A stretch of DNA of 64,000 bases, from positions 1,987,312 to 2,051,311 of the forward strand of contig OZ316897.1 of NCBI GenBank assembly GCA_973895155.1. The letters are read 5' to 3'. The DNA is from Marsupella aquatica. Taxonomy: Eukaryota > Plantae > Marchantiophyta. Below the pieces are notes generated by a model that was not told where the DNA came from, did not search any database, and saw only the letters and a program-made list of their open reading frames with translations. Position 1 is the stretch's first letter, and each line of letters starts with the position of its first letter. The translations under genes and the position numbers were made by a program. Below, piece after piece: positions 1 to 64,000 of the stretch.

Positions 1-159
1 ATTAGTTATAAGATGTATGTCCATCTTAGCTTCTTTTACAATGCAAAAGTCTACACTGGAATTGTGTAGTTTGTCTGTGGGCTGAGCAATCTATAGTAAT
101 GTCTCTATGGTTCCCAGATTGAGTACTGTGCCTGCACAGGGCTGAGAAATCCATGTTGG

Positions 160-575
160 CCAATAAGCTACAAATGTGGTTAACAAATATGTTTTTTTTT
201 TTGTCTTGAAACCGAAAGCTGACCCATCCAACAGAGGATAGACCAATAAGCTACAAATGTGGTTAACGAATATGTTTTTTTTCTTTTGCCTTGAAACCGA
301 AAGCTGACCCATCCAACAACAGAGGATAGACGATCAACTCCAGAGCATGCACCTCTATAGGGTAGCCCACAAGGGGGTCATACCCAGGAGCAGGAGGGAG
401 AGAGGGTTGGACCCCATCCAACAGAAAATAGAATCAACTCCAGAGCATGCACCTCTGTAGGGTAGCCCACAAGGGGGGTCATACCCAGGACCAGGAGGGA
501 GAGGGTTGGACACCTCTGTAGGGTAGCCCACAAGGGGGTTCATACCCAGGACCAGGAGGGAGAGGGTTGGACCAG
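160..575. repeat. Complex tandem duplication (two ~83-bp units, then three related ~60-100-bp units)
   Basis: ccaataagctacaaatgtggttaac...gaaagctgacccatccaaca occurs twice (~160, ~243). cacctct(a/g)tagggtagcccacaagggg...catacccagga.cagga.ggagagggttggac occurs three times (~350, ~450, ~511). Confidence 0.85.
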
Positions 576-1889
576 AACCCAAAGAGGACCAGCCAGGGCT
601 GAAGAGAAACCAAAACTTCCTCTTGCCTTGTATGTCCCTAAACTCAGGACAGTGGATAGGCTGCGGCCAGCGAAGTTATTTTCTGAAACTTCAATTTTAT
701 TCTCAGACTTGTAATCTGAGCTTTTGTATTTGGAGATTCACTCATCAAACAGCTCTTAGTGCAATCTTTCCGTCCAACATGGCGAGGAAATTGTTGGAAG
801 GAAGCCAAATTCAAAAGAAAATGAATGAGACTTCTACTTCACAATCATCACCTTTACAGCCCTGCGTACTATCCAGAAGAACATTCTTCACGCAAAGTAT
901 CTGGTGGCAATTCTAAGGAACGGATGAGCACAATCATCGTGGCCGAGAAAGTGACACTGAAGACATTCGTCATAATGACCACCGTGTTCAAGCCATCGAG
1001 AAGACGGGGAAACCCAGAAACTTTGGCTTATATACAGGACAGACAGGATTCCCAACTCAATGGTCAAACCAAACAGCTTTGGTGCGTTGATACCTTTCCA
1101 CAAAATGGCTGCTTAATTAGGGTGAGGTGGATAAGTGCATTGTCCCAACAATTACAGAGAACTTCGATACTTTGGAGAAGGCAGAGACATTCCCATCTTC
1201 GTGAAGAAGGTTGGTAACCTTGCTCACACCAGGCATTCAGATTTAATTTGTTCCCCATGGGCAGAGGTTGGGCCTTGACCTGTCCACCGCAACTTAAAGC
1301 AGATGAGAGACTATACTGGAAAGGTTTTCCATGTACCAATTGCAACATACATTGGACCATCCATTGGCATAGACGTTAAGAGTAAAAACCCAGACCTGCG
1401 GAGGAAAGAATGGGCAAAATTTCACTAGAAATGCAAGACAGATGAATTAAAACTTGAGAATCTTCCATCGTTAAACTTTTCGTATGCTCATTTGAATTGC
1501 TCAATGGTCAAGAATGTCGAACCGCCTTTCATAATAAATTACAGCAAAAGCCAAGTTTACTAGCTTCTGGACTGGGCCTATGGGGACATCTCTAGTTCAA
1601 GGTTCTTCCCGGATCACTAACAATTAGTTTCACGGATTAATTACAGATGTTCTTCTATTCCTCTTAGGTAACAAAACACACGGCTCAGACTTCCACACTA
1701 CCAGTCGGAGATGGCAATACAGGAGGCTCAATTGCAGCCAGAAATAATCAGTCGTGCAACAAATACTCGAGGCCACCAGACATTCTACTCAGCCTCTGGT
1801 GAAAATGCCAACTTCAATGCGGTGAGTAAGTGAGGAGTCTCCTGAAATGGACAGTCAAAATTGTGCTTGTTCTTGCTATACAATAACCA

Positions 1890-4800
1890 TCATGAAACCA
1901 TCACCTCGGGCAGAGGCTTAGGCAGCTGCATTCCAACCATGTGCGCCGGTACGTCCCTCCCACTTCGGTGCTGTAGTCGTTGATGTAAATTCTCAGCTAT
2001 CTCATCTGCGAATTCTGAATCCCACTGGATTATCAAGGCCGGGTCCACGGCATAGCAGATGTAGATTGAAGTCACAGCGCTTTCCACCACCACCAAAGTG
2101 AGACCGACCTGAAAATATTGCCACAACACAGCATTAGTGTAATGTTCCGCCTCCAGCAGAAGATTTGTTCCAAACTCTACCATGAATGACTTATCACAAG
2201 AGAAGAATGAACAAGGAGACACTGAATAAACCCTTAGAATGAGGCAAACCGGGGAAAGGAGAAAAAAACAAACCAGAACCATGCCCATTAGCATTGCAGT
2301 TGCTCCCACCATAATGACTCTGTCTTTCTGCCTGTACCATGACCATATACCGACTCCAGTTCCAGTCAAGAGACCTCCCAACACAGTAGCCATCACCAAG
2401 ATAGCTCCTGTAAGATCATAAGCGATGAGGGCCTCCACTCCTGTCGACTGGAAGAGTTCCCATGCATCTCGAGCAGAATGGTTGAAATTTTTTCCATAAA
2501 CAGCCACCTGTGGATAAGTCACAAAACCGCTAGGTGAATATAACAGCACAAACTAGTACAAAGGCATATTTTTGTGCTCATGCAGACTCGGTGCAGCTTC
2601 TGGAATCTTCCCTCCCAGAATTAAGCGAAATGCGAGCTAATGACTATCATCTGCTACTACAACGAACCAAGGGCTACAAGATACGTCGTTCACACACCTG
2701 TACATAGGCATACTTGTTGAAAAATCGAACCAATGTCTCCACAAGATTAAACATGAAGTTTACACAGCAGAGTAAACACTCATTGTTGCCGATGCGGGAC
2801 CGCAAACCTCTTATCTGTGAGATTCCCCCAAACGAGATGGTTAGAAGAAAAGACACATGTAACGTTGTTTGATTTATTTGAATTCATGACAGATACAAGA
2901 TTAGAAAAAGTGAATTTTAAAGTTGATAAGACACTCTTGACCAGCTAGTAACCTTCTCCTGTGACATTGATTAGTAGAAATAAGACCAGTTCATGAAGCT
3001 TACCGCCCATCGCATAACACGAATAGCAGCTGTGAAGAGTGACCCATAGCAGATGCTGCCCAGGGAGGTACTGACAGCATGTCGAAGGGATCGCATTAAG
3101 GGATGCGGAGGTAACGCAATTTGACCTTGGGCTCCGTTAGAAAGAAGCAGTGAAATAACTCCAGCCACGATGACGTGGACTGTGTTACAGAGCACAGCCC
3201 CAGTCCAGAAGAGACTTACAGAAAAAGCCTGCAAAATAGAAACATAGGCCATGAAATCCGTGAGTTGAACTTCAAAGTCGTCGAGCCGATTTTGGATTGC
3301 TCCCACAGACTGCAGACGATGACTTCAAATGAACTATTTGACCGATTGAATTCTAAGTAGGTCTTCACCAGTGTGAAAATCAACCAGGAGACCAGAGGAA
3401 CGAAGACCCTCACCGCAAGTATCCACCAGCGTGCAGTGTCTTCCACGCCCGAAGCTACCACACCAGCCACTCCAAACGACCAGATGGTCAACCATAAGAG
3501 CATGACCGCAACAAACGCGTAGGACACTCTCATCGTTCCCGGAAGAGCACGTAGCATTGTCACGGCCTTCCGTATAACCAACATTGAGAAAGGTAACCTA
3601 AACCCGAGGAAAAATCCAGAACTCTCGTCAAAACCATATATGAGGGATTTAAGAGGAAAACATTATGATCCAGATTAATGCGCCATGCTTAAATTATGAA
3701 CCGCCTGTGCAGCTAGCAGCAATGAGGACCATGGAAGACAAAAAGTTGAAGAACAGAAAACGTAAAGAAATTCCTCAATCATTCTCCCAGCGATCTAAAA
3801 GGCAATCGCAAAATTTAGCTCTGCTAAACGTGACGCCTACACCAGTCCGAAAAAACCAAATTTGGAAATGACGAAATTGTCACAGTAAAGAGAATGTGGT
3901 AATACCGGTCCATCACTGAAATTGCGTAAAGAAATTGCAGTAGTGCTCCGATTGAGAACGTTAATCCCCAGAAATATTCGTTATCCCAGAAACAGAAGAC
4001 TGCGATAACAGCCAGGTATGTAGTAACACTATGTACAGCAACCTTGATAATTTGATTGGTACGCAGGCAAAATATTGCCAGGATGGCCCATGCAAGAAAT
4101 GCTCCTGTGGCTCCAGCCACCGCATATATTGGCCAGAAATCCTCAGTGTGAAAGCCATCTGCTGTCCTGGAGAACCTGGCTAGCCTTGGAATTCTGTTAG
4201 TAGCCTCGAACCTGTTGTAACCCAAGACTATGAGCGCAAAACCGATCAAACCCACTTGGAGAAGGAATGTAAGCAGCCAAAATACATCCCTCCACTTCCT
4301 AGGAGGCTCCGGTGTTCTCCCCAATGGAGGTGGGGTGTAGGCACTGTCCCCACTACTCGGTGTCTCCTGTTGAATACACCAAAACCCACTCGTTGGCATT
4401 ATTTCCCTTCCGTTCATCAATTTCTCAATCTTGACCGACAATGAGGGGAAACGAAGGCTTGACAAACCCTAGAGGTACAGAGAGGATTAAACTGAAAGGC
4501 TCTTAACATCATTTGCAAAATTAGCTCAAAAATGTGGATTTTAAGCTTAATGTGCACCCTCCCTGAGATCGAGATTACTTTCGAGTGTTGTAGACATTCA
4601 GATGGCAATTACAGTAGCTGACCGATGAACTCGAAAACCCTAATTACCGTCAAATGCTTGCCATTTCAAATGGTGACATCCCGTGTGCGTTACCAGCAAA
4701 AAGGATGCCATAAAGGCACACAGACTTTGCAAAAACCAACCCGTTTGAGGTCAAATTTGTAACGGGAGCAACCGTGCCAAGAGAGAAAACGGACCGCCCA

Positions 4801-5316
4801 TAATCAACCCATCTAATATACAGTTTCAGATACAAGGCCTTTCGCCATTTCAGATTCAAGAATTCGGATGGAGGACAGCCAGCCACACCTTCCAGAAAAA
4901 AACGATTCACCACCCTCAACGAAACCTAAGGACCATAAAGAAGAGGAGAATTTCCAGAGGCTATGACGCAGGCTACTTCATTTTGATAATTGATCTCAGC
5001 AAATAGCGCGGATCTAACAAATGAGTAGGTGCAGATAGGAAATGGCGCGTAGTCTACACAAAGATCGAACTTCCTTAAAGGTCCAGATTTTAGTGGTCTG
5101 CTTGAGAATGTTCTCATCATGTGAAGGCAAGAAGGGGACCAGAAGTGAGGAGACAACAATTGTCGGTGCGGTGTGTACCAGGTCGGAGCTGTTGACGGAG
5201 GCAAAGTCATCCTCGACAACTTCATTGACACCCAAGTGAGCTGTATGTTGGCTGGAGGGAGTGGCGGATTGAGTCAAGGGTAGACCACCGCGGTCCACAA
5301 AAAAAAACTTCTGCAT
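1890..5316 (-). CDS. Plasma-membrane choline transporter family protein (CTL/PNS1-like, resembling Arabidopsis At1g25500)
   Basis: Frame-consistent GT-AG exons: 5071-5316 (tentative), 3906-4366, 3414-3597, 3004-3228, 2698-2814, 2274-2507, 1890-2108 (~561 aa). Family motifs: RKWRDVFWL, SLGSICYGSLFTAAIR, ECLLCCVNFMFNLVETLVRFFNKYAYVQVAVYGK, SARDAWELFQSTGVEAL, VESAVTSIYICYA. The start codon and first exon are uncertain (alternative acceptor at ~4469, alternative ATGs at ~4400-4420). Confidence 0.92.
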
Positions 5317-5689
5317 ACTCCTCTCCGACAGCGACTCATCCACATGTCCTCCGGTGAGTCACAAGGGCAGCATCCCCATGATATAGTCGTTGACACCGCC
5401 TCCTTCTGCACCTCCAACCCACCATCCTCTAATAAACTCCGCCATGACGTGGATGTCGATGATGATCTCTCGGTCTCTCGTACGCCCCTCACACGCACTC
5501 TGATCTGCACTACGCTGCTCTGTCCCGCTCCGTTTTGCTACGTTCTTTCATGCGGCGAATTGGATTCTGTGCCAGCCCAGATCCGTTCAAGAAGCAGCCA
5601 ATGGGGCGCTCAAACCCACATCACATCATCTAGACAACTGAATCACTCCGGCTTCCCATTCTAGAGAGATGAAGCGCCTATTTTCCTCC

Positions 5690-5790
5690 GTTCTGTGATG
5701 CTCTGCTTTGCGATGCTCTGATCGTTTGCTATGCTCTGCTCTGCCCTGTTCTGTTCTGTTCGCTTCGGCTCGGTTCTGTTCTGTTCTGTA
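5690..5790. repeat. Degenerate pentanucleotide microsatellite (CTGCT/CTGTT)
   Basis: ctctgctctgccctgttctgttctgttcgcttcggctcggttctgttctgttctgt. Confidence 0.7.
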
Positions 5791-6512
5791 GAGCAATCAC
5801 ACGACAGGAACGAGCCTGAAATTCACTCAATCCCCTCCGACCGAGCTGCGCATGCTCCTCCTCGTCTTCGTCGCTCCCCAGCCCGAAATCCCATACATTC
5901 ATTCGTCACCTTCTTGTCTACCGGTTACACATCTCACCAACAAGACACCGACACGATCATCAGACCAACGAGCCAGCAGAGGAAAGCCCCGCCGAGAGGG
6001 ACGGAGCGAACCACAGGCGGAACCAACCGAGTGATGAGTACTGCGAATTCCAACAGTCCTCAGGCTCGGACGGATGACAACAGTCGCAGAGCATACAGTA
6101 CCACTCCCTCAGCGGGAAAGCAATCAATCACTCACTCGCTCAACAATCGGTACACTACAGAGTAACGAAGGCCAGGCAGAATGTGTATTCACGCCGCTCC
6201 TCTGATCCGCTCTCTGGCGACATCGTCGTCGTCTGCTTTGAATTCATGCATTCACTAATTCCCTCTGTGGGTCCACTAGCTGTCGTCGGTTTGAAGCTCC
6301 GTGCTTCGCGGGATGGGAATGGTGATGGTGGTGCCGGAGTAGTAGTAAAAGTCAACCAAAAGCTTCACACCATCCCATCCGCAACCCCCGCCGACGCCGC
6401 ACCTCCGGCGGCTTCTGAGTATATGCCTTCCCCAGTTTCTCCCTCCCCCAGTGCCCCGCTCTCCTCCCCCCCTGCTCAGAGTTAAGTCAGCTGACTCCTC
6501 AAATCCTCAATC

Positions 6513-6962
6513 CTCGCTCCATTCCAATCCAAACTGCAGCTGCCTTTGCATGAGACTATGAGGCGCAGAACTGGTCGTCATCGCCGTGATGCTGCCAGAG
6601 CTTCCTCCGATTCTCTCTCTCCCCTTCCCCTACAGTCCTACTCCTATAGCTCCTCCTTTGCGTCACACACCTCGCTCCCATCCAAACCTCAGCTGCCGCT
6701 CCAGCTTTGCGTAAGAGGCAGAACTGGTCATCATCGCCGTCCCGTTTCTGGAGCTTCCTCTGTTCCTCTCTCCCCCATCGTTTTACATTCCTACCATAGC
6801 TCCTCCTTTTCATGACACCCCTCGTTCCAATCCAAACTTCAGCTCCTGCTCAAGCTTGCATGAGAGGCAGAACTGGTCGTCATGGCCGTCCCGTTCGTGG
6901 AGCTTCCTCTGTTCCTCCCTTTCCCTTCGTCCTGCAGTCCTACCATAGCTCCTCTTTCACGA
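6513..6962. repeat. Three diverged ~150-bp GC-rich tandem units
   Basis: Core gcagaactggtc(g/a)tcat(c/g)gccgt...gagcttcctc...cctaccatagctcctc at ~6565, ~6718 and ~6868. Confidence 0.85.
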
Positions 6963-7675
6963 GGAGTTGAGGACAATGAATCGAGGCCCTCGGACAAAAT
7001 CGAAATGGAGGAAGAATCGAATTCCCAGAACTCAGATCCCACTCAATCTCATCTGTCCGATTCGTCCTTCATGATTCAGTCGACCAGATACTCAAACACC
7101 AGTCGACAACAGTTCCAGCTCAGCCTTTTCAGCAGAACACGAAGTTCGGTCTCCGCCATCTCTGCAGTCTGCACTCATCTCAAAGCTTCTCACCATATCT
7201 GCTTTCTACCTGTGCCTCTGCCCTTTTCCCTCTTCTGACCAGAAAGCCAAACCTCCAACAGATAGATGTCATTTCATTCTTTCTGACGAGCACCATAATT
7301 ATCACGTCACTCACCTATTCATCGTTTTGCAGAGCGATGAATAGAGTGATCAATTGGTTACTCATCTAATCATTCTTTTGATCAATTGGTCACTCATCCA
7401 TTCATTCTTTTGCAGAGGGATTTAGGGAGATGAATAGGATGTTTCAAACACTAAAGTCTGGCGTGAACAAGATAAGGGTCTCCCATAAGTGAAGTATTAT
7501 GGTAACTTTAGTAAAAGATACGGGTGTCCAATTTTTGCTACCATAAGGAAAGTACACGGGCTCAACATTTAACCCACAACTTTCTCGCAATTTTAGGCGC
7601 AAATCCAAGAATCCGGAAAGCCGCAAGTGGACTTTGCACTTGACATTGTGATGGCTCCTGCATTTGAGGCGGTGG

Positions 7676-7856
7676 CTGATCAAGAATGGAGCCAAAAAAA
7701 ATAGATGTTATGAGACAGGTGAAGCAGTACCTCCAGTCTTATGGGGAAGGTCAATGTTACCTTCGCGCTGATCAAGAATGGAGCAAAAAAGAATAGATGT
7801 TATGAGACAGGTAAAGCAGTACCTCCAGTCTTATGGGGCAGGTCAATGTTACCTTC
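7676..7856. repeat. Near-identical ~91-bp tandem duplication
   Basis: gctgatcaagaatggagc...gatgttatgagacaggt.aagcagtacctccagtcttatgggg.aggtcaatgttaccttc at 7676 and 7767. Confidence 0.9.
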
Positions 7857-10800
7857 CCCACTTTTAAAATTCCACAATTGGGTCACATAATCCAATTATG
7901 GAATATACAACAAATCTATAACTTTCATTAATGACCCTGTTTTGAGACCTCCTAATAAAATGACCAATGACTCTACTGCATTAAGTCACTACGGTTCATT
8001 GCATTTTATATTCTGATTAAATCTAGATCACATAATTTGGACTGGTATATTATGACAGGAAGTGACAGGAAAAAGGTTGCAGTTGGCTCTACAAGGACCA
8101 TTGAGCTTAGGTGATTAAGTGTCTACCAAACCAAAATGATGACTTGGAGTGTTTATTCTATCTAAAACTTTAGACGATGATGTCCGGTCTTTAATTGGTG
8201 TCCATTCGGGTATTGTGTTCTACTTATCCTAAAGCAAAGGAGTGGGTCCCAGACAAATGTGGCCCCAGCAAAATGTGGCCCATGAGTGTGATGAAGCGGA
8301 GTGTTATTTTTAGATGTGATGTAGTGTTTGTTTTGTTAGAATTGTTGACCTCGAGAATGGTACATTTCCAAACTTTGGACCCTTCATTCAAGGTATTTGT
8401 ATTTATGGAAGATATCTCAATAAAAAAATGGTCTTGAATCATCTTTACAACAAAAAGTGGCCCTCTATTTTGCATTGGTGGCAAAAATTAACCCGTGCCC
8501 CTACTTCTTGGAAAGCCAAGAAATGAAAAGACAAGTACAGTAGTTCCCCCACGTCTTGTAAAGCCTCCCTAACGAACTTGCTATAGCAATCATGAGCGCC
8601 TTTTTGGCAGGAAACAACAGGGCCAGTGATGATGATGGCCTGCCAGCACCATCACCACATTACACCAAACTACTCAATAGCAAGGCAATGATGCTTGCAC
8701 TAATAATAAAATATACCTTCTCATAAGCAATGACCATCCCCCCTCCACTTCCCCACCAAGAGAATTTTCAGCATTCTGGTAGCTTCCAACCTACCTTCCT
8801 CCCTTGCCCTCCTTCCCGCCCCTTTTCCTCCCACCTTTACTGTTCACACATGAACTTAGCACAAACCCAGGGCATTGGATATATACCTTCACCAAATTGC
8901 CAAATTGAGCTTCCAACAAAGTATCTGGTATCATCATCAAATTGCCAATGTTCAAGTCAAAGAATACCTAACGGATATTATTACCAAATCGAGTTGAATT
9001 ATATGAGTAGATTTTCAGGCCATGTGCTCAAAGGCCTGCACCCTTCCAGTTTTTGTCACACCCTTGATGGTTCGTTTATGGTAGGGACTACCGGGTTTGT
9101 CATTGCCCTGTGCACAATTTAACATTTTTACCTTTCAAATTTTTGTGCAGTGCCAAAAATCTAGATTTTATTTCCTAGTTTAAAGCCAATGTATAGACTG
9201 ACACCTGAGTGTTCTACATCAACATGCTTAGAATCTTCCTCAAATTTGCATCATAATGTTCTTTGAAGTTTCACAAAGACAACCTAAATTGTTGGTCAAG
9301 ACAATGAAATTTCCAACAATTATTAGTTTATTGTGTTTAACTGATTGTTCCTGTGGTGTTAGTAGTGTCAGGAAATGTGTTGAGCATGCCCCAGCTGTGC
9401 TGGCATCCAGCCTTGCAACCTTTGGCCTAGACTGGGGGATATGGGTTTTGATCATGTCACCAATGTGAGAAATCTGAGACCAGGTGCACCATTGAGCCCA
9501 GATCTTGACATCAAAGAAAGAAATTCACTGAGTAGTACCTATTAAAGTACTTTCAAAATTCAGTAAATAGTTTGCATACTTGTGGCCAGAACCCAGGTTC
9601 CTGCCAACTGGTTCATAAAAGCAACTTATAGAGCTGCTCATCCAGAACTTCATCCTTCTACAATACAGTTGCTTACAACAAAAAATCCCTTCTCAACAAA
9701 CAAAAACAAAATACCAAACCCCATGTACATGTTTATTTTACTTTTTGGTTGGCCTTTTGAGTTGCTTGGCTTGGAAGGTGAAAATAGCTAGGCTCCTTGG
9801 GTGGAGCAAGTATTGAAGCACTTGTGGGTCATTGGACTTGAAATTAGGATTGGTTGGGACCCATGATGCGGAGCTATGAAGGCCTAGACATATTTGCATG
9901 GAATGGTAATAAAACATGTGGTGCAAACTTTTGCGCTCAAACCATGCCACCTTGGTTTCTGTATTCTGGAACATTTTCTGCTTCAGAATCTGTACAAATC
10001 AGTTTTTATATGTCTTCCCAACTGTTCATGTGGAACATTTTGTGAATGTAGCACGGTGCAAGACAAATCCAGTCAAATATGCCAAAAAACATCTTGTAGA
10101 GTGATTACATATACTTATCACAAAGCTGTTACATGCATGCTAGGGCCAAGGATTTGCATGCGTAACCTGGGGCACCCACGCTCTTCACATTAAGGCAAAC
10201 AAAAATAAAAGCTTAAAATGCCTGAATTTTTCACTTAGTAACTAAGTCATGGATGTAGCCAAAACTTTGCTTGATCTGAGTTAGTGTGAGTAACACTAAT
10301 TGCGGTGAATATTGTAAAGATGATTAAAAAAATATGCAATACAGATTTTTCCTTGCATTCTAATGGTCCGCATCTAGTGTCACCACTATGGTAGGTCTGC
10401 AAGCAGGCCATGGCTGTCCTCTGAGGGAATGTCGACAATACCCCTGACTTGTGGTCTGACTTGTGGTTCAAGAAAGGCAAAGAGGAAACACCTTGGCAAG
10501 GGGCCCCTTGTGATAAATGCGTTGAACAGCTCCACTTTAAACCGCCACTAGCCATATAAAAGGGGTAAATGGCAAGCTAGGGCAGTTCATTGTCTCTAGA
10601 GGGTGCCCTATAAAGGCTCAGCTCCCGCTAGCCCAAAGCCAGAGTCCTCTAGCCCCAGCCAGAGCCTCCTCACTGTGTGTCAGTTAGGGTGTAAGTGGGT
10701 GTCTTGGTGTTTATGTGCGGTCGTGAATGAGAGGGTGCGTGAGTGCATTTTTTAGATCAAAAAGCTACTGCCATAGCCATGGCCTCTTGTGACCTGAAAA

Positions 10801-11198
10801 CCTCGGCAACCAAGATGCGCTGCATCCTTCGACTGAGCTGATGCAAATACAAATCTGATCCTTTGAGATCTTATGCCAATACAAGTGAACTGGCTGATCA
10901 AACAGGAAGATGAAGGATGAACTGTGGCTATGGAGTGTGGCCTGCAGTGGTTCTTGTCCAAAACTTCCATCCAGCCAGCTTAGTTCCTGGGCATAGGAAT
11001 CACAGCGGAACAACGCAACCTTGCCACTCATACACACACATCTATATGCCTTTCGCTGTCCACGCTTCAACTCATCAAGTGCTTCGTTTTGTTATTGCTC
11101 ACTTTATCAAACGAGCTATAGTGCAGGTACTCAGCCGATGATAGTAGTCTAGCTGAATTAGGTGGGATCGGACGAGACATTGAATTGTGTGATGAAAA

Positions 11199-11568
11199 TC
11201 TTATTTATAAAGCGTCAACTACAAGCTAGAGTTGGGCCTAGGCTTCTAGAGTGAAGCTTCTATACAGTAACTCCATGGTTCATCATGTGGATGGTAAAAC
11301 TCATGACCGTGATGTATATTTTTTGTCATGATTTCTATTTACATTAAAAAATGTGTTTTATGGCCAACATAACATGTGTGCATAGAAAGGGTGATGTGCA
11401 TAGAAAAGAATAATGGTATGTTATATATGATTATTAAAATGATTACATGCATGATGTTTTTTTATCATTTCATTAATCTTCAAAGAATGTGAATAAGGAA
11501 TATATTTCGGTGACATTTTTATTGTCATCCCCGCTATTCATGTTCAAAGAAGGGATAGTCGGGGCTAG
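11199..11568 (+). mobile_element. Non-autonomous Helitron-like element, copy 1
   Basis: Starts A|TCTTATTTATAAAGCG and ends ...ccccgctat...atagtcggggCTAG|T. It has a 5' TC, a 3' CTAG, a subterminal hairpin, insertion between A and T, and no TSD. It aligns end to end with the copy at 14231-14587. Confidence 0.7.
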
Positions 11569-14230
11569 TAGAGTTAACTAGGCACTCACTCTTGGACATG
11601 CTTTCTGTGCAAGTGTTTTCCTCTGTTTTGTTTGGAGAGTGGCTTTCCAAGTGAGGGGAAATTTCTCAGCTAGGACAGTTGCTGGTGCCAAAGTTGAGCC
11701 ACTGTAGTTTTGAGAGAAAGAGAGCTACCACATATCTAGGAAAAGTATTACTTGAGGTGCAAGAAAAGGATCCATGAACGAGGTAGCCAGGAACGTGAGG
11801 AGATGGCCTTTGTACAATAAGTGCTGTAGAGTTTGATTTGAAAATAGTTTAGTCTATTTATGGTACCAACATTAAGCTAGTTTGATTCCCTAAACAGTGT
11901 AATCTATTTGTGGAACCAACATTAAGCACATTAAGATTGAGTCTCATGTGGGACCTCCATCAATCTACAGTATCAAGCTCACATTTCAAAGTCTCCTGGG
12001 ATCATTTCATGCCTTCCGGATCAAGAAAGGGATATGATAAAAAAAACCTTCAACTCCTCAATCACAGCAAGCACTTCACTAAAATAAGGCAAATAGATGC
12101 AACACACAAAAGGAGGAAAATATGATAATTTTAAAAGCAGAGCGAAGAGGAAGAAAATACTCCAAACAAAAAAAAGGACAAGGAATGGATTAATAAAGTT
12201 TATGGGGGCACCTCATAAGTACATAGGTTAGCTTATTTGCATCTCCTATGAATTAATGTCATACTGGTGTTTTTTTTTCAATTCATATGGCCATTTAGTA
12301 AGGGTCCATTGTCTTTCAAGTTTGATAGTGCTTAATAGCCCAATGCCCATGCATTGCACTGATGTCGTTGCTACCATGTGGTCATAGCAGAAGTTTTGTC
12401 TTTTTGGCTAGCTTGTTGTTACAAAAGTGTTCTTGTTTGAACAAGTTGCTATTATAAGTGCCATTGTTTTAGCCAGGTTATTTCTATGAAAGGGTTGTTG
12501 TGGCAAAAATTATTGTCATTTTGGCCGGGTTACTGCTGTGATGGTGTTGGTAGTTTGGTTGAGTTGTCCTGGTGGTTGGGTTGCTATTGCAGCAAGTGAT
12601 GTGTTTGAAGAGTGATGAAGAATTTGAGAGGAGAAAGGGGACAGTTGTGAGATGAGCCTATGGGCAATAAAAACTGGGACAGACAAGGTGGACAAAGACA
12701 AACGGTTTGGGAGAAACAAAGACGAATACATGCATGATTAGGAGCCAAAGACAAGTCATTCCCAAGAGGTGGGGCAAATAAAAAGAATCATTCACGGGCC
12801 CCAACAAATACTCAATAGAGAAAATAAAAAAAAGAACAACCATTCCCCTCTCAATCATATATATTTACTCCCTGACAAGTACTCCCTCATGGTTCCCAAA
12901 TAACCTCCCCCAATCCAAAACTTGCTCTCATCCGCTCCATTTCCTTATTATGTGGTTTGTTGTGCCTTGCTTCTACAGTTGACTCTCTCTAAGTGCACAA
13001 TCCATAAGCGCTTACCCCTGATTAATGCAGGTCATCCTCTTCTTCCCTTTTCTTTTACACAAGATAAACGCTTTTCCTAAGTGCACACAGGACTAAAATC
13101 ATTTCACTAAATGACAACTTTATGAGTGCTTACCCTCAATAAGCATCTCTATGCTCTTATTGGTAAATACACAAAATCATGAAATTACATTTACAGATAA
13201 ATGCATGCCCATTCTTAGTAGAGTATAAAATGCACTTAAGGAGGGTGAACACAGAAGTATTTAGGGCAGGGATACTAAGTACAAGGGTGCTAACTCTGAT
13301 AGGTTTCCATTGCATCTCATTATCCATGGCAATGCAGTAGTAGTTCACGCTACGCTTAACCATACTACCAGTGTGCAGAAGTCTTGGCAATTGAGTCGAA
13401 CACTCATTGACATTACTACTATGATTGCACGGGAGAGACGGTGACACTGCTATCCTATTGTCCCATTTTTGGGGTGTCTGACTTGCTGTTCTATGTGGTA
13501 CAACCTACTCCTATCTTGGGCGGTGTCTTGTTTCAGGCCTCTTGCCTTTGTTGGATGGTTGGCCCTTGTTATTGCCGTCATCCTGGTGTGCAGGGTGGTT
13601 TCTTTTGGGTGGTTTTGCCCCCTTTGAGTGTAGTTTTTGTGTGTTTTGGCCCCCTAGGTCTGTTGTTCTTTGTGCCCTGCTGGTCTTTGCCGCGGCAGCC
13701 TCTGGAATAAATGGGCACTCTGCCACTTTGTGCTTTAAAAATATATATGAAAAAAGGTACAAGGGTGAGGGACTCTAAATTTAACAAATGAATCTAAATC
13801 AAGCGCACTTATTGATTAGTGCACTTTGTAGAGGAGGTGGGCTTATCAAGGAATGCAACACCTGGTTTACTGCATGTTGGATCCCTCTTCCCCAGAGAGT
13901 ACACTTAGAAAGAATAAACTGCATATGTATGCCTTCATACTTACATACCCCAAACTTTTTTTAAATGTGATGTGGGGCTCCATAGGGTTCCCTATTTGAT
14001 TTCAGCCCCACTTACACATGATTGCCACTTGGCAAGCCCTCAGTCAACTCCCATGTGCGACATTGAGGACTCAGGTCCCGGTTTGGCCTTACCCAGACTA
14101 GTGGGAAAGGCTAAGATGATTTAAATCTCTATCCAATGGCCACAATCAGTTCCCGCTCTTTTTATTTTGTAAACAGACCATTGGAGTGCAAAAGGCAGGA
14201 TTGTTTACTATAGTTGTTAGATTGTTATGA

Positions 14231-14587
14231 CTAGCCCCGACTACCCGTTCTTTGAACGTAAATAGTAGAGAGTACAATAAAAAATTATCAAAATATATTT
14301 TCTATCTATATTCTTTGAAGATTAATGAAATGATAAAAAAATTCATCATTTTAATAGTCATATATAATATACCCTTCTCCTTTATGTGCACATGAGTATT
14401 TTTTAATGCACATATGTTGTGGTGGGGCCATAATGCATATAGAAATTATCAAGGAAAACTGGTGTGTACATTGATGATGTCATGAGTTTCTCCCATGCAC
14501 ATGATAACCATAGAGTTACGGTCTAGAGGCTTCACTCTAAACCTAGAGTCTTAAAAGTAGACTTGAGTTGGCGCTTTAATAGTAAGA
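14231..14587 (-). mobile_element. Non-autonomous Helitron-like element, copy 2 (inverted)
   Basis: Minus strand reads A|TCTTACTATTAAAGCGCCAACT...gttcaaagaacgggtagtcggggCTAG|T. Similarity to copy 1 stops at these termini. Confidence 0.7.
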
Positions 14588-14951
14588 TGATAACCCTCAC
14601 TCAGAATCATAGCTGAGGCAGGTGGCTTTACAAGATGTGGGGGCCCACAGATACTTCACTCCCTGTAGAGTGTAGACTCTATACCAATAATGAGTGGAAA
14701 TGGTTCCATATGGCTTTACAAGGACTAACGGGCTAGGTATGGTGTCTACTGATCCTCCTTGCCCACCTACTGTAGCAGTGCACCAAAAGAAATACTGATT
14801 TTGAGTGCTTATTTTGCCTAAATTTTAAAACGCCTGCAGATGTACCCTGGTTGTGTGGAGTTAGGTAGGGGGCTTGGTTACGGGTCCAGTTAGAGACTTC
14901 CGTAAATCTGAAAATTTTGTCAAAATTTCACGTCACCCCGTAAATATACAG

Positions 14952-15195
14952 CCATTAGATGGTTTGAATCGAACGATCTACATCCATTTTGTGTGTGAAG
15001 ACTTGTGTGAAGGCTCGTGTGGCCTCTCAACTGAAAATGAGCTTTCATACCGTTAGATGTTATGAATCCAACCATCCAGATTCATTTTGTGTGTGAATAC
15101 TCATGTGGTCTCTTAGCTCAAAAAGGACTTTTATACCATTAGATGTTTTGAATCCAACGATCTATATTACTTTTGTGTGTGATGCCTCGTGTGAA
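14952..15195. repeat. Three diverged ~85-100-bp tandem units
   Basis: cc(a/g)ttagatg.t.tgaatc.aac.atc.a.at...ttttgtgtgtga at ~14952, ~15050 and ~15137. Confidence 0.8.
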
Positions 15196-15677
15196 GAGTA
15201 ATGTCACTTCTCAACACAAACAACTCTATCAAACTAAACCTATCCATGCTTGGATGTTGACATAACTAGATTATGCCCTTTATGGTGCCTAAAGAATAAG
15301 AAGAACTTGGGCAATATGTGGGCTTTGAAAAAAATCAATATTTGAAAAATCTTCAGGTTGGGTATAAAGTGTATTTTAAAAGGCAATTTAATTGCAATAA
15401 AATAAATAAATAAGCTTGGTAAGCAACATATAAAGCATTCTCTCAACCTCTTGACGCCACACAAGTAAATTGGGAAAGAATACTAAAATATAAGTAGGGG
15501 TGAAAGATCATGAGGAAGGTGGGATGAATAAGCGAGGGTTTGGTCATGGGAAACTTACATTGAAGTTTAATGCAAGGATTGTTAAGATGTTAACATGTGG
15601 AAGGGTCTAGTTATGAAAATATTGTTTTGAAATGGTATTGAATGTTAGATTTTTGGAATGTAAACTCCAGAGTATTA

Positions 15678-16205
15678 TAACCTTGTTTTTAAGTTACAAC
15701 TTGTCAAACAATACTCAAACCCTTGAATACATGTGTACCAATTGCCTTAATTTATGACCTTATTGATTTTAAAGTTACAAATGGGGTCAAACATTATACC
15801 GACCCTTGTAGATGTGTGTACCAAAATGCCTTGACTTGTAACCTTCCCAGATAACCTTATTAATTTTGATTTTGAAGTTACAACTAGGGTCAAGCAGTAC
15901 ACTAACCCTTGTAAATGTGTGTACCATGTAGTGTCTTAACTTGTAGTTACCTTATATTGATTTTATAAGTTACAACTGGGGTCAAACAGTACACCGACCC
16001 TTGCAGATGTGTGTACCAGGATGCCTTAACTTGTAACTTTATATTGATTTTGAAGGTACAACTGGGGTCAAACAATACACCGACCCTTGCGGATGTGTGT
16101 AACAGAATGCCTTAACTTGTAACCTTATATTGATTTTGAAGTTATAATTGGGGTCAAACATTACACCGACCTTTGCATATGTGCGTACTATAGTTTATTG
16201 CCGTA
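15678..16205. repeat. Minisatellite, ~6 copies of an ~85-105-bp unit
   Basis: Repeated aagttacaactggggtcaaaca.tacaccgacccttg.agatgtgtgtacca..atgccttaacttgtaacctt.tattgatttt. Confidence 0.9.
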
Positions 16206-18923
16206 ACTCGAATAATATGATATGCACCTTATAATTATAGTACCTGATTGATAGTAAACTTAAGTGAATAACTTTAGGTACAAAGAGCTAACTTCTCCAT
16301 TTTTGGAATCCAACAAAGGGCAAATTTCACTTTCTCAATATGTAATGTGCTAAGATAATCATAACAATATGAAACACAATTACAAAAGACTCATCTACCT
16401 ACCAAGAGCATTGCTTTTTACAAAAAAATTGCAAATTATGAATACTTATAGTTTTGTTAAGATTGCATAAATCTATTGTGTTGATTCAAATAGAAGCTCT
16501 AAGTGTTGTGGTAAATAATTAATATACTTATATTTGCACATCCATATATGATAATGCTATAAATTTTTAGCTTTTCTGATAATTTATTTGAAAATAAACA
16601 CTATTATGATAAATATAACATGTGTGAAAATTAAATTTTAAATTATAGATAGTCCATGCTTGATTTAGCTTTATGAGTGAACAACTTTAGCAATCACACT
16701 TATTCAATGGGGAAAAAAGAGAGAAACAAACCTCTATTTCAAGCTTAGATGATAGCTTGGGGTTGTTTCTTAGTGATGCCAAAATTTGTCTACAAACTCA
16801 CACAAAATTGCTCATGTCAATTGAATGGACAAAATACCAAGTCACTTCACAAATAACAAATAAACACAAATTCTAGCCATAAAAAATATGCACTGATATA
16901 AACATTTACCTTGATGGTAGTCACCATGAGAAATCTTAAAAAAAATCTTGGATGCCACTTGAGTGTAGCTCCCCCCAGGCCTCATTCAAACATATTCCTT
17001 GAATGCACACCAAAAAACTCATAAGCATAATCTCAAACTCACTTACACATTCAAGAATAGCCAATTATTCTCAAAACATTAAATTATTCTATTATTATAA
17101 AATCTCCACAAAAATAAGGCTATGACTTTCTATTGATTAGTAAAACATACATTTAAAAAACAGAAATGAAATCAATATGTTTCTCCTCTCATGAAGGTGA
17201 AGGTGGCTGTATATAAAGTTACTCTCTTCCAGTCTTTCCAACATGATCATTATGATTCTACACTTATGGTTTTTTTCTTTGTTTCCATTTGCCAGCCATT
17301 AAAATTGATGAGAATTTTGTTTTTGTCATTACTAGACAAATCATGATGAATAAAGTACATTTTCCAAACAAAAAGTATACTTGTCTCCCCATAAAACAAT
17401 TAAAAAACCAATGCTATGAATAGTTTTTGAGTTTATGAATTTGTTTTCTAGTGATGTCAACTTTTATTATGCAAACTTCAAATACTTTAAAAAATATATC
17501 ATAATTTCATAGACAAGTCCAATGCGTAGTTATCCATTGCACAAAAATGTTACGAGACAATGAAGTGCAGGTGATTGCCTAGCTCCTTGCCTCCAAGATA
17601 GTTTGTTGCTCACCCTTGTGATGAATAATTTGTCACTCGAACAAGCAAGGTGATGGCTATAGTGAGGAGTTGCAATGTGAATTACACAGAGAGGTGAAAA
17701 GAACTTGAGAAAGGTGGAGACAAACAAATGATGACAATATTATGTACCACGCTAAAAGCTCCTTCCAAATTCTTGGCAGTGTATTTGTGCACATCATAGA
17801 GTTTTGGCAAACTTGACGACTAGGAAAGACCAGGAAAGAGAGCTAGTAAAACAAACAAATACAATATTACCAATGTGTCAAAAAAATTGAACTGGACTCA
17901 CATACTAGTTGTTATGTTGCCCAACAACAGCAAATAAAAAAAGGAGAAACGAGGAGATAGAGGACCGAAGAAAAGGGTACTAAAGAGGGATAAATGTTTT
18001 ACAAATAATGAACTGTTCCAGTCTTCAAAACTGATCCCCCTTTTTTGCCCTCCCAAGCCAAATCAAACTTTCCCCATGTCTGTCCATCTTTCCCTTTACA
18101 CTTTCACATGTCCAAAGGTTCTCTACATATATAACACTGCCAATCTAGGGTTCTAGACGCCAGATGGAACCCTTGGATTGTGGAACCAAGAAATCTGCCT
18201 CACTTTAAAATAAAAATAGTACCATGGGGGACTCTGGAATGGTTCTCTGATTGTTCCTCTATTCAAAACAACCTTTGGGAGCTTGGACATGAGCCTGATA
18301 AGTGACCCTCCTTTACCAGGCCTTTCACTTTATTATTGGTCAGTAGGGCTTTAGTTCCTTTGCGACGGGGTTTCTGCCTTTTTTTGGCTCTTTGGTCTTT
18401 CCTGGGTTTTTCCCTTGTGTATCCTTTCTTGCATTGGGTACTTTTAATTCTTTGGCAGTGTGACATATATTCTTTAGTACTTTAGTTCTTTGGCAGTGTG
18501 ATACAAAGATGTCTTGAAAGGTAACTTTTTCCATTTGTCCAATGCAATAAAATGAGTTTGGAATATTTCCAGAACAGAGAAAACACTTGGTGTCTAGGTT
18601 GCAACAACTGCTCACTGAGAGGGTCCTGCTGGTCAACTCAGGTGGCCAGAAGTGACTTGTGACCAACAGGTCTAGATTTCAGTGCTTCAACACACGCCAC
18701 TTGTGCCCATTGCTCAAAGTTTGTTTTCCTCTGCACTTAACTATCTCTGAGTGAATACTCTGGGGAAGATAAATCCTGTGTGCACTAACCATGTTTTGCC
18801 TTCCTTGAATAAGTGCAAACCCCCTTAAGATTTGGACATCAATAGTGGCCCTTTTGTCAGTGAGCAGTCTCTTGACTTGTTGCACAAATTGTACATCCCT
18901 GCCCTAAATTTAGTGTCCAGCTA

Positions 18924-19046
18924 CATAAGTGCATTTTTTACTCTACTAAGAAGGGATGTGCACTTATCAGTAAATGCAATCAAATGAAATTGTGCGCTTA
19001 ATAATAAGTGTGCACCCTTTCTTAGTAAAAAACAAAATGTGCTTAT
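18924..19046. mobile_element. MITE-like foldback (~50-bp imperfect arms)
   Basis: ataagtgcattttttactctactaagaagggatgtgcacttat pairs with ataagtgtgcaccctttcttagtaaaaaacaaaatgtgcttat. A related arm lies inverted at ~13207-13240. Confidence 0.5.
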
Positions 19047-22000
19047 CAAGAATTCTGCACTTTATAAAGTTGCTGTTTAGCAAAATGATCCCAGGCCTGT
19101 TTGCGGTTAGAAGAGGGCAAAACTAGTGCAACCTTTGTGTACAATAAAATGAAGAAGAGGATGCCTTGCACTAAACCAGCTTTTGAGATAATGGAGTTTG
19201 AGCTTTCAAAGAGCCGCCTGTAAATGCAAAAACCCAAATCATGATGACATGATGATGCTCCATAAAAAATTACAGTGTTTGACCCTTGTTAGGGTCAGTT
19301 ACTTTCTTGTTGCAATGAACTTAAAGAGTTCTCCCTTAGTTGGCTCCTTAGTTGGCTCCAAGGTAGAAATAAAGTAGACTGAAAGTTTTTTAAACCTGAC
19401 AATTATGGTCAAGCTCTCTAGTAAATTGGATAGGTGACGTGGGGTCATTTGGGAAATCCATTTTCTACTCGAAGCACTTGCACCCAGGGAACTACACTCT
19501 TTGCAGTATTTACTGTCACCAATTTAAGTTCTGTGGCCACAAATTTTTGGGCAGTTCCAATACATAGTGTGTATGATACTAATAGTGTATGATACTAATT
19601 ACCACCACCAGTCAAATAGTATCATCTATATTCCTGCATACAATTTTCAAGTCATTATTTTACAAGACCTTGCAATCTTTGTCCCATTCAACGGAATTCC
19701 TTTAACTCACATTATGCTGACATGATGAAAAGGATTGAGATGCTTCCCCGGGATGCTTCAATGGGAAGAAACGTTATAATAGTATGATAGCATTTTTATC
19801 ATTCACTTTTGTGCATAAGACATCCCATGTTTGTCGACTAAATTGTTCTCCTCATCTATTGAATCGCTTGCCAATTGGAGAAACCAATGCTTGCCTGGAT
19901 TGAGCAATTTACCAAAAGAATCCCCTATCCCAATCCCCATCCACTGTCCAGCAAGCAACATCTCTACTTTTTTTCTTCATACCTCTTTGTCCAGGCATCT
20001 TTAATTTTTGAAAAGAAGTACATGGCTGGCAATCATAAGTTGGATTAATTTGCTGGACGATACTTAATCTATGTGTTAATCTCATACAAAGGTACCAACA
20101 CTCTTGGTGCCTGGTTGTATCTACTGTAATTGTCCATCCATTGAACCTTAACTCTTCCTCAATTTTGTGGTTTGTTTGATCTTCATCAAGTAACCACAGA
20201 GAAATGTAACACTGATTGTTGTTTATATCCTCAAGACAAGAACTTGAATTGCTTTCAACCTTCAAGACATGAATGCAATAGAGGGAAACAAGGAGCAAAA
20301 ACATGTCGTGGAGCCCATTAGCAGCAAGAGCATTCTCCAGCTATTCTTGTCAATATCCTAATGAATATTCTTGCCTAGTGTTACTTGAAATTTTGGTTTT
20401 CTTTTCTAATGTTAAACAAGGGTGAGGGTAAATAGTGTCACTCGAAGGAAAACCAAGGCTCACACAGTAATTAGTGTGTGTGAGGCTATTTTTGGGTGAC
20501 GCCACTTACATAGACCAATTACTGTAAAGAGTGTACCTATAAACTAATCAGATTTAATTTATAAAGATGGCTAACATTAGTCGGGCCTGAGTTGGAAGAC
20601 ATTGTTAGGCAAGAATAGTAAGCACATGCTTTGCTAAATACAGCAATGGACCCGTGTTCAGCTACCTGTAGCAGCTGACTAATTTTAGCAGCCCATCCAA
20701 ACGTGGAAATACACAGATTATACTTTAAAAGGGCCCCTTTAAGACCAAGGTATCTCACAATGTGTTGAATTTTGGCATGCTTCTATGACAATGGGATGGC
20801 TAAAAAATTTAATTTAATTTTGAGTAAGGATTTGCTCTCCTCAGCTCACTTGAAATAGTCCAATACATACTTGGGAAACTTCGTCATTAATATATGCTTG
20901 AGTTTAATTCTCATTGTTGAATGTAAACCAAACTGTCAGCCTCAAAGGTTGGATCATCACATGCTCAATTCTTTTGCATGATTGTGAGTAGTGGCTAGCG
21001 CCCTCCCCTTTCCAGGGAGGCTTCATGCAAAATAGAAAATAAAGGGTTTTCACAGTGGTTTACAAACACTACATGCACAAAAAGAGGTAGCGGGAAAGGT
21101 TATATGACAAACTCAAACTGTGCTCTCATGAGGACATCTGGGCGATTATGAGATTATTGCATTGCCACTCGTTTTAGTTTTTAGTCAAACTATATACTTT
21201 TGCCACAATTTCTAGTCCAGGCAGTAAACAAAACTGGCAACTTAGTAAATCTCTGTATGACAATTTCTATGTCATTGCATGGCAGTGTGAAAGCTCAACT
21301 CTAGGGTCAGTGGTAAGCCTGGCGGATCATTGAACGTCATGTTCGTTATTTTCATGCCATTTGGAAGAAAATCTTAAGGGACTCAGCTGTGAGATTTCTG
21401 GGGTTTGTGACAATCCTATCTTTATCCCATCTGCCAAAATGATCTGTGCACAGTTTGTCCGACAATCTGAAATACTAATGTAATTACTTAGAGCCCCTTT
21501 CAGTTTTTCAGGTCAGGGAGTTTCGATCTTTCCGTGTATTGTTTTGCAAGGAATCATTAATGGCAGAAAGGCTTTCTTACAAATTGGCAGATTCATGGAA
21601 GACAAAGTAGTGAAGGTGCTCTAGTTTCAAGGTTGAACCTCACCAATTCCCAAACAGGGTGGTAGGTGATGTGCTTTCATCATCCTGTCTTCAAAATCAT
21701 GAGGACACAGTAGAGTAGACGACTGGACATGTATTTTGAGTTTGAGCCAGGGTTGCCATCAAATCGACGGCATTCTTAATACATTTCAGTCCTCTGAAAT
21801 AAATGTGGATGCATTGGGTCAGCTAAGATCAAATAACAGCCTATGGAGATACAAAGTGGGAAAAACGAAAAACTCTACTTGATGCTTGCTGGCAACAGCG
21901 CCAGCAATAATTGAGAATCAGGCTCCTAGCCTGCTTTGATCGTGCCATCGCCGTTGACTCCAGTATTTGGGCACAACTAGCAGTCAGGTACTTGGAATAT

Positions 22001-22879
22001 ACATTAGCTGTTGCTAATAAGAAACCTTGCTTCACTCCAAACAAAACCAGTAGCTTTGCGTCCTGTCAAAGTCGGAGGATGCAAGCACACCTGTTGTAAA
22101 CTTTTATATTCATTTTGTACTGCTATTTACAAGGCTCCAGTAGAATACAGCAACACAACTCTATAACATGTTCCGCTGAAGACTATGATTATGTACAGGA
22201 TTATGTACAGGAAGTAATACAACTACCTAGATTATACACTGCTCCAAGTTTTTTTATCCGCAATCTTTGATGTTGGGTATCACACATGATTGTTGGTAGC
22301 CTGATCATAGATTGGACTTAGTCCTAGCATAATCCACCGGAAGCGTCGCAAAGGCTACCAAAATCTGTACTCCAAGAAAATTCCATTAAATCTACACACA
22401 GAAAATCCAGAACTCAGTAACGAGTTATTACAGCGGGCAGTCCGTCATCAAGTTGCTAGAGTTCAGTATTCAAGAATTCCAGCATTGCTGGCAGTTTAAA
22501 TGGTTCATAAAGATAACTGAACGCATAAATTGCAATCTTAACCTGACTTTTCAGGAGTTCTCTTTGATGTCTTTGATGTAAGACTTCAAATGGAGATTTT
22601 TCTGCCCCTCCATGGGACAAGGGAGTTTGAAATGCTAGGGAATTGGAATAGCTAGGGATAAGGCAGCTGATACGGGACCCATTGTCACTTATGGTTCGAT
22701 GGGAAGTTGTATGTGTGCTGGCCAAACAAGTAGTTTACTAGTGGCTTGCTGCTAACAGGAGGACGATGATATTTCTGTCAAGTTGCTTCGCAACAATCAA
22801 ATCGTTAACACCTTCACTTCTCTGCAATCAAGATCTTTTTGACAATCAATTGACTCTTTTGAAAACTCAGGTTCAACAT

Positions 22880-25138
22880 TTATACCTGTCGTAATTGCCA
22901 TTCTGACACTGCACGAAGTCTAGTCAATTCATCTCGCCAACGAGCTGCAAGAGAGTAAATGCAGGATGTAAAAGAAGTGTTCAGCTACTTCATCATCTCA
23001 CGGTCATCTTACGCACCAAAAATGCTTATGACAATTACAAGGGAAACTAGAAGCACAAAACGATATCAACAACCCCAAAAGAGGACAGACCTGCATCAGC
23101 GTAACGCTCGTCTACCACAGCCAATAGCATATTTTTCATCAATGTGATCTCTTCAGCCATGGTGTCTGGTTCTACGTCAGCCCTGGAGGTTTAAGCCATG
23201 ATAATGAAGGTCACACCAGTAAATATTCTTCTTTAAAAGCAAGAAATGACATCCGAGCCATTGAAACATTTATTTTCCTACTTCAGATCACCTTCCAAGC
23301 ATCAGACTTCATCAAGCAGACTTATGTAGGTTCTCAAGCTCAACAGTCACGATAAATTATTCAGTGATACTTTATTATACCTGTCCAGAAAAGAGTCACC
23401 AACAGAGGTCCTGCCCAACGCAGCTTCTGTATGATGGGCTGACCTAAACACAGGTCTAATTGCATCGGCATCAATAATGGACTTATTCACGTATATGGGT
23501 ATCTGCACGAGAGGAACATTAACGGTGAGACCATAAACGTGGTAGTGAACGAATAACGACGAAGGAAGGAATATATTCACAAGTGATCGAATATGCAGAG
23601 CTGAAATTAGTACACGGCTGCAGGTATCACACCTTGCATCTGACAGCAAGATTGATGGCGTCTGATGGTCGTGCATCCACGCTCAACAACGCTTCATCTC
23701 CTGGCTGCAAATCTCATGCACCAACCTTTTGATCAAAGAGAGCACCCTTAGCGTTTTAAATGCAGGATACCAGCATGACCTTCCCGAGCTGACCTAGATT
23801 GGAGAGAAATCATAACAATCACCTCAAGACAAGTGTCCCAAAGAGGAGAAAGGCTTTCTTCTGAAGTTTGTGTGATTTGCAACGCTCCTGAAGAGTGATT
23901 TGAAATTCAATGCGTGCATCTAACTTTGCCATTAACTGAACGTTAGAACTCACCTTGCCGATATAGATTCGAGCATAATATGTGTCCAACACACGCTCTG
24001 TCACCCTCACCATTTTAGCCTGACAATACCATGTCACCATCACAATGTTATACGGGATCCTGCGTTTAAGGAGCTCAAATTATCGCAGCAGAAGCGAAGC
24101 TGGTACGAAGTAATGCAGCTAACTGTACCTCATAGTTCAGAGCACCCACTATGTCCTTCAAAATCTGGTACTGATTCGGCCTCCCCTGGAAAAGGCAGAA
24201 CAATTCTTTCAGATTCCTATCAAAACATTCAAGCCGGAAGAGATTATGAGGAAGTCAGAAAGGTCACAAGCTCGAGATTTGAAGGGAGATCGGGGCTCAC
24301 CATCTTCGAGGTTTCATGTAAACCCTTCATAAGCATTGCAACTGCCGTTTCCCCTGCAGCTCAATCACACAGCCTCTTCTTACTATCCCCTTTGAGCTAA
24401 GATTCTCAACTCGAAAAGCTGACCACGACGTTTAACTTACAGTAACTGTCCAGCCCGTACCAACAATCTACACGTCTAGTGAAACTCAGCGGCAAGAGCG
24501 TCTGCGTGTAAAAGAAGTGACACAAGCATAGATCGAGAAAGCAAACAGCAGCGAATAATCTACATTAAAGGAGTGCCATATCTAGAAATTCAGAAATGGG
24601 TTGTACTGAATAATAACTCACCCACAACAATTGGAAGCATAAGATCAGAATCATTGGCCATTTTCAAAAAGATCGTTGGAGTGCTGCCTTTGTAGAGAAG
24701 GTAGCCCTTACTAGGATTCACATGATTCACCTCTACTTCTCGGCCATCATTCAAAGTCATGAACAACTGTCCGTGTGATGGCACCATTTTCACTGCCCCC
24801 AAAACAAAACAAAACGTATCAAACAAACACCGATCTAAATTTCGTCTATTCAATTTCATTTCTTTCAGCAACAATAAAGGTCAAGAGAAGCGCACGCATT
24901 GCCTCAAGGAGGGATGGGAGGTCAGTCGCGTCCTAGTACCTGCGTCTACCACATGCGCTTGCAGATAGTCTCCGTCGCCATCCTGCCCCCAGTCGTCGCC
25001 GCCGGCGCTGCATCGTGCCCCTCTCCCTCTCTTCGGCTTCATGCTCAACCTCACAACGGGCTTGGCGACCACAAGAGAGCAAAAGCTTGAGCGCCATCTG
25101 TATGGCTGTGGCATCCGTGGGATCGCAATTCCCTCCAT
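22880..25138 (-). CDS. Bifunctional nuclease / DUF151 family protein with a C-terminal UVR-like motif (At5g66050-like), probably plastid-targeted
   Basis: Nine frame-consistent exons: 24940-25138, 24622-24792, 24301-24353, 24129-24185, 23954-24019, 23633-23704, 23381-23502, 23091-23182, 22880-22944 (~298 aa). Motifs: LMLPIVVGETAVAML, GRPNQYQILKD, VRVTERVLDTYYARIY, SVDARPSDAINLAVRCK, AVVDERYADAARWRDEL. The N-terminus is Arg/Ser-rich. Confidence 0.92.
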
Positions 25139-25934
25139 ACTCTTCCTGTGTGTCTCCGCGGAGTCTATCTATTTTCTGCCTGCTTAGGTGTTGCTACGCC
25201 TAATTCGATACCGTCCAATGAATCGATTGCCGGTGATGTTGCTCGATTCAGATCTGACAGCAAAGCGTTCCAAAATCAATCAATTCTTTCCAACTTAGAT
25301 TTCCAGTTTTCTCTCTCATCCTCTTCCGTCTCTGTTGTCAAGAAAACTTACCCAATCCGTGTACTTCAGACATCGACTGTATCCTCTCCTCTCCTTCTGT
25401 AGTAATCCGCTTGGCCAACCTGTAAAATTGTCATCCTCCTCACGTAACTAAAGATGACGATTTACAGGCCTCGATTACTGTTTTCACGTGTCATATCTAC
25501 TAACCAACATACACAATCCACAAATGCTCAATCCACAAACCTCCATTAAAGTCTTACCTAAAGTCCGCGCCCGTCCTCTGCGTTTCTACTCCGAATTTCC
25601 TCTCCTCAAATCCTAAAAGCAAGCTCGGCTTCTAAGCAAGAACCGCACACCCGCCGGGAGAAAGGAAGGAAGGATCGACGAGAGGCTTCCACAATTTCGA
25701 AACGCGACGCAACCTCGAGTTCAATTGAGCTCTTCCGAAGTGAAGCCGCAACTTCTAGAACAATTAATTGAAGCCCGAAACTCTGCACATTGCCGGGACT
25801 GAAAAGAGCGCTGAGGTGAGCTCGTAAGAGCGAACGATCTTCATGCAACACCAGCGAGAATCGGCGCTTCAATGTCGATGCAGAAGCTCCAAATCGAAAC
25901 ACACTTTTCACCCTCCTCCTCCTCTTTTCGGGCC

Positions 25935-26835
25935 ACTTTGTCGATGACAACAACCCAACGAATTGTTCTCTGTGCTGCTGTTGTTCTCGTCGTCGACTGT
26001 GCACACGAAAGCTCATCAAGGGGTCGGGTTCCATGCGGCAGACTCAGCGCCCCCAATACAACCGAAGAGTGCGGTTCCATGCCTTCGGACTCTAGGCCCC
26101 CCTAAAACCCTTCTGAAAGATGTGGTTGGACAAATTTGAGCATTCGCTGCCTTCACTCTCGGCCTCCCTTAAAACCCTTCTGACTGGACAAAATTGAGCA
26201 TTCCCTGCCTTCAATCTTGGCCTCCCATAAAACCCTTATGGTTAACTTGGATGCAGCTCCTCTTGTTGGACCTCTTTGTCAATGACAACAACCCAATGAA
26301 TTGTTCTCTCTGATGTTGTTCTAGTGGGCAATGGTGCGCACCAAAGTTCACTGAAGGGTCAGGTTCCCGGTAGACTTTAGTGCCCCCAACACAACCCAAT
26401 AGTATTGAAGGGTCGGGTTCCATGCGGTAGACTTCAGCGCCCCCACTACAACCAAAGGGTATCGAGGGGTTGCGGTTCTGTGCCTTCAAACTCTTGGCCC
26501 CCCTTCAAGCCCTTCTGAAAGATGTGGTTGGACAGAATTGAACATTGTTTCTTAGTTATGGTAACTTGGATGCAGCTCCTCTTGTTGGACCTCTTTGTCA
26601 ATGACAACAACCCAATGAATTGTTCTCTTTGATATTGTTCTAGTCGGCAATGGTGCACATGAAACATCACTGAAGGTCAGGTCCATGCGGCAGTGCCCCC
26701 AACACAACCCCATAGTATTGAAGGGTACTGTTCCATGTGGTAGAAACAACCCCCCCCCCCGCCCCACGGCCCCCCCTAAAACCTTCTGAGGATGTGTTTG
26801 GACAAAATAGAACAAGTTGATTCATGATGGTAACT
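25935..26835. repeat. Three diverged ~320-340-bp tandem units with internal sub-repeats
   Basis: ctttgtc(g/a)atgacaacaacccaa(c/t)gaattgttctct at ~25936, ~26274 and ~26593. Recurring gggtcgggttccatgcgg and aaaacccttctgaaagatgtggttggaca. Confidence 0.85.
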
Positions 26836-28219
26836 TGGATACACCAGTATTTTGCTTGGGGATAATGGTGGTCGTATCCCCTGTTCAGTCCCCACAGTCT
26901 TCTTTACTCCGGAGCTCTACTCGGCTTTCAGGTTTCCGCTCAGTAGGGGTTTAGTTCTCAGCTTCTTAGTGACTTTTTGTCATTGTTGGGGACATCTTAG
27001 CTTGTTGGGCCTCATTGTTCTTCTCATAGTCTTTCCCATTCCCATCCCTTTATTGGGCCTTTTTGCCTGTAGGATTATGTCTCCCAATCTGGCCTTTTTG
27101 TCTTTTTGACATTGTGACAGTGGTGGTCTAAGAGACTGTGTTCATTTATTACCTTCCTTGTGTACTTAGTCTTCTCCATGTGTAAAGTTTTATCTCTTGG
27201 TAAGAGTTAAGTGTCTCCAGTGTGCAGTTGGACGGTGGTCATTGTATTATTCATTGCTTAGCCACTCTCGGAGCCACTGGTGACCGTGTAAAATGACAGC
27301 TATATGCCAGCCACATAAGCGTAGATGTTGAGCAGGGCAGAGGAAATAATTCTGGAGGTCCCCTAATGAATATCCACCCGCCTGAAAATACCAAAAAGTC
27401 GTCCATATTTCCTTCAAGAGGTACACAGTCGGCTATATACTTTGTAAAGAACCCTAGCCACCTTAAACCTATACTTTACAAAATGCAAAATACTAATGCT
27501 GTTCTTCCATACCATCTCCACCATGATTTGATGGTTAGAGTCAAATGATTCCCAGAATCTCTTCCCAGCTGTACTGGGAAATCCTTTTCCTTCTGGGGGT
27601 CTTGCATGGAACCCTGATGTGGAAATCCCAAGATGATTGCTCGTATCACCCGAGATCATCCTGGCCGACTATTTCCATTCAAGGGTTGAGATTTGAAGAT
27701 TTCAAAAAGGCTTTCTTGGTTACAATGGAATGATTTATTGGGGGCCTTCTCTCCTTGTTTTGTGGTTTTTATTCCTTCAAGGACTTTTTCTCCAAATGTC
27801 ACAACGAAGGTTCTGCCCCTACTTCTTGAGTTTTTACTCTTTCATGGTGACAAACACTAAGTGCAAGACAAATAAAATCATACCAGACATTTGGACTTAG
27901 TGAGTCCATTCCGCTATTCAAGAATAAAAAATGACCATTTTAGTAAAAAAGGGCCAAACAGTGCACAAAGGAGTAATAGCAAAAGAGGTCCAACTGGGAC
28001 AGACACCAAACTCTTAGTGGAGAGCCATGTATGAGTGACTCATGTCAAAGTTATAGGTTGAACTTTTAAAATAAATAGTGGCATAGAGGCATGGCTGTGT
28101 GGTAGCTCATTTAAGTTGAGACTCATAGGTGTAGAGCTCAAATGTTGTGACTGAGTGGGAAGAGATTCATAGGTCTAGAGCTCAATTGTTGTGGTTGACT
28201 GTTCCCACTCTGTGGAGTT

Positions 28220-28365
28220 TCACAGATTTTCCTTTCAAAAAATATTAAATAAATAGTGGCATTACATGTTTTCATCTGTGTGAGATTTGGACTCACAGAT
28301 TTTCCTTTCAAAAAATATAAAATAAATAGTGGCATTACATGTTGTCATCTGTGTGAGATTTGGAT
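28220..28365. repeat. ~72-bp tandem duplication
   Basis: cacagattttcctttcaaaaaatat.aaataaatagtggcattacatgtt.tcatctgtgtgagatttgga occurs twice. Confidence 0.85.
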
Positions 28366-28474
28366 AGCCCAGGCAACCCACACACTCATCAACCCTCCCT
28401 CACACTCACGGTGACTCTACAAGAGATCACGGCCCATCATTTCTTTTGATTCCCTTTGAGATTAAATCTGGAGG

Positions 28475-28580
28475 TGTAGTGAGTGGAAACAGCTCAGTTG
28501 GCTTACAAGAACTCTTGGGCCCATTCAGGTATGATGTACACCCATCTTACATGACAAGCAATGGGCCCAAGTATTCAGGT
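28475..28580 (+). repeat. Dispersed repeat family member starting TGTA (possible LTR/TE end); an inverted copy lies at ~59420-59517
   Basis: tgtagtgagtggaaac...ggcttacaagaa...catgacaagcaatgggcccaagta matches the reverse complement of 59420-59517 (tgtaaggagtggaaatg...ggctttacaagaa...catgtcaagtagtgggcccaagta). Weaker copies at ~14690 and ~8062. Confidence 0.55.
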
Positions 28581-28824
28581 GTGGAGTGCACATGGGCAAG
28601 CCAGTGAGAGAGTATTTTAACTTAAGAAAATATGGAAATTAAACCGGGAATCAAACTGCCTGAGACGGTTGGGAGCATACTTGTTTTGTTTTGTTTGAAT
28701 TGTTGGGGTGGGGTGCTTGTCGTCCAACCCTCCCCCACTTTTCCTGATTTGATTCAACATAATCTAATCAGAGAAACAAAGGTTTTGAGTGCAAGGAAAA
28801 AACTACAAATAACCTTTGAATAGC

Positions 28825-28940
28825 TTATCTGAACAACACACTAGAAAGTGGAGCTCCCGGGGACCACATGCCAAAAGACTCCACTTATCTGACAACGCAG
28901 TAGAAAGTGGAGCTCCCAGGGACCACATGCCAAAAGACTC
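28825..28940. repeat. ~60-bp tandem duplication
   Basis: ttatctga..aac.ca.tagaaagtggagctccc.gggaccacatgccaaaagactc occurs twice. Confidence 0.85.
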
Positions 28941-31900
28941 AGCGACCACATTTCATGAAAGTTAGATAATTTCATATTTAGAGATTCATCTTGACTTTAA
29001 ATAATATATAACAAGGAGCTGAGAGTAAACCTATGCCATCCTCTTGAATTTTGAAGGCACTAATGTAGAGTAAAACTGCATGAACTTTGTACAAAGGGCA
29101 TTTTGGGACCCCATCTAAGCTTATGACTCCCTTCCCTCTCTATCCTAGAGGTACCTATATTAAAATCGAGCTCAAATTATGCCATCAGTCCTATCAGTAG
29201 TAATGCAATGCATTCAGCTCGATTTTAACAATTATTTATTTTTGGAGCCAAGCTGATAATCCCTATGGTACTCTATATCGTACTGTAAGTAAGAAGGCCG
29301 CATCGGATTGTGCTCCACATCAGCACCGTACCTCCCTAAGCTTGCCATTGGATCGTGCGGTAGTGGATGCTCGAACCCATGCCCCGTTCACGTGGTCCCT
29401 AACGGCTGACACGACAGCAAGCCTTACTGTTAGGGACGTGCTGGTCAGCGTAAGTTACACTCATCTATGTCACTCCCAATGTAACAAAAACGGCAGGACT
29501 GGCAGTCGCCTACTCGACTGTCTGTCTTGCCATCGAGTTCCGCCATCGCCCATTGACAAATTCGGGACGAAGCGCGAGTGACATTGAATTGCTGGAGTCC
29601 CAGAGTGAGCCCATTCAACTGAAACGCAGCTCGATCGGATCAGAAGGAACAACTCAGAATTCTGAGAGCACCGAAATCGCAACTTCGCACTGACACTGAC
29701 ACGATTCGAAAATGGTGGTGAGGCTCGCAAAATGTCTCGACGTTGAAGACAACTCGATGATGTGAAGAACCTCGCAGTGCAGTCTTTGGCAGTGCGCGAA
29801 ACCTCATCGACTCAATTATTCGGTTCCCCGGAACGCAACAACGGGAGTGATTGAAGGGCACCTCTGGGAATGCAAACTTCCCCATTCAGAACCCGTTCAG
29901 AACTGGAAAGGTTGGAGGAGCCTCAGTGAACTGGAGGTAAGCAGTTGTTTGCCAATTAGTGGAAGGCAGAGACAGAAAATTCACACAGATTTGGGCACAT
30001 CGACTGCGCAGCCCACAAATGCGCAGTTGCACAGAAACGGGGATATGGCAACTTTTGCTTGCCTGAAGCACGGCACAAGGGGGGGATGAGTGTCTCAGCT
30101 ACCAAGAGCAAAGTTAGAGCTACAGAGACGGTATTCAGTGGACCAACGGACTCCATTTTTCTCTAGACCAAAAGAACCCGCCCACGGTGCAAACAGCCGT
30201 GGATCAATGGACCGGACAGTTTAGCTGGAGGAAACTCTTGGAGCCAAATATCGTTGCCATGCAGGGCCAGCCAACAAACTGTTCTTCGTGGCGAGCAACT
30301 GTTGGAGGCTACCACAATCACGTAGGAGTGAGCATCATTCTCCATGGTGTTCTCGAAAACACTGGCCAAGCCAACGAGGAGAACCTGGTTGTCGCTAGGA
30401 ATGCCAAGAGGCCGCAGACACACGGAGATCTTCAATTGATTGCACCCAATCTTGACCTTGCGTCGATTGACTGCATCGTCCTGTTCTCTTCGTTATAGCA
30501 ACAATGTGGCGAGCAATTTGGGCTACTGGATGGAGAAATGGCAGCAATGTCGCGCGAAGCAAGGTATGAACTGACCTCCACGCGAATTTGTCGAATCTCG
30601 ACGTAAAAGTTGACAGCCATGGTTTTGACAGGAAGGTGTAAGTTCAAAATCTTGCTCTCAAATTCAATTGGAATACCGTCTCGCTATGTGATATCCCTAT
30701 ATACAAGCTTTGGGACATAATTGGAGAGATATGCTTAGTAGACCCTTTCTCGAAAAAGTTTGCTTAATCAACCCCCTCCATACTTTTCCCCAATCTGGAC
30801 AGTTATGGACCTTTCAATCTCAGATCTGGACCTTTAATAACAACTTTCATTTTGGGGTAATCAAGCAAATACCTCCACATTAATTGTTGTTACAACTTCA
30901 ATGAAATAGAACAATTTTAGGACACTGTGGACCAAATAGCGGCTAAAACCTTTAGGGAGCAAAGAAAACAAGCCCAAAGGCCAACAGAGTACACCGGGCG
31001 CTAGGTAGAGTAGAGAACTGGGCACAAATGGGCCAAAAAGTCAGCCGTATAGTTATGGATTATTTATGTAACTACAAACTTAGATTATGCTTACAATATT
31101 TTAATGTGCTACCTTTTTTCCCGAAGTGGTTGGAAGTTGATGGAGAGACTAATTAAGGCACTACCAAGTATTTTGGTTGAGTGAAGGTTTTATCCATGGC
31201 AAATTGACTGGTTTCACTTCTGGACAAGAAAGCCCTCTGGGGAACCTTGTTGGGTGTTAGAAGTAAGCATAACCTCGTGCTGAAGCTACAGTAGATTTAT
31301 ACATTTGGAACCCTTTGCAAAGCTCCATTGTGTCACTCCTGTAGGTGTACGTTCCCTTACATTGATTTATTCCAGTTTATTCAGGATTTAAGCATCAAGA
31401 TTTTGTTCATCCCCCCCCCTCACCCCACACCATCTTTGGCAATCTTCCAACTTATATTCTTGTCATCCAACAAACACATATTGGGCTGAGGCAACCAAGG
31501 GCCAAGCTAGTACACTAAATTTTGAATGTCTGTCAAGTTCAACACTGTGCTTACGATCGATTCTGACTGCACAATTGAAGCTTCATCCACTCCTTTCCAC
31601 CAAGAAGGAAGAACAGAGTGTCCATTTGTAGCAGTGCCATTGTACCAAGTCCTCATAACCAATTTCGTAACAGCATTTCAGATAATTTCATAGGATTTAG
31701 ACCAAGTCGTTTGCCCATAGCCAGTGGTTCGCATCACAAAAATTGGAGGTAGCTGGATTTGGGCAAAACGAGTGGTTTAGAACTTCTCAAATGTTTTCTT
31801 GGTGGGACCCGAAATTATAGAACAGGACATTCAGGCATACACCAAGGTTTGTCACGTTTGTTGTGGGTCCTACCAAACCAGTATCTATCCAACAATAATC

Positions 31901-32876
31901 ATATAATAGTTGTAATAATTATTGTTAGAGACAAAGGGAAAAAAAACATTCTGGAATATGTTTTTACACTTGCCCTGGTGGTCTTTGGGACTTTACACCT
32001 ACCTTTGACCATTTATTGCTAGCATGTGTAATCTTTTGTGTAAAGCAATTACCTTATCTTTAGTTTTGCCCTCATTGTGTTCTTTGGACAACAAGTGAAT
32101 GTTACATTACGAAGGGCTCACACATTCGCTGTTTTATGGGAGGGCCAAGGCTATTGTTTTAGGGTCTCAAGACCCTCTTGTGAACTCTCCTATAGGGTCT
32201 GCTCTTGAGCTCTATCAAGTTTTTCAGTTTACTGCTGATTAGGGCTTTAGTTTCTTTGCCAAAGTAGGGGCCTCTCAGGCTTTTTGGGTATGTGAATAGT
32301 TAACTAAACCAAGTTCCGCTACAATTTCCTACCCTTGAAAGGGTTATTTGTTATTCACAGCACAAAACCCCATAAGTTACTATTCGGGACTTTCACCCAG
32401 GACCTGTGCTTTAACATCCGGATGCTTTGACCATTGAGTAACAAGTCAAGTTTAAGAAATATACCTTGGATTTAAACCAATGCTATTTTTCCCTTACTCT
32501 ATAAGTTCTAACCCTTACCCTTTTTCTCTGCCCTTGGGAAATTTAGTGGCTCTAGGTTCCCAAATTCACACTTATGGGTGAATGTGGTCTCCCCACTTTC
32601 CCCCCCTTTATTGGGTTTCCTACCTTTGAGATGCTGTCCAGGGAACCTTGGTTTTTATGTTCTTTAGGAATGTGATATGAAACCAAACATCTAATCAACA
32701 ATGAGAAACTCAAGCCCTGATGGACTGGCAAAGCTTGGATGGACTTGCTCATAACATTTAAATTGACTCAAACAACACTGTTTACACTTTTGACTGTAAT
32801 GTGAACTATGAATAGTCTCCTTACCATTTGCAGCCAGTTTCAGTTACATTATCTAACCTATTTCCTTGGCAACTTG

Positions 32877-33012
32877 ACTTGACTACCTTGAACCTAAACA
32901 ACACCAAAATGTCATGTCATTATTCAGGATCACCATGACACTTGACTACCTTGAACCTTAACAACACCAAAATGTCATGTCATTATTCAGGATCACCATG
33001 ACATCTTGACTA
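32877..33012. repeat. ~63-bp tandem duplication
   Basis: acttgactaccttgaacct.aacaacaccaaaatgtcatgtcattattcaggatcaccatgac occurs twice. Confidence 0.9.
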
Positions 33013-33449
33013 TTTTTTCCCCAAGGTGGTCAAAGTTCATGATCTGCCACCAATTTCTTTTTCTTTTTGGTGTAAAAATAACTATCCCTTTCCATTACTT
33101 AGTCCATGGGGATCTGGACTGGGACAATACTTGGGTCCATTCTGGCTTTTGTTTCCAACAATAATATTATATATTAATAATAATTACTAAGGCAAACAAA
33201 CAAAAACATTCTCCTGGAATTGGGGGCACACATTTGAATAATCTCAATATTGTGATTCGCTCATGTCATCTTTTCCATTTCGTGGTGGACGGTGCGCAAT
33301 GAATGGTCAGACAAGGATATCCGTGGATTAGAAAAACGGGGGCCCCACCACCGAACTAAAACTGGATTTCATTTCTGACAATCCAGGATTCCTTTCGATG
33401 AGGTGGATACCGTATCGTACGGTTAAGTAACAACAAATTAACTTTAATT

Positions 33450-33975
33450 AAACTCTTAAAGAAGCTTGATTAAATTACATGTAGGTTTCCGTTAATCGCC
33501 CCTTTCTTTCAAAAACTCCTTCGTTCGTAATGCTTCCTTCCATCAGCGTTTCTAATTGGTTATTAGTGTTACGATTAAGAGAGATTAGTGGCAAGGACAT
33601 AAGACAGTGCTTTCGATAGGCCGACACGTAGGAGTAAATGGGCGATCGACGGCTCAGCTTGTGAGTTCGAGTACTTAGTGATGATTAAGTACAACTGTTT
33701 TAAGTATGGATTTTAGGTTGTGCTCTCTTTCAGTAACTCGAAGAATCTTGATTAATTACTTGTAAATTTTCAGATAATCGCGTCTTCCTTTCAGTACTCC
33801 TTCGTCTGCAATACTTCCATAAGCGCTTGTGATTCGTTATTAGTACCTAATTAAGAGAGATTAGTGGCGACGACGCAGTACCCTACAGCGCTTTCGGTAG
33901 GGAGACACGTAGCACTCAACAGGAGATCCACGGCTCAGCTTGCGAGTTCGAGCACTTAGAGATGATTATTAAAGT
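33450..33975 (+). promoter_or_regulatory. Duplicated ~280-bp module upstream of the racemase, each copy carrying an ACGT (ABRE/G-box-like) core
   Basis: Two diverged copies share attaagagagattagtggc, gacacgtag and gatc(g/c)acggctcagcttg(t/c)gagttcgag(t/c)acttag. A regulatory role is inferred only. Confidence 0.4.
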
Positions 33976-35930
33976 ATAGATTAAGTAGGGATTTGCTGCT
34001 TAATTGCTGACTAGATATTTGCTCGCTTTCAAAGCAAAGAGACAGTTTCTGGACTTCATTGGATTTCATTCAAGAGGCTGAACTTTGAGCTCCAGACCAG
34101 AGACCGGAATTCTCGGAAATCAGTATTGTGCATGGACAATTTCTGTAGCTCTTCCACCCGTCCGTTGTGGGTTTGTGGATTTTGATCCTTCCATTCTCTG
34201 TGGGTTCCTGGCAAGCTGAAGCTCGAGTCCTCTTCCATTCTAATCCTGGTGTACAACAGAGAGCCTTATTTTTGAGGTCCGGAACATTCATGCAGAGCCG
34301 GAATTCTCGCTGTGAATGGTAGCTTACCGTCTCTGCTCCTGCTGCTTTGGGAGCTACATTTCCATCCATCCTCTCCGCCGTGCTGTGGTGGGTTTGTGGG
34401 TGGCTTCATTCAAGCTGAAGCTCTGGTTCTCTTGATATCTGCCTACGGGAGTACCAGAGAGAAGGAGGGTCCTTTGTGGTGGATTGTGGAAGATTTCATA
34501 CAGGCTCTGCTTCTGCTAGAGGTAAATTGGGGTATTCATCAGCATTGGATTGAAGGGAGCTGTTCAGTGAGGTTGTTTTAAACCCTCCAAACTGAAACTC
34601 TGGTTCCATTTGATTCTGTCTCTCACAGTACAAGATTGAGAGCCTTACTTCTGAGTTTCGGAACATTCATGCAAAGAGGGACAGAGTGGGCCTTTCTGTT
34701 ATGTTCTGGAAGATTTCAATAAAGCCTCTTCGTCCACTGCAGGCTAATTGGGGTATTCAATGGATTGAGTGCGGAGCTGTGCTGTGCCCACTTCAAGGAT
34801 TGCCAAATTCGGGCGCTTGTGTCAGCTGTGATGCGTCCACTCCCCTAAGTGCTCCTTTCTTTCTTCCCGTTAAGACCACTGACAAAACTTTTGGGCTGTG
34901 AATCACCAGTCTTTCGCTTGACTGAACTTCAAACTCGAGGTATTACGTAATTCAATTACAGTAATGTAATAGTTACCATGTTGGAAATTTTGTTTTGATC
35001 ACAAATCACTAAATTCAGCTGCAGATGACTTGAATTGATTTAGCCAATTGGTCATTTGTTTGATATTGTAATCATGGTAGATTGACTTAGCTCCGGCCTA
35101 GATCTAGAGATGGGAGCACAACTCTGACTTTGAGGTCCGGTATTGGATGAGACTTATGACGTTGCTTCTACTATGAAGCATCGCAATGGAGAATTTCTCG
35201 GGGCGAACGGTTTATGCTTGCTGTAGCTGTGGAAAACCGGGTGCAGTGAAGCGAATAATTGAAAATTTCTTTCATTCTGTCGTTCGTGTAGGTCTTCATT
35301 AGCAGTCCAGTGGAGTGGGATCCGAATTGATCGTGAGTTTGTTGTTGTCAGGATAAAGGCGGAGAATGATTTTATCTCTGCATAGGTGGGCAAGTGACTG
35401 ATGAGCAGCGAATGGGACCTGCTGATGAGAATTGGTATGGTATGGTTGAGAGTGTGGCATACCAGTATTGGATGCGGCCGACAACATTGTCACTCTAGCA
35501 TTGAAGGTTTTTCTCTTTCTCTTTCTCTCTCTCTCAATCTCATTCTCTTGCTATTGCCGAAAGCTGGACCTTAGAAACATTGATGCGGTGATTTATGCTC
35601 GTTCTCACTTTTTCGACACCTGTATGTCCCGTGGCCCGAGTTTGGGTACTCGTGGTCTTTAGATTCGTTTTTTCATTTTTAACTTGAATTTGGGGGTCGC
35701 AGCTTCACAAGGGGAATGGGAGGTCAAACACCCGGAAATCAGTGCTACCATCAGAGGCTTGACCTTTATTGCCATAAGCAGCTTGCCCCTTCAAAACTGT
35801 GAGATAATTCCTTCATTCATTTTCTTTTTGACAGCAGCGAGATTGTTGCCGTCTCGGTCAGGCTGCCCCTCTTGAATGAGTTGAGAAGAAGGAGAAGAAT
35901 ACTACCGAATTCAAAACAGTCACCGAGGCG

Positions 35931-37974
35931 ATGCTGGTCTCTCCGTGTGTGTATGCCTCTTTGTGCTCCTCGCCGTGTTGCTTACTGATCTCTCCTGACC
36001 ACAAGATTTCAGGGAGTAAACACCGCGTCCGCCAGCAACGGTGTGATGTAAAAAAGGTGGATAGATTGTCACAGCAACTGTTGCTGTTGCCAACAAAACT
36101 TGGTAATCATGACACTGAAAAGAGGAAACTGCGAAGTCATTTTTACTATTACGGGTCTGGTACCAGCAGGGAGGCGAGAAGGCCTCATATTCTACCCACG
36201 CGCCGGAGGGAAACTGCTGTTTTCTCGCTGAAGCACCAGCGGTGTGTCATTCACCATGTGCGGAAGAGTCTTCTCTCTAGGAGGAAACGTGGGTTTAGTG
36301 CCTCTCTTCACTGCCTATCATCAGAATCATCATCGTCATCCAATGAGCTAGCTCGGAAGAGTCCTGCTGTAGTTGCTCAGCGATCCCCATCACGAGATGC
36401 TCTTGGCGTCGGTTCTTCCTCATCTCCAACTGTTAGAGAAACTGCTCCTGATGCAGACAGTAATTGCAGCAGCCCCAGTCTTGAATCCAATGGGAGTTCT
36501 ACAGCTGAAGGGATACCATCTAAGGCTTCCTCTTCGGGTAATTGGGCTTTTGAATATGCCAATACAGTTGGAATTTTAGGTGGATTGGCTCCCCTGGCAA
36601 CAGTGGACTTCATGAGGAAGATAGTGGAGGCCACAGATGTGGAAGATGAGACGGATCACATACCCTTGGTGCTGTGCAGCGACCCCAACATACGGAAGAG
36701 TATTTCCCCGAGTCTTCTCTTGCCGATGACAAAGAATATGTCCTCCGGGGGAACTACGTTTGACATGGAGCCAGTCTTAGTGGAGCCGCTGCTGGAGAAG
36801 AGGCGATTTTTGGAGAAAGCCGGAGCCAAGTGTATTGTGATGCCTTGTCATGTCTCCCACTTGTGGTACGATGAACTTGCCGAGGGGTGCTCTGTGCCAT
36901 TCCTCCACATGGCGGACTGTGTTGTTGAGGAGCTGAAGGCTGCCAATTTGCAACCCCTGGAAGGTGGCAGCAGGCCCAAGATTGGCGTCCTTGGAACTCA
37001 AGCTACGATAGCGGCTGACTTCTACCAAGAGAAGCTTAGAAGCCAGGTACAGTACCACTCAAGACATCAATCTCATTGCTTTAGAACTCTTAAAAACATT
37101 TACTGTATTTTCCATGTGCCCACTAGAAATTCAGCCTCCTAGATTCTCATTCCGATCGCACTAATCAAACCTTGCAACTATTAGTTCCGGCCTGTGTTCT
37201 AGAACCGTGTTGTGGATACAAGTAAGGGACAAGTTCAAGGACATAGTCCACATGTCCTTGAACTGTGTATTTCAGTGGATAGAGAGAGTAGATGAGAATC
37301 AATATTTTAATCCGTGTATCAAAGGTGTTTTGGATACACATAGGGAGGAGTTTGAATTGCACATGTTCCCAATTGTGGTCTCTATACAGAAATGAGAGGG
37401 ATCTGAATTGTTAATTTGTGATCTCTTCTGGACGTGCGTATCCTCACTGGCCTTCCTTGGATTTGTCGTAGTTTTGTTTGTGTAAATTATGCATATTACT
37501 CAACTCCAACTGTCCTGGAAGCTAATTTCGTCCAAGTCTTGCAAATAGCTAGTAACAGTGCATATTTGGGAATAGCAAGTTCATATTTCTTCTTGAAAGA
37601 TGTAACCACTTCCTCATCTCCAAATATGAATGTTTGCCTTTTTATGCCTGTTTGTGAACTTCTAATCGAGCAAGAGCGACTACTGGCAGGGCTTTGATGT
37701 TGCACTGCCGGACAAAGCAACAATGGAGCACGCAGTGATTCCAGGGATAGCGGCTCTTCAACGGGGGGACATGGAAGGGGCAAGGAATCTACTACGCATT
37801 GCTGTTCAAGTATTGCTTGTAAATGCCGTCAACCTGGTTGTACTGGCTTGCCACAACACACCCACTGCATTCTCAGCTGATGACCCTGTACTTCGGAAGT
37901 GTATTGACCCTACTGATGCTTTGGCTAGAGCTACCGTGAGGTGGTCCCGCAGTTTACAAGAAACCAGGACATGA
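35931..37974 (+). CDS. Aspartate/glutamate racemase family protein (At1g15410-like) with a long Ser/Arg-rich N-terminal extension
   Basis: Exons 35931-37046 and 37690-37974 (CAG|gtacag...ggcag|GGC), ~466 aa. Motifs: NTVGILGG, PLVLCSDP, GAKCIVMPCHVSHLWY, VPFLHMADC, FYQEKL, LPDKATMEHAVIP, MEGARNLLRIAVQVLLV, KCIDPTDALAR. Confidence 0.93.
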
Positions 37975-38920
37975 GCGGTGAGTTTGTTGAGATGGGTAAA
38001 CCATCCAATTCACTGGAGCTGTCGATGGCTCCTGTCCAACTTGCAGCTCAAGGATTTTTTTCCTCACATGGTCTGACAAGTGATAACTTTCTGTCAATTC
38101 AGTAGTCGGCTGTGTCTTGGTCCCATACACTGTCGATCAAGTGGCCATATTCTCAACTGTTGCTGGTACTTTATTAGTGGAGATTGACCTTTTTCATGTA
38201 GCCATAATAACGCCTCGGTAGGGACCCGATCCATAGTCTGTACTAAAACATCCCTCTCAGAAATAGAGCTGTGGGCAATATAGGAATCTCTCGTTTTAAT
38301 GCTCAATTTGTAACAAGCATTCCTTACAGCGTATACATGCATGGCAAGGCGTTGCATCTATCGTCCGTAGACGATCTAAACCGGGATCCAAACAGGCTCT
38401 TGATGTGGCCTACACTCATGATTTGAGGAAGGTATGTGCACACCAGGTTGCAGATGGGCTGTATTTGTTTTGCACGCTTTCAAGGGCTCGTCGTCCGTGG
38501 TTTGGCTAAGAAATATTGAAGCCAGGAGTGAAGTATTGTACTTCCAAATCAGGTGGCAAACACCATCCCTCTCATGCATTTGCTTCTCATTAGTTCCCCT
38601 TTAGCATTTTGAATGATGCAAATTTGTCTTTCAAACTCCGTCCTTCTCACCAGGATACATGGTGTCATTGTTGTGGGTCTTTTACATGGGATCTATGCTT
38701 ATTGGTCTCAATGCCCTGACACTCCCCTAGCATTTTCTCATCTTGTGATACCTAAGGGGAGCCCTTCTGATTTTGAGGATGGACCTTGTGTTGAGAATAA
38801 TGAACAAGAAAAGCAGAATGTTCCCATTCCTGTCAGCTATGTTGGAAATAACCTGTTGTTTGTTTTCGGCACCGTGCAGTAAATCAATGGAACATTTCAG
38901 TCCTCTCTGTGGATAGATTT

Positions 38921-39300
38921 GTATCCATCTTTGAGCTGATTCATGTACAGTACTGTATGTCAAGATTATTCTGGTACCATTTTCGCAAATGCTTCTACAG
39001 AGAGCCCTTGCAATTAGCTCATGCTTGGTTTCGAATTGTTGTTTGTGTGTATCCATCTTGCAGCTGATTCATGCTTGGTACTATGTTTCGTTATTATTTT
39101 AGTGCTTTTTTCCCCGAATGCTTCTACATAGAAGCCTTGCAATTGCCTTCATGCTTGGTCTGGAAATGTTGTTAATGAGTATCCATCTTTCAGCTGATTC
39201 ATGGACAGTACTATTTGTCGTGATTATTCTCATGCTTTTTCTCCTAGTGCTTCCTCATAGAGGCCCTTGCAATTGCCTTCATGATTGGTTTGCAATTGGC
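38921..39300. repeat. Three diverged ~129-bp tandem units
   Basis: gtatccatctt..agctgattcatg...gtacta...gccttgcaattg..ttcatg.ttggt at ~38921, ~39048 and ~39179. Confidence 0.8.
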
Positions 39301-41999
39301 CAGAAACCAAGACTGTATTTATGATGGTCGACCCTATGATGGAATGGGCCATTTTGATACACGTTCATAACATTTACTGAGTTTGAGAGTCTCTTAACAG
39401 TGGGGCTAGTATGGGGTGTCTCTTCCTGTCAAAGGTAACTTGTCTTATAGGAAAGCATTAATCAAACAAGAACTTCTCTCCTCCAAATACAGTTTGAGCC
39501 ATAATCCAAATCTGACTAATTTGCCGTGTTTCTTGAGTTGGACTGATGGACATTGGTTTGTTTTCAAGTATATTTCTCATCTCAAGGTGATGTGCAACAA
39601 AATGAAATCCATGGCACCCAAAAACCCTGGTTACAACTACAATCACCAGATGGGTTGTTGTAACCCCATCAGTTATAAGTTGTCAGTATCAGATATTAGT
39701 CGCTCCCATCAGTTGTTCAAGTGTGGAACCTTCTTACTCAGTGGGGCTCTGGGTTAAAAAAGTGATTGAGTAAGGTTAGCCAGATGGATTTTCCTTATTA
39801 GTTTTAACTTGGCGAGTCTATCGAGCCGGAGAGGAAATTTCCAACTTGATGAGGCCGTCATGTGCCAAAATTAACTCAGCAATGCCAAATGGAAAATTTC
39901 CAGCTCAACAATACGGCCTAGAGGAAAACGTTGACTGCCAAAATCATGTCTGAATTCACGAGACCACCAAGCTTCACTGATAAGGATGAATGATAATTTA
40001 TGTGGTTAACAACCTCAGAGAGATGGGTCTCATTGTGTCAACAAGTTGTGTCACTTGAGTGCATAATTATGGAACTTGGGAGCCTGCATTCTCGTCCCCG
40101 GCTTGGTCGTAGGGAGGATGAGCACTCCTTGATGGACGATTTCATATTGCCTCTCTTCGAAGACTCCCCTCTTGCTGATTCCTTTAATAGGGTGTCTCAA
40201 ACCTCAATATTTGATGGAGGTTAGGGCAGGCAAAGTCATGAACTAGCAAATTCATGGTCCATAATATTATTCCATAAAGATTGGTCATGTGCCATGACCA
40301 TATTAAGCAACTATAGAGGCTAGTCAAAAGAACTTTTACAATAACCTGTGAAAAAGCTATGGCCATTTGTTTTTGGCCAAATGCCATCATCTGTAACTAT
40401 GAAACTTTGAAACACTATTATAGGCATGTCAAAACAGGGTCGTAAGTGAGGTATGGACAAAGACATAAAATAGCTTTAAGGCCGGGACAAAAACCACAAA
40501 AGCTACCTATATCAGTGCACAGTGACAGCCAAATTATTCCAACCATAAAACCTTGATTATGGCAGTGCTTTGACACACCCTAATTTTTACCTTTGATTTG
40601 GGATCCTATCTCCAGTTTGGCACTTTTGTCCCTTTGCATTTTGTTGTATATTTGGCATTTTGCACTTAGTTGTATATTTCACAACACCAAAGAACAAAGG
40701 GGCCAAACCAAGAGACATGGCCCCAAAGGCAAAGTATTCTTCTTCTGGTCCTCCAAGGGCACCTCGGGGCTATTTGCTCTGTTGAGCTACCGCCAAGACC
40801 TAACCATTATCCTAACAAATCAGATGTGCTCTTGGGTCACTTTCATACCACCAGCCGCCACTCCCATACCCCCACGGAAATGAATTTCATGTATGGGGCT
40901 ATATTCCCACTAGGCACTGCATTTAATAGTAGCATAAAAAAACCCAATGAAGGGGGAAAGGAAAAGGCCCCCAATGAGACCAAAGAGGCCCCACAAAAGG
41001 AGTGAAGTTAAATGATAGAAACATGGATTGCTATTGCGGCACTGATTTAAATCGAGAAGAGACTCTCAGGGTCAGATTTGGTTTTGCTTACATGACGATG
41101 AGTTCTTACAGTCAAGGAAGCCATGGACTGCACTGAACGATGAAGGCCTTGGATGGAATCCGTGAGTGGGAGCGTGTCAGCAAGCTTAATGGATACCGGA
41201 GGAACAAGCATGCTGCAGAAATTGTCCTGATAGAGGTTGGCCCGTCCTCTGTCCGAGGACTGATGATTTTGCTCCAGGAGGATATCAAAATGTGATATTG
41301 CTGATCTTCTTCTGGGTCTTTTCTAAGTGAGAGACATCTTTTGGGTCAAGAGAGAGATCGATAGAAACTTGTGTCCATACACATAGTATCACACCCTGAT
41401 ATAACTCAGGACCGATTGTTACTGACGACATAGCATTCCGAAATCCACAATTTATTCTTCAGTTGCGCGCATCGCCCATACTTATACTCATATCCATACA
41501 CATATCATATAGATGGTAATAGCATACACATAATTTCTTATATGCCGATCGCTGTTCAATTTAATAAATGTACACTAGTAGATGTTAATCCATAGAATCA
41601 TCACTCACAGATATCATACACAGCGACATTCATCATACCCGTAAATCACTGGATCATTCGTAGCTTCCCATTATCATTAAAAGTAAATCCAGTGTATCCA
41701 TTTACACATGCGATTTTTTGATGAGTGACAGCTTACTCCAATGTCTAGTCAGAGACATTAAGCATGGGCCATACTCTGTCCCTAGGGATCACGTGACTGA
41801 AGTGATCCACATCCCCTGTGCCTTCATTCAGCCCCCGTCACAGGGTAGAAATAATGTGGTAAAAACAAAATCTCATGTCCCATGTTTCTGTAGCATTGTC
41901 CGGACGGCTACGGGGAGACATGGGCTAGGGATAGATTAGTCACTTCATCCTAAGCATCTATTTTACTAGAGCGATGACACTATGAGCAACTTCATAGGT

Positions 42000-42793
42000 C
42001 AGAAAGCATTAGATATGAACATTTTCCCATACTTAGTCACATATTGTACCTGTTTATTTTTATCACCCATTGGATTCTACTGAATCCTGCACAGTCTACA
42101 CCTTTCCTCCTTCACAGAAAGCATTAGATATGAACATTTTCCCATACGTAGTCACATATTGTACCTGTTTATTTTTATCACCCATTGGATTCTACTGAAT
42201 CCTGCACAGTCTACACCTTTCCTCCTTCACAGAAAGCATTAGATATGAACATTTTCCCATACGTAGTCACATATTGTACCTGTTTATTTTTATCACCCAT
42301 TGGATTCTACTGAATCCTGCACAGTCTACACCTTTCCTCCTTCACAGAAAGCATTAGATATGAACATTTTCCCATACGTAGTCACATATTGTACCTGTTT
42401 ATTTTTATCACCCATTGGATTCTACTGAATCCTGCACAGTCTACACCTTTCCTCCTTCACAGAAAGCATTAGATATGAACATTTTCCCATACGTAGTCAC
42501 ATATTGTACCTGTTTATTTTTATCACCCATTGGATTCTACTGAATCCTGCATTCTACACCTTTCCTCCTTCACAGAAAGCATTAGATATGAACATTTTCC
42601 CATACTTAGTCACATATTGTACCTGTTTATTTTTATCACCCATTGGAATCCTGCACAGTCTACACCTTTCCTCCTTCACAGAAAGCATTAGATATGAACA
42701 TTTTCCCATAAGTAGTCACATATTGTACCTGTTTATTTTTATCACCCATTGGATTCTACTGCATCCTGCACAGTCTACACCTTTCCTCCTTCA
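42000..42793. repeat. Recent tandem array of seven ~115-bp units
   Basis: Unit cagaaagcattagatatgaacattttcccatacgtagtcacatattgtacc...cctttcctccttca starts at 42000, 42115, 42230, 42345, 42460, ~42573 and ~42678. The copies are almost identical. Confidence 0.97.
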
Positions 42794-43183
42794 CGATCTG
42801 TGAACAGGTTGAAGCTGATCCTTGCCAGAGCTGGCACAAGCTTGCTACAGTGTTTTATGCAACATCACAGACCTCAGTGTGTGGTGTTTTTTGCATAGCG
42901 TAGCATGTAATTCAGGAGACACTGGGCACAAACAACCGACTCAAGAAATGACAATGCCGTTGCTTTGGCGGCGTTTTTAGGGTATTTTCCAGGGCCAAAC
43001 GTGGGCGCCTAGGGTTGTTGGGTCTACTCCGATAGCCCAGGTTTATGTAAACCAATATTGATGTATTAGGATTGAAGTGTTATGGGGGTCATGCCCTCCC
43101 ATATGACAAAGTCCAGACTTACATCCACATCCCATTTAGTTTCCGAGGGTTGTCACCATTCGTCTTCCATGTTCCTCTCAAGA

Positions 43184-43206
43184 TAGAGAGAGAGAGAGAG
43201 AGAGAG
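43184..43206 (+). repeat. (GA)n microsatellite abutting the PIG-H start codon
   Basis: tagagagagagagagagagagagATG. Confidence 0.9.
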
Positions 43207-43812
43207 ATGGGGGAACATCTCAAGTATCAGCAAAATGGGAAGACGTTGTCATACATCTGTGAAAGCTCTGGAAGTTCCCTCGTCAAAAGGCACAGAATCA
43301 CCGTGAGTTGGAAGAAATGGAGCAGCACCCGCCAATGCGTCGTGCTTGTGCTTCTGCTGGTCTGTTTTAGTTTCGGTTTCACTCTGGTGGAGAGCGGGGC
43401 AGCAGAAATCCTCTGGCCGCTGCTTGTGCTGGGATGTCTGTTGTTCCTTTGGGCAAGGAGGAGAAGAGTGGTGGAAGAAGTGATAGTGGTGATGCCCACC
43501 TTGGGTGTGCAATTGGAAACCGTCTACTCTAGCAAGAAGGTGCATCGTCGATTCGTCCCTCTCGAGAAGATTGTGGCCCCCGTTATCAACGAGGCTGTCA
43601 GTCCTGTGACTTGTTACTTTTATCTCGCCTTGCTCCTGCGTGGGCAGGACGACCTTGAGCTCACTTTTCTTGGTCTTCGCCCACCTTTGAAGATGCTTGT
43701 TCCAATTTGGAGATCGCTCTGTGAAGCGTTTGGGCCCTCCGTGGTCAAACCCCTTGCCCCGGAGGAGACACGCGATGTACCTCTGAAAGCTGAAGTGGAG
43801 GTAGGGCTGTGA
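43207..43812 (+). CDS. PIGH: GPI-GlcNAc transferase complex subunit H (PIG-H/GPI15), single exon, 201 aa
   Basis: Two hydrophobic segments followed by EEVIVVMPTLGVQLETVYSS..VHRRFVP.EKI..PVINEAVSPVTCYFYLALLLRG..L.LTF..LRPPLKML.PIWR, the plant PIG-H signature. The upstream TTG start in the ORF track is unlikely. Confidence 0.9.
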   Translation: MGEHLKYQQNGKTLSYICESSGSSLVKRHRITVSWKKWSSTRQCVVLVLLLVCFSFGFTLVESGAAEILWPLLVLGCLLFLWARRRRVVEEVIVVMPTLGVQLETVYSSKKVHRRFVPLEKIVAPVINEAVSPVTCYFYLALLLRGQDDLELTFLGLRPPLKMLVPIWRSLCEAFGPSVVKPLAPEETRDVPLKAEVEVGL

Positions 43813-45475
43813 GGAAGATGGATCGATATTTCAGCAATGATCTCCTCTTACGGTGTACTCCCTTCAAATGTCAACTCTAGTTGGTAATCCCTGGAAATGA
43901 ATGGCGTTGATCACAATTTAGATGAACATAAATCTCATACTTGGGTCTGTGTGCATTTAGCAGTTTTGGGAGTAAGAGCCGAGCTAAGGTTGGGAAATGA
44001 AGAAAGCATCGCCGAATTGTGCTGCTTGATGACCATCAATTCTCCTTAGGTAGGATTCAGAAGTAGGCCAAGAATCCAGGATTCGAGTGTTCTCACACAG
44101 GAGTCCACACCTGTAAGATCTAGCACACCATTGAGGCAAGGGTTGCAGAATTGATACACACGAAAGACGGAAATTAGAATTTCAAGGTTTAGCTTCGGAA
44201 GTAGACATCGTCGGTGATCCGTTCGTGGGACATGAATATACTGAATGTTGAAAAAGCGTGGACAAAGGAAAGGTCCAACAGAATATAGGATGTCTCGTAA
44301 AATTATTTGAATTGAATCCTCAAGGTCAAATCAAAGAAGGTTGATACAAATGGCCGGCAAACTGTATGAACTACGACGTAAGAACTCTTCATATATTTCA
44401 CACAAAAAAACCATCTTATACAAATATGCTGACTGTTCAAACACAATCTGCAATGTCAATTTTTGGTAATAGATGTAACTGTTGAGTTTGTAGCTGGCAA
44501 CAAATCTGACAGACTCACTTATGGTTGACTTCATCGTTGCATAGCGTAGAGCAAATCATCAGGGACCGCTTGGTACGAGGACACGGGAAGTATAATTTCG
44601 TCTCAATTTAATCCCCCTGTTTACAGCCGTGCAAAGTCTTTCGGCGGGACAAAAGATTCCAATTCATGACATTAGGCCCACAAGTTCCATAGAGATGATC
44701 AGTGCCCAAGAAATCGTTCGACATTAGTAGACTCGAATGTAGATCTGGTGAAGATTCACACTGAATTATACAGACCGAACGTCTCGAACTAACAGAGCAA
44801 AAGTTGATCAATCTTGCGAGATTGAAGTTATTTTCTCTAGGAATTTGTCGAGGCTAACCTCGGACGCTAAACAAGAAGATAGCTTCAAAACTTTAAAAAA
44901 GTAACTAAAAATAGGAGATCGCTATGCTTAGAATCTTCTTCTAGAGGAATGCAACACTCGAGAACTGTACGATCCATTTGAAACCTCATTCTGTCGCTAA
45001 GAGTTGTTCTCCAAGAACGTTTTAACGCTCAAATCGTCATAGACAGCTCTCATTGTAATGACTATTCCGTAGCCTCGGGGCCGAACCACCAAGGACCAAT
45101 TATATTACACTGATGACAAAATTCTCATGCCCAACATTTTGACTCGGATGGAATTTGCCTGGTCCGTCATGCAGTTGACTGCTGTTGCTGCTAGTCATCT
45201 CCCAGATACAAGCGTTTGCGTGGATCAACAAAAAAATATTGATATGTCAAGGGGATTCATACGGCGCCAATACATCCTCTTTAGATCCATAATTACTACA
45301 GCAGCACTTTCATTTTAGTACAGCTGAACGAATCCAAATGGCAAGGAAAAGGAACATGGAGAATTGACAGGGAGCTGGTAACACCTAGTAATTCCCTCTA
45401 TGGTCAAAGAAGTAACAGATGCGGGGGATAAATTTTCTCAAAGCTGAAATGCTATCCACCCCAGTCACCACAGCA

Positions 45476-48400
45476 TCAAACCTTTCCCAGCAAGTGTGCA
45501 GCCCTTCTTGCAAGGTTGTGGAGGCCTGATGTGCCCTCTAGAGCAGGCAACACCTGTATACTTCGGCCCCAGGCATCATCTATTACATGGAGGAGTTTGA
45601 TGACTTTCTGCACAAGAAGAACCATCTGATACCTGCTAGAACTGCATTGATAAAAACCGAATCAGGATATCTACTAGATTCATCGGCTCGATGTTCACGA
45701 CTTCTACCTAGACTTCTAGCTGTGCTTTCTCAATGCTCACGAGTTCCCTCTCTGCTGGCACAACAACAGATATTGTGAACGAATTTTATGTGAACCTGCG
45801 AAAGGTTTTCCAATCAGACTGACATTCTGTGACCACAAAGCATCTCACAGCGGATGAGACAGGTAATGGAGAGTTTGGGTTAAAAATTTCTCTGAGGGAG
45901 AAGACTTCCACTGTTAATGGTCCTTCAGGCGAGCTCAACTTGAACAGATCAAAAAAGGAGCTTACATAATCTATGGTCAGAAAAATTTCTGCAAATCCTA
46001 GGGAATCAAGAGAGTCCTCCAACAGCGGTCCTTAGGCGCCTAGCCAATGCAATAATGGGAGGTGCACTATAGATAAAACATGTAGTAAGAGACAATTGCG
46101 TGATTTACTCACTTTACGTGATCAAAAGAGTTTTGTTCCACTGACTCCCGGCATTGTGAATGCACTGCAGCAACGGCACTTCCATCCAGCCGTATAGGGG
46201 GCTGTTTTGCCAAATACGGAAAAGATTAAAAGAAGGCAACATTAGGTGCTGGTGGTTAAGTAGTTTGATAAACAAAACCCTTGAAAGATAATAGGAGGGA
46301 CAAGATACATACACAATTAGAGCCTTGAAGATGCTCTACTTTCTTCCGTAGATTGCCCAATTTTTCCAGTGCCGTCCGCAATCTCTTCGGCGCATCATGC
46401 GCAATACAGGCCTGCTCGTGTATATCAGGCACATGAGCAAGGGAACACAAGTGATAGAAACCATAAAGACCATCGAGTCAGCAAGTACAGAGATGATCTG
46501 GTTCGGCTACTGCTTACTTTGTCACAAACAATGAGAATGATCATGAAAAGAAATTGTGGCATATTCCCCAAAAAGTATTATAGTTCTGGAATTTGTTTGC
46601 GCACATGTACCGTCAACAAGATGTACTGCTCCTTGCTATCCGGCTATATTCTCCCAATCTCTGGATAAATATTAAACTATGGCGAGTTAAACTGTCTGTA
46701 GAACAGACATACCTTGTTCACAGTTCCAGAGTCTTCAGATTCCGTCTCTCCGCCTGTGAATAAGAGTGCAGAGCAAATAGCTGCTAGTTCAGGTGCAGTT
46801 AATGGCTTGACTATGCTGGAGCTTAGTGCTTTTGCAAACCACAGCTCGTTCTCAACATGGTGAAGTTTTGAAATCTGCAAGTCAACAACAAAGAGAATAT
46901 TCAGCTCTTCCTCTAAACTGTTCAATTGAAGTCATTGTGCCTACACACGTTTGCTGGCAAAGCCAGCTTTGCACTAAAAAACATTGTCAACTGTCCGACG
47001 TATTGAAAACGATACGGCAATGACACCGAGGCCATGATTTATACTCAATGACCGTATAAACCTCGTCTGTCTATCCATTCTGCCCACATCTGCCTTCCAG
47101 ATCACGCACAGCATCAAAGAATAAAATGAGAAAGCTCACCAGAACTCCAAGAGGTTTGATAGTTGCAAATCCTGTATCTTTTGATGCCAAGTCCACAGCA
47201 TCGGCTTTCACCAGAATCTCGATTAATGCCTCTGATTTGGTCCATGTTGTGGTGGCTGAGCGGCACAGGTGAACGAGTTAAATTTCTTACGACATATTGA
47301 AGAGTCCCAAAAGGAGGGATGCTATTCATGAGGCTCAAAAACGACCACACAACTGAGGACTACGCAAAGTATGTGCTTGCAAGCGGGTCATAGAATCTTC
47401 GGCAACAAGGTCCACCATCGACGACCATTCAATCATCACAAGAGTAGTAGCAACATTTCACTCTGTAGAGACAAACTCCATTTTTTTAGAGGACTAAGAA
47501 GTTGGGGAGATACCCATTCAATGAAAAGCGTGATGAAAGCTTTTGGCAGAATACTGAATGGAATTCAAAATGTAACAAAACAAGGAGAACAATGAGAACT
47601 CACTGGTACGTTTCATCATCTCACGCTGCTGACACAGTGCAGACAATAACTCATCGCAGGATCTGATCTCTTCTCTGGAAATTGGCTCTGTGGACATTTA
47701 AAACAATGAATACATGTGAGGAAACACCTTCTTCTTTCACAGTAACTCCAACAAGCTCTTTGGCGAAAATCAGTGGTTTTGACAGACTTTCTATATAGAA
47801 ATCCATCAGTTTCAATGAGAAAATTGGAAGATTCATAGAAGTAACCCTCACCGTCATCTGTCTTGCGAACTTTGACTCCGTAATGAAGGAGAGCTTCAAC
47901 AACACGTGCACTTTCTGCAGTGCCTTCGGAAGTATATGCCAAGTAGTCTCCAGGCTGGATAAATTTTGACAAGTAACATCAAACACATCATCTTTAACTC
48001 ATGGCCATCATCATGACCATGTCCAATAACCCCGCAGCAACCTACTGAGTCATTTGAAGTCTAATAGACGAATATTCTAGAGAAAGAGGTTACACTCACA
48101 GATAATTTCCACTTCTCCTTCAATGGCAAAGGAGGAGCCCGAAGATTATGTCCTTTGGAACTTTTAAAGACAGCATCTAGTGGCTTTTGGTCGGTATATA
48201 CATGGTTCAAAGCACCAGCTGCCAAAAAAGGTGGACGAGAATTAATCCACGACCTTTCTCTCAGTTTCTTTCATTTCATACCACGTCTAAGAGTAATTCA
48301 TATTAATCAGACGTTGGGTAAGACAACAACATTGAGCACAAACCTGGCAGCAACCTGAAAATATTATCAGCACAGAGTATCACGTAAAGAAGCTTTGAAG

Positions 48401-51400
48401 GACCTGGAAGAACCTGCAATTAAATAGAATTTTCAAAACAATTACCCAAAAATACACACATACAAATAATAGAACTGAATTGAAACTTTAATCAACAGAT
48501 AAGCAAACACTGCTGCCGGGTGTTGGATACAGGTATCTGATGCAAAAAAGGTGCTTCGGCATGAGTTTGAAACTTACAGCACACAGAACCCCTGATAGAA
48601 CATCATCAGTCCCATGGGGATCGCTCATAGTGACTCGAACATCAACGTATGCAAAGATCGTGGCATCTTGTAGCTTCGTGGTGTTAAGTTTCTGTCGCTT
48701 CTGCAAAAACATATCATTGAGAAAGATATGAAATCCACTGCGTAAGTCTGGGTTAGCTAGTATGTGACTTTTTCCAGTGATTCCAGGGAGCATAGCCTTC
48801 TCCTTTCAATGGAAACAGAGAGAAGCCATCACCCAACGCAAGGACACCAACATAACTACTGTCAGGGAGACCTGTCGCGTGCCCAACAGCTGACAGTAAT
48901 ATAACCTATGATTAACGGGACAAGCGAGCACAAGAGTAGGGGCTTGCCTGAAATAGCTGTGACTCCAGATGTCCTTTGCGCTGTGTAGCATCTGAGATCT
49001 GGACTTCCAACTTCTTCAGCTCCTGATATGAAGTGAACACAAGCAGCGGAGTCAATAGTGCACTACTGGCCGGCCCCTGATTTTGAGAAAGAAATCAAAC
49101 ACACAATTTGAAAGGCTGGGGTTCAGAAGACCGGGGAAGATGTTGATTCAAGACTTTTCATACATTTCTTTCAATGTCTCCCAGATTTCAAGAACAATTT
49201 AAAGGGCAAAACTTGTCCAGAACTAAACCAGCTCGAAAATTGTTTTTGGAAGCTACTGGCCAAATTAAAATGCGAATACAGGACCGTGAGAAGTAAAAAG
49301 TGTTTTTCTTAGGTGTATCCCCGATATGTTATTATAATCTACAGGAAAGGAATCCAACTTTGTACCTGATATGCCACAACAGTGCCCATATATTTTTGAA
49401 GATAAGGAACAGCAGACACGCTAAAATACTAGGTAGAGTGCGTATAGAGTAAGGGGGCACCTCATCTGACTGCTTGTTAATGAGATATTCACCATAGTTA
49501 CGTTCGACGACTTGTCTGACCTGGAAAATGCAATACAGAGTCCTTCTGATTGTTTAGGATAGTATAAACAGTGAGAAAACAATCTCAATCAAGAAACAAG
49601 ACACATTCAATATTGACAGGTAGTTACGGAGCTATTCAAACTGAGGGAACCTAGCCAATGATTCACCCCAGGGTTACCTGGTTTAGTTCTGGATGTGCAC
49701 AGACCAAGTTCAGGATGCAGAGAGTACTAAATGGATTAAGTAGACTGAATCAGAGGAATAAACTAAGTTTAGGCTATGAAATATATCACTACCCTGAACT
49801 CCTGTGGGACACCCAAGGTTTAAGCAATAACTCAGCTCCTAAATACTGTGCAGAGGTCTGCACAAATTGAATCGTGAGCTTGATCCTGAGTGCCTACTTC
49901 TGCACCGTCATAGCACAAACAAAACGATTCTGATACCAGTAGAGCACAACTCTTGACGAAAAGTGCTGTGACTTCCTCATGGTAACTTCACAAAATGGCC
50001 GAAAGGTCAAACTGAGTTTTCTGACCACTAAGCTGAATCGACCCACATCAGAGAAGAGGTCAACGACAGGTTAACAGAGTTCAGACCTCTGGAAGTGTGT
50101 GCTTGCTCAGCAGATTCAATAGGAGACTGTACGATGGCTGGAAATGTGAATGAATAATTGAAGTACTGTCGATGTCCATCACCGCACCTTCTGTCGGCAA
50201 AGCACGATTCCCTCCAGCAAAAACCTGGAATGAAAGACATTGGTAAAACCTCTTCGAATGCAGATAAAGCTCGTCTTACTTGCTATAAATTATGGCGTTT
50301 GATAAGATGAAAAGATGACAAAGCTTGAAATTAAGTCTACTCATGTATCAAACGCATAATCTGTGATGAACCACAAAATGTGCTTCCCTACTAGACAACA
50401 GAAGGTGGGACATACCACATGTCCACAAGAATCACGTCCTCTTCTCCCAGCCTTTCCACATAGCTCTGTAAGGTCACTGCAAGAGACCAAGAGGTATTAT
50501 TGGATTGTGTGATGCTATTCAGATGTCAGTCTGAAACGAACTCTAGCAGCTAGTAACTTACGGACCGCTTGCAACCACCAAGGAGATGAGAATAACCAAA
50601 CGAATGAGCATTAACCAGACTAGGAAGCTTCTTGCCTTACTCGACTCAGAACTACTACAGGTTATAGGTACCTCTCAGTAAGGTTAAAACCACTGAGCCA
50701 TCATACCCGCTAGACATTAAGGATCTCCCTGACCCAGGCTTTCCTGTAATAGGACATAAAGCAACAGTCTTGAACGAAGTTCTCGTGCTAGACAGCATTG
50801 TATTTGTCCCAAGCACAATCTTCACCTGCATACAACAGCCACCACGTAGATATATTTGTGAAAGGCAAATATTAACGTCCACAATGGTAGAAAGTCCAGC
50901 TCAATCGTACAGGCATACATCCAAACAATCCAACTAAAAACAATAAAAGCATTCCTACCAGATTATCACGAACAAGTCCTTGCACGAATTCGGTCCACGA
51001 TGGCAATTGACCATCATGATACGAACAAATTCCTCGCGACAAACACTTTATGTCGTCCTCATTCACCTGGAACATTTTATATATACAGCAGAACTTATCA
51101 AACAGGTCAAGAGACGCGTATGCCATGGATCAGTTTTTCAAACCCAATAGGTTGAATAGCACTCTCACCTACAACAGTGCCTCAGAGCCCCATCTCGTTG
51201 CAACATCTCTCAACATCCAAAAAGTAAACAGATTTCACAAGGACAGGGCGATTAGCAAAAAGCAGATTTTAAGGGACTGTAGATGAGGATGCCTTACAAA
51301 GAGTTCAATTGTAGCATTTCCACTGAAGAAATGCTGTACACGCTCTTCAATACGTGCAACCTCTTCTGCCGAGATGTGTTCGTCCGCTATCACCTACACC

Positions 51401-54400
51401 CCCATAAGAATAAAGTGAGCATAGCAGACTCTAACCCACTTGGTCCTGAAACTTGGGCTCCCCAACCAGAAATAGAGAAGAAAGTGTGGGGAAGCTCAAC
51501 ATGCACACCTCTTTTGCAACACTCATTGCTGAAATGCAATCCTCAATGCTGGAGAAGCTGATTGCTAGTGGAAGGAACTCCTCAGTCTGGAGCGATTTCA
51601 GCAACACTCTGTCACACAACAATGTTCATTGCGATCACAAGTTGTACCAGAAGCCCAGGAAAGGATTGCGAAGGATTCTAAAAGAGCAAGATTGGGAGAG
51701 GAACCTTAAGTGTTCCTCGAAATCTGTCACAACATCACTCTCAACAGTCGAGGAATCCTGAGACTTTGAGCTTAGCAGCTTCTCATCATTGCTCCCAAGA
51801 ACATGAAGACCTGAAACATCAGCAAAGGGCAACGGATCAAAATCCTTTACATAAGGGATTTTTTGTAAGTGATGAGACCAATCAGTAACAGTAAAAGATT
51901 GTCCTCCTAGAAACGTCTTAGATTGCAAAGGTGGCGATTGATAAACTCTTCACCTGATGCATTACAGTAGTACTGGGACTTCTGGACAGGCTCGGATTCA
52001 CAGACAACCTGTGAATGAACAACGGAAAGATCACATCACGTTGGTAATCACCTCTGGAAACAACTGAAATATGGTGACCCTACCAATATTTCTCAAGGAT
52101 GCTAGCAAATATCTGGTATCCGAAGTTCAAGATCAAATAGTCTGGAGTGGGTTATTAAAGTGGAGTAGTAAAGGACCCATAAATACGATATACATTTATA
52201 GTGGAGCAATAAATACAATTGTACATTGAACTAGTCAATACTTTGCATTCATCAAGCACATTCGCACATGGTTAGAAAATGAGCTCACCAACTCACAAGG
52301 TCTATGGATGCGACTTATCCATGTTACAATGTCATTCGAGGTCTTGCTCGGAAGGGATAAAGCAACCAGCTTGACCTAAGTAGAAAGAACCATACGTAAC
52401 GATTTCAGTTAGTCTGGCAAAGCTTTAGCTAGAACCTGTACCACCAAAAACCCCGCAAAGTTCCAAACAGCCGCCGCACAGACTAGACAGGTGAAAATGA
52501 CAACTTCATTAGTGTTCAGGAAATTCAAATCCATGCAAACCGACTAACATCTTTTCCCAATCAATCTTACATTCCAAACATTGTGATCTTAACAAGACAA
52601 ACCTTGCGCTCCAGGAGCATTACAGCTTCCTCCCACAAGCTCCCATAGTGAGGTTCTCCAAGCGTGTGAAATCTATCCAGTACAGCAACGCTTAGCCCGT
52701 CACAAAAGCTATTACCCACTGATGATCCTTCTCTGGGTCTCCCCTCCCTGAGCTCCTTGACAAGAGTTTCCAGACTTAAGACATTTATCGGAAGGTGTGA
52801 TCGCAGATCCTCCAATTTCGAAGGTAGATATGCCACATTTTTTATCCCAAATAATCGCTGCAAAAGAGGGAGGTTGAGTCATACGAAAAATAGAATCCAC
52901 ACAACACACTATAATGCTTAGTCATTGTTAGCAATCAGGCACCGAAGTTCATATTTTGCTGCGACTAAACCTTGCTAACAGATATGGAAAACCAAGTATG
53001 TCACAGACAGATATCAATATTTATCAACTGCCCAAGCAAAGATAAACCCATTGTTCAGCAACCAATAAATGAGTAAGACATTGACACTTGCATCAATCCT
53101 TTCATCACCATTAACACAGACAGCATAGTCAGGAAGCTGCAGCTCATGAGTACGAGATGTCACGCAACATCCCATATCTTGTAGTTGGCACGCTAGTATT
53201 CTCATTACCTGAAGCTCTCGCCCATGATATTTTGCTAAAGATTCGGATGGAGTCACAACGAGACATCGTTCGCCCTGTTGTCATTTCAATGGCAAGGCTC
53301 AACTCAGGTGATAAATAGGGCTCATACTAGTCAAAGTTTCTCTTCACTGCAGGTTTGGACTTAGAAATCCAACGTCCATGTCAGCAACCTCGACAAGCAA
53401 GAATAACATTACTAAGACATTCAAATACACCTGGCGGAAACACAATAAAATGCTACAGTTCAAACTTTCAATTCCAACTTTCCAAGCAAACCCGTATAGT
53501 GCGTGTAATAATATTACACAGAGAACAATGCATAATCAATCATCCTTGAATGATAATTTCTGAATAACTGAATTCAGAACCCACCTAAAACAATCTTAAA
53601 ACACTCATCTAGTACCTGAACAAAGGCTTGGTAGAGGCAGCGAGCAGCTACAACAAACTTTCCTGCCCCACCTGGTGCACTTACAAGAACTGACTTCTCT
53701 TGTGCATGCTTTACAGCTTGGTTCTGCAAACACCCAGGACATTTTTATTTTATGATACCTCTACTAATGAATTAAACAACAAACCACAAACAATTCGAAG
53801 GTATGCAGAAACTTGGTACGCATGGATCGATGACACACCTGCCAATCATCAAATGTGAAAGAGAACAACTCTGAATAGACCGCGTCATCAAGATGAACCC
53901 CTCTTGAGTAAAGATTTCTGAGTATCTGAAGGGCTTGGTCAATAGAACCTCCAACCACAAGCTGTTGAATCTCTTGAAGGACTAATACTTGACCTTGTTT
54001 CCCAGAACGCCACTCATCCACCTTTCTACTAAAGTCTGCATCTGTGCTATCAAGTAAATTACTCTGGACAGAGGTATCTGAACCTGACTCGTCTTTCTCT
54101 TCCCACGTCAAAGGCATTCTCTCCACCCTTGTTGGTGGCCTGAGTAGCTGACTACTGCGGTCTCCTCCAACTTGCGGTTTTCCATTCAACAAACTCTGAG
54201 GCCTTCCACCCTTGTTCCATTCCTCCAGGAGATTCGCCAGTGATCTCGTTTGTGCGGGTCTTCTGGTGTCTTTTGGTGTAGACTCCTCTAATAAGATTTT
54301 CGAACGGTGAACAGGAGAGCCGAAAATCCTACTCATAGAAGAATTCTGCTTCGAGACATCTTGTTCTACAGACCTTCCGTTCATCATGTCCTCTGAGTCG

Positions 54401-57008
54401 TCGCGCTTCCAGGAACTATTCTTCAAAGAAATTTCCTGCCCATCATTTCGAGGCACTTCGGCCATCGTCCTCAGCATGGAATCTAGAGAGGTGTCAAGTG
54501 CAGAGACTCCTTGCTTCAAGACCGTGCCATTGTAGGACGAAGGATTTGGTTTACTCGTTCTGATGCCATTGCTCGAGAATTCTTCACTAGAATAGGTCCC
54601 GGTGATAGTTGAGTTTTCATTGGAGAGGCTTGACAAGGCCTGTTCAAAAAATCCTCTGGTCACAGGATGGCTGGTATCTTGGCAGGAAAGCACTTGTACC
54701 CTTTGGTGTAGTGCGTCGTCTACTCGCACGCTTCGAAGTCGAATAGAGCGTTCATAAGGCCTATACTGTTCCACGGATGACCAGCTCTCGCCCTTAGCAG
54801 ATTGCGTCCCAACTTGGCTGATCGTTGACGGCTTAAGATCATGACCTTCGTTACCCCCATTTCCATCAAGATGAAGCTGCTTCACCGCGTCATCTTTCAC
54901 AGAAGTCCCAGGCTCCTCCTTTTGCAAGTTGAAGTTACCGTCTTTCACGAGCCCTTTTCTGACAATATGCTTCTTACTGAATTGAGACAGACAACCTAAC
55001 ACAATTGGACAATCAAATCCAAAGTGCTTCCGGCCATGAACTCGAGTAGCAGAATTCAACTGAGAGCTGGCCGAGGCCAGTGACCAAGCTTTTGCAGGGC
55101 TATCTGCTGAGCAAGGGGCTTTGTCCACCTCCCCAACCTAAGGTGACAGTACAGTGCGCAATTTGACAGGTACTAGTTAGAAATATTCCACTTAGAAACT
55201 AATGATCAATGTTCCAAAATCTCTTAAGGACTTAAATAAGCCAAACCCCAAGAAAACTTCAATGTATGTCACATATTTTAAAGAATGGTATCACAACCTT
55301 CCAGAATATAAAGGCTCGTCAAAGTCTGTCCCTATCTAACAGACAGTGTACTTACCACAAATATTGGACCGTCCGGTCCACTTTCAATGGTTTGCTTGAA
55401 TTGTACGCCCTTATACGTCTTGGTAGCTTTGTAACCAACTGGATATGGATGTTGAAGTCCGCACCGACTGTCAATTTCGCAAGATTCAGGCATAATGTCA
55501 GAAACAGAGCAGCATGAAATCTTCGAGGAAGTTTGGCACCAATATTTCACAGCTCGAGAATAGTCCATTTCAAGGGCTTAGGACATGAGTTCGACATCAT
55601 CCATCTCTCCCATAGCATTCACTGTTCGAGTTCGCTCAATAAATTACATCGAGTAGGCTGTAACTCTGGCAGACCCTTCCAAGGCTTCCAATTAATTATG
55701 AATGAAGGCAAATAGATTGAACAAATTTTTTAACGAGAACAGGAGAACTCACATCTGACTCCAATATTTCTCTTCATTGGGACCATCATAAAGCGTTCCC
55801 AAACTTTCAAGTACAAGTCCAGTGCTGACTTTCAGAGGCAATCGATCCACCAGGCCCTCGGTATCAGTCCAAGGCACGGGGCACACTTCGTTGGCTTCAG
55901 TCCCTGCAGTGAATTGAAGACGATATAGATGTCACATAGAAGTAAAGCCGTTCAGCGGCGAAAATCTGGAGCTGATTAAGTGAATTGGAGGTAGAGATCA
56001 AGCGATGCATCATATATGCCTCACAAGAAACTCGGCATAGAATTTGAAGTAGTTGGAAAGAAGAGAAGAGGCCGTTGACATCCAATTAAACACCTGTTAC
56101 TCTTCGGGACCCCGATTTAGCATCAGCTGCAGCAATTGAAGGCGTGATGGTGGAGGCGAATCTGGACCGAATCTGCACTCTTTTTTTCTCTCTGAGTAGC
56201 AGTGTGTCCCCATTCCGTCCTGCTGCTGCAATACACCTACTTCTCAACTCCAGTCTATTGATCATCCCTGGCCTCAATCGTACTTTCGCCTCTGTCTTCC
56301 ACTTCTCTCGTTTCCTCCAAACCCCCGGGTCCCAATCTCCATAAAATCCCTTGCCACTCAGAATCTCCTGCTCACAAATTGCCTGAATACCTGCTGCACC
56401 GTACATGTCTATGTGCCCTGCTCTCACTTACTACGAAATCTATATGGTCACAAAAATTTCCACATAATTTTGCTGCACAATGCCTCAAGCAGCATACTAT
56501 TTGACCCGGACACCAAATTCATTCCTTAAACCCTCCGATCCTCCGCCGCGCTTGAAAGCCGTTCCAGAGTTGCTGATGCCATAAGATTGCAATGCCATGT
56601 GACGCCATTCCCCTCAGCCATGAATTGACCTTTAGCCTTGGAAAGATTCTGAGTGTGAAAATCCAGGTTTTCAAGAGGACGTGAGAGACTCTTGGAGACC
56701 TCCAATAAATTACTCGCCCTGTAAAACAAAAACCAACTCAAACCAGGCAAATGCTTTTGCTAAAGGCATAGAGAGCTTCGCATGGCAAATTTGAGTTGAC
56801 ATAATCGCTGCAGTTTCAGCCTGCAGCCAAACTAGTACGACTTGTGAAATAGAATTCCATGAAGAAAGAGCAATTGCAGCCCATGGATCGATCGTCAGTT
56901 CCAATGCGGAACTTCGGAGTCAATTGCGTCAGGCTTCTCCAATCAAAAACCTCACCATGTACAAAATGAATCTGAGGATCACCTCCTGATTATTGCAGTG
57001 CAGTCCAT
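45476..57008 (-). CDS. FYRN/FYRC-domain-fused ISE2/HelY/Ski2-like DExH helicase homologue with degenerate catalytic motifs (~1509 aa)
   Basis: Thirty frame-consistent exons: 56983-57008, 56630-56718, 56094-56390 (these three tentative), 55753-55903, 55356-55467, 53839-55137, 53616-53723, 53209-53274, 52603-52857, 52289-52375, 51954-52008, 51705-51810, 51509-51608, 51298-51393, 50959-51066, 50707-50825, 50416-50476, 50087-50224, 49461-49520, 48948-49022, 48578-48700, 48344-48413, 48100-48218, 47852-47954, 47604-47687, 47140-47255, 46713-46874, 46313-46411, 46113-46201, 45476-45632. Ski2-family landmarks appear in order: FTFDDWQ, SVLVSAPGGAGKF, GSLWEEAVM, TWISRIH, RGICSYHDGQLP, GKAGRRGRD, SHFQPSYSLLLNLL, and the DSHCT-like ENELWFAKAL...LTAPELAAICSALL. 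Confidence 0.85.
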
Positions 57009-57454
57009 GTTCCTCCTTCAGCTCCTCTCCTCACCGCCATCGCCATAATTGCGAAGATCGTCGCGTGCACAGCATGACAACAATTTCGAAGTGCAAGTGA
57101 AGCTGTTTTTTTTTTTGAGCTGTTCACGATTTCGTTCTCAGAATTCAAACACTCTCCGAAGAAACCCGAAGGTTTTCTCACCCTTCACTAGAAATCTGGA
57201 TAACGCTAAGGACAGTGTTCCATCAGCTAAGGGCAGGGTTCCATCAGCCCTCAACCCTCGAAAGAGATCAGCCCTTAATCTCTAAAAACCTTGGGCCAGA
57301 TCTGAGCCATTTGCCATTGGATTGTTTGCCCTCAATCCGATCTTCGCAATTATGGCGATGGCGATGAGGATCAATGATTTCAAATGAGGATCTTCGCGAC
57401 GATCGAGTTTCAAATGGGGAACAGAGTGTCCAACTCGAACACAACGCCAATATT

Positions 57455-57779
57455 CGAACATAATGCCCGAGCGTTGTGTTAAAATGACATTGTGTTTGAA
57501 TCACACATGCCACTATAAAAGTCTCATTCCATGTCTCACTACTCACCATAAAAGGTGGAACACTAGCACCTTTTGTGGAGTACTTGCCAAAAAAAGGTTT
57601 TGCAGTCAGCACCTTTTGTGGAGCTCAAAGACCATTTCTGAACTTGTACTCTTTAGAATGAGAGCTACGGGTTACCCGTAGCCCTTTATAGGAGAGGTGT
57701 GGTTTGAAGAAATTTTTATTTTTTTTATGGAGACCTAAAAAAATCCATTTTCAAACACAACGCCCGGGCGTTGTGTTCG
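57455..57779. mobile_element. MITE-like element with ~30-bp self-palindromic terminal inverted repeats
   Basis: Left end cgaacataatgcccgagcgttgtgttaaaa; reverse complement of the right end cgaacacaacgcccgggcgttgtgtttgaaaa. Perfect 24-bp palindrome at 57754-57777. No TSD recognised. Confidence 0.55.
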
Positions 57780-60700
57780 GGGGAAAACGTAGCATGATCA
57801 CCTCATAGGGGGTGTCAAAGTTGGTGATGATGGCAGTGGTGGCCGATGCTCCCCAAACAACAGAAATAGAGGTTGTTTAAGGCATTGAAATGATAATGTT
57901 GCTAGTATCAGTCCACAACCCCACCAAGCAACCCCCAAACTGACCTCCATTCTCAAATCAGGCATGAACCTTCAAAAGTACTTTTATTGTGCAAATGGAG
58001 TTGGATGTGTCTTTTTGGCCATTGATGAGAGAGTAGAGGTCTAAATAGTGGGCTGGGTTGGAGTCCACTTTCCTTGCTAAAACTTCCAGTCAGTAGTTTG
58101 GATTTAGAAGCTGACCGCTACATATTAGAGGTACAGGTTACCAGTGGGGAGACCTGCCTCAAAAATTGCCAAAGCTGAAATTCCATGAAAATAAAGCTCC
58201 TGTGGGCTGTAGAGCTACCAGGATCATGGACTATTCAGGAGCTATCTTGGCAACATTGAGAGCAAACTGCTATCCCTCCTAGTTACAGAAAACCTAGAGG
58301 TCCATTCAGGCTTCATTTTCAAAACTCCACATTTGACTTTAGATAGCATTAAAGGTAATACAAGTGTTTACAGCCATTGAAATAGATGACAGCTAGACGG
58401 TGTTGGGACAATGCTTGAGTGAGTTGGCTAAAGCCTAAAGCTGCATTGTATCACACTTTCATAACTGTGCATGTCTTTAATAAAGTCTGGGGGTAATATA
58501 TTTCCACAATTCCTCACACAAAGTCTTCAGTTTCTGAGAGTGAAGTCTGTACCCCATCATTCAACTGTGAGAAAAGAGAAAGGTAAAAAGGCATGGCTTA
58601 GAAGGGAATATTATTTTTGTAGGAAATACTCGTGGATTGGGTGGAGCTTCCAGGTCCTCCTTCACACAGGATAGGGGCCAGTTCTACAACATCCTTATTT
58701 TAACTCATTGGAAGAAAAGTAAAGGGTTTAGGGTTTAGAGGAGGCCAGGCATGGTTGCCATGGTTTTCGGGTCCAGGCGTGGCCTGTGCTACTCATTAGT
58801 ACATTGGCTGCGGCAAATGAGTCCAGGCGCACTACGGCTCCCAAGTCCAGGCGCAGAGCATGAGTCCTTAGTCATAACACAAGATCCCTCTATCCGTTGC
58901 AGACGTGTATGAGGATGTTATGATCGAGCCAATTTTGTGCTTATCTTTAGGTTATGGGGTCTCATTTCCGACCAACTTCCCAAGATATACTTCCATGCCT
59001 TAGCTTTCCTTGGCTAGAGAGTACTTGTGACTCGGGTCCGCAATAGGTAACACATGATGTGAAAGGAAATAATTCAAAATAATAATTTCAAGGGGTCATC
59101 TTGAAATTGGGAGTACAACAAAGTTAAAAGTGTATAAGGGGTCAACATCCAATTTCACATGAATAAAGAAACGAAGAAAGGACCTTCCTAAAAAACTCAG
59201 AAATTAGATAGTGACAAGAGAAACATAGCCTCCTGAGCGGGTCACGTTGGACCTTATAACATGTTTATAGTTAGGTGGATCATTAGAAAATGCATACATT
59301 ATATAGGAAACGAAAAGAAAGAAAGAAAACAAACTGCAAAATAATGCATAATCAAGCTTTCCTGCTCACCAAAGAAAACTACTTCAGTTTTAGACAACAT
59401 GAACACTTCACATCAATAGTTACTTGGGCCCACTACTTGACATGGAGGATAGGTAGGCACCCAACCCAATTGCACTACTTCTTGTAAAGCCTACTAGAGT
59501 CATTTCCACTCCTTACATAGTCTAGCTTTAATTACGGATGGAATAAAACGAGGAAATGGGCCCATTGTCCAAAGTCTTGCAAAGCCACCCTTAGGCCCAA
59601 GAGTCCCTCTAGGCCCAGGACCAGCCTTTTTTTAGTGGAAAAAATTAACCAAATTCTGCCCCACTAAAAAGTCTTGGTTGCTTTTGACGAAAATTTGTCA
59701 GGCTTTTTGTTGTTGATTACACACTTTCCCACCTAGTCATTGACCTTAAAAGCATCCGAGGGCTATCATTAAATCCAAGGAGATCTAAAGTTTAAAAAAT
59801 AGTTTAAGAAAACTAGATAATATATATACTTAGCATTTTCTACTTCACACGAGGTAACATTTGCCACCTACATAAAAGAAAACCTTAAAAATTACCTGCT
59901 CCCTCAGCTAGACGCCTTGGTTCCATTCAAGTGGATGACACCTAAACTTTGACGACCCCAATGTAGATTTCTTTAGGATACTCTAAGGGGTCTCAAGATC
60001 ATAGTTACGGGATGATGATGGCTTTTGGCCATAGGGACATGTTTGTGGTTTATTTCACAGTGTCTAAAGTGACTTGTGGTCATGGCATATGATCAATTTT
60101 TATGGCAAAAAGTTATGGATCATGAATTTGATACTCCATAACTGTTTCTCTACCTTTTCTACCTGTTTTTTGTGGAGGTCTTGGGCCCTTCCTCCCACCT
60201 ATGGCCGCTTCTGAAAATCTTGTGCAGTTCATTATGTAGAGCGGAGGCCTTAACCCCGGTGTCTACTATCACGGTATTTTTTAGACAGCAGGTATCTAAT
60301 GCACTTCAGAAGGCTCAGACATTCATTGTTCTCTGTAGGGATGAGGCTGTTGGTTTTAGGACCTCTAGTGAAATTCTCTTGCTTGAGCCCTCTACGCAGT
60401 TCACACCGGAGTTCTACCAGGCTCTTCAGTTTACCAATAGTTAGGGTTTAGGTTTTTTGGTCCCTTCCTTTTCTTGTGTTGGGCCTCTGGGTGGGTCCTT
60501 TGGGTATTTTGGCTCTTTGTTTGGTCACCCTTGATTGATCCTTTCACCTGTGGAATCATCTCTCCCTGTTGGGTGCCTTTTGTTTTTGGTAGTGTGACCT
60601 GAATGTAATTGCTGTATGGAACGCAGGTTACCGGCATGTAACCATTTTGGAGGTACCCATTATTCCCATGATCTCTTGCCTGGAAATAACCTTTTCCAGA

Positions 60701-61120
60701 AAACAATTACGTACTCTAATAGAAGTATGGGCTGACTAAACCTTGCTCCAAGAAAGCTCAAAAAAATCTTTTAGATCACCTGCTTATAAGGTTTTCCTCC
60801 CTTATTGGGCGCCCATTAGTAACCTCTTTATTGGACACACATTAACCCCTGCCCATACTTAGCACACAAGGTTTTCCTCCCTTACTAGGCACACATTAGT
60901 AACCTCCTTATTGGGGCAAACACTAGGAACCCCTGCCTATACTTTGCTCACATTAGTAACCCTCAGTGGGCACACATTTTGGCAAATTAATCTGGCCCTA
61001 TAAAAGGTGCAAGACCAGCCTTAGCTGTAACCACCATTGGCCATATAAAAGGAGGAGTGTCCAAAACTTCTCCCTTTTTCCCATTCCTCTCCTCTACCGT
61101 GAGTTTTTGCTCTTCAATTT

Positions 61121-61668
61121 CAGGAAAAAGTACCAAAAAATGGTAAAACTGTGTAACCACATTTTTGTCATGGCTAGTGGCTCTTTTACAAGACTTTGGG
61201 GGGGATCATAAAAGGATTCCAAAAATGCTTTTAGTCCCGGGACACTAGATTTAATGTGTGCAATGGCCCTCCAGTTTGCTTTGGTGACAAAACCTCCCCA
61301 AGTGCAGGAGAAAGTACAAAAATTGGTGAAAGCTGTGTAACCACATTTTTGTCATGGCTAGTGGCTCTTTTACAAGACTTTGGGGGGTCATAAAAGGATT
61401 CCAAAAATGCTTTTAGCCCCGGGACACTACATTTAATATGTGCAATGGCCCTCCAGTTTGCTTTGGTGACAAAACCTCCCCAAGTGCAGGAAAAAGTACA
61501 AAAAATGGTGAAAACTGTGTAACCACATTTTTGTCATGGCTAGTGGCTCTTTTACAAGACTTTGGGGGGTCATAAAAGGATTCCAAAATTGCTTTTAGCC
61601 CCCGGACACTACATTTAATGTGTGCAATGGCCCTCCAGTTTGCTTTGGTGACAAAACCTCCCCAAGTG
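61121..61668. repeat. Three near-identical ~181-185-bp tandem units
   Basis: cagga.aaagtac.aaaaatggt.aaa.ctgtgtaaccacatttttgtcatggctagtggc...gtgacaaaacctccccaagtg at 61121, ~61306 and ~61487. Confidence 0.95.
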
Positions 61669-63224
61669 CCCCCAACGGCTTATAAAGTCCTCCTAATAAT
61701 AATATGACCCGAGCTGACGGTTCGAGGAACGATCCTCATTCTCAAAGCGTTTGAGACAACAGACAGAAACGTCATGAATGAGAGGAGATCCCACGACAGA
61801 ATCACGATGCGAGAAATGATGATCGAGCTCCAACATTTCGAGACAAACTGCGCACAACTATATTCGGCAGTAAGTTGACCGAACGCAGACGCACATCGTC
61901 GACGTCGCTCGTGGGATTTTGGGATTGACCAGCGCGAGTTTTCCGTCGGTATCGACAACCCATCCGAGTGTCGGTCGCCCGCCTTTGTGTGCCGTTCTGT
62001 GACTGACTGGTGCGCTCAAGGAAGAGCGCCGGATTCGCAGGAGCTTTTGCTCTGCAGTCCCTCAGAAGAGTTCAAGAGTCCGAGATTCGCAGCTGATCGG
62101 CGGCGAAACCCCGTCGGTCCTTCCTCTCCTTTCCTCTGCCATCGCATCATAATTTGCTGTTCGGGCCGTCCGGTGACCGTATCGCTCTCGCTTGCTAGGA
62201 GGTCCGAAATCGACGCCTAGTGTTCGGGTTTTTCGGGTTTTTAATCCCTCCCGCATGCACGCGGTGGGTGCCAGGGTGCAATCGCAAACGAGGCTGCCAT
62301 TGGAAACGGGACTCATATCGTACTCAGGCTCGTCAGAAGTGGATGGGTGTCCCGTTGAGTTGGGAAGAGTGGCGGAGTGTTCAGGAGGAAGATGGCTAGG
62401 TGGGGAGTGCGAGAGACGGGAAGCCGTTACTAGTTGGCCCGAGGGATACCTCGATGTTTGGCAGATTGCAGAACGGTAGGCTAAAAGTTCATTGTTGTGT
62501 GCGGCACGGTGGTCTGGATTGCGGTTAAGGAGCCAGCCTCGGCGGTTTTCTCCTCTCTCGTCAGTGGAGAGTGGAGGCAGAGAGTTAGTGAGGGCAGAGA
62601 GTAGTTCCTACAAAGCAAGTTTGTGGTCCAGTCGGTTGACCTGGGGGAAGAGGGGGAGGAAGGAGAGAAAACGAGTGTTTCTGTTGTTGTGAGGAGGATC
62701 TCGAGGATCTCGAGGATCTCGCAGTGATAGAGCAGGGACCACACTGACGTTTCTGAAGATTGGATTCGAGAAAGTAGAAGCGGCCGGACTCCTCCAGGAA
62801 GTTGCACGAACGGTGTTTCTCATCATCATCTGAGAATGGGATGGGGCAGTTGTCCAATTGGGAAGAGGATGGTCTGATGCTATTGCTGTGCGCGAGGAGG
62901 TGGGGAGTGCAGTATATGGACAGATTTATATGCAGGAGGAAGGATTGTGATGAAGATGATCTGTGGGGAGAGCTCCAGTAAAGTCTCGAGATCTCGAGTC
63001 GATTAGTCCAGGGGAGCTCAAAAGGAGGTCATTTTGGGAGTCCACACTTAATTGTGTGCAGATTCTGGGCAAAAGGAGATGATCTCGATGTGCGGGATTG
63101 AAATTCAGGGGTGGGGAACAGATTAATTGTCTCATGCAGGAGGAGGCTGGCAAAATATGAGCAGGAGCAGGAAAAGACATCCTTTGAAGGAGGACCCTGA
63201 GCGTTCACAGATGTGAGAGATAAG

Positions 63225-64000
63225 ATGAGTTTACCGGATGAGCAGTCCTACAGGAGCGACAAAGTTGTGAAACGATCGGCCACAATAGGGAAGGATCCAT
63301 CGTCCCCATCGAAAATTGGGAGCTCCCCCCATCCAGATCCATTGCTACCAGTCTCCTCAGTCTACGAATCGAAGCCGTCAAGTGGCCTGGGGCTGGGGGG
63401 ATTGCTCTCGGCTAACCACACCAATCACCGGGGCGGAATTGGAAATCGAACCTTCGGCGCAGGGTTCGAGAATTGGATGCCGAAGGGGTACATTCTCGCT
63501 ATCGTTTGCGTCCTGTCCGTCGTCGCCCTCTCCGGGTCTCTGGCATTCGTACTCTCATTCAAACACTCGACCGATGTCAGGGGTATGACGGATGGCGCCT
63601 CGGTCCTCACCGGCCGCTTCCCCGCGAGCCTCTATGGCAGCGCTCGTGAGCTGGACGTGCGAGACGCCGCATGGACGAACGAAATCATGATGTCGCAGCA
63701 CCAGCCGCAGCTTGAGCGGGCTGCCGGTGACCCGGGAGTGACCTGCGATCCCAGATTTGCCGCCCTCAGGGTCTTCATGTATGACCTGCCCTCGGAGTTC
63801 CACTTTGGGATCCTCGGGGACTTCGAGCAGTCTCCGGATGCGCAGAACGTGTGGCCGAGGAATCTGTCCAGCCTGCCGAGGTACCTAGGTGGGTTGTACC
63901 AGCAGCACAGCCCGGAGTACTGGCTCACAGCGGACATTCTCACCTCCAACTTACCAGGGAGAAAGCACGAATGCACGGCAGTGAGAGTGCAAACCCCGCA
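63225..64000 (+). CDS. Exostosin-family glycosyltransferase (GT47, ARAD1-like), 3'-truncated by the window end
   Basis: Open frame from ATG 63225 (in-frame TGA at 63198; alternative ATG 63477) to the window end. It has a type II TM segment (YILAIVCVLSVVALSGSLAFVLSF), then LRVFMYDLPSEFHFGILG, WP..LPRYLGGLYQQHSPEYWLTADIL and CTAVRV. It is missing from the ORF track because there is no stop in the window. Confidence 0.92.
   Translation, partial: MSLPDEQSYRSDKVVKRSATIGKDPSSPSKIGSSPHPDPLLPVSSVYESKPSSGLGLGGLLSANHTNHRGGIGNRTFGAGFENWMPKGYILAIVCVLSVVALSGSLAFVLSFKHSTDVRGMTDGASVLTGRFPASLYGSARELDVRDAAWTNEIMMSQHQPQLERAAGDPGVTCDPRFAALRVFMYDLPSEFHFGILGDFEQSPDAQNVWPRNLSSLPRYLGGLYQQHSPEYWLTADILTSNLPGRKHECTAVRVQTP

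Follow-up and report, generated by a model that had tools for sequence, protein, structure and literature searches.

The window analysed here is a stretch of 64,000 nucleotides from the liverwort Marsupella aquatica, and its minus strand carries, from about 57041 down to 45476, what is read as an intact, spliced, nuclear liverwort gene for a protein of roughly 1,480 aa, a reading held to be moderately probable as part of the explanation as a whole. Its parts, from 5′ to 3′, are as follows.

56987 to 57041, minus strand: probable 5′-UTR exon piece, the most upstream part in a related spliced contig; the boundary is uncertain because the joint 56720|56987 deviates from a clean GT..AG, with 6 extra letters
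56094 to 56720, minus strand: exon 1, from the contig piece 56093-56720 and the joint 55903|56094, with the donor GT at 56093-56092
55753 to 55903, minus strand: exon 2, putative first half of FYRN (LPLKV...LESLGTLYDGP...KYW), from splice borders, the related contig and tiling onto orthologues
55356 to 55467, minus strand: exon 3, putative second half of FYRN (HPYPVGY...DGPIFV), from splice borders, the related contig, tiling and a Pfam FYRN match of 16.7 bits
53839 to 55137, minus strand: exon 4 (1299 nt), with the FYRC part, a linker of ~350 aa and the Q motif (FTFDDWQ), from the open frame and the related contig
54970 to 55137, minus strand, 3′ limit approximate: putative FYRC part of exon 4 (SADSPAKAW...HGRKHFGFDCPIVLGCL), from tiling onto the FYRC half of orthologues
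53616 to 53723, minus strand: exon 5, helicase motif I with a degenerate Walker A (APGGAGKF), from open segments, the related contig and motif comparison
53209 to 53274, minus strand: exon 6, region of motif Ia (reading VTPSESLAKYH instead of TTPLKALSNQK), into which the loose end of the related contig at 53615 reads
52603 to 52857, minus strand: exon 7, motifs Ib and II, with the motif II codons (DRFH) at 52666-52677, from motif comparison
45476 to 52375, minus strand: about 21 further exons down to the stop codon, given as one range, from open segments that match the orthologue P0001 in order

Exon 1 opens with a long 5′ leader that contains short upstream ORFs, followed by coding sequence from the first in-frame ATG (56406-56404), the same start as in the model of P0001, a full-length orthologue of 1484 aa from Calypogeia fissa; its coding part provides a basic N-terminal extension of ~104 aa ahead of the FYR module. 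This upstream exon was absent from the preliminary description and is shown by the related contig. Exons 2, 3 and 4 are each preceded by AG and followed by GT, and their joined translation is a single frame with zero stops; within exon 4, the frame runs uninterrupted from the FYRC-like start through the low-complexity linker into the Q motif, and the exon is 75% identical to residues 194-622 of P0001. Every other helicase exon, as far as the stop codon (45476-45478), was matched by eye to P0001, and none of the matched exons is interrupted by a stop; those between 45476 and 52375 cover degenerate motifs III-V, a partly kept motif VI (GKAGRRGRD, near 50344-50496), the arch, and the helical bundle/DSHCT region.

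Run X1 includes a contig of 4,274 nt, from a related organism and 90-95% identical to the window, in which the FYR exons and the linker are joined by splicing to helicase exons, so that all of these belong to a single transcript-like molecule. Its joints in this part (53723|53839, 55137|55356, 55467|55753, and 55903|56094) are all GT..AG on the minus strand, and its loose end at 53615 continues into the next helicase exon. The library type of run X1 is guessed to be RNA, and skips bounded by GT..AG are what is expected of cDNA; the expression evidence consists of this one contig, from a relative of the species of the window. RNA runs of Marsupella aquatica itself were sought and none were found, and runs X2-X4 look like genomic DNA, X2 perhaps belonging to the source assembly. 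Comparison with the X1 contig gave 2 mismatches in 150 nt for exon 2, 3 in 114 nt for exon 3, and 107 in 1297 nt for exon 4; conservation is thus much lower in exon 4 than in the FYRN exons, whose divergence is 4-6 times smaller than that of the linker. In addition, two independent cDNA contigs of orthologues carry FYR and helicase in single uninterrupted ORFs, and the same layout is present on an unrelated metagenome scaffold. The preliminary description had proposed that the three exons splice in frame, that the 1299-nt exon stays open from its FYRC-like end to FTFDDWQ, and that the fusion does not come from the joining of two genes; all of this holds, in view of the AG/GT borders and the X1 contig that uses exactly those junctions, of the uninterrupted frame, and of the X1 contig together with the ORFs on the two orthologue cDNA contigs, respectively.

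The assignment of the N-terminal module to FYR, that is, FYRN and FYRC folded together, is supported by structure prediction, and its weak profile scores mark it as a divergent branch of the FYR family. With Pfam cut-offs of 24 bits for FYRN (PF05964) and 21 bits for FYRC (PF05965), an exon-wise scan of the window returned FYRN at 16.7 bits (E 0.0056, exon 3 alone), below the cut-off, DEAD at 16 bits, and zero match for FYRC; such a scan cannot settle the domains because the exons are too short, and the tests were made on full-length orthologues and cDNA contigs. In Calypogeia P0001, FYRN and FYRC scored 13.4 bits each, both sub-threshold, adjacent and in the correct order, and FYRC rose above its cut-off in three fern orthologues (Pteridium, 27.8 bits; contig L003, 27.7 bits; Ceratopteris, 25.3 bits); FYRN exceeded its own cut-off in none of the members scanned, the best of them scoring 16.4 bits. 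For the orthologue P0004, which is 51-61% (FYRN exons) and 38% (FYRC) identical to the window, AF2 modelled the FYR module with a pLDDT of 87.9 and a pTM of 0.82; the three exons of the window tile this module without a gap. Foldseek returned 2WZO as the sole significant match of this model (E 1.7e-4, TM 0.72), and VIA-align superposed the two with Z 15.0, an rmsd of 2.8 Å over 115 of 125 residues and 21% identity, the next chain reaching Z 4.7. In a protein-language-model comparison, the FYR region of Calypogeia has FYRN/FYRC clusters as its neighbours, and a FYR-region profile run against the sequences of the PDB had as its top match the FYR region of KMT2D, a weak match (E 0.18) that is suggestive only; a word-based search with the Calypogeia region returned only the query itself. 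The FYRN/FYRC identity read earlier from motif patterns is thus borne out by the fold match of the orthologue and by fern FYRC scores above the cut-off, the liverwort profiles being sub-threshold.

It may be asked whether the reading has merged two adjacent genes or runs through a decaying pseudogene, with a likeness to FYR that arose by chance, and the sub-threshold FYRN and FYRC scores of the liverworts could be taken in that sense. Nevertheless, the X1 contig joins all parts, the layout recurs in the uninterrupted ORFs of both cDNA contigs and on the metagenome scaffold, no other fold match comes near Z 15, and the matched exons have zero stops; this reading is contradicted by the spliced contig, the cDNA ORFs, the scaffold and the fold match, and is rejected as very improbable.

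Regarding the C-terminal part, Pfam matches to DEAD (46.6 bits) and DSHCT (30.8 bits) were obtained in P0001, and both profiles likewise match all other members. A model of an orthologous body (m6a47c64b71d1, 918 residues, pLDDT 83.4) matches FRH, Mtr4 and Ski2 with E 1e-39 to 1e-37 over ~1,000 columns and TM 0.6-0.67; the body is thus predicted to fold as a complete Mtr4/Ski2-like helicase with RecA1, RecA2, winged helix, arch and helical bundle. By sequence, the nearest relatives outside the family are cyanobacterial HelY-like helicases and ISE2, the plastid DEVH-box Ski2-like helicase of Arabidopsis (At1g70070). The family is 29-30% identical to ISE2 and to a cyanobacterial helicase (29% to the ISE2-like control P0070), whereas these two are 39% identical to each other. 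The SH3_ISE2 profile (PF25446), which scores 117 bits in P0070, is absent from all FYR-helicase members scanned, and Helicase_C has zero match in any of them. Orthology to ISE2 is ruled out by the far greater divergence and by the missing SH3_ISE2 and Helicase_C matches. Of the ISE2/HelY-type body initially proposed, the Ski2-like class and the closeness to ISE2/HelY by sequence stand, but orthology to ISE2 does not hold, and the protein is catalytically degenerate.

The degeneracy of the helicase had gone unnoticed in the preliminary description. The motifs of the window read GKF (I), DRFH (II, for DEVH/DECH), LSLP (III, for SAT), and GKAGRRG (VI). In liverworts, the Ser/Thr that follows GK in Walker A is replaced by Phe; ferns, the lycophyte and L004 keep GKS and have DKFH, DKLH, DKFC, DKFF or DKFQ as motif II. 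Motif II lacks its catalytic Glu in every member seen (DEVH to D-R/K-F/L-x), the His of DExH is lost too in three lineages (DKFQ, DKFF, and DKFC), and motifs III and V are degraded family-wide, SAT and motif V being unrecognisable. The family may thus be regarded as an ancient pseudo-helicase, because the motif II Glu is lost in all members and motifs III and V are degraded; from these motifs, the body appears to combine a Ski2-like fold with a loss of ATPase activity and is probably not a working helicase. An active or ATP-binding enzyme with non-canonical motifs, that is, a true FYR-tethered RNA helicase, would be in agreement with the residues that are invariant in the family (the Walker A Lys, the motif II Asp, the WEE box, and GRRG of motif VI), with the GKS of ferns and with a confidently predicted whole RecA1/RecA2 fold; this is nevertheless unlikely, given an Arg or Lys in place of the motif II Glu from liverwort to fern, the additional loss of His, the unrecognisable motifs III and V, the GKF of liverworts, and the failure of the Helicase_C profile to match any member. 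Nucleotide binding may survive in ferns, since GKS and part of motif VI are kept.

Members of the FYR-helicase family were found in liverworts, in a lycophyte and in ferns; both this conservation and the family-wide catalytic loss go beyond the preliminary description. That description had considered the architecture undescribed, and a literature search for a FYR plus Ski2/ISE2-type helicase architecture found zero papers; the architecture is, however, not unique to this genome, and it is undescribed in the literature rather than unseen, because orthologues are already deposited as unnamed or “hypothetical” proteins, such as KAH7298438.1 of Ceratopteris richardii. A search of a protein-cluster atlas with the whole Ceratopteris protein returned ordinary Ski2/HelY clusters only and no large FYR plus helicase cluster. 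The family may mark an RNA-handling function lost or replaced in seed plants, since it is seen here only in seedless land plants.

The protein would consist, in order, of the basic N-terminal extension, a complete FYR module, the fast-evolving disordered linker and a full-length Ski2-like body of HelY/ISE2 lineage. FYR is a protein-binding module, and the characterised FYR proteins are all nuclear (PMC4659397). By analogy with JMJ14 and MLL, the module would recruit a protein partner, and the body, with ATP hydrolysis presumably lost, could act as a non-catalytic platform for RNA binding or docking in the manner of the inactive cassette at the C-terminus of Brr2. An organelle is a possible site of action, as suggested by the presequence-like N-termini of the fern and the related cDNA (L002) products, which are long, rich in Ser/Thr/Pro and nearly acid-free, and end in an RRR motif. 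In the liverwort, several acidic residues lie near the start and the basic clusters could equally be nuclear signals; argued from N-terminal composition, localisation may be in the plastid or another organelle.

The same protein might instead act in the nucleus or cytosol, where FYR would link an Mtr4/Ski2-like adaptor of the RNA-surveillance type with a factor of transcription or chromatin. The nuclear location of characterised FYR proteins (PMC4659397, in part background), the chromatin nature of known FYR proteins, the structural matches of the body to Mtr4, FRH and Ski2, and a liverwort N-terminal extension that, with its acidic residues and clusters of Lys/Arg, is unlike a typical transit peptide all point in this direction. 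The closest sequence relatives, however, are cyanobacterial helicases and plastid ISE2 rather than Mtr4 or Ski2, and the fern and L002 presequences are rich in Ser/Thr/Pro and nearly acid-free, with RRR at the end; a nuclear or cytosolic role is considered rather unlikely. In summary, an intact fused gene for a FYR module on a dead Ski2-like scaffold, possibly organellar, is the explanation favoured, with a fair degree of probability. The extended proposal of an ancestral land-plant protein, possibly lost in seed plants, in which FYR inside an organelle tethers a partner to a dead RNA platform of the ISE2/HelY type, is put forward tentatively.

To our knowledge, FYR has so far been discussed only in chromatin enzymes and TBRG1; an organellar site, if true, would take FYR beyond chromatin biology for the first time and would represent a novel type of scaffold for RNA handling in organelles. 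The joining of FYR to a helicase scaffold of cyanobacterial/ISE2 ancestry, an arrangement retained since the liverwort-fern split, widens the view of what FYR is for, and the family provides a clear case from nature of a Ski2-like pseudo-helicase maintained by selection; naming it would directly improve annotation, its members now being called “hypothetical protein”.

Among known systems, the FYR of TBRG1 (2WZO) has a fold in common with the family module, FYRN and FYRC being contiguous in both, and the signature positions of TBRG1, JMJ14 and ATX/MLL (PYPVGY, GP-F-V, SP-K-W, and HFGF) are present in the family; the hosts of those modules are chromatin proteins, whereas here the host is a helicase-like protein. 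ISE2 and the cyanobacterial HelY-like helicases belong to the same DEAD plus DSHCT superfamily branch and have the same order of RecA1, RecA2, arch and helical bundle, but motifs II, III and V are lost in the FYR-helicase family, and ISE2 is devoid of the FYR module and of the linker (350-600 aa) found there. Mtr4, FRH and Ski2, the best structural matches, resemble the family body in having an arch insertion and a DSHCT bundle; in contrast, they are active DExH enzymes, ~16-18% identical to it and without FYR. The C-terminal cassette of Brr2, an inactive Ski2-like fold that serves as an interaction platform under selection (background, PMC8220420), resembles the family body, at a distant fold similarity (E about 1e-18), in that a Ski2-like fold is kept and catalytic activity appears to be lost; it differs in being a Sec63-type cassette inside a tandem enzyme and without FYR, whereas the family body is a stand-alone one of DSHCT type.

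An FYR module, a long linker that is disordered, and a complete Ski2-like fold lacking its catalytic residues all belong to one protein. The exact borders of exons 1-7 of the window gene, on the minus strand, could be read from the sequence and a contig of public run X1; the first four are:

56094-56720, minus strand, exon 1
55753-55903, minus strand, exon 2
55356-55467, minus strand, exon 3
53839-55137, minus strand, exon 4 (1299 nt)

In the window, AG precedes and GT follows each of the last three on the minus strand, and their joined translation gives the peptide quoted in the preliminary description in a single, stop-free frame, so that in-frame joining of the three FYR exons is borne out, as is the claim that the 1299-nt exon is open throughout, its FYRC-like start and FTFDDWQ lying in one uninterrupted frame. 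For independent splice support, public contigs were compared with window 53400-57100. Run X1, from a related organism whose matching pieces are 90-95% identical to the window, and taken as RNA by a guess at its library type, contains one 4,274-nt contig that skips exactly 53724-53838, 55138-55355, 55468-55752 and 55904-56093 (all four GT..AG on the minus strand) and whose loose end at 53615 continues into the next helicase exon. Because these skips match the window exon junctions, the relative's contig supports the exon chain independently, including the splicing of FYR to helicase. Upstream, the contig additionally contains exon 56094-56720 and another 5′ piece, and the earliest ATG in frame lies at 56406-56404. 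The exon 1 leader (56428-56720, minus strand) contains several short upstream ORFs ahead of this main ATG, such as one of 31 codons starting near 56620, and these could point to control of translation or to an alternative start that has been overlooked. At 57028-57060, contigs of X2, X3 and X4, runs that look genomic and of which X2 may be the source of the window itself, break or fold back (opposite-strand joint, common loose ends), which suggests that a short inverted repeat lies immediately upstream of the gene or that the assembly graph branches there.

Exon 4 (433 aa) is 75% identical to residues 194-622 of P0001, a protein of 1484 aa deposited for the leafy liverwort Calypogeia fissa as "unnamed protein product", and each further stretch of P0001 was found in order in open minus-strand window segments, to the stop at 45476-45478. 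Since the whole of P0001 is recovered in order, the window gene appears to be intact and to comprise about 28 exons. At the exon 2/3 junction (55753|55467; P0001 residues about 150-160), the Calypogeia annotation reads KYWSRDHRCG and the window and spliced X1 contig read KYWSQIRCG, a difference of two residues that may stem from which splice site the annotation chose and so not be real.

Searching with the helicase part of P0001 retrieved the orthologues that had been sought, in ferns, a lycophyte and two cDNA contigs; the protein is conserved across liverworts, a lycophyte and ferns, all seedless plants.

Orthologues retrieved
P0005, Pteridium aquilinum, full-length
P0007, Ceratopteris richardii (KAH7298438.1), full-length
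P0126, Adiantum nelumboides, full-length
P0127, Adiantum capillus-veneris, full-length
P0128, lycophyte Diphasiastrum complanatum, 1244-aa deposited model
P0004, cDNA contig L002
P0006, cDNA contig L003

The whole protein is a single ORF in each of L002 and L003. The prokaryote-style ORF calls of P0004 and P0006 begin too late: upstream of them the open frame extends to an ATG (L002:2-274; L003:230-381), which adds a Ser/Pro/Leu-rich presequence. The P0128 model begins at the FYRC exon and its Pfam scan gave no FYR; the annotation probably overlooked its FYRN exons and N-terminus. The 12.7-kb plant metagenome scaffold L004 (ENA ERZ12293049) has, at 5916-10296, the exon layout of the window (two FYRN exons, FYRC exon, linker ending in the Q motif, motif II exon), although one extra intron splits its linker; gene callers gave only ORF fragments there (P0003 and others). 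Word-based searches, which are non-exhaustive (one missed P0001 itself), returned no member from seed plants, mosses or algae, and the Atlas has no cluster of at least 50 proteins with this architecture. Full-text literature searches found no paper on an FYR-plus-Ski2/ISE2 protein; the architecture is thus undescribed in print, although NCBI and UniProt already list members, annotated solely as hypothetical proteins.

Pfam gave mixed scores for the FYR module: the window exons, searched one by one, gave FYRN at 16.7 bits in exon 3 as the only FYR match, and P0001 gave FYRN and FYRC at 13.4 bits each, both below cut-offs, adjacent and in the correct order, whereas FYRC exceeds the gathering score (21 bits) in three orthologues (27.8, 27.7 and 25.3 bits). 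Together, the three window exons cover the module of the orthologues from one end to the other, with 38-61% identity. The AlphaFold2 model of the P0004 module, whose sequence was taken from its cDNA contig, is confident (pLDDT 87.9, pTM 0.82) and has one significant Foldseek match in the PDB, 2WZO, "the structure of the FYR domain" (E 1.7e-4, probability 1.00, TM 0.72), and exhaustive VIA-align comparison with 48,161 chains ranked 2WZO first, with 115 residues aligned at rmsd 2.8 A and Z 15.0, the runner-up reaching Z 4.7. The FYR resemblance proposed earlier is therefore supported by the orthologue's fold and the FYRC scores; two weaker signals agree, namely the best profile match of the region among PDB sequences (KMT2D FYR region, E 0.18) and the FYRN/FYRC clusters that a language model places nearest to the Calypogeia region. 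Mismatches with the X1 contig number 2/150 and 3/114 in the FYRN exons and 107/1297 in exon 4, so within this region the FYR module is under the strongest constraint.

DEAD and DSHCT matches occur in P0001 and all orthologues, and Helicase_C and ISE2-type SH3 profile matches are absent from every one; the ISE2-like control P0070 scores 117 bits for the SH3 domain. Outside the family, sequence similarity is highest to cyanobacterial helicases of the DEAD/DEAH (HelY-like) type and to ISE2-like proteins, so the ISE2/HelY affinity holds as kinship, but not as orthology with ISE2: the Pteridium member is 29% identical to an ISE2-like protein and 30% to a cyanobacterial helicase, against 39% between those two, which marks a strongly diverged branch. 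The match of the modelled 918-residue body of P0004 (pLDDT 83.4) to FRH, Mtr4 and Ski2 (E 1e-39 to 1e-37) extends along the entire body, arch and C-terminal bundle included.

Helicase motifs in the family
Motif I (Walker A), canonical GK[ST]: GKS in ferns; GKF in two liverworts
Motif II, canonical DE[VC]H: DRFH in window and Calypogeia; DKFH or DKLH in ferns; DKFC in A. capillus-veneris; DKFF in Diphasiastrum; DKFQ in L004
Motif III, canonical SAT: LSLP in window; LSGP in Calypogeia; LTLP in ferns
Motif V, canonical TETLAAGINMPA: unrecognisable
Motif VI, canonical QxxGRAGRRG: only G-x-AGRRG kept in most members

The catalytic glutamate is thus missing in every lineage seen, while the fold and many structural residues persist, as would be expected of an old pseudo-enzyme that selection maintains.

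The ISE2/cyanobacterial ancestry, together with the fern and L002 N-termini, which are Ser/Thr/Pro-rich, nearly acid-free and terminated by an RRR motif directly ahead of the FYR module, suggests that the protein would act in an organelle. The liverwort N-terminus is less typical, having clusters of Lys/Arg as well as acidic residues close to its beginning, and a nuclear role is a serious rival, although we consider it rather improbable. The FYR module may recruit a protein partner. FYRN and FYRC keep MLL fragments together. Those of JMJ14 bind NAC050/052 (PMC4659397). The helicase body, by analogy with the inactive C-terminal cassette of Brr2 (PMC8220420), could serve as an RNA-binding or docking platform without ATP turnover. 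The protein is not categorically new: it represents a lineage of Ski2-like helicases whose catalysis is lost and whose accessory domain is new.
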